Source of the DNA: Podarcis cretensis
Taxonomy: Eukaryota
Assembly (NCBI GenBank): GCA_951804945.1
Contig: OX638154.1
Span: 60,512,001 to 60,576,000 of the forward strand
Length of the DNA: 64,000 nt
Reading direction: 5' to 3'
Of the stretch, positions 1-64,000 are shown in pieces. The notes beneath the pieces were generated by a model. The model had not been told where the DNA came from and searched no databases. It was given only the letters and a program-made list of their open reading frames with translations. The translations under genes and the position numbers were made by a program. The first letter of the stretch is position 1; every line of letters starts with the position of its first letter.

Positions 1-214
1 ACAAGAACAGCATTTCTAATTAGTCAAAACAATTTAGAAGCCATAAAAAAAGTTTGGTCTGGATAAGATGAAGGCTTAAAATTTTGTCTATATGTATGGA
101 GGAAAGGGTTGGGATGGGGAAGAACATTCCAATCTATGTGGATGAAGGAAGCTGAACAAAAGCAATACTAGCTCCCAGAAAACATTTGGAAGCAAATTTC
201 TGCCAAAACATGTA

Positions 215-758
215 CCGTATTTTTCGCCCTATAGGACGCACTTTTTCCCCTCCAAAAATGAAGGGGAAATGTGTGTGCGTCCTATGGGGCGAATGCAGGC
301 TTTCGCTGAAGCCTGGAGAGCGAGAGGGGTCGGTGAGTACCAACCCCTCTCGCTCTCCAGGCTTCAGGAAGCTATCCGCAAGCCTTGCAAGCCCGGCGGG
401 AGGTCCTGCGGGCTCGCAAGGCTTGCGGGCAGCAGCCTGCAGCCCAAAAGCTCAGGGGACAGCGGGGAGGCGGAGCGCCGCCACCCCGCTATTCCCCAAC
501 CTGATCTGGGGGCTTGCTTCTCCCCATCGCCAGCCCTCAAGCTCGGGGGAGAGCGGGGCAAGCCGCTGCCCCACGGAGGCTAGAGAGGCTGTCCCTGAAG
601 GCAGAAGAGGGAGACAGAGCGCTCTGTCTCCCTCTTCTAGCTTGGGGATGGCTGCGCAAACCTGGGGGGGGGGAATAATTTTTTTCCCCTTGATTTCCCC
701 CCCAAAAAAACTAGGTGCGTCCTATGGGCCGGTGCATCCTATAGGGCGAAAAATACGG
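215..758. mobile_element. Non-autonomous Tc1/mariner-superfamily (Tc2/pogo-like) MITE
   Basis: TIRs CCGTATTTTTCGCCCTATAGGACGCAC ... GTGCATCCTATAGGGCGAAAAATACGG. Flanked by TA at 213-214 and 759-760. GC/CpG-rich interior. Confidence 0.88.
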
Positions 759-2892
759 TAAGTGGAATATTTAGGGATCATTCTTGAACTAAAGTTCTTA
801 CTCCATCACAGCTTTCACTCCCTGACATGAGCAGCAGAAAATGGAATTACTAGGCAAGAAATAACATGCTGAAAAGACGACTGTAGAAAAGCTGCAAAAA
901 TGGTATGTCAGCAAACAGCTCCCTTTCACAGAATCAGGCCATAACCATGTTATTTATCTAAATTAATATTTTCTGCAGGAAGAGAAACCAAGGAAGATCC
1001 AGTGTGTAAGCAGCACTTGATTTTAGTCTTTATACTTGTTAAGGATGTCACTTGAAATGATGAAAATGACATATTGTCAAACTTTTTCATGACTTTGTAC
1101 AAGGTCCTAAGTTGGGACAAATCAGAAAAATATCTAAAGGACAACCTTTCAAAACTTAGATACAAGGTTACAATAACAAAGTTGGCCAAGAAGTTGTCCT
1201 AAATTTGAAGAGTATGCCCATGATTACATATAGGGTGCCTGTAACAATAAGTCCTCAGAATCTGGGCAACAAATATTGTTGAGAAGGGAAATGAAAGATA
1301 AAGCAAACCGCACATGCAGATCATGCTGTATAAATTTAAGGGTTGTTGGGTTATTTATTTTTAACAGAACAATGGAGAATTCAGCTTCAGAAAAACAAGA
1401 TGAGAAAACTCCAATAATAAATTTGGGCAAGGGAAATTTTGGGCATATTCTTAGTTTACCAGAACATATTTCTCAAATGAAATTGAGAAGGTACACCCCA
1501 GGAACATATGAGAAAAAGCTGTTCACATCAGAATGGTTTAAGTCCTTTCACTGCCAAGGATTGTAGGCAACATTAGGGAACTTGCCTCAAACACTCAGCC
1601 CTAAAATGGGTATAATACTAACCAATTCTAATACTAACTCATCCAACTAATATTATGTGTGTGAAAACAATCAGGATTGCAAAAGTGTAATGAAAATTTA
1701 GAACATCTACATAAAATAGTTGTACTAGTGTATTCCTATAAAATTATAAAATTCAGACTTGTTACTAAAAGTAGCATTTTTATTACTGGTTTTCTTAAGG
1801 GAAAGTGACATTGACAATCATAGTTTATCTTGAGCTTGGGTGGAGAAGGCCTTTTTCCTTTTGATTAAGTCCTGTCTATGCTTTATTAAGCTGTACAACA
1901 AGATTGACAAGGGGAAGGATGCTTTCAACAACCCTCCCAGCCTGGATCCAGTGCTTTGTCTTTCAAGTTCTTTCAACAGAAGCGGAAGGAAGCTTTTCCC
2001 CTTTAATTATCATGGCATATTATTTCTTTTTAAGGAGCTGTCAGCTACACAGCATTCACTTAATGGGTCTCTCATTCAGATAATGACAATGGAACTGTTT
2101 CACAGGAGTAGCTGTTTAAACACAATATAAATAACCTCAATTTCTGGGGGCTGGGGTGCGGGGAGAAAGGTTGATTAAAACAAAAATATACTGATCAGGA
2201 TTACTTTGTAGAACACATATAGACCTAGCCTAAAGCAAAAAGAAGTGTTGTCAAAAAGCAGAGGAGGAAAATGACAACTACTGAAACTACTGAAACACTT
2301 TTAAGAGCTTATATCAAAGACAGCAATACAACTGTGATGCTCTGATATTGTTTGCCATTTAGAAAATATGCTTAAGAGATGTTATGGCAAAACATACTTC
2401 CACTGGGTTCTTTCAAATAATAAAATCTTAAAAACAAATATAGACACACTCCAAGAACTTTTGCACTATCTCCATTGAAATATGGTAAATGCTGGCAATG
2501 TGAGATCATGTGTCCTCATTTGCATCTATCTGCCATGAAGTTCAGATATATACAGAACCAAAGCTCACAATAACTTGTCTCAGAATATGAACTTGTTCAT
2601 CTTACAGTGCTTGACTGCATTACAAACTAATCAGAAATCCCTCTGCGCCCACATACCCCCCTGCAAATTTTTTTCCTCTTCAGCTCAAAATTTAAAACTT
2701 CCCATGATGTCTGGAATGGTACAGTGGGAACACCCCAGACACCAAGAACTATGACCAATGTAGTTTTTCATGCTTCCCTCGTCCTTATTAGACACCCTGG
2801 AATCTACATTTCCAAACTATCCTTGCAACTGAGACACTGTGATGAGCACAGATACCAGCATCTTAGGTACAAGTAGCACTGGACATGGGGTA

Positions 2893-3271
2893 GGGACGTG
2901 GGTGGCGCTGTGGTCTAAACCACTGAGCCTCTTGAGCTTGCCAATCAGGTCGTCGGTTCGAATCCCCACAATGGGATGAGCTCCCTTTGCTCGGTCCCAG
3001 CTCCTGCCAACCTAGCAGTTTGAAAGCACATCAAAGTGCAAGTAGATAAATAGGTACCGATCCAGTGGGAAGGTAAACGGCATTTCCGTGCACTGCTTTG
3101 GTTTCGGTGTTCCATTGCACCAGAAGCAGCTTAGTCATGCTGGCCACATGACCCAGAAAAACTGTCTGCGGACAAACGCCGGCTCCCTCGGCCTGTAAAG
3201 CGAGATGAGCGCATCAACCACAGAGTCGTCTGCGACTGGACTTAACAGTCAGGGGTCCTTTTCCTTTACCT
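2893..3271 (+). mobile_element. Sauria SINE, full length
   Basis: tRNA-like head with A box TGGCGCTGTGG and B box GGTTCGAATCC, body AAAGTGCAAGTAGATAAATAGGTACC, (ACCTTT)-type tail. Homologous to other copies in the window. Confidence 0.92.
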
Positions 3272-6125
3272 GCACCATATTTAGCATCCAGAGCATTGTA
3301 TACCAGCATTGCACACCTGGTTTTCTGACCTCAAGCCAGGACAAAATAAACATCCAGGCATTTGAGGAATTTTAGACATGCTTCTTGGCAACCCTGATAT
3401 CAGTGGATGAGAGAACTTAACTGTAACTGTTTTACAATTGCTTTTAAATTGTTTCATTGCGGACATGTTTGATAATGGTGGTGATGTAACTACAAACACC
3501 ACCTAATTAGTAAAAAACAAAGGAGAAGAGTATGTAGGATGTGGTCCAGGGACCAGTGTGGGTACCGTGAGTAATGTCACTATCACCAGAGCAATAAAAT
3601 CTGAATTTTGAAACTGAGAATTGAGGGGGCAAACCTATTCGGAGTGGGTTTGGGGTCCAAAATCAAAATCAAGCCAGGGGTAGCTCATCTTTCATGAATC
3701 TCAATGAAACATGCATAGAAGAACTTCCTGTGAACTGGTTTACAAGTCTTATGGACATGCTCCCACACAAATTTATTTAAAAGCCAATGTCATGCCCTAT
3801 TATCCTCTAAACAGTGCATATGAAAGCAAGGTCTTGACATCTGTAAAACTGGGGTCAGAGTAAGGTCGTGCAACAATGCATTTTTCCTTCCAACTGTAGG
3901 TCTTTGCATGGGTCATGATAGAAAAACGCTTACATATTTTCCACATTTCATCTGTTTTGATATCCAAATCAGAATGGCAAGCAGGCTGCTATTCAGAGCC
4001 ACAGCTTTCATTGTCTCTGCCAATCTAGGTCATTGTTTAATTTCTTTTCCAAAGGGGGGAAGAAGGAGCACGTTTTTTCAATGAGATGCCAATTCTGCTC
4101 TTCTGTTATTCTCACTGTAGTTTAAGAACCACAATCACATAATTAGTTTTAAAATGTTGTTTCTCCTCCGTAACATTTCAGCTCTTGTGTTACACCACAC
4201 TATTATTTATTACAAAAGTGTCCCCATGACTTAGATTTTCCTGCAGATTATATGCAATCTTCTTATTTTAACAAACATGAGAAGATTTCCATTCTCTTTC
4301 TGAGTGCACAAAGGAGCAATGCAAACAATTTCTGAATTAATTGGCTTTTAATTCTAAGAGAAGTACAGAGCTTATACCCTGAATGCATCTTATGATGATA
4401 TAATACCTAGGAATTAATGAAGTAAACATTCAAAAACCCAATTAAATACAGTTAAAGTACTAGCAGCAGTTGTATTACTATTTGCTCTGCACAACTGATT
4501 AAAGGCTTCAAGTTTATTTTTCCACCACATTTCTAGAAATATTTTTATTTTAAGAATCAGTTGGCATTTGCACTAAATAAGCATTTTACAGTTTTCATAG
4601 CTTGGGCTACAAGATGCACTTTTGATTTTATTTGAACAAAAGCAGACTAGACAGGAGAAAATAGTTTTGTGGCCTGTAATATTTTGAGCATTAATGAGCT
4701 ATCACTTGGGTTAAGAAGAGTTAGTAAACTAGAAATACATTTATTCCTCCTCGCCCAAAATGCATCAATAGTGACCGCCACCTAAACTCTCCTGGCTAGA
4801 AAATAACACAACACAAGGAAAATATTGTATGTCCTATATTACACATGTACAATAGGACTTTTCTATCAACTGGTGCCCCAGATAGAACTGGTGCAAATAG
4901 AGAAAATTCAGTTTATATGTTTTCTCTGGGAACAAGGAGAAAGAAGAAGCACACAAACAATTGAAAAGAAGCCAGTCAAGGAACAAAGTTGTGTTTGGTG
5001 AGTCAATTAAATGCTAGAGTTGAAGTGCTCAACGCTCAATGGCAAGAATCAAAACAACGTGCTGCTTTTGACCTGGTGCATCAACAGTTCTAATTACTGT
5101 ACTGCAGGAAAATTGGGGGGACGGACCTTACAGTTCCTGCAGAAACAGTCTATTTTGGAGAGTTCCATGTACTGTACACTTAAAAGTGTGGTTAGTTTAA
5201 AGGGGGAGGGCTGGTTTACACAGCACTTCACCAGCACCACACAAACATGTGAGTTCCTGGGGAATAGTTTACTGTTGCTTTGCCTCTCTCCAGCCTATTT
5301 TACTCCTGCGGCATACTGAGGTGAGCCAAAATTTTATTTGGATGTTGTTCAGACTCATGCCCATGATGAAAGTCTATCCTCACCCATCCCAAGCTGCACC
5401 AAATAACAAAGTGAGAGCTTAATCCAGGTTGAGCCCAGGTTGGAACAGCATGCTAAGCCAAACCCTGGCTTAGATCAGCAACACAGTGTCAGTGAAAAGG
5501 ACATGGAAGGAGCAAAGCAGCCATAAGCTCCTCACTGTTTGCACAGTCCCATTAATGCATAGTGCAAATACAATAGTGGGTACAATCTGCTGTTCCCAAC
5601 CATGGTCTTTGTACTCCTCCTGGTAAGCAGCAGCAATGTGACCCACTGGAGGTCAGGGGAGCAGTGGTGCACCATCGTACCATCCACTACAGCTGTAACT
5701 GCAATACTAACTGTAGACATAGATCCTAATAAAGAGATGGCTACATGCAATGAAGTTTTGCAGCACATGATTGCTTACAAACAGATAAAAACTGCATGTA
5801 CTGGCCCTAGATAAGAAATAAGTACTGACTATCATTCACAGCACAAAACAAATTTACACAGACATGCTCTATCCACAGTATACAATGCAATGCACATGAA
5901 TGCTTAGATGCACACCTCCGTTTGATCTATGTGCATCAGGTGCCTCCTGGCACAGCATTTGACATCCACACAACAGAATGCAGTAGTATGTGATGATTTG
6001 AGCCCAACTTCAATGTGTGGACCTCCCTTTCTGGACTGGGACAACTGTCAAAATTATGATGGGGACCAGAAATAGGAGGAGGGAGGCTCTGAAAAGAAGA
6101 GCCTGGGTACAAATTTTGTGTCAAT

Positions 6126-6790
6126 CTATTTATTTGTTTATTTGGTTTATATACCACCCTTTATCAAGAGATCCCAGGGCAGTATACAATATTAAGAACA
6201 CATTTTACCGAGCATCAGTAATAAAAACATATTAAAAGCTCAATAGAAAGCTTAATAACAGACACTGTGATAATAAAATAATCATGATAACAGTCCATTG
6301 TCTTCATACCCTACCCCCCCCCCACTTTAACAGGCCATAGATTATTTAAGGGCCATAGACCTTAATAAAGAAGAATGGTTTTGCTTGGTGCCTAAGGCAT
6401 GACATGATGGTGCCTTGCAAGCCTCTTTGGGGAAAAAATTCCACTGTTGGGAAGTCACCAGAGAAATGGCCCCATCTCTTGCTGTCACCCATCGAACATC
6501 TTGAGGAGAAAGGACATAAAGAAGGGCCTCAGATGACAAGCACAGGGTCCAGTTTGGTTTTTATGGGGAGAGGCGGTCCTTAAGGTACTGAGATGGCTTT
6601 AAAGGTCAGCACCAGGACTCTAACTTAGGCCTGGAAACTGTCAGTCAGTGCAGTCAGGCCAGGATTGGCATTATATGCTCAGACAGTCTTGTTCTGGGGA
6701 GCAATCTGGCCATTGCACCATCTGAAGTTTCCAGCACATCTTCAGAGGCAGCCCCACGTATAAAGCATGACAGTAATCCAATCAGTAATC
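6126..6790 (-). mobile_element. Degenerate L2-type LINE 3' fragment
   Basis: TTTA-repeat tail followed by sequence resembling the reverse complement of L2 ORF2 end/3' UTR. Boundaries approximate. Confidence 0.6.
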
Positions 6791-6891
6791 TATGTGCTTA
6801 TAAGTACACAACACTGTCTCATTCACAACACAGTATATTAAGCAGATAAAGTATGATTATGATGCACTTATACATGTCACTGTCCTCATAA

Positions 6892-7260
6892 AGGTAATGG
6901 GTAAAGGGACCCCTGACCATTAGGTCCAGTCGTGGCCGACTCTGGGGTTGCGGCGCTCATCTCGCTCTATAGGCCGAGGGAGCTGGCGTTTGTCCACAGA
7001 CAGCTTCCGGGTCATGTGGCCAGCATGACTAAGCCGCTTTTGGCGAACCAGAGCAGTGCACAGAAACGCCGTTTACCTTCCTGCCGGAGCGGTACCTATT
7101 TATCTACTTGCACTTTGATGTGCTTTCGAACTGCTAGGTTGGCAGGAGCAGGGACAGAACAATGGGAGCTCACCCCATCATGGGGATTCGAACTGCCGAC
7201 CTTCTGATCGGCAAATCCTAGGCTCTGTGGTTTAACCCACAGCGCCACCCACGTCCATAT
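6892..7260 (-). mobile_element. Sauria SINE, full length, with TSD
   Basis: Reverse complement of the 2893 copy. 13-bp TSD ACTGTCCTCATAA at 6879-6891 and 7261-7273. Confidence 0.93.
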
Positions 7261-9650
7261 ACTGTCCTCATAATCACAGTTAAATTAAACTGAGGTCCTA
7301 GTCTTCCAAAATATGTCCTTATTCTTCCCCACCTAATTCCTCTAAAATACATCGATATTATTTCTGTGGGAAAAAATCCTTCACAGATGGACCATTTTCA
7401 GTTTTCCAATGTCACAGTAACTCTCTTAGCAATCAGCAAGCATAAGAAAAAAAATTCACTTCCCATGGCCTCTTGGGATTCTGTGTACTTCAGGCACATC
7501 TGCTATGTATTTCTTTCCTTCTATATAGAAAAAAAGCCATCTGACCTAAGCTCTGGGAATATGCATAGTTACTCGTTTTTAAAAAAGAAAAACAATTAGA
7601 TGAAGATGAGAGTACAGTCCACCAAGAGCATCTGACCTATTTATTGTAATTTGTAATATGTGTGATTATCTTAATTCCACACAGATTTTCAGTCATGTAA
7701 CCTAGATCTGCAGACAGGCTTAACTAGCCATACTATGTGATCAGGGAGAGAAATACCATTAATAATAGCACTTTTCAGTATACATACAAAGTGCTTTCAA
7801 TTCTTAATTCATTTATCATCACAGCAAGCCTGTGAACAGGTATAGATTTAATCTCTGAATAGGTTAAGTTTGGAGACATCTCACAGGGCCCCTTTCATAA
7901 CCAAATACATCAAACCCTCAACTGCATTGCATTGGCCCAATGCGGAAAACAATGAAACATTTGGGAACCTGAAGTAAATCGATTTGCTCTCTAACTCTAA
8001 AATACTGCTATGTGCAAATGTAGTCATAGTTTTATACACATGAGGAAATAAGCTACTTGTAATTTATAAAGGGTGCTGGTGCTGGTACAATTGCTCATTT
8101 GTTTTCTTCTTCTTCGGCCAGTTCTGTATTTTAACACAGTGTGACCACAACTGACACAAGGGTTATGTTCCCAGATGGTTGCACATAAATGCAAAATTGT
8201 GCAAAGTCAGAATAACCCCCCCCCCGAACCACTCCCATCATCTGAGATGTTGAAAATTCTTGGACAGTCCCACAAGAGCCTCCAGAGCAAAAATTTCCTG
8301 CTCCCTTTCTATTCATTTATTGGTCCGCATAAAGCTGTGATCACATAAGCAAAATCAGCATGTTGGGATCCTACTGTATATTCACTTACTATTGTTATAT
8401 ACGTAATTGGAAATGACCAAATTACTTGAATCGTTTATCTGTCATGCCTGTTGGATATTAAACATAATATCAGAGGAAGAGAACTTTCCACCATTTTCTT
8501 ACACTATATTCTTTGACAAACTGCATAGCGACAGAGCAAGATGCACCAAGTTATATTTTAGCTGAGACGTATAATTTATTTATACACACCAGAATTATTC
8601 TTCATAGATTTTTGTCATGTATTTGATGATACAATGAAATCCAGCTGCTACTGTGATTTAAAATCCCCAAATCCTATCTATCTTTTTGAAAGGAGCTTCT
8701 TAAAAAAAACAACACAATTTTTACAGATTTCTACAACAGTAATGTACAAAAGCAAAATCAAAAATCAAAAAATGATTATATTATGATGAAAAACAAAAGT
8801 ACACGAAGTCTTCTCAAACTTTGTACAGCAGAAAACAACAAATCGTGTCCTCCCTAAAAGAGGGCACGTGTTATGGTGAGATCTGGAGACTGACCCCCTC
8901 TGTTGTGGGTGGGTTTGATTGGTTAGCCATAACATCCAATTGGTAGGTGCCTTGATGTTGGGTCCAATCTGACCAATGGGGTGCAGTCCAAACAGATTGA
9001 GGGACCTATATATACCCATGCATGTGACCCAGAGCTTCCTCTTTTGGCTCATGCATTCGGAACAAGCTAACAGCGTGTCCTCTGTGCAGCTGAGAGACTT
9101 ACCTTTGACGGATCGTCTGACTGATTTCTTTCTATTTTTTATTCCCCCTTTTTGTTATTGCTTTTTATTCTTCCTTTTGAGTTGTTCTCTCCCCCTTCCC
9201 TTCCCTTCCTCTTAACGGGGCTTTGCCCCTCTGGGGCTCCAGCCCCCGGACGCTCCTGTTGTGGAGCTTGCTGCTGCTCTCCCCTTTCATTTTGGTGGTT
9301 GGTTTTTCTGGCTGCGGTAGCAGCCTTGTGCCTAATACATGACTTTGGGCAAGTGCGTTTGTCACTCCTTTAGCCCTGTCATTAAGTCCTTTGATTGGTT
9401 TCATAGCAGCGAGAGTTCCCTCTCCCTGGCTTTATTGTGCTCCCTTTCATTTTAGCTGGGTAGTGTATTTGTTAAGGGCGGGAAAAACCTCTGTTTTGTT
9501 CTGGCCGCCATTTTAGGTCACAGGGTTTGGTTCTTCCTGACGAGTTTTGGTGGGAGCGCCATTTTGCATTGGCGGGAGTGCCATTTTAAAGGCCTGGGTC
9601 TTTCTGTGTATTTGTAATTAGCATTCCCTACACAAGACAAAAGGACCGTG

Positions 9651-10730
9651 ATGCCTATTAAAAGGAATCCCAGTCCTGCTCTCCCTTCTAAGAGGGTCAT
9701 TAGGGGTCCCTCTCAGTCATTGCGTTCTGTGCCAGCCCCTGTGGTTCATCAGCCTATGCTGGATCGCTTGAGTGCAATTATGGCCAATATTGGCTCAGAC
9801 CCTGCTGCCATGACTCGCTTTAATACAGAACTTGAGTCACTGGCTCAGCAGTTTGGGAGGCAGCCTGATGCTCAGCCCATCCACGTCCTCTACTGTTTTT
9901 GAGGCTCACGGTCCTTCGGATGTGAGCGAAGGGAGTGAGGTTTATGATCCTTCTGAGGCTTTGCTGTCTCCATTTCAGCCTTCCAGAATACCAGACCCAG
10001 CTATTCCTAGGGGTCGTCCTAGGAGCATGGGTGCTATGGTGCAGCGGGCCTTTCGGTCAGGGCTGCCTTGTTTGCAGTCGGCAGCCCCAGGTTCTGGGAG
10101 TTCAGGGCTTCAGCCTGCACAGCATGTGGGAAGGGGAATTTTCTCCCAGCCAAACTCCTCACATGTTTTTAGTTCTGTGCACATTCGGTCTGTTCCTTCG
10201 AGGGAGGCGCTCAGTGTCCAGTCTTTGGAGGAGGATCTCCCGGTGCCTAGAGTGTGTTGTAGTGGTTAAGAGTCGTAGATTCGTAATCTGGGGAACCGGG
10301 TTCGCTTCCCCGCTCCTCCACATGCAACTGCTGGGTGACCTTGGGTTAGTCACATTTCTCTGAAGTCTCTCAGCCCCACTCACCTCACAGAGTGTTTGTT
10401 GTGAGGAAAGGAAGGCAAAGGAGAATGTTAGCTGCTTTGAGACTCCTTCGGGTAGTGATAAAGCAGGATATCAAATCCAAACTCTTATCTTCTTATTCTT
10501 CTTCAACTGGTGGCAAGCGGCAGAGGAGTCATCGCTCCAAACGCATGGCCAAGAGGTGGAGAGATGGCGATTCATCCTCTTCTACTGGTACGTCTTCTCA
10601 GATCTTTGATGATGATTCAGTTCTGGGTTGTCCAGTAAAGGATGCCAAGAGATATTTGTCACTTCACCCTTCCTGGTTCACTAGGATGGGTCCCTGTTAA
10701 GGAGGCATCGATTTGCTGCAGTAATGCGCA
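9651..10730 (+). pseudogene. Decayed ORF1 (gag-like, by position) of the YR element, interrupted by a SINE
   Basis: Broken ORFs 9648-9902, 9832-10269 and the post-SINE part of 10392-10700 lie between the promoter and the YR remnant. Identity inferred from position only. Confidence 0.4.
10249..10505 (+). mobile_element. Squam3-like tRNA-derived SINE nested in the YR element
   Basis: A box TGTAGTGGTTAAGAG, B-box-like GGGTTCGCTTCCC, CORE-like GCTGGGTGACCTTGGG..AGTCAC, and a CTT-rich tail. Confidence 0.85.
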
Positions 10731-10732
10731 AT

Positions 10733-10849
10733 GCACCTCATTCCTTTCGTATTGGTGCAGCTACTACTGCTGCGCACTGGGGTCTGTCCGTCAACAGGAT
10801 CAAGGATCTGGGCCACTGGAAATCTGAGGTATACAGGGGTTAAGTTTGG
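10733..10849 (+). pseudogene. Tyrosine recombinase C-terminal remnant
   Basis: Manual translation from 10739: HSFRIGAATTAAHWGLSVNRIKDLGHWKSEVYRG*V. This matches the HxxR...GRWxS..Y..Y signature of DIRS/Ngaro YRs. The expected catalytic Tyr codon is TAA (10841-10843). Confidence 0.9.
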
Positions 10850-10896
10850 ATGCAGCGCTGAGGTGCAGTTATTAATGTTGTTTTGTTCATTCCTAG

Positions 10897-11471
10897 GCCC
10901 GCCTGCCCTGCACGTCTGGATAGTCGGGCACAGCATTGTCCACTGGGCCAGCATGAGGGCAGTGGAGTCTGGATTCGGATGCAGGCTCGGACTCCCCGGC
11001 CACGTGTGCATCTCCTGAGTGTCCAGACGAGGAATGCGTTGGGAGGAGCTTCTCCCGATGGTGCGGGCAAAGGTGTCTGTGGAAGGCACGCCTGCAGCGA
11101 TGATGGTGCAGCTGGGTGACAACAATTTACTGGAAGCTCCCAGCTTGAGCCTGTGAACCCGCATGCAGGAGGACTTGGAAGAGTTGAAGGCAGCTCTTCC
11201 TGGACTCAAAATTTTTTGGTCGCAGCTGTTGCAGCGACGTGTGTGGTGTGGTAGCCAATGCCCAGCTGCCACTGAGAGGGCCAGGAGGTGCATGCAGAGC
11301 GCAGTGGCCAAGAAGGTTCTGGCCTTGGGTGGGACGGTGATCCATCACCCGGGCATTACCTTCTGTGATGCGTCCCTTTACAGGCTTGATGGGGTTCATC
11401 TGTCTGTGATTGGGAATGATTTGTGGCTGACCTCCGTGTCAGCAGGGTTAAGGGATTGGTTACAGATGTGA
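10897..11471 (+). pseudogene. SGNH/GDSL hydrolase domain remnant of the YR element
   Basis: A single frame gives VWIVGHSIVHWA (block I), RRGMRW (II), VQLGDNN (III) and DGVHLS (V), with in-frame TGA at 11016-11018 and 11154-11156. It joins ORF-track pieces 10731-11018 and 11163-11471. Confidence 0.88.
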
Positions 11472-13161
11472 GTGGTTGGCAGCAAGTGCAGTGTTCGTGT
11501 GGCGGATAGGAGATAGGGATGGGGGAGCGGTCTCGCCATCCCTATGTGAAGGGTATTCCGTTAAAGGAATCCATGGACTCAACTGGTTTGGTCAACCCCT
11601 GAGATGGGGTTGTACCCATACCTGAGTCCAGGGGGGGCATCTGGGTGGTGAACAGAGTCTGTACCCAACTTTTCATCTTCCCAGGTGTTCACCCTTGGCT
11701 GACCTATGCTGGTGCCCTGGGTTAGCGCTGCCTGCAAGAGTGCAGGGAGCTAGTTGAACCAGAGCCTATGCAACCACTCACCTTCTGTAATCAATAAAGA
11801 TGTGTCCTAAATTCTGCCAAAAACCCAAACTAAAATTTGAGTCACGTGTGATTTTATTTAGGGGGGAGGTCTCTAGGTCTGAACACGCAACAACAAATGA
11901 GCTCAAAAGAGCTAATTCTACCTTAAACATTAGATGTAACTACCTAGCTTCTTATATATTGATTATTTTCCAATTATTTAATATCTGCCCTAATTACATG
12001 AGTCTCAAAATGTAAATTAGAGCTTCTTATGAAGACACAAACTATTCACTGGGTGAGGGTACTCTTCCAAGGAAGCTTTACAACTGAGCTTTGCTCCTGC
12101 TGCCAAATTATCTCTGCATTCCCTGTCTGTCTACCTCTTTGAGGCTGCCCAGATATCATCCTGCAAGGTTGCTTCCAATGTAGCTTGCCAGCTTCTGCTA
12201 CCTGCACTTCCTGTACTACTCACCCTCCAAATGCACCCAGCTAGGCAATTGTCTATATAACAATTTTAAAAGCCTTGTTCATGAGCACATCCACCACAAA
12301 CCAAACCATGCACCCTATGCGTACACTGCATTATCCACAAACCTGATTTAGTCCTGAAGTAGCTCTGTGAACTTTAACATGCTTTCAGTAAGATAATTAT
12401 TAGAATACATAGTCTTTGAAACACTGTCTTAAAGTACTGGTATTATGCTTGGTAAATGAAAACTCCCATTTTCCAACCTCCTGTACACTGAAATAACTAA
12501 CAAAGGAATGATAAATTTGTACATTACCAATGCTACGCTGTTGCGACTTATTGTGACAAGCTGAAGGGATTTTCTCCCCTCTTTCGAAGCTCTGGATTCC
12601 GTTTTTACAAAACGAAATAGAGACTAAGGAATGAGAGGGGGCAAAGTACACAGCTAAGATCAGAGTATGTTGTAATTAAGTCTGTTAAATGTCTACTAAA
12701 GGGAAGCTGTGCTGGGGAGAAGTGAAACTTTCCCAGTCACAAAGAGTCATCTCCAGAGAGAACCAGGGGAGGAGGAATAAATACCAAGAGGTAGTTTTTT
12801 TACATGTATTTGAACATACACAAAGTCAGAGCTTTCAAATCCACTGAAGACATACATGCCAGCTTTCTAAGCTGGTACAGACATTATGTGGAGCTAAACC
12901 ACAACTTAGTGTTGTATGAATAAGACTAGCCTTTCTCAAGGCGTCTCCCTCTTCCTCTGGCATGGCCACAAATAGTTGGAAGGCTTTGTCTTCCTTTTAT
13001 TATTTTTATTTTTAGAATGTAACCCTGTGTAAGTTGAAAGTTGTGTGTATGTGGGAGGGGAAAATACTTTGTGTGTGGGTTAGTTAGGGTTGCCATATTT
13101 CAAGAAGTAAAAATCTGGACACTTCAAAGCTTTTTTTTAAGGAAAACCCTAAAGTTATTAA

Positions 13162-13368
13162 AAAGGTAAAGGGACCCCTGACCATTAGGTCCAGTCGTGG
13201 CCGACTCTGGGGTTGCGGTGCTCATCTCGCTTTACTGGCCGAGGGAGCCGGCATACAGCTTCTGGGTCATGTGGCCAGCATGGCTAAGCTGCTTTTGGCG
13301 AACCAGAGCAGCGCACAGAAACACCGTTTAACTTCCCACCGGAGCGGTACCTATTTATCTACTTGCAC
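13162..13368 (-). mobile_element. Sauria SINE, 5'-truncated
   Basis: AAAGGTAAAGGGACCCCTGACC... to ...CTACTTGCAC, matching the 3' half of the 6892 copy. Confidence 0.88.
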
Positions 13369-13461
13369 GAGAATGCAAAAAAAGGGAAAAAAGGGGGGAA
13401 AGATTCCGGTTTACTTGCTGAAGATCCAGGACAACTCAGAGACAATGGGAGCATCTCCACC

Positions 13462-13723
13462 CCCATCGTTCACTGAAGTCCAGCGCCAAAGGCCTTCTGG
13501 TGGTTCCCTCACTGCGAGAAGCAAAGTTACAGGAGACCAGGCACTCTCCCATCAGATGTCAAGGAAATAAACAACTATCTGACTTTTAGAAGACATCTGA
13601 AGGCAGCCCTGTTTATGGAAGTTTTTTTTTAATGTTTGATGTTTTATTGTGTTTTTAATATTCTGTTGGGAGCCGCCTACAGTGGCTGGGGAGGCCTGCC
13701 AGATGGGTGGGGTATAAGTAATA

Positions 13724-13778
<55 letters not shown>

Positions 13779-13792
13779 ACTATTATTATTAT
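13462..13792 (+). mobile_element. L2-type LINE 3' end with (GTT)n/(ATT)n tail
   Basis: Shares TTTTAGAAGACATCTGAAGGCAGCCCTGTT and the CCAGATGGG..GGGGTATAA 3' end with the inverted copies at 33157 and 52959. Confidence 0.8.
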
Positions 13793-15638
13793 TTTCCCCA
13801 AGCCTTATAAATATGCAGTGGGCCTGATTTTCCTCAGGATGCCTACAGACCATGGTTCCAATGACAATCTCCCACCCACCCCACCATATAACCTGAAATT
13901 AAATACTGCAATGAAAGAGCACAGACATGACTGCATGCTACACATGCAGCATAAAGTTTAGTTTTGCCTTCTGCTGCTTAAATCAGGAAGTCAATCTTCA
14001 CAAAAATAATTTCATTCCCAAAGGTTCCAAATGATGTACAGGGCACATTTGAGTCAGCTATTAAAAAAATGTGCTTGACTTAAAAGTTAACAAATTGAAC
14101 ATCTGTTGAAATTAACTCATCAAAACTTTTGTGAACAGCTTTTAGAAATTAGTATCAGATATTTTGGGATAATTATTCTGAGTAAAGTTATTTTGCAATA
14201 CCTTTAGTGTAATCACAGAACTGTTATGAACAGAAAATGAAGCACTATTCACAGAGTTTTAAATAATTTTTGAGCACATGAAACATTCAAGCTGCAAATT
14301 CATTTACTAACATGACAGCCAGAATGTAGGCCCAGTGCAAAACCCCCCGCAAAAAACACCTTATCTTTTAAAATGGTAAAAAAAAAACCAAATCAAAACT
14401 GATTAATATGGAATATGTAGTTCTAAAGTTTAGAATCTAAACCTTGGCATGCTGGAACATATATTACAATCATTACTGGTCCTTTTCTTTCTCTGTGTGT
14501 GCATGCAATAAGTTTATTGTAGGCTCTGGCCACACAACCCATGCATCCTAACAACAACTTCCCTTTCTTCCATGGAAGCCTCCTGTCCCAACACAGACAA
14601 AAAGAATAGGTGTGTAGTGCTAAATCATCAACAGAGATCACCACTGCAGTAGAGATCAAAAACTAGACAGCTCAGGTAGAATGAAGGATGGAGCAGATGG
14701 ATAACATGCCACAAAAAGGCATACACATTTTCAGGTCACCCAGGTAGTTTACAGTGAGGAGCCATTCACCTTCTCCTGTCATGCTATAGTTTATTTTCTC
14801 CTGGAAAGCAATTACAGGACAAATGCCAAGCTACAGTAGGTATTTTTTTTTTCCAGTAGCAGCAGCAGCATCTGGTCTCTTGGCAGACTCCATGGGCAAT
14901 TTTACTGGCAGTTTAAGTATTGCCTTTGGGTCAGTCACAGTGATATTGTTCATGAGCTGTCTGGCAACAGCTTCTTCCTAGATGTCATAATCCTTTTGAT
15001 TTACTTTCAAGGAATTATAATGTTTTATCTGCTTCAGAAAGTGTTGACCTTAAAGGCCTCTGGAGGACATCTAAGGAAACATGGCGGGGGGGGGGGGGGG
15101 ATACAGGCAGCAGCAGCAGCAGCAGCAGCAGCACTCTCAATAACAGTAACCAAATGCAAAACATATTGGTCTGATGTTATTCATTAATCTATTTGGCTAT
15201 TTCCCATATAGCCAATGATCCACATTCAACCCCTGGACTGAACCATTATGGCTTCCGGATCAGCTCCTTGAAACATACATAATATATTCCACTGCTCCAA
15301 AAATCATAGTAGTAGCACTCACTGATGTAAGCTATTTTACCCAAGTCCTGAACCTGAGCAGAGAAAATTGCAGAATACCAAGCTAGATTAATGGGAATGC
15401 TATATGGTTAGATTGAAAGTTAAATGATGGTAGAGAGAAAAATGCTAATGCGAGGCAGAATAGCAGGATATGCATAGTTTAGATAAGCTGCGCACACGTC
15501 TAATGCAAACATCACATCCTGGTTCACCTTTGAAGTCTGTCTCGGTTCAAAGGCAAAGTCTGACTTTCTCAACTCTTGAATGTGGGACATCTCTTTTAAT
15601 GAACGGACACTACGTTGCCAGTTTGTAAGAGTGAGTGG

Positions 15639-15677
<39 letters not shown>

Positions 15678-15842
15678 GAGACCCAACCAAAAACCTTGAG
15701 TTTATTGACCCAAATACTCAGGTAGCTCTTGGCTGCATGACTAAGGCAGAACTAACAGCTTAATTTGTTCCCATTTTAAATGATATACAAAAGAAAAAAA
15801 ATCTTTTTCAAAGAATATACATTAAGTTTGAGGTAATTTAAA

Positions 15843-15947
15843 GAAGTGTCTGCGGACAGCGCTGGCCCCCGGCCTCTTAAGTGAGATGGGCGCACAACCC
15901 TAGAATCGGACACGACTGGCCCGTACGGGCAGGGGTACCTTTACCTT
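15843..15947 (+). mobile_element. Sauria SINE 3' fragment (young subfamily)
   Basis: GGCCTCTTAAGTGAGATGGGCGCACAACC...GGCCCGTACGGGCAGGGGTACCTTTACCTTT, as in the 44925 copy. Confidence 0.88.
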
Positions 15948-16223
15948 TAACTTTTAATATAAAGAAAAATGGCTTAATTTGTATGTCATGGTAAATCATA
16001 CTTAATGGTTTATTGTGAATGCTGTTTTCTGGGCAGTCTTCTCACCAGCAAACATTGGTTACAGTTTATACTTTTCAGGGAGTGAAACAAATCACAATCC
16101 CTGCTTCAGACATAAAGCTTAAGACACAGACCACGGATTGTTTCCTCTCAGTATGAGTGGGGTGAAATCAGGTGGTCAACACTGGTGCATTCACAGCAGT
16201 CCTCTAACTATGGTTTACTAACA

Positions 16224-16361
16224 TGTTGTTGTTTAGTCGTTAAGTCGTGTCCGACTCTTCGTGACCCCATGGACCAGAGCACGCCAGGCACTCCTGTCTT
16301 CCACTGCCTCCCGCAGTTTGGTCAGACTCATGTTTGTAGCTTCGAGAACACTGTCCAACCA
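16224..16361 (-). mobile_element. RTE-BovB LINE 3' end fragment
   Basis: TGTTGTTGTTTAGTCGTTAAGTCGTGTCCGACTCTTCGTGACCCCATGGAC is the reverse complement of the characteristic BovB 3' terminus with (CAA)n tail. Confidence 0.85.
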
Positions 16362-17352
16362 ACTAACTAACTGTGTCTTACTAACATATGCAAGCACATA
16401 TGCCTAGGAATGCCTAGAGGTTTTTGCTTTGTAACTATGATTTTTGAAGAATATTTTATTGAAGGTGAAGGCCAACCAATTAACAAACAATATAAAAAGA
16501 AAATAGGAACTAAGAATTACAGAAGCAGTACAGAGTTTATATTTCTAGCTGAATGGAATGGGTGCCATACAGAGATGCATTTGGATAATCCAATTTCATT
16601 CTGCTACTCAGATATGCCTCTTGCTTTTTCCATACTAAAATAGTAACTAATTATCCCTGGTTTGATTATCTCCCCCTAATGCTTTTGCAGAAAATCATCA
16701 GCTGTTCTGCTCTTCATCATACTTAGATATAAGAAAACTAATATGAATCACATTCATTAATTCCAAGACGATCTGCAATATTTCACCTTGTGAAACACAT
16801 CTCCATTGGATTTCATCTTTTGAATCACTTCTATAAAAAATGTAGATGATATAGTTGCTTGAAGACTGCCAAATGTTCTTGATAAAGAAAGGCACATAGC
16901 ACAATAAAGTCTAATCAATAAATGAAACCCTAAATAACAGATGGCCATATAGCAGCCGAGATCGTGCTCATCATACAAGATACATTTGATTCATTAGTGT
17001 GTGTTTTAGAGCTTTATAAAATGGACAGTTTCTAGCTTGAATGAGATTACCAGTGAACAGGGAGGCAGACCAGGGCCTTTCATAGATACCCTGTCCCTTC
17101 TTAGTGACAGGCAGAAGCAAAAATAAATTATAGAAACCAGGCAAAAAAGTGCCTATAAGCAAGATCTGTCTCCTGCTTTTAGTTTTTTGTAATGCGGCCA
17201 GATCATTACAGTGGCTCAATAATTAAATAAATAAATTTTGGCTCAGAAGTATAATGTCCTTGGCATAAAAAAAATTATCAGTTGCTAATTTATGTATCCA
17301 GCACCTAATTCACAGTAATGAATAAAATGCCACTGAACTTCAAAATAATAAC

Positions 17353-17389
<37 letters not shown>

Positions 17390-18310
17390 GAAGCCTAGTA
17401 ATACAACAAAATGAGGATTTGTCTCACACCTTGAATAATTTATTTTGAGTAAAGGAGAAATATAGCATGTCCTCATTACTACCCTTGGTATAGTTTATTG
17501 AGATCTAAGTGTAACTGTCATCAAACAGTACTTCTAATTAGAACAATGCTTTGGAAACTGGGGACCTCAGACTTTTTTTTTTAAAAAAAAGGTTTCTGAA
17601 ACAACACATTTCTTCTAAACCATCTAGAATTGTTGGGCACTGGGCCTGGTGGAATTTTGGGATGTTGACTGGAGCCATGTATTTTAAATTCCTCACATGA
17701 TGGCAGAGAGTACGGACTTGGGCATAAATCTTCCTTGAGCACTGCTGCCCTCCACAAGATGGAGGAATAAATTCTGAAGCAGGGAGCCTGTCCAACACAT
17801 ACAGCCTCCTCTTGGAATATCAGGGTTCTAAATCAAGCAGGGACACTTCACAAGTAGAAATGATTCCCTGCTGCAGAAGTGACCCCTCCAATTTGCAGAG
17901 TCTGGGAGGGGTGGGGTGTCAGGGGACAGAGCTAGCACACTTGTGATTGTTCTCCTTCATCGAATGAGGCTTTAGAACACTATTGATAAAGCTTCTTGGC
18001 AGTCTCAGGAGCTAAAATATACTCTACATCAAGGCAAGGTCAGGTATGTGAGTATAGAAAGCCAGGTCAGGATGGTGGGTACACAATGTTCAACTTAGGG
18101 ACACTTCAGATGTTTTCAACTGTGCAGCCTTAAGTCATATCACAAGAAACTGACCATGGAGCAATGCTCATGAGGTAAAAGTGAAATTGTCAAAATGCAA
18201 CAACACAAGAGTGTAGCCAAGATCATACTCCTGAGCCTAAGTAGCACAGGAATTAAATATCTATCTTATTTATTGATGCAGCAAAGCAGGATCCTGCTCA
18301 AAGTCAAGTG

Positions 18311-18635
18311 CATGGGTAGGCAAACTAAGGCCCATGGGCTGGATCTGGTCCAATCACCTTCTAAATCTGGCTCGCAGACGGTTCAGAAATCAGTGTGTTT
18401 TTACATGAGTAGAACGTGTCCTTTTATTTAAAATGCATCTCTGGGTTATTTGTGGGGCCTGCCTGGTGTTTTTACATGAGTATGATGTGTGCTTTTATTT
18501 AAAATGCATCTCTGAGTTACTTGTGGGGCATAGGAATTTGTAGATTTATTTATTTTTTCAAAATATAGTCCGGCCCCCCACAAGGTCTGAAGGACATTGG
18601 ACCAGCCTCCTGCTGAAAAAGTTTGCTAACCCCTG
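18311..18635. mobile_element. hAT (Charlie-like) MITE
   Basis: TIRs CATGGGTAGGCAAACT / AGTTTGCTAACCCCTG. 8-bp TSD GTCAAGTG / GTCAAGAG. Internal ~70-bp tandem duplication. Confidence 0.85.
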
Positions 18636-21065
18636 GTCAAGAGAGTAGCACCAATAAGAACAGCACTTGGATGAAGCATGGTTGAAAGGGCTGGGACTGG
18701 GCTTGGCCGATTCAGACTCCTCCTTATCTAGAAATCCCTATTTCCTGCCAACTTGGAGAAAGTATGGCGTCCAATCAGTCTTTGTCTGAGATATAGATGT
18801 TCCTGTGCCTAGTCCATCATCCTCTAATATTGCACAGGTTATGAGAAGCTCCCTACTTCCCTAGCATTTACCAAGTAGGAAGGTCTAGACTTTAAGTGAA
18901 CTTATGATGGTGGCAATCCCAGTGCAAGAAATAAGATAAGGCCCCCCAAAACCCTATAAATGAACAACATGCTAAGAGTTCAGGTATTTTCTTTTGCAAT
19001 GCATTTTATTATTACTGGGAGTGGGTGGAGGAGAGAGAAGACATCCTCTGGATGCAAGGTTAAAAAAAAAGACATTGGGACTTAATGTTCTGCTTAGTTA
19101 AGGGATAAGTAAGCAGCAAGCACCAGTGTCCCTCTGGCTGTGCAGTCTGCAGGGACTGAACTTGCAGTTTGTGATGCTGGAGAGAACAGGAGGATGAAGG
19201 GGAACCTTGTTTGCACCCAATAAAGCACTGGAAAGCATTATTATAATATAATTCATCTGAACTCACTATTAACATTGTAAAAATCCTGGAGGAGGAAGAA
19301 GGGGAAAGAACTATGATTAAAGAAAAAAATGGATTCAGGTGTTTTACAAGATGGCTCACTGATTATGCATGATTCTGATATGCAACATATTCAGAGCTTT
19401 CAGGATACATGTCAGCCCCATATTTCTAGGAAAGCTGTAGTCTTCTGCTTGTTTACGCTCCAAATCTTGCCACCACCATTCCCCCCAAATCTGTAGCCAC
19501 TGCAACAGAAGGAAGTCATGTGTCACTTGTGCTGACTGAGTGACTACTTGATGCAATTGGAATGATCTTTGATAGCCAATTCATTCTTGTTTGGTCTGTG
19601 TCACAGCTGGTGTTGCTTCCCCCCACCACACCCCAATTTGGTGAAGCTTTAGATGTCAAAGTTTGAAAACCCTGTCATAAATTCTTATTTATTTCTGAAA
19701 TGCTTTTCTTTTTAAACCTCCTGACACTTAAAGTAGTCCATCTTAGGGGGTGGGATAAGAAAAGGCATTGCAGAAATCATGTGATCGGAGACAAATTACC
19801 TATAGCCTCTTCTTTGCAAATGAAGTAGCTACCTAATACTTCTCAGAATGCATGTGTTTGAGCTTAAATTAACAGACACAGATTTACTATTTTACTACCT
19901 ATTGGCACCTTCTGGCAGGATGATGCAGACAATTTGCTTACAATTATGTCAAAGACAAAAGCCACAAAATAGCCCCAGAAGCTACCACTCGGTAAATGCT
20001 TATCTTAATCTATTCAGTCATATATTGCAATAGGCTGGTCTACACTAAGACTGGACAAAATCCAAAATCCAGTTCAACAGTTGTAATTTGTTAATTTTGA
20101 CACAGGAGAGCAATAACAGAGGCAAACCCCCAAAATGGTACTGAAACAAATCTTCTGACACAGCACAACTGTGAAAGGTAGAGTTGGGTGAATCTGCCAT
20201 TCTTGGTTTCTTTCAGTTTCTCATCCAGCTAGTCTTAAATTCATTTCTCTGCATTTCCACGTGCAATTTTTTTTTTTAAATTAAGAGTCCTCATAAAAAT
20301 TCATCAGCATTTCAGTGTTACTTTCTCCTAAAATACACATTTTCTGTGCAATTTTGCTTATTGCTGACATTTTTGCAAAGCAATTTCACATAATATATTT
20401 CACATTATTCTATGTTATTTTCATTAATATATAGTTCACGCCAGCAAATGCATTTTTGTACACATTGCTAACTATTGCAAAAATTTGGAGAAGTGTGCAT
20501 TTTGAAGGATGACTATGTTTCAGTTCCTATATGGTTCTGGAAAGTACAGATAAGGTAGTTTCACACTTAAATGTGAACTGAACAGGTTTTCTCCTCCATC
20601 CCTAGGAAGGATATATGCCCACTTGTTGACGTTAGGGAGAATGGGCAGGACAATTATGACACCTTCAAGTTCATATGGGTTTGTGTGCCTTTTGAGGCCC
20701 TCGGAGCTGTGGAGAATGATACAGCTTGTACCACTTTCAGATTAAGAATAAGGTTCTCAAGGGAAAGCTTCATTTGGAGAGATAGAGACAGCTATATCAC
20801 AGCTGAGACAGACAAAAAACCACCCTGGCATAATTCACAAATTTGCTTCCACAGATCAGGATTACTGTGCTGCCAAATAGTTTACAGTGGTGTCCCCATA
20901 AGCTGATGAACAATAGTGCAGAGTTACAGTACAATTCTTTGGATATTTGTGAATATATATGCATACACAAATATAACTAACCAAGAACATACTGTTATGC
21001 GTTTGGCCATCTCAATCATTGTGAATGAGCAGCTGATGAATAACAAGGCAGAAATTTGCTAGTGA

Positions 21066-21992
21066 TTGGAAAGTAAAACTCCCAGGTGGGTGTCACCAAT
21101 GGAAGCTAGGGAAGTAAAAAAGCTTAATATGGACTCTAAATGGCCAAAATATTGTGAAATTTTAGAATATGATGGTGAAAGGGTTAAACTTCAGAGTTAC
21201 GAGAAATTAAAGCCCAAAGTTCGAGATTGGTTGCACTATCATCAGATAAATGAGACATTTAAACAGGACAGGAAAATAGGATTCCAGAAAGAGAGGTCAA
21301 AACTAGAAACAGAATTGTTAGAACCCAATACTAAGAACTTATCAAGAATGTATAACTTGCTGTTGAAATGGAATACACAGGACGAGACGGTGAAATCAGC
21401 TATGATTAAATGGGCACAAGACATCGGTCATGATATTATGTTTGCTGACTGGGAACAGTTATGGACTACCGGTATTAAATTTACTGCATGTAATGCTTTA
21501 AAAGAAAACATTATGAAAATGATCTATCGGTGGTACATGACCCCAGTCAAGCTTGCAAAAATTTATCATTTGCCAAATAATAAATGTTGGAAATGTAATG
21601 AGACTGAAGGTACTTTTTACCACCTTTGGGGGACCTGCCCGAAGATTAAAGCTTTCTGGGAAATGATCTATAATGAAATTAAGAAAGTCCTTAAGTGGAC
21701 TTTTCCTAAGAAACCAGAGGCTTTTCTCTTGGGCATGGTTGGCCAATTGGTGTTAAAGAAGGATAGGATTTTCTTTATGTATGCTACCACAGCAGCAAGA
21801 ATTCTACTGGCGAAGTATTGGAAGATGCAAGAACTACCTACTCTGGAAGAATGGCAAACAAAGGTGATGGACTTTATGGGACTGGCTGAGATGACGGGCA
21901 GAATCCGTGACCAGGGGAAGGAGACAGTGGAAGAGGACTGGAAGAAATTTAAAATATACCTTAAAAACTGTTGCAAAATTGAGGAATGCTAA
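21066..21992 (+). pseudogene. L1 ORF2 C-terminal 308 codons (CCHC zinc-knuckle region), truncated
   Basis: CWKCNETEGTFYHLWGTC motif with an uninterrupted frame. EN and RT domains are absent because of 5' truncation. Confidence 0.88.
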
Positions 21993-22293
21993 GATGTCAA
22001 GGGGTAAGAAACAGAGAATTACAGCTGTAACTAAAAAACTAAAGGAAATTTAATGAAAGGGAATCAGGATAAATTGACCAAAGGGTTGCTAAAGAATTAC
22101 CAAACAAGGATGCAGGGATGGGGAGGTATGGGGAAGTCGAAGGAAAGAAGGGTATGAAAATATAATTTTGAAGTTATATTCGTTTAAATGTTTTGTATGT
22201 TTTTGTTTTGTGTTTTGATTTTCTGTTTTCTGTTTTGTTTTTATTATGTGTTTGAAAAATGAATAAAAATTATTATTATTTTTTTTTAAAAAA
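21068..22293 (+). mobile_element. 5'-truncated L1-clade LINE, recent insertion
   Basis: Perfect 18-bp TSD AGAAATTTGCTAGTGATT (21050-21067 and 22294-22311), open ORF2 C-terminus, T/G-rich 3' UTR, AATAAA and a short A tail. Confidence 0.93.
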
Positions 22294-23019
22294 AGAAATT
22301 TGCTAGTGATTTTCCAGACCTATTTTCAAGCAGAGCAGGGTGTAAATATTCAACGAAAGAAATGACTAAAGAACGGGAATACCTGATGTTTTTAAAAAGT
22401 TTTTAAAAAGTCTAGGAACCAACAACAACATTTTACACAGACTATTTGTAAAATAAGTTGACTTAGATTTAAAGGTCAGTTTTTTATAGCATAGAGTGCT
22501 TGCATCTCTGTAGTGCCCTTAAACTCACTTGCACACACTTGCAACCTTGGTGTTAGTTTATCAGAGCAATCATTAAGCTTTGGCACTTTGAGGCTGATGA
22601 GTATTACCTAAGCCAGCACTCTTTGGAGCTAATCGTGTACAATTTAACATTATCAAAGCACAGACAGTCCTCATTCAAGCCAAGTGTGAAAGTTTTTAAA
22701 TTAGCTTTCACAGTTTGATTCACAGACAGCAAATGTAAACTAGCACTGGATTAATTTTTTCTCCCTGACGACAATCTGGAACAGAATAGCCCAAAGGCTA
22801 TTGTAGGCCATTTGCTTTAACTACTACTGAAGATTCACAATACAAGCTGAGTTCCAACTGGGACTGAGGCTCTAGGAGAAAAGGGAAGCTTAATATTATC
22901 CTCATTAAGCAAACCACTGTGTGTTTTGAAAATAAGTCCTTTAATTTTGTCACTTTCAAGTAGGTCTAGATCTCTCTTTCAGTTTTAGGTTTCTAAGGAC
23001 AGGAACGGACATAGATCTG

Positions 23020-23292
23020 GGAAAGGTGCTAGTAAAGGAAAACTAACATGATGAGGGAGATGGAGCAACGCTCCTCTAAGAAAAGGTTACAGAAACAGTG
23101 GAGTTTTAGTTTAGAAAAAAAAGCAAGCATGGAGAGACAGGACAAAGATATGTAAGATTTATGCATGATGTGTTCAAGGATGACAGAAATAAGTTTCTCT
23201 CTCTAATTCTAGAACCCAAAGTCATCCAATGAAGCTCATGGGTTGGAGATTCAGGACAGACAAAGGGAAAGACTTCTTCAGACAGTGCATAC
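23020..23292 (+). mobile_element. Degenerate CR1 LINE fragment
   Basis: AGAACCCAAAGTCATCCAATGAAGCTC...AGATTCAGGACAGACAAAGGGAAAGACTTCTTC resembles the CR1 ORF2 end. Confidence 0.65.
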
Positions 23293-23298
23293 TACTAC

Positions 23299-23568
23299 TG
23301 TAGCACCCTGCTTGTGGTTAACGCTTAGCTGGAATGAAATATTCAACGCAGCAATAGAGAAATTAAAATAGTAATTTATTTGTCAGACAAATAAATATGA
23401 GGCACAGTGGTATATGGTTACCAAGCTCTGGCCTGGCCTCCTGCCATTCTGGCCAGCACTTATATTTCCTTAATCCAGCCCCCTTGCTCCTCCTGTGGCT
23501 GCCTCTGTCCAATCAGCCTGGTTGAAATTCCTATTGGCTGTTTGCTAGAACCAATCACAAAAGATACA
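23299..23568 (-). mobile_element. Possible solo LTR-like fragment
   Basis: TGT...ACA ends. On the minus strand a CCAAT, then a TATA-like sequence, then AATAAA occur in LTR order. No convincing TSD. Confidence 0.4.
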
Positions 23569-26500
23569 CCCATTTCCTCTTGCCTTTTATGGAAATCAAA
23601 AAGCTATATATTCTTCTATCTATAAATGACAAATAAGTAGTAATATATCTTACATGTGTCTCAACAAGGAATCTTAATTACCAGCTCACCTCTTGCCCTC
23701 CTTGCCCTATTGCCTTCCAAAACAGATGATTAATCTTGAATTTTTATCTTAAGCATATGTCAAGGATTGAGTTCACATCAACATTGAGAGATCTCCTTCA
23801 TTTGAAGGTTTCTAAACAAAAGGCCTGACAACCATATATCAGGAGTGCTCGATTGGCGTCTTCTGTCTGGCAAGGGGGGCTGGTGGCTGACTTAATTTCA
23901 GGATAGTTACAACTCTTACAACTATATGAAATAAGAATCTAGCATTTCTTAAATCCTTTGCATAATTATATTTAAACTAATATATTTAATACATAAACAA
24001 CCTTTTAAAAGGAAAAGAAATCTTAAAAGGATCTTAGTTCAAGAAAGAAACAGCTTTAGAAAAGACTTCCCAAAAATGTTCTCTTTCTGCCAGCTAGATG
24101 CTTTTTCACTGCTCTTGACCTTCTTAACCTTAGGAAGAAGATATGGCTCATTTTACTATTTATCAACCCTTAATTTGTAGGGTCAGTGTAACCTTGGCTG
24201 TCATTCCCTTTTTACGACTTTGAGAATTGTTTTCTGCTATAAATCAGGGGGGGCCCTTGTCTAGGAGTAAAACATTGCCAAGGTTCTTCTAGGCAGCTGC
24301 TCTTCTGCCTGGCATAAAATATTTTTCTTTAAGCTTTTTAAAATACAAGCCCTGATTAAACATATAAGCTTTAATAAAAATTCAGGCTTATGATTAGATG
24401 CCTCACTACAAGATGTGGTGATGGAAGATATGGAAGATATGGCTAGCAATGGTTCATAAGGGCTCCATACTACCTCCAAACTCACAAGCAACATGCTTCT
24501 TAAATGCAGCTGCTGATGAACAATAACAGTTGGACAGTCTATTGCATTTATGCCCTGCATTTGGACTTCCCATACATATCTAGTCATCCAGTGTGGGAAA
24601 AGTATGCCTAAGTAGATAGACCCTTGATGTGATCCAGCAGGGACCAGGTTAAGTTCTTACATAGGATGAGACAACATCGGCCCTAGAGTCTTCAGGAGTA
24701 GGAATAAATACTTATCTATTTGGAATTGAGAAAGAAATCTGCATGTGATTGACAGGAAATGTGCCAGGGTGACTGATGTAGTGGAAGTGTGGGTGAGAAT
24801 ATGCACTTGTATAAATGATGGTGGATAAATTGACTTTTAGATGGGTGCAGGGCTGACAGAGGAGAAGTAAAACATCTGCTTCACTAATACAGAGGCACAG
24901 ATGTCACTGCTGATGTTGTTGCTCTCTAGTTAGGGGGTAGAGCTACTAAGGGTCAGACGGCTTGAGATAGTAAATGTTTTATTTTCATGGTCAACCAGAT
25001 GCTGGAGGATATGAATTTTATGTTTGCCACAAATATTCCCTCCAGTTCTAAAACAGTCCAATTCCTGCGACACAAATATCTGAGTCCCAGTCCAATGTAT
25101 AATCTTAGCTCTGTGTGGAAGTCTTCATCAGTGTTTACTGATATATTATGCATGCAGTAATAATTAGGCCCAGTGAGCTGGTTCAAGTATCTTAGAGCCA
25201 TCTAATTGCTAGATGGTGTTATTTATTTAGCAACAGTGTTCCAGCCACCGTTCTATGCTCACTGGCCTTCAGCAGATACTTATTGTAATATCTCGGGCTA
25301 CTGAAACTCATAGGCAAAGTATCAATAACTTTGGCAAAATACTGTACAATCTTAGATTTAAGCCTGGTTTACACATGTTGGAGAAAGGGTTAGGAATAAA
25401 TTAGTAGAGTTCTGAAGTGGTGAAATAAAGTATTCCATCTGAGAATGCAGTGTTTGCCAAGCATTTCTTGCATGAGGAAGCTTTCAAATTAATACCCCAC
25501 ACCTGCAGTATCAGTGATACAATGCATTATACTGCCTCAAAACTTCATTCTGCTGCTTCATTCATCATCATCATCATTACTATTATAAGCTTGACACATA
25601 AGAAGTTTCAAAGCAACTGACAAAAAGCATAAAGGTTTGCATAAAATCATGGGGAAGGATGAACCAGGAGTGGAATAATAATAATAATAAATATGAGGTA
25701 CATTCTTGTGCATAGTAGTCCATGCTCAACAGCAACACAATTGTTTATATATTGTTTATATATAATGTAAGACACAATAGGCTGCACTAAGTTCCTAACA
25801 AGTTCAAAGTTATTAGGCACTGGTATTACTGTATTTACAACGATGCTTCATAATAAACTTCAAGGCTATTGGCCTACACTTCATCATATAAGTTTCTTTT
25901 TAAAGAAAAAATGTTTACTTAAAGACATGTAAGTTTGAAAAATATGCTATTTATTTATTTATTTATTTAAGCAAACAATTTATATACCCCTTAACTACCT
26001 ATGACTGTGATCAAGCACAGTAGCATTACTTAAATATCACTGAAGTAAAATACAAAATACAAATTTACTCTTCACATTTGTATTCCCTGTCCACATAGAA
26101 GGGCAGCTTGCAACAATAAAGCTAAATGCAGGACACAATATATAATAATATATATATTTTTTTAATGAACAGGACAGATAGAACAGGTCAACAAACAATG
26201 ACCAGGCTAGACTATTTGAGGGCCAAATGTTACATTGTGCTTAATGTGTAGCTATGTCTTTAATTATTGGTGTCAGGGTAATGACTAGTATCCAGATTAC
26301 AGCATATAGGGAGGGAAGATTTCTCTTCCACATTCAGCCATGATCAAAATGACAATATTTCCCAAGGCACAGCTACAAGAATTAGAAAAATGTTCCCACC
26401 GGCACCAGTAGGAATTCCCCCCCCCCCCAGCATTGATACATGGGGAGATAACCTTTTCATTCTGATTGTGGTTTTGCTTGCTGTGATCCCAATAACACTT

Positions 26501-29340
26501 GAGGACCCTATTCATGTAATTAAAGAAACAGCAGAGATACAGCTGCATGTCACATGTGTAGCATAGGATGTGGTTTGGCCCTCTGAAGGACCTCAGTTGA
26601 GTACATATATACTCAGACCATTTTTGATGCAATTCTCTGACGCAGTGATTCCGAGTTTGTTGCATATCATTTAGAATATCCTACTGATTCATCATGCCGG
26701 AAACGCCAAATAAAGCTATATACTTTTGTTTACACTGCACAGATCACAGAGAGCTTCCACACCAGTTTGTAAACAACATGCTGCATTTTAATGAGTTGAG
26801 ACCTTTTGTTATTGAAACCAAAAAAGGTGCACAAAATGCACTGGGCCTAAAGTTCTAGTGTGCAAAAAAACAAAAGCACAGCTTTTGATGGAAATGAGTG
26901 GTCAGGGTATTTGTAATGAGATCCAGGACCTTTCACTCTAGGTCACCAATTGCAATCCCTCTAGACTAACAGTCACTCAGAAGCTGTGACCACCTAAGAA
27001 CTGTTCAATGCCTGTAAAGTGTCAGCAGTCTCATTTCCATTTATAATGTGCCAATGTCCACTTGCATCAAATTAATTCTAGGCCAAGTATTGAACGGGGA
27101 AAGGAGGCAGGAAGAGGCCTTATTCCTGGGAGAAGCAACGCGAAATGAAAAGAGCAGAGCACCACAGAGTTAAACGAGCACAGGCAAACGTGTGTGTGTG
27201 TGTGGAGTTTATAGAAGACAGCTCCCTCACAGAATTAACAGCAATATGCCTTATAACAGGGATGGGGAGCCTGAGGCCTAGGGGCCCAATATTATCCTCC
27301 AGGCCTCCCTAATCTGACCCTTGTGACCGTCTCCAAGCTACCTCCTCAGTTCTACTCCACACATTCCTCAAGGGCTTCTGAATGATATTGCCTCTCGTTT
27401 GCTGGATGGGGGGTGGAGAGATCATTTGCAGAAATATCTTCAGTTTTGCATACTTCTATTTCTGTATTTAATCTCCACTGTCAGACTGGCACATCTCCCG
27501 AGTTGTGTGGGGGAGCAGCAAATAAGCTTCTCAATAATACATGAAGTGGCTGAGGAACCCATAATGCAGGATTCAGGAGGCCTTAGTCACTTCATGGCTG
27601 CTGGTTGCTACTCTTAGCACCATATACTGAACAAAATCAGAAAACCATTTCCCAGAGACCAAATAGTATTACTTATGTCATTTAGCTCTTATAAAGAAGT
27701 TACCATTCATACACACATTGGGATTCAATCCCAATTTATTCAGATTAGACAGGGTAAAATTTCTATGCCCATGATCTAATGTGGGTCAATTAGAAATCAT
27801 CACATCAGTAAAACATATTTGTTTACAAATCCCCCCCTCCAAAAAAAGTTTAAGTATTGTTGCTCTTACCAGTAAACTAAGGTTTTGAGGAAACTGGCAG
27901 TAAAAGTAGGGCAGCTTATGGCTTAGTGGCATCTATAATGTGTCAAGCAAGTGATAAAATGGTAGTTTAAAAATGGGTCAGGAGAGCAAACAAAAAGATA
28001 AATGGAAAACGAAGACCACAAATCTTGCAAAGATGCTACATAGCTCATATAAAAATAGTAGACAATCTAATGAAGAAGCAAGGGCTTTGGTTAAGAGGGG
28101 AAACTCTGGGCTTTTACTCAAGACCTCTTAATGTGTATTAGTTACCCTTTAACCATCTGTTGTACTCATAATCAGGATGCTTAGACTGGATTTTCCTCTA
28201 CTCTTCTAATGCATGCTTATGGATGAAGCAGGAATTCTAATCTGCTATACAGCTGATTCACATTCACATATGAGAAAGCTCCTACATGGAAAACGCTTCC
28301 TTCAGATAAATGAGCTGAAACTTGCATGTAGAGCAGCATGTGATCAATGCACTTTTCATTAACTCATGGTAGCCTTCCGGGTAGGGATTTTGTTATACAT
28401 AAGAAGACCATTGAGCACTGTAATTATGGAACCAGTACATGACACATACACACCCAAAAAATGAAGATTAAATATTTGAAAGTACAAGGGCATGATCATA
28501 TGAATGCTGCAATCGAAAAAAGGAAGATCTATTAAAGTGATACACAGCTTCCCATCTTAGTCTCCCAAGATATTTTTACAGATGAGTTTACACATCCATA
28601 TTACATGATAACAGTGTTAGTGTGGCTTCCATGGTTAAGATAATGCCAAATGAGATAAAATTTATAATTTGTAAGAACAGAAGGCTATAATCACAGTTTT
28701 GTATGTTCCAGCTACCAGAACTGACTGTACACACTCTTCTTACTCAAGCAAACAATCAGCACATGAGTGTGTTGTGGCTATATTGAACAGTAAGCACTAA
28801 AAAAGAAAATAGGATAAAATTTACCTTTGGCTGTATGTGCTTCTCTTTCTTCCCCACCCCCATGGGCCTGCTTCCTATACTGCACCTACTAAAAACATGA
28901 TTGCAACATGTACCCACCTCTGCTAAATATTGTAGGCTAAGGCAAAGACATGCAATTTCTAGCCACTAGCTCATTCACAACCAGCTGCCTCATATATACA
29001 AGCCCAGTTGAGTATAGGAAGCTCTGACTTTTCTGAAATGCAGTCCAGTCTCTTCTCATCTTTTCAAAAGAATTGCTAAACATCTTTGGGAGCAAACAAG
29101 AGAGAGAAGAAAGTGGATTGGGCTGAGTTTGACACCGCCTCAAATGTTGTTCCTGCAGCTAGATGCTTTACTCCGCTTTTATGGCTCTATTATCACTTCA
29201 CAATGAACCTTTTTAGAAGACAGGAGCAGGTGAGACATGTGCTCTTTCTGCCTTTGGCAAAAGCTCTAAATTAAGTGGAATATCTCTTGCTACGTCTTCT
29301 GCAATGACAAGAAAACTCATGGTGACGGCTATCTCTATGG

Positions 29341-29401
29341 GGCTAGTCAACCTAGGGTAGACAACCCAGTAAGGCTAGTCAACCTAGGGTAGACAACCCA
29401 G
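29341..29401. repeat. Local tandem duplication, 2 x 29 bp identical, period 32
   Basis: GGCTAGTCAACCTAGGGTAGACAACCCAG at 29341-29369 and 29373-29401. Confidence 0.95.
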
Positions 29402-30372
29402 CAGATGAATCTGTGGACCCCTTCATTTTATCCTTAAAGACACCACATTTATGTTGTCCATACAGAAACACAAGAACATATTAATGTTAGTGACTCCATC
29501 TGGGTAAACAACCTAAATTTCTATTTTGGATTGCTACTGCCTGCGTTCCAGAACAATGCTAGTATTTTCTATATAAACAATTAAAATCCCACAATAACGC
29601 AAATCAAAGAGGGAAAATTCTTACTACCTTTTAGAGCTTTTTATTATTGCAAGTTACAGCAAAGTTGCAGCAGGTATATCTGTTTCTAGGATTTCACTCA
29701 ACACTCTTTAAAGTACTTTGTAGAAAGAAAATACAGCCTCAATAAAATTTGTTTTCTATAACAGCATGTTGCCCCATCTTCTTTTTAAAAAACTTCTGTT
29801 AATACTTTTTTTCTTATTGTATTTTAAGGCTGCCTTCCAAAAACCATAATATAAACTTTAGATGATGTTACTTCAAACCACTGTCAACTCAGCGGTGCAA
29901 ATTCATTTATTACAAGGCACTGTAGTACAGTACAGCTCTGATGTCTTTGAACATGTCTGTTTTTACATTTGTTTTGATTCAGCATTTGAAAATTGTTCCT
30001 ATTGATCTACCTTCTCAGCCAAAATGCATTTGCTTTTGTCACCAAGACAAATAAAAAACCCCAAGCAAATAAAAAAAAGCAACCTGTGAATGTAGTAAGG
30101 TGGTTCTCATCTCACAGTCAAAGGGTGCAAAGAAAATCTCCACGGAGATCAAAACCAATTAACCCGCAGTCCTTTCGGTTCTTATGACTCCTCTGAAAGT
30201 CAAAAGGATTGAAGGTACTACATGCAGTTTGAGGAGGAATTCTTTGACGGTTTGGATTTTTGAAAGGACATCACCTTCCTAATACATTTGCTAGGAGTAG
30301 CTTGCACTGATTGTGATCAATGTTTTATTCTGCACTGGTAGGTGATGAGGGAAGAACAGGCCATATACTTAC

Positions 30373-30489
30373 ATTCCCCACAATGCATCATTTTTGCTGC
30401 GTCTCAAAACTGGCAGCAAGCGGGCACATCCAATAGTGTATTACTTCCTTCTCTCATTCATGACGGTGTCACACACAGGCTCTGCGATT
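30373..30489 (-). other. Candidate alternative 5'-UTR exon (117 nt) of the minus-strand host gene
   Basis: Acceptor TGCTTCTTTTTCAG|AATCGC and donor GAAT|GTAAGTAT, in unique sequence retaining CpGs. Confidence 0.45.
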
Positions 30490-31269
30490 CTGAAAAAGAA
30501 GCATTTCCCAGTTTCTGAGGACAGAGGTTTCCCAACCAATCCATCATGCTTTGTGTGCTAATGATAGATTCATGCATAAGAGACACCATAAGCAGTGCAA
30601 GGCAGCAGGCATGAAAAGGAGTGAATCAACTGTCAACGGTTGCGATCTGAAGGACTGCAAGGCTGTGATTAGAATTTTCAATCACAGCTTCCACAATTCA
30701 TCATGTTATTCAGGAAAGGATGAAGGGCTCTCCTCTCACCCCCCCTTTTTTTAAAAAAAGCACACACCAGAAATCTTCGTTCATCGTTTCTCTCACCCAA
30801 CCCCCAACCTCAGTATTAGCATAATAAGTTTCTAGGACACGGGATTGGGGGGTGGGGTGGAGAATACAAAACTTGCTGCTTTACATGAGCTTGAGAATGT
30901 ATTGGCTACTTGTTGTTTGCTGGAATAAAAACCGCTGTAATAATCTCTTTAGGCACTCTGATGAGTTTGGGCAGAAATCAAGAAGCAAGAGTCTCCCACT
31001 TCTCTCCCTTGAGCTTCAGGTCATGTACCACATACATGCAAAATTCCAGCCCAATGACCCTGGGAGGGTAGCATGAGGCATAAAGAAACATATCCTCAGA
31101 ATTTGCTTACAGTCCTCCCACAGATAATTTTGTTTTACGGTCTTTAAACAAAGTTACACATTATTTTTGACATCTGACCTAATTTATAAGGAGGTATTTA
31201 ATTTATCAGGCATACTGCAGATAACACAGAATGAGCATATACTCTGCAGTTACAGTAACCAGGATTGTA

Positions 31270-31588
31270 CAGTGGTGCCTCGCAAGACAAAAAGAATCCG
31301 TTCCGCGAGTCTCTTCGTCTAGCGGTTTTTTCGTCTTGCGAAGCAAGCCCATTGGCGGCTTAGTGGATTAGCGCTATTAGCGGTTTAGCGGCTTTTAGCG
31401 GCTTATCAGCTTAGCGGATAAGCGGATAAGCAGCTTAGCGGCTTAGAAAAAGGGGGGGGAACCCCGCAGGAACTCGCAAGACATTTTCGTCTTGAGAAGC
31501 AAGCCCATAGGAAATTCGTTTTGCGAAGCACCTCCAAAACGGAAAACCCTTTCATCTAGCGGGTTTTTTGTCTTGCGGGGCACCACTG
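31270..31588. mobile_element. Tigger/pogo-like MITE, family A copy 1
   Basis: TIRs CAGTGGTGCCTCGCAAGAC / GTCTTGCGGGGCACCACTG, TA on both sides, internal TAGCGGCT-like tandem repeats. Confidence 0.9.
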
Positions 31589-33155
31589 TATACATTATAC
31601 GATTCTGCTGCTCAGCAATGGAAATTGATTTGGGGCACATGTCACAATGCAGTGACATCCACAACCTTTGCAAATTGGGCAAGCAACAGCATACCGAAAT
31701 CCTTGTGCTATCAGAGTCTATACAACCAGAACCAGTTTCACGGGTGAGTGGTATTGTAGCACGAGGAAGAACTTTCTGCCAGTAAGAGCTCTTTCACAGT
31801 AGAACAGACTCTCTCCGAAGGTGGGGATAGGGAAGTGAGTTGGACTGGACAGCCTACAAGGTTCCATCCAACTCAATTATTCTACCTGCTCTTTGGGCAC
31901 GAAGCCTGGAAGTTACATCCACCTACTAGTTGGCTTTTGCCTCAGTGCCTGCTCTTCCTCTTGAAGAAATAGAATCTGCACAATCTAAGGAACCTAAATT
32001 ATACTCCTAATTTAAAAGCAATATAGAAAATACACAATTAGTGTATATATGTGAATGTACACAGACAATGACTAAGGGAAGGATGCTATCAGTTGTGTCA
32101 GCAGATCACAGTAAAGACATGACTCTTAGACAGACAAAACCTGAGGTCTCGCTCAAGGCAATATTTTTTGACAAATCCCCAGGCTGGATTTTATGACATT
32201 CCTGTGGAGTACAAAACACCATGATGAATGGCACACATGTTAAGATTTTTGAAACAACTATTCTTGAGGTAAGCTGACATTACTGTGCAATTCATAAGCT
32301 GCTAAAACTTTGGAGGCATATTACAGAACATGGTTGAGAATTACTTCAACCTGTATTCTTCCTTCAAATCTCATAGCTAATCTCTGCTTTAGTGCCCAAA
32401 CAAATGTAAAAATAGCCTAGAAATGGAATATCTATTTCTGTTCCCTAGAAAATATCACTTGCAGGAAAAGCATACTACAGATACACAAATCCTCTCCTTT
32501 CAAATAATCCTTCAGTCTAATCTTCCAGGGACCTATTTTGATCTTTCCCTTGGCAAGCAACATCCCTCAGCATTTGCTAACTGTTCCAGATCTTTTGAGC
32601 AAGAGGTCAGCTGTAATTCTGACAGCTAGCAAGCAAAACATGTGTGGATAACTACAAAGGGGGTTGGATATTAACATATTTTAACCCAGATTGACAGTTG
32701 AGTTGGTGAGATTATCATTTCGCTGCTCTGCCATGGGCCCTGATATTTAGTGAACCATTTCAACACTCTGTCAGGGGTGAAAAAGCCATTGTATTTGGCA
32801 GCAAACCTCTCTTGTTATTGGGAGGAAACAGGGGGGAGAGTTCTCACATAGGGCTACTGTAATCAACAGAAATAGAAAACTAATGTAAAGCATGGAAGAA
32901 AAAACAGAATTAGAAATCTTAACCAGTATAAACAATTGCTAATTTAAAAAAAGGAAGGAAGGAAGGAAGTCACAAACAATTGTTCCTGTGTGGACCCTTT
33001 TCAGAGATTTGTGGAGCAGGTTGGGCTTTACTTTCATACCTGCCCAGGCACTTACTGCATATTTTTGCTCAGGCAAGTCAAAACATGTTAACAAAGTCAG
33101 CTGCAGGGGACCATGTATGGACTGGCACCTACTGCTGAAAGAAGATACTAAACCC

Positions 33156-33156
<1 letters not shown>

Positions 33157-33200
<44 letters not shown>

Positions 33201-33276
33201 TTATTTATACCCCGCCCATCTGGCTGGGTTTCCACAGCCACTCTGGGCAGCTTCCAACAAAATATTAAAATACAAT
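33157..33276 (-). mobile_element. L2-type 3' end with (AAT)n tail
   Basis: (AAT)n followed by TTATTTATACCCCGCCCATCTGGCTGGGTTTCC. Same family as 13462 and 52959. Confidence 0.8.
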
Positions 33277-33895
33277 ACAAAGCAAAATCTGGCAAAATTC
33301 CAAAAAGTGCTCTGAGATTGAGGAAGAAAAATGGAAGCTTCTTCCAGAAGGGAAGAGAAGCATTTGAGAAATTGGATAATTTATTTCAGCACAGCAGTAA
33401 TCCAGCTCTACAGTAGCCACACCAGACTCTCGGAAAAAGCACAAGGTTTCCAATCTGCTCCTCAAAGAAACCTGACAGTTATTGATTATGCATGAAAAAA
33501 TAGTAACGCTGGCAATGTACACCAACTCCACGGGGCACACAGTTGGGGTTGCTCAACAAACTTCTTCTGATGGGAATAAATTTTAAAACCTCTTGGTCAT
33601 CTTTCCGTTACATATCATCACCACATTAGAAAATAGGTCTTCTGTTGGTTTTAGCAGTTATGATGAAGGTTATATCCCTACATGTTCTCACATGCAAGGC
33701 CAAACTATTTGCAATGTATGGTTTCTTAAAACATTTTACATCAGCTTTAATCATTGCAGCTGGCATAGAGGTAGAATTTAACCCTTTTCTTCCATCCTGT
33801 AGTCCTGGGGAAAATCCTTCTTCTGCAGCTGGTATTTGCTTTGAGGAAAAATCCTCTGTTGAGGCCAAAAAGCAGCACAGGAAGCTACCTTAGAC

Positions 33896-34031
33896 CAGGC
33901 ACCCCCAAACTCAGCCCTCCAGAAGTTTTGGGACTACAACTCCCATCATCCCTAGCTAACAGGACCAGTGGTCAGGGATGATGGGAACTGTAGTCCCAAA
34001 ACATCTGGAGGGCTGAGTTTGGGGATGCCTG
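33896..34031. mobile_element. 136-bp palindromic hAT MITE
   Basis: Almost fully self-complementary. Perfect 8-bp TSD CCTTAGAC at 33888-33895 and 34032-34039. Confidence 0.93.
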
Positions 34032-34644
34032 CCTTAGACTAAGTCAGATTCTGGCCCACCTAGTTCAGCATTTCCTACACTGATTGGCAGCTGCTCTCCA
34101 TGGTTTCAAGAAGGAATCTCACACAGTCCTCTTTGAATAAGTCAGTGGTTGACCCTGAGGCCATGTGAATGTAAAGCATGTGCTGGTGAGGAAGGTTCAA
34201 ATTTCACCTCCGCACCAGTTGCAATCTTCATAAACTAATACCTTTTACCCTCTCAAGTAATGCTATTTTTATTTTTTAAACATTGAGGATTGCATACGAA
34301 AATTCACTTGACATCATGTCTCGTTTGGCCAACAAACTCACTGCCTGAAGCGGCTGCTTTGATTCTTCAAGGAAGGAGGGGGCATTCAATTTAGCCAGAC
34401 TCTAGCAGCCCAGTTTAATCAGAAAAAAACTAGTAAAAGTGGGTTGGTAAAAATACAATTTCGAGCCAAATTACAAGTCAAATCCTATTGTGTTGTGCTC
34501 CCATGAGAGCGTGATAGAGTCTGAACTCTCAATTCCATCCCACTATGTCATCCAAGTCCTACTACTTCCTTCCACATTTTTAAAGCATCTACTGGAAATT
34601 GTCTTGTAGGTAAGGAAAGATAATTATGATTCACTAATTTTATC

Positions 34645-34683
34645 TATCTGAAGAAGTGTGCATGCACACGAAAGCTCATACCA
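34645..34683 (+). ncRNA. Minimal type-I hammerhead ribozyme core
   Basis: CUGAAGA-A-[GUGUGC AU GCACAC]-GAAA-GC-UC^AUACC: both conserved core strands, a perfect stem II and a palindromic AGCU stem III. Confidence 0.75.
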
Positions 34684-34771
34684 AGAACTAACTTAGTTGG
34701 TCTTTAAGGTGCTACTGGAAGGAATTTTTTTTGTTTTGACTATGGCAGACCAACACGGCTACCTATCTGTA
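34648..34771 (+). mobile_element. Penelope-like element terminal-repeat (pLTR) fragment
   Basis: TTAGTTGGTCTTTAAGGTGCTAC...GACCAACACGGCTAC, typical of sauropsid Penelope ends. 15-bp direct repeat ACTAATTTTATCTAT at 34633-34647 and 34772-34786. Confidence 0.82.
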
Positions 34772-34956
34772 ACTAATTTTATCTATTCACTGATGTTATC
34801 TACTGCAGTAGCAGTAGCTGTAGCTGTAGTATTTTCCCAACAAGTATGCATTTCTTAATGATACTAAGTTATTAGCGATATTAAAAAAAAAAACCCTGAG
34901 CTTAACCTCTTCTGATCTTGCACTTGATAGAGAGAATAGGTTGAAATAATGGTTAC

Positions 34957-35042
34957 AGCAGTAACAGAAGACGGTGGGCAAGACAGGATCTTCAGAGATA
35001 CAACGAATCACAAATGACCGAATGCTTTCCTAGTCCTGTCAG
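34957..35042 (-). other. Candidate 5'-UTR exon 3 (86 nt) of host gene
   Basis: Acceptor TTCTGTTTCCTATGAATCAG|CTGACAG. The donor GCT|GTAACC is weak. Unique, CpG-containing sequence. Confidence 0.45.
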
Positions 35043-36159
35043 CTGATTCATAGGAAACAGAATATATAGATTTTGATTCACCATTTTGTTACTGAAAATG
35101 CTGTTCCAAATGCAGTTCACAAAGAGGAGAGTGTCTTAAATATATATTTGGCTAGATTGGCATGGCTTTTTGCCAGGTCTGACTAACTGGGCACATTTAA
35201 TTGACTCTGGCTGATTGGCTTTGATGCATAACTCTTCAAGTTTTTGAATACAGGGTGGAATCCTATTGGTGTCCTCCACTAACAGAAGCCATCTGTCAGC
35301 AGAACAGGGAGGAAAGCATATTTTGGAAAATCCCTGCACTACCAGGTGGTGCAAAGGGATGCGGCTGGAGGAGGAGAGTATGCTACCAGTGGGATGGAAC
35401 CAAAGAGACTAACACTCTGCTGCTCAAGGGTTCGCAGACATCTGCAAAAGGCTTTGTAGACAAAGTGAAATAAAATATCGCAAACTATTTTTTCTCTAAG
35501 TATTAAATTTAAAACCAAACAAAATGGTATCCAATGGTAGTTGTCAGTTCTTACTCAAGACTTCCAAGAATCATTTCCCCTCAAGTAATTGACAGCTTGG
35601 ATGAGGCCAGAGATAGTCGCCTGGTTCACATGCTAAAGCACACCATAGTGCAAAAGTGTAATTGTGTGGGCTCTGAGGGAGGAGATTTGGGACTCAGCTA
35701 CATTAATTTTTTTAAAAAAACCAGCAGTCTGAATGTGTTATAAACATGCAACACCAGTTGGCGCTGTAAAGCACAAAATGTTTCTATGCGGTTTTACACA
35801 GCGGTGCATATGACTTATTTATAGCGAGGTTTTTTTCTCTGTGTATATCCACCCCATGTCTGCTTCACTATTGCTGCTTATTTTGCAGCTGTGGTGCACT
35901 GAGCAAAGCCATGGCTTGATAGTGTACCATACTGAGCCATGACTTGATTTAATATGAACCAGGGCTCAAGGTTTGTGTCTCCTGAACATGAGCTGCAAAT
36001 CAAAAAACAAACGCACACAAAAATTGGTTACAGATTGTGCAGAGCTAAACCACAAATCCAGTAAGCCAAGTCAAGCAATGACTTAGCTCAACACAGTGCA
36101 GTAGCAAAATGACTGGGGCAGAGCAAAACAGTCACAATCTTCTCCCCATGACCCACCCT

Positions 36160-36203
<44 letters not shown>

Positions 36204-37373
36204 CTATGCTAAGCCATGGTTTCACTTGGCATAATGCGTGAACCAGGCTAATGTTAAGCAGTACACACATCCCTCTATAAACTAGGTACAAGCCTACACA
36301 AACAGATGGAAAATAGGCTAGAAAGGCAGACATATTAATCAACCCTGTTGGATTTACAAACATAGCAAAACATGACTTTTAGTAGGGGAGACAATAAGGA
36401 ACTTTGTCTTTATTCTTGGTCAAAAAGGGGGTCACATCCCTGACCATGAGGTCATTTCCCCCCTTATGTGATACAGTTACCAACAACCACTGACACAACC
36501 AGGCAAGTCCTACACTGCCTGATCCAACCTATTTAAAAAAGCCAAACCCATGCTCCAAGGCAACAGAGGTAACAATAAAAATTTTGTCTTCAAAAAATTA
36601 ATGTATAAATATTAAAGAGTGCTTGCTACCTTTTGTTGCATTTCTTGTGGGGAAAACCCCCATCATCAAAGTGTGGAAAGAGTTCGCCTTGCCTATGTGT
36701 CTTGGTAAACGGCCGTAAGACAGTTCATACTGCCAGTTCAATTGATTGTCTGCAGTGTGTAAAAATGGGACAATTTAGACTGTTGTTATTATGCACGATT
36801 ATTGTGATGTACAGCTCTGACCTTTCTGGATAATATCTTGACTGTTCCCTGCAGCTTACCTGCAAGAAAACAGCCAAACTCATTTTCCCTCAGGTCCCTC
36901 CTTAAACAAATAAATCAGTGTGCTCACTGATTGAAATATTTCACTACCCATCAAGTTTGCTCTCTCCTTCCATTCTCTCAGACCAGCCTCCCTGACCTCA
37001 GTGTCACAGAGCAGTGATTAAATTTTAATGACATATAGCATCCAGCAGTAAGTCTAAGTAGTTATGCACAAATAATGCAGTTCTGTATAAAATTCAGCTA
37101 AATGGCTGATAGGACTTGGTGTATATTTTTAGCACAGCCAGTCAAAGTACTGGCAGTCCCCCTGTCCCCAACTCCTTTAACCTTTTTCTTTTTGCAACCC
37201 TCCCAACCTAATTGCAAGACATTAATTTTTGATGTCAGAAGACACTGGATAGAAATCTGGATCCGACAAAGAAGAGTAAAAACCTTAAAAATCAGAAAAA
37301 TGCATGTTTATCTTCCTCGTGATTTATGTAGCTAGTGCGTCATAGAAGATTTTTTGTTTTTCTTTCTTCAAAT

Positions 37374-37482
37374 CACAGAATCATAGTAGAGTTGTAAGGC
37401 ACCCCCAAAGGTCATCAAGTCCAACCCCCTACAATGCAGAAATCTCAGCTAAAGCATCCATGACAGATGGCCATACAACCTC
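37374..37482 (-). mobile_element. CR1 LINE 3' end
   Basis: CACAGAATCATAG...GGTCATCAAGTCCAACCCC...GATGGCCATACAACCTC. Confidence 0.75.
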
Positions 37483-37729
37483 TATGCATTTCTTCAAATG
37501 AAATAAAAATGGAATGCATCAGTGTAATACAAGTCTAATGCAACAACAAGGCAGAGATATTTCAAAAGCATAAGGCTTAGATCCATAGAAAACTACATAA
37601 ATGCTTCTCAAGGCATATGAATTAATATAGAGACAGAGCAATTTTAATGTAAAGATTACAGGTAGGTTTTGTTAGCATTCTAGATTTTGCTTCAAACATA
37701 CCCTAAGAGGCACAGGCTATGTGGGCTTA

Positions 37730-38353
37730 AGGTAAAGGTAAAGGTACCCCTGACCATTAGGTCCAGCTGTGGATGACTCTGGGGTTGTGGTGCTCATCTC
37801 GCTCTATAGGCTGAGGGAGCCAGCGTTTGTCCAAAGACAGCTTCCGGGTCATGTGGCCAGCATGACTAAGCTGCTTCTGGCGAACCAGAGCAGCGCACGG
37901 AAACATTGTTTACCTTCCTGCTGGAGCGGGACCTACAGTGGTGCCTCACAAGACGAAAAGAATCCGTTCCGCAAGTCTCTTCGTCTTGCGGTTTTTTCGT
38001 CTTGCGAAGCAACCCTATTAGCGGCTATTAGCGGCTTAGAAAAAGGGAGAAAAAAGCGAAAAAAATCGCAAGACTCGCAAGACGTTTTCGTCTTGCAAAG
38101 CAAGCCCATAGGGAAATTTGTCTTGCGAAGCGCCTTGAAAAACGGAAAACCCTTTCGTCTAGCGGGTTTTTGGTCTTGCGAGACACCACTGTATTTATCT
38201 ACTTGCACTTTGACGTGCTTTCAAACTGCTACGTTGGCAGGAGGAGGGACTGAACAACGGGAGCTCACCCCGTCACGGGGATTTGAACCACCAACCTTCT
38301 GATCGGCAAGTCCTAGGCTCTGTAGTTTAGACCATAGTGCCATCCGCGTCCCT
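37730..38353 (-). mobile_element. Sauria SINE interrupted by a Tigger-like MITE
   Basis: 12-bp TSD TATGTGGGCTTA (37718-37729 and 38354-38365). The SINE body is split at the TA of ACCTA|TTTATCT. Confidence 0.92.
37936..38191. mobile_element. Tigger/pogo-like MITE, family A copy 2 (nested in SINE)
   Basis: Same TIRs as 31270; duplicated TA at 37934-37935 and 38192-38193. Confidence 0.92.
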
Positions 38354-40719
38354 TATGTGGGCTTATATATAATGAAAACAAAACACTGTATGTAATACTC
38401 AGCTACCTCCATGTCTTCAGTTAAATCTTCTGCCCACTTCTCGCTTACATGAGTAGCTGTGTTTCATAGGGAAAGTTACACACTCCAAATGAAAATTCTT
38501 TGGACAAGGAGCGGAAAGTCTGGTTTCACATGACCAAGGAAACTAAACACGTCAAACTTATCATCCCCACAGAACTCTTAAACTACTTGGAAGGATATGC
38601 TGGAAGGATATGCTTAAGCATGAGGGCTGCCAATCAATATCTGCTATGGAAACCTGCATTTCAGCAGCAGGACCTACATAACCATGTGCAAGACTGAAGC
38701 CTGTATGGTCAGAATGTGCCCTTTCCTGCAACTCTGAATTGTCTGTGATCATTAGATGAGCCACATAGTCCCTTCCAATCTTTGTAAGTGTGATATTCTT
38801 CCTACATTCCCTTCACTCTGAGGATTAAGCAGACCCCTTAACATAGCTCTTATTCCTACTGCGATTTCATTAATAATACACAACTGATAACAAAAACTGT
38901 TTTACAAACCATAGTTGAAAAATGCATTACACACTGCAGAAGCAATGTTTTAAAAAAACAACAACAATGCAATGTGACATTTTTGTTTCCCTTAACAGAC
39001 ATCAGGTACACAAACACAAACGGGACATGTCTCTGAAACTCTCCATAACATATAAAAACACTGATACATATTTAGCTATGGTTTGGGATATTTGCTGGAA
39101 GGATAAAATGGGATGGTGGAGATAACCATATATGCCACCTTGAACTCCTTGCAGGAAATACAGGATATAAATTTAATTATGATATATATAAAAGTAAGGA
39201 AAGAAAACACAACAATAAGTGTGTAATATATTCTTTGCTTCCAACGTTTATAAACCATTTTCTTTTTCTTTAAGAGTGTTTTGGGGGGAGAGGTGGAATT
39301 ACTACATACTGATTAAATTTTGATACAGTATTGGAGTTAAATAGAACAGCAGGCCACCAGTTGGCCATTATTATTATTATTTTTCATAATAATAATAATA
39401 AAATGCAAAGCAGGAAAAATCTTTCAGAAGAGAATTAAACCACTAGTAAGCACTTTAGGAAATCCTACTGCTAGTGTTTTAAAGGGTTTATCCAGCTGAG
39501 TTAGTCGATTAGCAGACTGTTAAATCATTGTGGAGATGTGTTTGGAATTATAAACATCCTTGTGTATACTCAGGAAATCTTGGAAGAACACACATAACCT
39601 CACTTATCTGTAAGGCCTGCATAGTATCAAAATGTTTAGAAAATCAGCTGTTTAATAAACAGAAATTATTTGTAAATCATACACACACACTTATACAGGG
39701 TTATACGGGCACACATTGTGGATTTAAATAGCCATGGTTTGTGGATACCAGAAGTTTAATCAAAGGATATTTCACTGCAATAGAAAACAAAACAAAATAA
39801 ATATGATGATATCCTACTACACCCATGGTGGATATAATTTTACACTTGTCATTTTCCTGATACTGTAGGCTGCTTTTCTTCTTTCTAGATTTTCTGTGTT
39901 GTACTTTTTGAAATATGCTGTGACATATAGGGAAAAAATGATAAGAAATGGAAAGACGAAATAGGCTCCATTTACTTTAAGTGGGTAATTTTCTCTTGTG
40001 CAAATTTTCCAGGATACCAACATGAAAATATTTATTTGCAAATACCACTTATGAGGCTATGAAACCATACAGTGGTTCCTCACACACTTTCTCCAGTGAC
40101 TCTACGCACTGGAGTATCCTATTTATTTATTTATTTATTTATTTATTTATTAAAATTTAAACACTATAAAACTAAATAAAATCATATTTGGGTGGAAGAG
40201 GTAGATAATATATTCCCAAAAGGCTTATTTTTACACCATTCAGCAACCGTAAGTCATGATGCCAGCAAGAATGAAGCTTTGTCCCATGCTGAAATTAAAC
40301 CTCCAATCAAATCTATCATCATTACAGTTAGTGATTACAATTTGCAAATCACTAGTTAAAAAGCCAGGTCCATGGGGAATTTTAATTTTACGTCTTGTAG
40401 CAAAGTGTGATAATACTAAGAGACCCATGTAAATCTTGAGATTCTGGGAAGATTAGCTTGCATTCATAACAACCCTTGGGCAAGAGATGGTGAAGCAGAT
40501 GTATGTCTGCAATATTTCAATATTCAGCATCAAGGTTTTAAGCCTTTAAGCCTTAAGATGCCCCCAAAATAGACGGTATGAAGAGAACTCAGAACCAAAA
40601 CAGCACATTGCATAGTGAAAACCATGCCACACACGCCATCTAAACAATTAACCCACTAATCCGTACATTAACCCAATAAATATCAGGGATCACAATGAGC
40701 TAAATACCATATACAACCT

Positions 40720-40840
40720 GGCTTGCAAGGATAGCTCAGTCAGTAGAGTGGTAGAGTGGGTCTGAGCCCCACATTGGGCAAAAAGATTCTTGCATTCCAG
40801 GAGGTTGGACTAGATGACCCTCATGGTCCCTTACAACCCA
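40720..40840 (+). mobile_element. Degenerate tRNA-headed SINE with CR1-derived tail
   Basis: GGATAGCTCAGTCAGTAGAG head and GGTTGGACTAGATGACCCTC tail. Inverted relative at 54565-54712. Confidence 0.65.
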
Positions 40841-41787
40841 AAATTTTTACAATAGGTAGTGCTGAACGAGAGATGGAACTCTGACAAAAGTGCCCTATAC
40901 AGGTTTTGAAGAACTTGTATGGAAACCGAACAACATGAATGGACACAACCCAAATTTCTTGAGATTCAAGGTTCTTCCTCCCTCCCCGCCCCCCAAAAAA
41001 GTTTCTTAATTACATTACATTACAAAAGTGAAGAACAAAACGCAAGACTTCATAGGGCATACCTGTTCCACCAGCTTTGCCTTATTGACCTTCCTTTCCT
41101 GCCTAATACAAAACTGTAAGCCTGCAGACAAAGCCAGCGCTATTTTTCATTTCTTCACAGCAATGTTAGGTGCTTTATAAATAAACACCGTATTTATTCT
41201 GGAGTAGCCAATCTACTGCAGAGCATCTATTGAAAATGCCGGGACCTCAAGCATCAGCAGATGACAGAACCAAAGGAAAATTGTTAGCAGGCCTCCTTCA
41301 ATAAAGAGGCTTTAAAGTTGTGGATGTGATAAATAGCCGCATGCTTACTTTCTCTGCTTCAAACTTGGATTACACCAGGTATCCTTTGTAACTGGCTGCT
41401 GTACCGTAAACTTACAAGACGTTGAACTTTTGAACCGTGGCACAATGGCTTGCTCTCAAATGGTTTGCTATCAAAGATTGCATTAGGGTAAAATGCTCCT
41501 TTTCTTCAAAAACTGTCAAACAAACTCACTATATATAATTGCTTCACATTCCTCATGGCATGAATAGCAGGGGTCTCACTAGACGGTAATGTTCTATCAG
41601 CATTATTATTACACAATCATTCAAACCCTGGAACTCAGCAATTAGGACTTACCATTAGGATTCAATTGGAAATATACACCAAAAAAATAAACTCTAGATT
41701 TTAGGGGACCCTACAAACACTGAAGTAAATAATATTGGAGATTTAGACAGCAATTCTCCACACAACTGCATAGTCATAAGTCTCACT

Positions 41788-42125
41788 TGAATTCAGGGGG
41801 GTTTACTTCTGAGAAGACTGAAAGGAGATATGATAGCCATCTTCAAATACCTAAGGGCTGTCTCATGGAAGATGAAGGAAGCTTGTTTTCTCCTGCTCCA
41901 GAGGGTAGGACTCAAACCAATGTATCCAAGTTACAAGAAAGGAGATTCCAATTAAACACAAGGAAGAACTTTCTTAAAGTAAGAGCCGTTCGACAGTGGA
42001 ATGGACTCCCTTGAGAGATTGCAGACTTTACTCCCTTGGAGATTTCAAAGCAGAGGTTGGATGGCCATCTGAAATGGATGCTTTAGTTGAGATTCCTGCA
42101 TTGCAGGGGTTGGACTAGATTCTAT
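41788..42125 (+). mobile_element. CR1 LINE 3' fragment
   Basis: Encodes [28 protein letters not shown], a CR1 ORF2 C-terminus, and ends in GGGGTTGGACTAGAT. Confidence 0.85.
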
Positions 42126-42876
42126 ATACGTCTATCATTGTGCACACGTACTGGTAGATTTTTTTGTCCCCAACCTGCCTTCCTTTACAATCAGCTGCCA
42201 TGATTGTATTGCAGTGGACTCACTCCATGCCTGAGAAAGCTTAAGGCCAATTGTGGTTTTATGGTCTTCCTAATCACCATCTTAGTTTTCCAAAAATGCA
42301 AAAGCTACATCACTGAGGGACGCTGTGGGCAACAATTATGGTAGCTTCCCCAATAACACTGGAACTGCTTTAAAAAACAAAAAACAAAACCAAAAACAAT
42401 TTAATGGAAATGTAGGATTTCCAGGGTATTGCATTTTGGAGAAACTAAGATGACTGTTGGCAGCCAGAACAGCTGCCTCAGTAGCCATTACAGTGGGCAG
42501 TGGGCTGTGACCACTCTTGAAAGACCTGTTTTACTGGTGTGGTGCTGATTATGTAGCTTGGGAAAATACAAGCTAATTTTACATCGCAACATGTCACACT
42601 GATGTAAGAAGCACCCAGCTCACAACTCTCTCCACATCTACAGTTTCACCACCAACACACTCTTGGGAGCTGGAAAACAAGGAAAATAAAAAGTGAAGAA
42701 ATACAGTTGTTAGTGCCAAACCCTAAGTCATTGCCTAATTTCCAGTTTAGCAGAAAGCCATGAGAGTTATTGCCAGGGGAAACTAATATTAAAAAAAATG
42801 TGCACCTGAAATAAGGATTCACATTTGGATTTTGAATACATTTGCATGAAGTTTTCTTTCACCTTAGTATGAAATA

Positions 42877-43094
42877 CAGTGGTACCTCGGGTTACAGACG
42901 CTTCAGGTTACAGACCCCACTAATCCAGAAATAGTACCTCGGGTTTACTTCAGGATTACTACAGAAATTGCATAGTGGCGGTGTGGCGGCAGCGGGAGGC
43001 CCTATTAGCTAAAGTGGTCCCTCAGGTCAAGAACAGTTTCAGATTAAGAACAGACCTCCAAAATGAATTAAGTTCTTAACCTGAAGTACCACTG
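42877..43094. mobile_element. Tigger/pogo-like MITE, family B
   Basis: TIRs CAGTGGTACCTCGGGTTA / TAACCTGAAGTACCACTG with TA flanks. Confidence 0.88.
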
Positions 43095-44137
43095 TACATG
43101 TTTTTCTCACTGCATGTATCAATAATTTTCATATCACAAATATGTGGTAATTTGGCACACAAAAATATGTTTATGACATTAATGTTTCATTTACAATCAT
43201 TCCAGAACTGCCTCAAACTTTATATCTTGAATGTTCTATCCTTAATAAAGCTATCATTGGAGATGTAATTTATCATTCGTGAAGACTAAGATTAATCAAT
43301 GAACTAGAGGTTAACCTATCAGACAACATCAACCCAACATACTGAAATGAATATCGCTACTCAAAAGGAAGCTCCTCATGTAATTCAGTTCATTTGATTT
43401 TCAGGTGATAATATATTGCTAGGAAGAAAGAGAAAAATAAGACTTTTCTGCAGCATGTTAAAATTTGTGCTTTGTAATTTACCAAAAGGAAGAAAATGAA
43501 TCATGTGGAATCATTCCATACTTATTATAGAACTAGCACTAAAGAGAACATTTTCTTTCGAAACTGTCTCACCTATAAAGCAAATATCACTAAACACATT
43601 CATCTACCTGATTTAGAGGGCTGTGCACTAACTAGCCTCAACCAAATCCTGAATCCTGAACCAAAATGGGTCAGTTTGGGTCAACCCAAGATTTCTTGAC
43701 AGCTTTTTCTTTGTAGCCCCCCTTGATTTCTTGAGGCCATCCCTTTTGTACATAGAAGTTCCTAGTTTTTTGAAAATGCTAACTTGGAGTCTAAGGCTAT
43801 ACATCTTTACGTGATTCTGACTTGAACTGTTTGCAAGCACAGGAGCGAAGCTATGTAGTACAATCCTATGCATGTCTATTCAGAAATAAGCCTCATTGAC
43901 TTTAATGACACCTACTCCTACCTAAGTGTTTACTGGACTGCAGCCTCAATGCATTCGAAAGCAATTCATTTTCAACTTAAAAACCAAGGATGCAGCCTTG
44001 CAACAACAAACATGGAAAGACCAAGAGAAAAGAACACAAGGAGCTGGAAATGTGTGCAGCATTTCTATACAGGCACAAGATACATTAGGTCTCCATTTGT
44101 TTAGAATGTTTGAGATTCGAAGATATAAGAATATGTA

Positions 44138-44827
44138 CAGTGGGGGGGGGGGGAGAAAGTATTTGATCCCCTGCTAAATTTGCCCATTTGCCCTCTGAGG
44201 AAGAAATGACAAGTCCATAATTTTAATGGTAGGTTTACTGTAGCTGTGAGAGACAGAATAACAACAGGAAAAACCCCAGAAACCCAGAAGACAAAAGTCA
44301 GAGATTGATGTGCATTATAATGAGTGAAATAAATATTTGATCGCTTTGCAAAAGATTACTTAGTACTTGGTGGCAAAACCCTTGTTGGCAATTACAGAGG
44401 TCAGACGTTTCTTGTAGGTGGCCACCAGGTTTGCACATATCTCAGGAGGTATTTTGTCCCACTCCTCTTTGCAGATCCTCTCCAATTCAGTAAGATTTCA
44501 AGGCTGATGTGTAGCTACTCGAACCTTCAGCTCCCTACACAGATTTTCGATGGGATTAAGGTCTGGAGACTGGCTAGGCCACTACAGGACCTTAAAGTGC
44601 TTCTTCTTGAGCCACTCCTTTGTTGCCTTGGCCGTGTGTTTTGGGTCATTGTCATGCTGGAATACCCATCCTTGACCCATCTTCTGGGTTTCTGGGGGTT
44701 TTCCTGTTGTTATTCTGTCTCTCACAGCTACAATAAACCTACCATTAAAATTATGGGTTGGTCATTTCTTCATCAGAGGGCAAACAGGCAAATTTAGCAG
44801 GGGATCAAATACTTTTCTCCCTCACTG
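44138..44827 (-). mobile_element. Internally deleted Tc1 transposon with long TIRs and transposase C-terminal remnant
   Basis: ~150-bp inverted repeats (44138-~44290 and ~44680-44827) with TA flanks. The minus strand translates to [42 protein letters not shown]...[10 protein letters not shown], containing the second D and the E of DD34E. Confidence 0.92.
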
Positions 44828-44924
44828 TATGTGCAGAAGAATCATACCATATTTCATTGACTCATTACACTCCCTATATAAGTGCAAAATATTTGTCAAA
44901 AATCAAAGACCTAACAGATGTTTA

Positions 44925-45134
44925 GTCGGGGACGCAGGTGGCGCTGTGGGTTAAAGCCTCAGCGCCTAGGGCTTGCCGATCGAAAGGTCGGCGGTTCGAA
45001 TCCCTGCGGCGGGGTGCGCTCCCGGTGCTCGGTCCCAGCGCCTGCCAACCTAGCAGTTCGAAAGCACCTCCGGGTGCAAGTAGATAAATAGGGACCGCTT
45101 ACCAGCGGGAAGCTAAACGGCGTTTCCGTGTGCG

Positions 45135-45171
<37 letters not shown>

Positions 45172-45312
45172 CCAGAGCAGCGATGTCACGCTGGCCACGT
45201 GACCCGGAAGTGTCTCCGGACAGCGCTGGCCCCTGGCCTCTTAAGTGAGATGGGCGCACAACCCCAGAGTCTGTCAAGACTGGCCCGTACGGGCAGGGGT
45301 ACCTTTACCTTT
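44925..45312 (+). mobile_element. Sauria SINE, young CpG-rich subfamily
   Basis: A and B boxes intact. 13-bp TSD TAACAGATGTTTA (44912-44924 and 45313-45325). Internal (GGCTCT)6. Confidence 0.94.
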
Positions 45313-46280
45313 TAACAGATGTTTAACCTATCCCAAGCAGTGAGATGGAGAAAGGATATTGGTTTTGTGTGTGTTGTGTCTGTCACCACATCGGGCTGCC
45401 TTTGACTTCCTTTTTGGCATGTGGATCTCTTGTTTTGTGGCAGGTTGTACTTTATGAAGAAAAGAAACCTTGCACTGTTGCTGTAAGTAATACAACGATC
45501 CCTTTAAAATATTACAGTATGTAATCCTCTGCAAGTTAACTACATGCCGAGTGTAGAAGAATCGCTTTTGATCATTCCAAATTTATCTGGCACTAATTAG
45601 AGCTTAATAAAAAGGAGAAAAAATGCAGGCAGCAATTAATTCCCAGGTGCGCTAACAAGGTACAGGAAAGTAGGATTCTTGCATGACATTGCCAGTGTCA
45701 TTGTAAAACAGGAAATGACTAGCTGAGAATCCACCAGCAAATGAGGGTGACACTCTCACTGAAGAAAAGTCATCCATGCTACATTTTCCACAACGAAAAG
45801 GAGGGAAATAGATTCTGGAAAGGTCCCTAATTTCATGGTTTGGCAGATGCATAGTTAGGACACAATATGAAGTCATGCCTATCAGGTGAATCTCATTTTG
45901 CAGTGAAGTATTAATCTGCTGCTAATACACTTTATACCTTATAGTTTGAAGGAGAATAATGGCATACATGGAAGATGTCAGGATTCAGCCCCAGCTGCAC
46001 ACTGGAGCAAGGACAGGAAGAAAGGATATAATTTAACTGCATATTTTATTTTGTAAAAGTGAACTGAAAATTGAAGTATTAATAAAATATTTGCCACAAT
46101 GGCTGTTGATGAACTAAACAGCAGTTCGCTTTTATGAAGACAAGGTGGCTCACATTAAAGTTTAAAAGGAAGTGTGAGTTTTTCATTAATTACCCTGATG
46201 CTAGCTTGCATTAAAGGCACAGCTGAAAGCTTAAAGGGAGGAAAACACAAGGTACTAACTTGCCCCAAATCTTACCTAAA

Positions 46281-46311
<31 letters not shown>

Positions 46312-47759
46312 CCTTTCAATTGGCTGGAAATAGAATCATTTGTCCATTACAAGTGATCTGTTTCTAATTGGTACATAAGCCAATTCCAATTACTTCATAG
46401 TAGCTCTATTAATATATGGGACTACTTGGAATCAAGAAGGTTGTGGTTTTGATTTTTACTGAAATCTGAGTAATGGCAACTGGCATTTAGATTGGTCTTC
46501 AGGGTACGTTCTTTTGACTGTCATTTATCCCAAGTAGAACTTGAAGGACATTGTGCATATGACATTGAATAGCCTTATTATCTTGCTAAGTACCGTAAGT
46601 AAAGCCACAAATCATCATCTTTAAATGTGTATTAACACTTCTGCTGCTGGCTTTGCTTTCCAAGTGTGATCACATTTCTCAAATAATGTTTATTTTGCCA
46701 CAGACATTTCTAAAACCATAATTGACTGATGGTATATATTCATATTTAATCTTAGAAGTAAACTAGAAAGGCTTCCTACAGGTCTCTCAAAACCGTAGCT
46801 TACTGCAGAAAAGAGGAAATGTCTAGCATTGCTATTTAATTACTTGCTGAAATAACATGCAACCTCTTGCTGTTTTTAATGTGATGTACTTTTCTTCAAC
46901 TGTATTTAACAATATATTGAATAACCCTTATTACCCTAAGCAAATGATTTTTTTCATACAAACCTGTACTGCAGAAAATGAAAAAAGTTTAATTGTCTAT
47001 GTTCACCTTTTAAGGAGATTCCATAACTGTGTGGCAGTTTTCTACAACTTTTTTTAAAAAACCATGGTCTCAAAAATTACTATGTCCCTAAAGTACAGCA
47101 GGTGCTTAAAAAGAAATACCACTGGTTTCCATCGATAATGCTCATCAAATTTCAGTTTAAATGTGACACTGACATGTTGAAAACACTTATGTGGGTAGGT
47201 GCTTTACATAATTTCTCTGTCATTTAGCTGCTATCCAACATGAGCTTCCTTGGTTTGCCAGCTTTCAACCTCCCTCCCAATGAAGCCTTTCTTTTTTCTT
47301 TTTTCTTCTTTCTGCTAACAGCATATATATAGCCCATCCTGTATGAAAGACTTGTAGCAAGGCTTTATCCCATTCCTTCTGTCCACTAGTGACTTCCTAA
47401 TTCCCTGCCTCTGCTAAGCCTCTATTCTTCATGTTGTGCCTCATCCACACCCATAGTCCTGTTTCTAAGCCAATGGCATGACCTCACTTTAGCCACTCTG
47501 CCTCTGGGTCTAGCTTTCTTACCTTATGGGTTTTCTTCCATTCAGCCTCCAACAACTACACACTTCTGTTCCCAAACCTCATGTAAAGAGCCAAATAAAT
47601 GATAATTTTATTCTTTATATGCCTCCAATCTGACTAGGTTGCCACTTCTACTTCCATCACAGAAAATAATCACTGTGTGGTACAACTCCACAGGACAAGC
47701 CATAAGTGTGATCAGCTCCCTAGTTTTTGCCCAGTTGCAACCACACCACCAACAACGTA

Positions 47760-48115
47760 CAGTGGTGCCCCGCAAAACGAACGCCTCGCAAGACGGAAAA
47801 CCCGCTAGACGAAAGGGTTTTCCGTTTTGGAGGCGCTTCGCAAAACGAATTTCCCTATGGGCTTGATTCACAAGACGAAAATGTCTTGCAAGTTCCTGCG
47901 GGGTTTTTTCCCTCCCCCCCCCCTCTTCCTAAGCCCTAAGCCGCTTATCAGCTGATCCGCTGATAAGTCGCTTATCAGCTGATCCGCTAAAAGCCGCTAA
48001 ACCGCTAATAGTGCTAATCCGCTAAACTGTCAATGGGCTTGCTTCGCAAGACGAAAAAACCGCTATACGAAGAGCCTCACGGAACGGATTAATTTCGTCT
48101 TGCGAGGCACCACTG
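47760..48115. mobile_element. Tigger/pogo-like MITE, family A copy 3 (opposite orientation to copies 1 and 2)
   Basis: Same TIRs, TA flanks, interior is the reverse complement of the 31270 copy. Confidence 0.9.
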
Positions 48116-48999
48116 TACTTCCACATGGATTGTAGAGATCTCAGAGGCCCTGTTGTAAGTGTGCACAGAGGAAAAAATAATTTTCTGCAGAGTTGCATTG
48201 GGTCCTGTTTCAACATGTGACTCAAATGTTGACAGGCTTTCAACATCTGGTTAGTTTTGCTTCAGTGTGGCTTGTTCTACTTGCTTATTATATATAGCAT
48301 TGGAATTGTTTGCTGTTAACGAGATTGATTCATTCAAATTGTATTTTAGGACTGTATTTATGTTTACTCCATTGTGAGCCTTTCTGAGCATTACTGTAGA
48401 AGAGCAGGATGCAAATGATAAAGTCAACCCCTCTTGCAACAGTGTGCCTAAAATTTCTCCAGCTATATGAAGAGCCACTCAATAAGATAGTTTACCACCT
48501 GCAGCTGTGCCACACAGACAAGAAATCTTGATAGAAAACAACCTTTATGTGGAGTAGTTTGAAGCATAAAAACGACTGGCATACAAACAATTTCCAAATA
48601 TGAGGTGGGTCCATACAAATAAGATTATATAGCATGAAGTGATTTTTTTTAAAAGAAAACTTCTTGCACAAACTTTCTATTTGAAGGGAAAAGAAAGCTA
48701 TTATTTTCCAGTGAGACAGAGAAGGCAGGGAGCAGGACACTGTGGTTATAGAAAGGCACTGAGGCTGGGACTGCTCTGACACTGGAGGGAACGGGGAGGG
48801 GAAAGGGAAGGCAGCCAGGCGGCGGATGCCAACTCTCCTCATCTTCTTGCCACCTCCAGCAAGCGCTGCGTTGCTCCTAATACATGTAGAAATGATGACA
48901 CACACACACACACACATTGTGATTCACAATACATTGCCAGGTCAAATATTATGAAATCGCCATCACAATGTGGCCTTCGAACCATTTTTGGATGGTGTA

Positions 49000-50047
49000 C
49001 CAATTCATCGCTCATCCCTACCCCATGATGCTTAACCATCTTCTACATGAAGCCACTAGTAGGTTTGGGCTGCAGTACCACCAGTGTGCTGACAACATTC
49101 AGCTCTATCTATCCTTTCCTTTCTATGCTCAGATCCCAAGGAAACTGTTGAAATCCTAAACAGGTGATTAGAAGCATTTTCGGGATGGATGCTATCAAGC
49201 AAGCTGATGTTGAATCCAAGTTGTAGGTGGAGATTCCCAGCTCTGGAAAGACCAAGTATGCAGTCAGGAGCACAGTGGGTTCAGCACTGATGGAAGAGTG
49301 CTTTCTACTAGCTTTGGCTGCTACATCAAATGAACCCCTATCTGGACAGGGCTGACCTTGCCACACTGATCCATGCTCTGGTTCTGTCAATACTGTAATT
49401 TGATCTATGTGAGACTGCCTTTAAAATGGTTCTGAAACTTCAGCTGGTCAAAGTCCTATTGAGGGTGAGGCAGTCACATCTGTGACACCTTTACTATTTC
49501 AACTGTGTTGGTTACTGGTGCGCTTCCAAGCCCAATTTAAAGTGCTGTTTTTTATATTTAAAACCCTAACTGTTTTGGACCTATTTATTAGACCACCTGC
49601 CCTCGAAACATTCTGTGTGTGCTTTAATATCTGCTTTGGAGGCTCACCTGGTGTGTCCACCCACTTAAGTTGGTAAGAGTTGTGGTCATAAAGGAGAGAT
49701 GCTTCTCTGCTGCAGCCCCATAATTATGGTATTCCTTTCCTTTGGACCTGCATCAAACTTATGCATTGCATGATTTTTGAAAGGCCCTGAAGACGCCGCC
49801 TGCAAATTGGTCTTCCAGGCAATATGTTTTAATAGCTAGGTGATTGACTGATTGTTGTTGTTTTCTGACTCTGTGGCTACATTTTCTTATGTGGAGTGTT
49901 GTCAAGTTGTAGTTTTAAATACTGATATTTTGTATTATTGTTCTTTTCTCTTTCTATTGTTTTTATTGTGAGCCACTTTGGATGAGCATCTGGTCAGCAA
50001 AGTGGCCTAAACATATTTAGAAGTTAACAAAGAAACAAACAAACAAA
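49000..50047 (+). mobile_element. Old L2 LINE fragment
   Basis: YHQCADNIQLYLSF (decayed YADD motif) and LLVRFQAQFKVL; ends in an AAAC-repeat tail. Boundaries approximate. Confidence 0.7.
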
Positions 50048-52353
50048 TGTAATCAGAGCAGTATTATTTCTTTGAACTGTGGTTACATAATTTATTTAAC
50101 TTTTTTCTATAGTAGTTTCAATTATTACTTGAAAGGGTATATGTTTTGCTATGTTGGCTGCTGGAGTATTGTTGTTTTATTATCCCCTTATAAATATATT
50201 GGAATATTTGTGCTGTAAGGGTTTATTGATTTAATGGTTATAAATTCTGTATTGCTTATTAATTGAAGTGTTTGTGGGACAGCCTTCTCATATCTTTAGT
50301 AGAAATTTATTGATAATTATTGTAGAATTTTTATTGTTAGGTATTTTTTCATGTGGTTTGACTGCTTGTGGCTGAAAAGTGTGAGAAACGTATTTGTGCT
50401 CTTCATATTCCGTAGTTCATTTGAGCAAAGCCAGCACTTTCAAATGCACATATTTAAAATCTTCATGAAAGAGTTGAAGATTCTCTTATCTTAGTTTGCT
50501 GGTAAAATCTTCGCTGCACTATATTTTTATATTGGCATATACTGTGCAAAAATAGTCAGCTATCATGAGATCTGTCTTCCTACAGAAAAAAAGATGAGAG
50601 GGCAATTCTAGAACCACTTACAAAATTATAATCCCATTCATTTCTGAGGGACTGCAGCAGAATACAGTGAAGTGGTACTTGGATCGCTCTTGAGGTATTA
50701 CTGCCAGCATTACTATATGAATGACCGTCTGAGACAAAACAAAGGAAACACAGATTTAAGCAATAAAAGATTTCTTCATACCCAGCAAATAGCAAAATTG
50801 AAAAATCAATAGCAATTTGGCAACATTTGTGCATGTGAAGACTGATCAGGTTTAAACAATCCTGCACAGTCAGGATTACTCTTCTGTCTGTGAGAAGGGA
50901 CTGCATAGGACATTCAGAAATAAACTCAGCAAACGCCATGCCTTCCTCAGTAGATATGTGACTGCTATTTCTTGCCTCTATAATTCCCCTTCACACCACT
51001 ATAAAACAAGAGAGTGATTACTCTCAAGTCATAAAGGATCTCAAAGAGACACTGCCATTCAGAGCAGACAGCATTGGGCTACATGGAACCATGATCACAC
51101 CTGCACAAGTTAGTGTCATAGGTTGATGTGATTATCCACAAACCAAATTCCTTTTTGTTTATCACTTTTTCCTCTACAAAATACACATAAATAATGGAGT
51201 TCCTTTAGTCCAACATAAATTAGGCAAATGATACCCTTGTTAAATAAATTTATGAAACAGCAGTGAAAGTTAAAGAGTTCCTGATGTGGAATGCCTTCAA
51301 TTCACCAAACTTGAACTTTTCACACAAGACCTTCCTGGAAGATCTTCCCAAAGATAGTAGCCAAAGCATTTTGCTTCTCCAGTCTATTGTTTTTGAGCCA
51401 TCTGGCAACACAAAAACATGAAACTAGGTATTCCTGTACTCATTATTTTTATCATAATTTAAAACAAAAGGTTTTGATCTATAAAAACTTTAATAACTTT
51501 GCCACTCCACTGCAAAATCAAAAGCCATTCAGTCTTACACAGCCAAGCCAAAGGAAGAGGAACTTTTTATATATATTTTACCAGCAGCACACCAAGTCTG
51601 GACAGCAAAAGCACAGAGGCAGGGATTGTTGGACGCTTCATTTTAAAACTCCCTGTCCCTGGAGTACATCCTGTTCTAGTCCAATACCCCTTCCAAAAGT
51701 ACTCATATAGAACAATCCTAAACACTTGCTTTTCACACCAGCCAGCACAGAAGATGGGGTGTGAGGTGGTTTCTTCTTTTTGCTGTGCCAGCTCCAGGGC
51801 ACCTGTGGACTGGATCCAAAGACAATGGTGCCAAACCATTGCCACACCCTGTTTCAAATCTTTTACGCAGGCTACTTTTACACAGTAGCTTCCTATTCCC
51901 TGTATGCAACAGGGGACTCTGACCCAGCAGCAGAGGCAAACAGAACCCACCAGATGGTCCTTTCTATCTTACCCTATGCCCTCCAGTGGCACAGATCGGG
52001 GATTAGGATTTCCCTGCAATGCTTTGTTGTTTGGAGGTTGCCTTTAATAGGTTACACATGTATGTGGCAATGTTAAACAGAAACAGAAAAAAACATAACA
52101 CTATTTTTATTTAACCTGTTATTATCTATTTATCTTCAACACTAGGGAAAAAACAATATATTTAGTTTTGTATCTGGTTTGTGTGTATGTTAACATGCAT
52201 AATAAAGTAACCTTTTATTTTCCAGGAACATATATGAACTTAGAAGCAGAGGTTTTAGTGAGAAACAGCCTTCATCCTAATTGGCCCTGGCTTTTCTCGC
52301 TCAGTTCTACATGCTGATAGCTATGGCTTGCAAATGCATTCAAGGACGCTTAC

Positions 52354-52495
52354 TGCCTCGACAAAGTCTGCTTATGTTGTGGCACTTGCTCTTGATGCGC
52401 TACAGCTTCTATCTCAAGATGATAATCTCCACTTTTGGTGTCACTTCATCATATGGGGCCACCGGTCAAAGGGCACCCACTGGATCTTTCACCAG
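52354..52495 (-). other. 5'-UTR exon 2 (142 nt) of minus-strand host gene
   Basis: Strong acceptor TTTTCTTTTTATCTCAG|CTGGTG and donor GCA|GTAAGC, in unique sequence. Stops occur in the exon-1 ATG frame. Confidence 0.7.
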
Positions 52496-52902
52496 CTGAG
52501 ATAAAAAGAAAAATCAATTTCAATCATCATAAGATGAAGCCACTGGTATGTGCACTCACAGAAGACAGATCCCAATGTCCTCCTCCCTTGCTGTCCTGAA
52601 ATGGTCTTAAATCATTGCACAAGTGCACAGAAACGCAGGCCACAGATACCGCCCTTTCTCAGCATTATAAGCAATCCACTCTGAGCTCAAGCAATATAGG
52701 GAAACATACAGAAAGGCATCCACATTCATTTTCCTCCTGAGTGTAAAGAACACATTGCATGTAATTAAACAAACTGGGGAGTGTGTGAGAATTAGGCGGG
52801 GGTGGGGATCATATTCAGTTTGTCTTCAAAAATCTATAGCTATCCCTGTTAGCTACATTATAAAATATTAATAGAGGAGAAATATTTGTTTCCAGCGCAA
52901 TT

Positions 52903-52956
52903 CATAGAATCATAGAGTTGCAAAGGATCCTGAGAGTCATCTAGTCCAATCCCTGC

Positions 52957-52991
<35 letters not shown>

Positions 52992-53275
52992 CAACAACAA
53001 CAATAATTTATTTATACCCTGCCCATCTGGCTGGGTTTCCCCAGCCACTCTGGGTGGCTTTCAACAGAATATTAAAATACAATAGTCTATTAAACATTGA
53101 AAGCTTCCCTAAACAGGGCTGCCTTCAGATGTCTTCTAAAAGTCTGGTAGTTATTTTTCAGGAATCTCAAGCATGAATCTCAAGCAAAGCGTCTATGATG
53201 GAGGACCATCCAATTTCAGCTTACAAACCTCCAATGAATAAGTCCACCACCTCCAGAGGGAGTCTATTCCACTGC
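52903..53275 (-). mobile_element. CR1 3' fragment with a nested L2 3' end (52959-53159)
   Basis: The CR1 tail CATAGAATCATAGAGTTG...CCCTGCAAT is interrupted by (AAT)n(AAC)n plus an L2 end, and resumes at CAGGAATCTCAAG. Confidence 0.78.
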
Positions 53276-54564
53276 CCTAATGTATACACATCTACTCAGT
53301 AGTTAAGTCCCATGGAGTTCAGAGAGGCTTATTTCCACGTAAGTATTGTAGAATTGCAGCCTCAATTTAAAGCATTTCTCCAAAACTATATATTAAAGGC
53401 AGATGTTAAAATACCATATACTGCAGGTAGAAGTCCAAGATATTGATCAAAACATTTAGCAATAACTTCCTGTTATTATTTTTCTTTAAATAAACACAGC
53501 AGCAAGGAGCAGATTGATATTGGGGGAGGGGAGTTAAAAAAAGATTTGATATATTCTCTGCAGTTTCCACAGTTCTGCATCCAGCAATAGAAACATACTG
53601 TGCAACAGCTTGAGAGATGAGCTTCATCAACAATAAGTAATTTTTATTCTGTTTGAATGGCCGAAAACAATGAAGGTGATTAAGTACTGCAGATATAGAG
53701 TCAGAATTTAGGAAACTGGCAAAATAATTATAGTAATAAAAATAGTTCCCTGTGAAATAAAGATTTAGTTTGGGAACTATTTTGTGTGGAAGAAACTGTT
53801 TGCTAATTTTTACTGATAGGTCAGGAAATGATAAACACTCTAACAGGCTTTTGGAGTTTGTTGTGTAGGTTTACTATTAATCTTCCTTTCTTCTCTCCCT
53901 AAAGTCTTTTCCATTCAACCAGCCACTGACATGACTAACACATGTTGTCCCTGAACACATGACCTTCATTTTTGCAAGGCACAGACCATGAGTTTGGAGT
54001 CTACTCATGGAGGTCTCTGCGCAAAAGTTACAATCAATACTTGGATATCAGAGAGAGGACTGGCAGGTGTGATCCAAATCCCTTGTCACTCACATACATT
54101 TCTGCACTTTGACACTCTGCATGGGGCTACAATGTACGCTGCAGTTATTTTCAGAAATATTCATTCCCTTCAATGGGAAGACTGCCTCAAAGAGTGTCTG
54201 TTCTTAAAACAGAAATATAATAACCTTTACAGCCCCTCTCTCTTTTATGAAGCTGTATGTCAATCCATCAAAAATACACCACTAGTGGTCAGCACCTGGG
54301 TTGGGGAAGCTCTAGCCCACAGGTTAATATTGGCCTGTTAGGGGGTCCAGTTTGGCTCACATGATCATTTCCCACAAAACAATGTCTGCCTGTCAATCAG
54401 CTGATAACCTTGGTTGGCATCAGCTGATGGGGGTGGGGTTCAGTCCTGCTGGGTGGTATTTTGCCAAATCATTCCCTGAAGGGAACATACTGGCAAAGCA
54501 GACCCCTGCAGACCAGGAATGAACTCTCCGCCTATCAGCTGATCATGAGTACAGAATGCTCATC

Positions 54565-54712
54565 ATCACAGAATTGTAGAGTTGGAAGGGATCCTGGGAG
54601 ACATCTAGTGCAACCCCCTGAAATGCATGAATCTTGTAATATTTTGCCCAGCTGGGGTTCAAACCTGTGACCCCTGAGATGAAGAGCCTCATGCTCTACT
54701 TGCTGAGCGATC
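54565..54712 (-). mobile_element. tRNA-headed SINE with CR1-derived tail
   Basis: CACAGAATTGTAGAGTTGGAAGGGA tail. The reverse complement of the right part resembles a tRNA-Lys-like head. Confidence 0.65.
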
Positions 54713-55024
54713 AAGAAACACGCTGGCTTAGCAGACCCGTCTCCTTCCCCCCACGGACTAACTTTGACAAGTGGATGCCACTACACACCTATCAGTCACC
54801 TGCTGTTACATTTTAATCACAGTGAGTTATTTTCCACGGCCACTACTGTATCAGAAATGAAGGGGGGTGTTGAAATATACTCAGTTGTTTTTCCTATGGG
54901 CCATCATTCACCTCCAAGTTTTAGCCATGAGAGCAGGATGTAAGTGGCAAAGTTAAGACTATAGGGGTGGCCCGCTTCTTTCCCAAGCACAGTTTTCTCT
55001 AATAAACTATTAAAAACTGTAGTG

Positions 55025-55028
<4 letters not shown>

Positions 55029-55082
<54 letters not shown>
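55029..55082. repeat. Compound (CT)n(CA)n microsatellite
   Basis: Direct reading. Other microsatellites include (CA)n at ~36161-36202, (CT)n at ~59815-59863, and (AAT)n at ~17345-17389. Confidence 0.9.
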
Positions 55083-55853
55083 TAGTGTGAGACAGACAGT
55101 GTGGCAAGACAAACTGTGACTTTTTCCCAGTTTTTTTTATAACTAAGGTAAGATCACCAGCTCAATAGCCCCTGGAAGCATGTCTGAACTTCTTCAGGCT
55201 TCTTACTCAGGAGTACTTCCTTTATGTCCCAATTTTCAAAATGATTGCCTCTAGAAAACTAGGGGTGGTCATGGGATTTCTTTTTCCCCACCCCAAAATG
55301 GCCAAGTCTGCTCTTGTAGGAGAACTGCTGCACTCTTCTTTCCTAAATTTGGCAGGCTTCATCACCTCACAAGTGACAAACCTGCCTGCAAGTTGCATTC
55401 AACTGTGGCAAAATATTAAACAATTAAACTATTTATTTATTTATTTATTTATTTATTTTAAAAAATTAAGATTCCCTGCATGAAAAAGCCAGAACGTATC
55501 TACCTGTAATTTTGTAGACTTAGTACACACTGGAGCGCTCCTCTGTCTGCAAATGTCACCCACTTATGTGAAAAGAGTTATCACCAGTTTTAGATTCCCC
55601 ATTATAATCAATGGAGCAAAGCAGACTTTGGATTTAAAAGATCAGATTGGCCTCAAATAACAAATTGAACCTGATACACAGTAGATCCAAAAAGAGAGTG
55701 GTCTGCTTCCAAACTCTACAGTTACAGATACAGTAGTTGGAGAATCTTGTGATAGCAGAACACTTCTAACAACAACAACAACAAATTTCTATTTGTATCC
55801 CGCTCTCCCCAGCCAAAGCCAGGCTCAGAGTGGCTAACAACAAATACCATCAC

Positions 55854-56219
55854 AAAGGTAAAGGTAAAGGTACCCCTGCCCGTACGGGCCAGTCTTGACA
55901 GACTCTGGGGTTGTGCGCCCATCTCACTTAAGAGGCCAGGGGCCAGCGCTGTCCGGAGACACTTCCAGGTCACGTGGCCAGCGTGACATCGCTGCTCTGG
56001 CCAGAGCCAGAGCCGCACACGGAAACGCCGTTTACCTTCCCGCTGGTAAGCGGTCCCTATTTATCTACTTGCACCCGGAGGTGCTTTCGAACTGCTAGGT
56101 TGGCAGGCGCTGGGACCGAGCAGCGGGAGCGCACCCCGCCGCAGGGATTCGAACTGCCGACCTTTCGATCGGCAAGCCCTAGGCGCTGAGGCTTTAACCC
56201 ACAGCGCCACCTGTGTCCC
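55854..56219 (-). mobile_element. Sauria SINE, young subfamily
   Basis: Near-identical reverse complement of 44925-45312. AAATACCATCA occurs on both sides. Confidence 0.93.
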
Positions 56220-57949
56220 TATAAATACCATAAATACCATCATATTTACATGCAAATGCCACTACAGTGTTAAAATGTTTTTCATCAAATCATACCCGAC
56301 ACAATTTCCATCAACAAATTCATCTTTAGTTTAACATTATGTAAGTCTCTGGAGTTGTTTCAAAGCCTGCTGAGAAACCAGGATTCCCAGACTACATCCA
56401 GATAAGGGGCCTAGTTCCTCCACAGCCACCATTGTGAAGGGATGCCTTTTTACACATGAGAAGGTCTAAGAGTCTATTCCCCACCCCCACCTTCAAGCTC
56501 TTTGCTTATACAGAGACATCTAGAGGTGCACAGATAAACTCTCAAATACCCTCAGTATTTGTACCTTTGCAATTCATTAGATATGTTACGAACAAGTGAA
56601 AGTTTTAAATGGGGCAAAGCATGCTCTGCCATCTCCTCAGTAAGCTTTCTTTCCACGCAATCCATGCAATAATTACTCTGGTAACTCGAGGATGCATACA
56701 GCATGTACATCTCTACAATGACTATGAAGCTTGTGTCCTAAAGTAGCAGACATCCTTCTCTGACTTGCTACATTGTATCTCTGGTTATAACAGTTTTTTG
56801 TGTTCCTTTCACAAGGGAGGGGGAAGAAGCTGAACTCCTAATATATCATATAAAAGAAAACCCCCGACAAACACACGAATCAGTAGTGCTTTTAAAAATA
56901 TGAGACTCTAATAATACACCTTTTTTAAATGGACAGTAGAGAGCAGCACAATGATGTTCAGGAGATGCATTATGAAAATGACAGATTGCAAACCAAGATC
57001 ATCCCTAAGTATATATCGGTTTAGGCTCAGAGCTGAGCACAGTTGCAAACAATAAAAGCTTTGTGTTTTTCCCCCCTGATTTGGACTTAGAATTCCTTCT
57101 GCGTACTATTGAAATCAGAAAAATTGCTTGACTATCTGATGTGCAATTACCTTATGAACAGCCCCAGGGAACTACCAAAGCATCTGCAACATTGCTGTGC
57201 ATAATAGTAAACACAGAAGAAACATATTTTTTGTGGGCTGTCACAATAACATGACATTGTGTATAGCTATAATAGAACGATGGGAACTATTACTCAGTCA
57301 CAAAACAAACTCCATTTCCATCACACATGCAGCTTTCCACCAGGAACGCTGAATCCTGGTTGCTATTATTTTTTAAGCACACAATCATATATTCTCCCCC
57401 CACCTCTCTCCTGTGCTTTTTAGTGGGGGGCAGAAGTAATTATAAGGACAAGGCTGATCTTCATAGGGGTTTATAAGCAAGAGCACAGGAAAAGGAAGCC
57501 TGTCTTATAAAAGAATGCAAAGTGTCTAATAAAGAATGCATGTCAGAAAGCTGGAAGGAAGCTTTTTCACTGTTGGGTTTAAAGAGATGAGCAGCGAAAC
57601 TTCCTTCTTTTATGTATCAGGAGGGAGTATGGAGAAAGCAAGACAAGTTGAGTGCGGGATGAATGCCGCTGTCAGTGCCTGGAGAATCTGTGCCTTGTAA
57701 TGAAGTGGGAAAATAATGAGGAGCTTGAAGCATTTTTCCTCACCAGAGCAATTACAGGGGACGCTCCCCCCCCACCCCCCATCATGCCTACACGGAGGAG
57801 CCAGCAGTCCAAGGAGGCAGAAATAGAGCATCCACAGCCTCCTCTCTCTCCACAACTCCCAGTTGCTACCTCCTGACAGACAAGGGGGGGGGGGGATTAT
57901 TATTCCTGCACGGTTCTTTGCCAATTTGTAGGATGGGTGCGCTGCAGAA

Positions 57950-59190
57950 AACTTGCCTCGCCACTCCTCAGGGCTGCACGTGAAGCAAAGCAGGAATAGG
58001 AAAGGGGAGGCAGCTTTCGCGTTGGAGAGGCGAGGGACCCACCAGCATTCAGCGAAGGGAGCAAACCCAAATGCCATCCCATTGGGGACGGGGGGGGGGG
58101 GGGAGAAGAGGTTCCTTTGCTCTAACATTGCCTCCCCGCGCGCGCGCACGTGTCCCACTTTGTTTTCATCCGGAAAGAGGACGGCACCTGTTCTCGGGAC
58201 GAACGGAGCCCGGCTGGGTAGAGGACACGCGCTCCGCGGAAGGGGGAGCGGGGCTCTCGACTTCGACGAGGCGCGCGCAAGGGAAGCCCCGGCGCCTCCG
58301 CGGGCGCTGCTCCCCGCGCCAAGGCGCACGCGCAGCCTTCGCCCCCGGCTGCCCCACCCCCTTTGGCGCCCGCCGCCTCGCACCCGACTCACCTCGCCGG
58401 GCCGAGCCCTCCCGCCCGCGCATGGTCGGAGACTGAGGCGGCTGCTGCCCGCCCGTCCGCTCGCTCGCTGCTCGCCTCTCTCTTTCTCTCCTGCGCTCTC
58501 CGTCCCCAGCTCAGCCCGCGCGCGGGTCCGCCAGCTCCTCCATCCCCCTCCGCTGCTCGCTGGGTGCATCCGCCCCCTGCCGCCTTTGCCCTCTCAGGCC
58601 CCCGACGACGCGGTTAAGCTGGGGCCAGCCGGAGAGAGCGAGCGAGCGAGAGAGGGAGGGAGGGAGGGAGGGGGAGGCCAAGGAGGAGAGGAAGGGTCTC
58701 TGGCTGCCGCCGCCGCCGCCGCCGCCGCCACTGCTGCTGCTGCTAACGCCGCCTCCTCCCCCTCGGAGAGACGCGAGGGAGACGCGGGGTGGGGGGTGGG
58801 GAGAGGATTTAGCGCCTGGATGATGGTGAGGATGAGGAGGAGGATTTCTGAAGCGGCGTGAGGGTGTCCTCGGCGTGTAAGAAAAACAAGCTGGGGGCGG
58901 GGAGAGAGAAAGCCAGGCTGGGTTCTCCTCACGCGACTCGCAGGCTCCCTGGTCCAGGGAAGGAGGCATCCCTGGCACGGCGAGAAACCAGGCTCCCCTC
59001 ACGCGCCCCTCTTTTCGCTCCACGCCCCTCCATCTCCACGCGCCAGCCGGGAGACTTCGCGCGCTCCTATCGAAGTGGAAGAGAAACTTTGCGAGGACGA
59101 GGCTCTCTCGTTACCATGTTACCCCCCATAGGAACAGGAGCCTCAAGACCCAGTTCAGACTTTTCGCCAATATGCCCGGGCATCTGCTTA
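57950..59190. promoter_or_regulatory. CpG island promoter of the minus-strand gene
   Basis: Abrupt rise in GC and CpG density in non-repeat sequence, GC boxes, GCGCGCGCACGTG (NRF1/E-box-like) near 58140-58152, and a (GCC)n(GCT)n tract at ~58705-58753. Confidence 0.92.
58393..58800 (-). other. Exon 1 of host gene (5' end/TSS approximate)
   Basis: Consensus donor CGAG|GTGAGT at 58393/58392 inside the CpG island. Gene unidentified; NCOA1 is only a tentative, unverified guess from recalled leader exon sizes. Confidence 0.7.
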
Positions 59191-59812
59191 TAGCCAAATA
59201 CTGTCACATCCCTCCTCACAAACGTTTGCACTTCTGTATCTTCTTTTTTTCTTTTTTTAACTGATTGCAGGAGGAGAGCTGTTATAATTACACCGAGGGA
59301 AGGGGGGGGGGAAACCCCACTTTAATTTGCCAATTTCATTAAATGATGGTGTTCAAGAGAGATGCGGGGAAATTATATATAGTTACAGGCATTCTGCGCC
59401 TCAGAAAGAACCAGCCGTGTACTGTAAATCCAGAGTTTCCTTGCAATTAGATTATTCAAATGCACGCATACACGCAGGGAGAGCGCGTGCCTGCAATTCA
59501 CTGCTTCCTCTCTCGCAAAGGCTCGCTCTGACAGGGTCTGGAATAGAAACCGCCCTCAAGAAATCTGGTTGGACCCTGAAGTTCTGGCATCCCGTTTTAG
59601 GGCACCAAATCCCCAACCAAGGATGCACAGGGTTGTTGCTTTTTCATACTTCGTTCCATCCATTTCATGCCCCTGCACCTTTTGCATGCTCCTTAATAGC
59701 ATGTCAGCCATTTTTCATTAATAAATCATTGTGAGGAAGGATAAATCTCGAGTGGAATGGTTCACTATCTAAAAGTGAGATTTTTTGCTCCTACTCATGT
59801 TCAGGTTGCTGG

Positions 59813-59867
<55 letters not shown>

Positions 59868-60761
59868 CTTCCCTAGAAAACACCATCATAATAACAAATA
59901 ATGTGATGGGGCGGTTGCTGGTGTGCCCCCCTTCCTCGTGGCTTCTCTCAGTCACCCATGAAAATTTAATGAGGCATTTAGGGCTGCTACCTCCAGAGTC
60001 AATGAGCTGAGCATATGTAGTCTAATGCACTTGCTGCTGAGGCAATAGGTCTACTGCAAGCAGCTCAGAAGTCATCCAGACGCTATCTTCTCGACACAAA
60101 ATTCACGACCCATTAAACCTATTCTGTAATAGCAGCTTCTCTCCACAAATATCATCCTGTCCATAATAGAGACGGAGGCATTCCACACAGCTTCCTGATG
60201 AAAGAGCCTGTATTAAAACCAAAGAAAGGATAGTTGTAGAAGAAGAGGCTGTTTCACAGAGAAGCTTGCCTCTGGAAATGTTATAGAAAGTTTGCTTATG
60301 TGCTGTTCTTCTTCCTTGCAAGAGGCAGGTTAGGGTGCAGTCCAAAGTAAATCTCTGATGCACTGCACTGGGAATCTTCCCCTTGAGTGAACGCTAGCAG
60401 AGCTCCTCATTCTGCCTGCTAAAGTGCGGGAAGCCGGATTTACTATACGTGGACTTCCTGGTAGTGGCAGTCTGTGAATGACCCATGAAGCAGACAGTGG
60501 CTGAGATAGCCCCACTGCCATCATCTGATGGTACCAGGCCTGATTTGAGCCCAGTCTCTATGTCAGCTCCAGGCTAGTAGGTTTCTATCTGCCCCATCTC
60601 CTGCCTTCCACCACAGCAAGTATGAGCAACTGTGGCTCCACCATTTCTTCACATCCCAGATGCCGCTACCTGGCTGGGATACAAATTGCTATGCTGTCCG
60701 GGAAAGAATGACATAGCCTAAGCACCAAGTGAGTTTCATGGCTCTAACCACTACCATCCCA

Positions 60762-61545
60762 CCCTGATCTAGCCACTGTGATCCATGTGATGGTTACCTC
60801 CAGGCTTGATTATTGTAACTCACTCTATGCAGGGCTGCCCATGAAGCTGACCCATAAACTCCAGCGGGTGCAGAATGCTGTGGTGAGGCTACTTACAGGG
60901 TCCTCACTGCAGGACCACATCCATCCAGTGCTACACCAGCTGTGCTGGCTCCCGGTGGAGTACAGGGTCAGGTTTAAGGTGCTGGTTTTAACCTTTAAAG
61001 CCATATACGACCTCGCATATTATGGGACTTATGGGACCGCCTCTCCTGCTACACCCCGCAGAGGACCTTATGGTCTGCAAACAATAACATCTTGGAGTTC
61101 CTGGGCCTCAAGGAGGTTAGACTGGCCTTTTCAGCCCTGGCCCCTGTCTGGTGGAACACTCTGTCGCAAGAGACCAGGGCCCTGTGGGACTTGACATCTT
61201 TCTGCAGGACCTGCAAGATGGAGCTGTTCCGTCAGGTCTTTAGTCAGGACCCAGTCTGACCCCCCTCCTCTTACAAGACCCTGCATATAAGTGGCCTCTC
61301 TAACTCTTCTCACTGGCTCATACAAATAGTCGAGCCTGGTGAGTACTTAGGGTTTCGCTATAGTTATAATTTGTGGGTAGCCATCTGATCTTAACTTTGA
61401 TTTTAATCCAATTTTAAGCTGTATTTCAGTTGATTGCTGAACTTTATGTTTTAATGTATTATATATTTTGATGTTAGCCACCCTGAGCCTGTCTCTGGCT
61501 GGGAGGGGGCCGGATAACAATAACAATAACAATAATAAATTATTA
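60762..61545 (+). mobile_element. L2 LINE 3' fragment
   Basis: VTSRLDYCNSLYAGLP...VQNAVVRLLTG...LCWLPVEYRVRFKVLVLTFKAI, followed by a 3' UTR and AAT/AAC tail. Confidence 0.88.
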
Positions 61546-62491
61546 TTTGTCATCATCACAATAGCTTTTTCTTAAGCCTATTCATTTTAATTGGATTGTG
61601 TTGGGTTGTGAGCATGAACTGTAAGCTTTAAGTTTTAACGAAGGCTTTGAACAGCCTTCCAAGTTTGCACCCCAAGTTATGTCTTCTGCATAGGTAACAG
61701 CCTCATGCAATCGTGTGGATACACAATGAAGATTTATGAAATTTATAAAATTCAAATTTATGAAAGGGTTTTAAAAAAACCCACACAAAACTTTGAATGA
61801 GAAGTGTCAATTTGATATTCAGTGCTGGAATTTATTGATTCAAGTCACACTTCTAAAATATTTTTTAAAAAGTATAAAAGAGCAAAATTGCTCGCAAGGC
61901 TTCAATATGAATGCAAATGAATATGCTGTAATTATACTGTGCAATTTTCTATTAAAAAAATAAAAAAATTGAACAGACCTGAAAAGTAATTTGAATTGCA
62001 ATTCTTCATTGTACCCTTTCATTATGCAAGAGTTACCATAAGCAATCTGTTCCAATTTAATGCAAAATATTTTTAGTTCATAACTTTACATTGAAGGTAA
62101 TTGAATGAGGACATTTATATGCTCATGGATCTTTCTCAAGCAAGTAGAATCAAGCAGGCACTACTCTTGTGCAAACCCTATGAATCTGACAGCGCAAACA
62201 TATGAATGTCTATTCATATTTCATGTCTGTCATATTTCATCCAAATGATGTACTTTCAAGTAAACTGAACAGCCACAGTGTACCTTTGGTAGGAGAACCA
62301 CATGGTGGATTGTGAGGTAAGTGATCAATATTTACCAAAGTGACAGAATCACAGAACTCTAAAGCTGGAAGGGACCCCAAGGGTCATCTAGTTCAAACCC
62401 TGCAATGCAGAAATCTCAACTAACAGCCATCCAAACTCTGCTTAAAACCTCCATGGAAGGAGAGTCCACAATCTCCTGAGGGAAACTGTTC

Positions 62492-62620
62492 CATGGGCAT
62501 TGCCGGAGGAGGGGGCAGCTGCTCCCCTAAATTGATAAAAATCAATACACATCTGAGGTTCTACCCCACCCTCCAACAAAAGCCTGCCCACCCCCAACAA
62601 AAACCCTGGCTACACTCATG
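62492..62620. mobile_element. hAT-type MITE nested in CR1
   Basis: Imperfect TIRs CATGGGCATTGCCGG / CCTGGCTACACTCATG. 8-bp TSD AACTGTTC / GACTGTTC. Confidence 0.75.
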
Positions 62621-63105
62621 GACTGTTCCCCTGTCAAACAGCTCTTACTGTCAGAAAGTTCTTCCTGGTGTTTAGTTGGAATCACCTTTCCTGTAACTTG
62701 AAGCCATTGGTTCGAGTCCTATTCTCCAGGGCAGGAGAAAACAAGCTTGCTCCATATGACAGCCCTTAGATATTTGAAGATATCTCCCCAGTCTCCTCTT
62801 TTCCAGGCTAAACGTACCCAACTCCTTTAATTGTTGCTCATAAGGCTTGGTTTCCAGACCCTTTATCATCTTGGTTCCCCTCCTCTGCACACGTTTCAGC
62901 TTGTCAACATCCTTCTTAAATTGTGGTGCTCAGAACTGGACACAGTACTCCAGGTGCAGTCTGACCAAGGCAGATTACAGTGGGACTATTACATTCCTTG
63001 ATTGGGACACTATACTTCTGTTAATGCAGCCTAGAATAGAATTAGCTTTTTTTGTTGCTGCATCACACTGTAGCTTGTGCTCTACTAATACCCCTAGATC
63101 CTTTT

Positions 63106-63874
63106 GCGTGTCAAGACCCTGAGGCCACCACCCATTGATGAATAAGACACAGGGACACAGATATTAGGTTAATGGTTAGTGGGAAAATTTAGGCCATAAC
63201 TTTATTGGTTACAGAATGTCAGCGGTATTGGCTTAGGCAATGGAATTGACCTGACTATATCTGACTCCGGCCCGCCGTGCAGTGAGTAATGTAAGGGTCA
63301 ACCACCAGTAGGAGGAGCACTGTCAATGCAAATCAACTCACACTCACCCGATAGTGTTGTGGCATAGCCCTACCCCCACCACAGGCTGCGGACAACAAGA
63401 TCCACACCCCCGGATTCCTTTAACAGAATACCCTTAATATTGGAGGGGCAGGTGATGGCCACACCTCCCCTCCCCCAACATAAGTTCAACCAATGCCTAA
63501 TCACAAAACCTTACAAAGTTGTGACGATTGCTACGAGGTAGGCGAAAACCAAATGGCCCAAGCCAATTTGCCAAGTGGAAAAATTCCTACCAGGCCCCTT
63601 AACAGTGACAACCGAGGTCCATAGCAAGGCCAGTGTCGGTACCTGAAAATAGGGAGGTCAGGGTGGAAGATCGGCAAACCGAGCCGGAAGGGAGCTCCCT
63701 GGCTCATGCCGAGGCTTAAATGGTCGTGGCCATGCCCTCCGACCAGCCAGATTGGCTATTGGAGCTATGACCCAGCTGGGACCACCAAATGATGCTGGAT
63801 GCAGTCCCACCAACCCCAGAAAGGAGTGGGTGGCCGCGTAGACTGACCGCAACTCCTCCCCACCTGGAAGTACT
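63106..63874 (-). mobile_element. Non-coding ~770-bp Ngaro/DIRS-related unit (solo promoter + 3' repeat)
   Basis: On the minus strand: CCAAT x2 (63751-63762), TTTAAG, AATAAA (63201-63206), terminus GGTCTTGACACGC. Shares motifs with the 3' end of 8844-11888. No TSD in the host CR1. Confidence 0.75.
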
Positions 63875-64000
63875 CACATGTACTACTGGCAAGCCAGGTG
63901 TCCCCCATCTATCATATATTTGTGCATCTGGTTCTTCCTGCATAAGTGCAGAACTTTACATTTGTCCCTATTGATATTCATTTTGTTAGTTTTGGCCCAG

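Follow-up and report, generated by a model that had tools for sequence, protein, structure and literature searches.

A dead, privately deleted Ngaro copy in a lizard genome and the probable splicing of its family's SGNH esterase onto ORF1

Ngaro retrotransposons carrying a hydrolase have been described in Xenopus, where DIRS-53_XT and DIRS-54_XT, in the sections of PMC9210276 devoted to them, hold a gag-like ORF, RT/RH, YR and SGNH in this order, have split direct repeats, include degenerate copies losing those repeats, and encode a hydrolase without proven function as a separate overlapping ORF. SGNH esterases also occur in other retroelements. For the ORF1p of the LINE ZfL2-1, a non-LTR element, a single ORF encodes a helical N-terminal part, an arginine-rich motif and, downstream of both, an esterase with a Ser-Asp-His triad, and the coiled coil, the activity and lipid binding are proven (PMC3905857). 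The GDSL ORF3 of rotifer Vesta1 belongs to the 3' accessory ORFs (ORF3/env) of LTR elements, typically made from a spliced message according to the relevant part of PMC5408684. Finally, stand-alone A-B units of Cafeteria Ngaro elements (solo AB repeats) are ascribed to inter-repeat recombination in the pertinent passages of PMC8547959.

The window analysed here, a stretch of 64,000 nucleotides, contains at 8844-11888 a copy of a Ngaro retrotransposon of lizards that is genuine yet dead (Table 1). We hold it to be very probable that this copy is a dead, privately deleted member of a family whose SGNH esterase is likely the spliced last exon on the N-terminal half of ORF1. The lizard family has the element order and split direct repeats of the Xenopus elements, but differs from them in its host (its homologues are named Podarcis and Zootoca), in a spacer of about 170 bp between A2 and B2, in possessing a precisely intron-less copy, and in that its SGNH is read as an exon fused to the ORF1 N-terminal half. 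In contrast to ZfL2-1, the lizard fusion would require splicing; its N-terminal part is modelled with low confidence (pLDDT 44). Unlike in Cafeteria, A-B units are the dominant lizard form, with 2379 first-look candidates. SGNH cargo is common to Vesta1 and the lizard Ngaro, but the latter belongs to another retroelement order than LTR elements and its predicted donor lies inside gag, which would yield a fusion protein.

Table 1. Features of the Ngaro copy and its flanks, in window coordinates
Feature	Position	Strand	Remarks
A1 terminal repeat	8844..9064	+	CCAAT 8936/8964/8973, TATATA 9007; AAAT core, as at the B|A junction, before it
5' leader, pyrimidine-rich	9065..9650	+	collinear in other copies
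N-terminal half of gag-like ORF1 (esterase mRNA, predicted exon 1)	9651..10587	+	start ATG 9651; 5-nt deletion at 9874/5 shifts the frame; basic motif and SSSSTG at its end
SINE-like insertion, 247 nt, within ORF1	10254..10500	+	missing from other copies
Predicted splice donor CTG|GTACGT, phase 1	10588..10593	+	site 10587|8
Private deletion junction (~3 kb)	10627..10628	+	1-nt overlap; within predicted intron
YR C-terminus remnant (HxxR box, catalytic Tyr region)	10628..10861	+	premature TAA 10841-43
Predicted branch region, pyrimidine tract, CTAG acceptor	10865..10896	+	acceptor 10896|7
SGNH hydrolase exon	10897..11471	+	blocks I GHS 10926, II RRG 11025, III GDNN 11115, V DGVH 11388; TGA 11016-18, 11154-56
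Single B repeat	11508..11888	+	stable RNA fold, AATAAA 11793, terminal hairpin
Flank AACAACAAAT	11889..11898	.	same letters at 8834-8843

Most of the architecture given in a preliminary description of this DNA was recovered. Its ends coincide with the family ends, its promoter motifs are present, its ORF1, which begins at ATG 9651, is decayed and carries the frameshifting deletion, all four SGNH blocks and both point stops were located, and its 3' region is structured (z -5.4, with 0/200 shuffles equally stable) and carries the AATAAA signal. The assignment to Ngaro also held, as longer copies contain ORF1, RT (RVT_1), RH, YR and SGNH. In the family, ORF1, RT/RH and YR follow one another in this order, of which the window copy retains the ORF1 N-terminal half and the YR tail only, and RVT_1 and Phage_integrase matched above cut-off in intact copies. 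Pfam gave no methyltransferase match in the pol ORFs, and the ITR and ICR of DIRS1 were absent. Split direct repeats (A1..B1-A2-B2) were found in old copy L038 and in 16/20 young copies, against 1/39 old-family copies, consistent with repeat loss with age. No long inverted repeats were found. The identical flanks are likely an (AAC)n target together with the family's AA core; a 10-bp target duplication was considered and rejected, since other copies share AA or AAAT only.

Two elements of that description needed correction. A large jump from mid-ORF1 into YR is real, but lies at 10627/10628 and not near 10730, where the break at 10731/2 is merely a 36-nt deletion; a further 16-nt deletion lies at 10664/5. 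Likewise, the YR C-terminus is real, with about 78 codons left instead of about 40. This C-terminus, HSFRIGAATTAAHWG..Y, is 56% identical over 63 columns to an intact YR (E 7e-21), but the fragment alone had no Pfam match. The SGNH domain matched Lipase_GDSL_2 only at E 0.04, below cut-off, and every Pfam SGNH match lay under the curated cut-off. Block I reads GHS, not GDS, and block III is GDNN in the window versus GEND in the family. The fold predicted for an intact family member (model pLDDT 92) is nevertheless that of an SGNH hydrolase, with GDSL/SGNH esterases as the top Foldseek matches (E 6e-8, TM about 0.7). The best PDB sequence match of the family profile was 4c1b, named 'ORF1-encoded protein' (E 0.0027), which we take to be the ZfL2-1 esterase. 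The family SGNH is a putative esterase.

The deletion of about 3 kb removed the ORF1 C-terminal half, RT, RH and the N-terminal part of YR, with an overlap of 1 nt; long microhomology was rejected. The preliminary description had proposed a non-autonomous derivative that lost RT/RNaseH and most of YR but kept the esterase, and a mobilised lineage in case many copies shared the deletion. In its full form, this reading has such a lineage shed RT/RH/YR and keep the hydrolase for its usefulness. The window SGNH is indeed whole, with its S, G, N, D and H residues present, the deletion lies within the predicted intron and leaves both exons untouched, and counts in the copy's own genome are lower bounds. 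However, the junction recurred in none of the 19 other matches among the 20 probe candidates, all of which were scored, nor in 39 old-family or 20 ORF1 copies; the nearest other copy is 84% identical, and the window copy has no A2-B2. The 3' junctions visible in nine other ORF1-bearing copies all differ from it, and SGNH is incomplete in eight of these nine. Among 29 top B-end loci a whole hydrolase was found once, the commonest relic (22/29) being an A-C-B unit of about 785 bp without SGNH, and in L168-L171, a young non-autonomous lineage that did spread, the SGNHs hold a common stop. Deleted relatives show no preferential esterase retention, and a hydrolase-keeping lineage is extremely improbable. 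It is unlikely, to a far lesser degree, that the copy was defective from birth, having skipped 3 kb and/or lost A2-C-B2 during reverse transcription or circle resolution, with a single A-ORFs-B circle integrating as a dead end; this would fit the splice reading as well. Among 20 young copies, three already have the form A-ORFs-B, and one of these three matches a sibling with the repeats at 98.8% identity; a two-junction circle would resolve to A-ORFs-B and A-C-B, both of which were observed. Big internal deletions are, in contrast, near-universal in old and rare in young copies, which argues for decay after insertion, the young sample having been chosen by SGNH score and being biased to intact copies.

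Under decay after insertion, an autonomous parent A1-ORF1-RT/RH-YR-SGNH-B1-A2-C-B2 would have integrated by its own recombinase at the AA core, and the copy would later have shed A2-C-B2, which are absent 3' of its B repeat, probably by recombination between B1 and B2, lost about 3 kb of its middle, gained the SINE and decayed. The requirement of a B1|A2-type junction for end regeneration is deduced from the DIRS-1 ICR experiment reported in the relevant part of PMC7192593. Since this internal junction is absent from the window copy, there would be no template for rebuilding its ends and no further copying. Its esterase would have survived because it adjoins the 3' end, and not through selection, and on its own the locus is an ordinary fossil.

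In intact elements, the omega of SGNH was 0.12-0.31 in 7/7 pairs, and in the same pairs, where dS was measurable, it was 0.04-0.06 for RT and 0.07-0.13 for YR. In the old family, SGNH omega was 0.42 for shared changes and 1.07 for private ones, so that the private hydrolase changes are neutral, against the retention previously suggested. Compared with the column majority, the window SGNH has 12 silent and 19 missense changes plus 2 stops; the resulting omega of about 0.58 is not cleanly neutral, probably through subfamily changes counted in. An RT omega of 0.36 from singletons was set aside, as six copies were too few. In active families, purifying selection acts on the hydrolase, which elements can do without in cis.

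The family probably makes its esterase by splicing onto the N-terminal half of the Gag-like ORF1, as judged from sequence. A phase-1 acceptor YAG|G precedes SGNH in 16/16 copies checked, with codon position and phase identical throughout, its tract being 68-82% pyrimidine versus about 50% in the background and not richer than the best control windows. There is no conserved Met ahead of the catalytic Ser. In 13/14 ORF1s scanned, a G|GTAC donor coincides with the conserved S-G-T-S; the remaining one (L182) escaped the pattern, and its donor, after L182 position 3648 with the acceptor at 7023, was found separately. The donor GT is present in 6/6 old-family copies holding the site, so that a conserved GT donor and AG acceptor were found in matching phase. 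The donors score only 2.0-3.6 on a rough matrix and are not the top GT in ORF1. Sixteen of 25 longer homologues, NCBI models from Podarcis and Zootoca that are possibly ab initio, connect the basic motif, Ser run and Gly with the beginning of SGNH. In two presumed-RNA runs the element was barely covered, so that the lack of a donor-acceptor join in them weighs neither for nor against splicing. The paper searches, which did not extend to the text of Goodwin & Poulter 2004 or of Poulter & Butler 2015, gave no description of a spliced Ngaro hydrolase; the Xenopus transcript table S1 may bear on the point.

In one young copy, L195 (A1=A2 100%, B1/B2 99.8%, AA-core ends), donor and acceptor, both chosen before this copy was seen, are joined to the base and the GT-AG intron is precisely gone, whereas its four unspliced siblings all retain GTACGT...TCAG around an intron of 3374 nt. 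An element of the type imagined in the preliminary description exists as this single copy, through precise intron loss. It was the only intron-less copy among 111, 40, 101 and 150 scored candidates, and no such form occurred in 20 old-family ORF1 copies. Contigs of four public runs at its junction had unspliced ends only, with none bridging; such contigs show presence and not absence, so that L195 rests on a single assembly. As a re-inserted element, it is DNA-level evidence of spliced RNA in the germ line.

Alternatively, SGNH could be translated from full-length RNA by frameshifting or re-initiation after YR, the acceptor being incidental and L195 a chance deletion. In some copies the SGNH frame does continue without a stop into the end of YR, a Met follows the acceptor shortly in two families, the hydrolase is an overlapping fourth ORF in the account of PMC9210276, and YR frameshifting has been proposed, as quoted in a passage of PMC13003380. 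In other families, however, stops lie closely upstream (open frames of 194-203 aa) with no Met before the catalytic Ser, and the position and phase of the AG are fixed across families about 50% identical in protein. The L195 junction has a 3-nt GGT overlap, possible for a repair deletion too, but about 200,000 endpoint pairs in the coding region have 3-nt microhomology, so that any one deletion would strike the predicted pair by chance with a probability of about 5e-6. We consider translation without splicing very unlikely.

With splicing, unspliced RNA of live elements would yield Gag/Pol/YR and serve as genome, and spliced RNA would give a protein of about 415 aa with a helical N-terminus, a disordered linker, an Arg/Lys motif and the esterase. 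By analogy with ZfL2-1 ORF1p, the most likely role of this fusion would be to anchor the RNP of the element at membranes; its single-sequence fold (P0015, pLDDT 44) was uninformative. A broader proposal, tentative and with chances slightly below even, is that vertebrate Ngaro elements have one conserved intron and two ORF1 proteins, the complete Gag and a fusion of Gag-N, basic motif and esterase, the fusion converging on the architecture of esterase-bearing LINE ORF1p and steering the RNP to membranes; as the spliced RNA keeps all terminal repeats, it could itself be retrotransposed into esterase-only elements such as L195. Under the splice reading of the lizard family, the unexplained Ngaro hydrolase would have a defined, testable protein form with exact predicted splice sites. 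The fusion would link YR retroelements to the recurrent presence of SGNH esterases in retroelements that are unrelated, and the splice reading would explain the proneness of the SGNH exon to host-gene capture.

An Rfam search and a tRNA scan each gave 0 matches, and a search for host genes in 26 of the 44 long window frames gave a sub-threshold HrpB_C match only. The preliminary description had overlooked the splice donor and acceptor, the missing A2-C-B2 repeats and the SINE-like insertion, which is 88-92% like repeats at other loci.

The element at 8844-11888 is distinct in GC content from its surroundings, and the preliminary description was right about its parts: a promoter, a decayed ORF1, the tail of a tyrosine recombinase (YR), an SGNH hydrolase domain with two stops and a structured 3' region with AATAAA were all located. 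The main break, which had been put near 10730, was misplaced; alignment to longer copies places it at 10627/8, where the two sides overlap by 1 nt, while 10731/2 is a 36-nt deletion, and a further 16 nt are missing at 10664/5. In profile searches the window SGNH reached a Pfam E value of 0.04 only, and the YR fragment had no Pfam match. The SGNH hydrolase fold was modelled for an intact relative (pLDDT 92; Foldseek E 6e-8), and the best PDB sequence match for the family esterase was 4c1b, which we take to be the ZfL2-1 ORF1p esterase.

Features of the window copy and of the intron-less copy L195
Feature	Position	Strand	Details
A repeat, promoter-like	CCAAT 8936/8964/8973, TATATA 9007	+	motif positions
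Leader, rich in pyrimidines	between A repeat and ORF1	+	
ORF1, broken	ATG 9651	+	5-nt deletion and 247-nt SINE-like insertion
SINE-like insertion inside ORF1	10254-10500, 247 nt	+	
YR tail	3' of ORF1	+	56% identity to intact YR
SGNH domain	TGA stops at 11016 and 11154	+	blocks I, II, III, V
B repeat, folded	3' end, AATAAA 11793	+	fold z -5.4
L195, young Ngaro copy	G000:C7:20212748-20216943	minus	genome search, sibling alignment

A nucleotide search of the same genome gave 1666 first-look candidates, of which 40 were scored; the closest other copy among these showed 84% identity over most of the query. In the 10 kb fetched around each of 39 scored candidates, long copies of this old family encode ORF1, which has a CCCH-like finger, together with RT, RH, YR and SGNH, and the Ngaro split repeats (B1-AAAT-A2-spacer C-B2) were found in one (L038). 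Younger families were found by protein search, and 16 of the 20 copies fetched had A1=A2 and B1=B2 at 98.8-100%, one of the others being 5' truncated and three having the form A-ORFs-B. Element ends and target have only an AA core in common, as expected for recombinase integration, and the 10-bp repeat flanking the window copy would represent an (AAC)n target. Xenopus also has hydrolase-bearing Ngaro elements (PMC9210276). The names of the protein homologues point to a lacertid-type lizard as host. At L038 and at 5280-5951 of L046, Ngaro pieces lie near other Ngaro copies: L038 is preceded by diverged Ngaro fragments and L046 by an A-C-B unit in inverted orientation.

It had been proposed that the window copy, if many copies shared its deletion, belongs to a mobilised lineage, and this is refuted: a 131-base junction probe gave 20 candidates, all scored, and the window alone spans the junction. 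Every other visible deletion junction differs from it. Nine old copies bearing ORF1 have a 3' junction that can be seen, and in eight of these the SGNH is damaged or missing. The window locus is itself an ordinary relic. Because it has no internal B1|A2 junction, whose analogue, the ICR, is indispensable in DIRS-1 (PMC7192593), the window copy would be a dead end. The best-scoring B-end loci, 29 besides the window, comprise 22 stand-alone A-C-B units of ~785 bp, three loci with a partial SGNH, one with a whole SGNH and three B fragments; spacer C gave 2379 candidates, and 29 of the best 30 loci stand alone. Solo AB units are known from Cafeteria (PMC8547959). Throughout L076-L104 and L111-L134, ~785-bp A-C-B units are far commoner than A-ORFs-B forms, despite B1/B2 being the longer and closer repeats, and they may have inserted as such rather than been left behind by recombination.

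A young non-autonomous lineage does exist in L168-L171, whose members match one another at about 99% over most of each copy, have perfect repeats and contain no stop-free stretch of more than 152 aa between 2300 and 7000. They are chimeras, in which A1, SGNH and repeats of the intact L180 family enclose an interior that is old and decayed, and a TAG common to the members interrupts their SGNH, so that the esterase is dispensable in cis. This SGNH profile was seen in 26 of 113 rows of the genome search, four being fetched whole. A second recombinant, L181, crosses over within YR, and its SGNH frame is open. About nine loci with paired SGNH starts ~1.1 kb apart, near-equal scores and a 139-aa frame (e.g., G000:C1:101271647, C9:29739792 and C4:102896441) are possibly another chimeric lineage.

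The claim that the hydrolase was retained in a deleted lineage also failed, and non-CpG SGNH singletons of 35 old copies (68 silent, 210 missense, 11 stop) gave an omega of 1.07. Changes common to at least three old copies gave 0.42, and omega was 0.12-0.31 in all seven pairs of intact young elements. The low values between intact elements together with the singletons indicate that the esterase was of importance for autonomous elements and that it degenerates after a copy has inserted. The window SGNH alone (12 silent, 19 missense, 2 stop) gave about 0.58, a value that runs against the neutral singleton pattern and in which lineage and private changes are mixed. Among intact families (L167, L172, L176, L178, L180, L182-L184), synonymous distance was lower in SGNH than in RT in all six pairs that gave a value for RT (0.54 against 1.35 in one of them), through either extra exon constraint or 3' modules swapped between families.

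The start codon of the SGNH ORF is not conserved. Seven codons 5' of W-x-x-G-H-S, a pyrimidine tract and YAG|G form a phase 1 acceptor in 16 of 16 copies checked, from families about 50% identical in protein; in ORF1, a conserved basic motif, a Ser run and S-G-T-S, encoded G|GTAC, give a predicted phase 1 donor, matched by pattern in 13 of 14 ORF1s and present in the 14th as well. Old copies hold the donor GT in 6/6 and the acceptor AG in 21/26. The donor scored only moderately on a rough splice matrix. A homologue search for longer proteins found 25, of which 16 are NCBI models of 369-471 aa that join donor to acceptor exactly. At the DNA level, the predicted splicing of the family is well supported, and this reading makes the hydrolase question testable. 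Sites are predicted in the window at 10587|8 (donor) and 10896|7 (acceptor). Its deletion falls within the predicted intron and leaves both exons, and the copy therefore resembles "ORF1 plus esterase"; nothing shows that the deletion was selected. P0024-P0028, NCBI models of 1030-1570 aa from Zootoca and Podarcis, some named ZNF638-like or SRRM2-like, end C-terminally in the SGNH exon, which suggests its capture via the acceptor.

After both sites had been predicted, a genome search with a fused ORF1-SGNH protein model found L195, 93-98% identical to the L182 family. All four of its siblings have a 3374-nt interval, GTACGT..TCAG, which L195 precisely lacks, and its coding content is ORF1-N, with one frameshift, and SGNH only. 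Its split repeats are complete (A1=A2 100%, B1/B2 99.8%) and its ends show the AA core. The junction has a 3-nt overlap, but about 200,000 endpoint pairs in the region overlap in this way. L195 is the only intron-less copy among the candidates scored, a single copy in one assembly, and no contig of four public sets bridges its junction.

Alternative splicing would yield a ~415-aa protein of ORF1-N, basic motif and esterase. The order of parts is like that of ZfL2-1 ORF1p, which, according to PMC3905857, has a coiled coil, an arginine-rich motif and an esterase, dimerises, hydrolyses and binds liposomes; by this analogy, our preferred reading is that the fusion may tether the element's RNP to membranes. 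LTR elements typically splice their 3' ORFs (PMC5408684). Our literature search, outside the two main reviews and supplements, found no paper on a spliced Ngaro hydrolase, and passages of PMC3783388, PMC9341512 and PMC13003380 added nothing on the hydrolase.

Elsewhere in the window, a GC-rich island at 57600-59200 (70% in 58001-59000), with long frames and no Pfam match, is probably a host promoter. An open frame of 308 aa at 21066-21992 has low complexity, strong purine skew and a sub-threshold Pfam match only. One SINE-like repeat family is present at 6900-7256, 13165-13368, 37737-38351, 44929-45312 and 55855-56219, two of these copies being 98-99% alike in inverted orientation.
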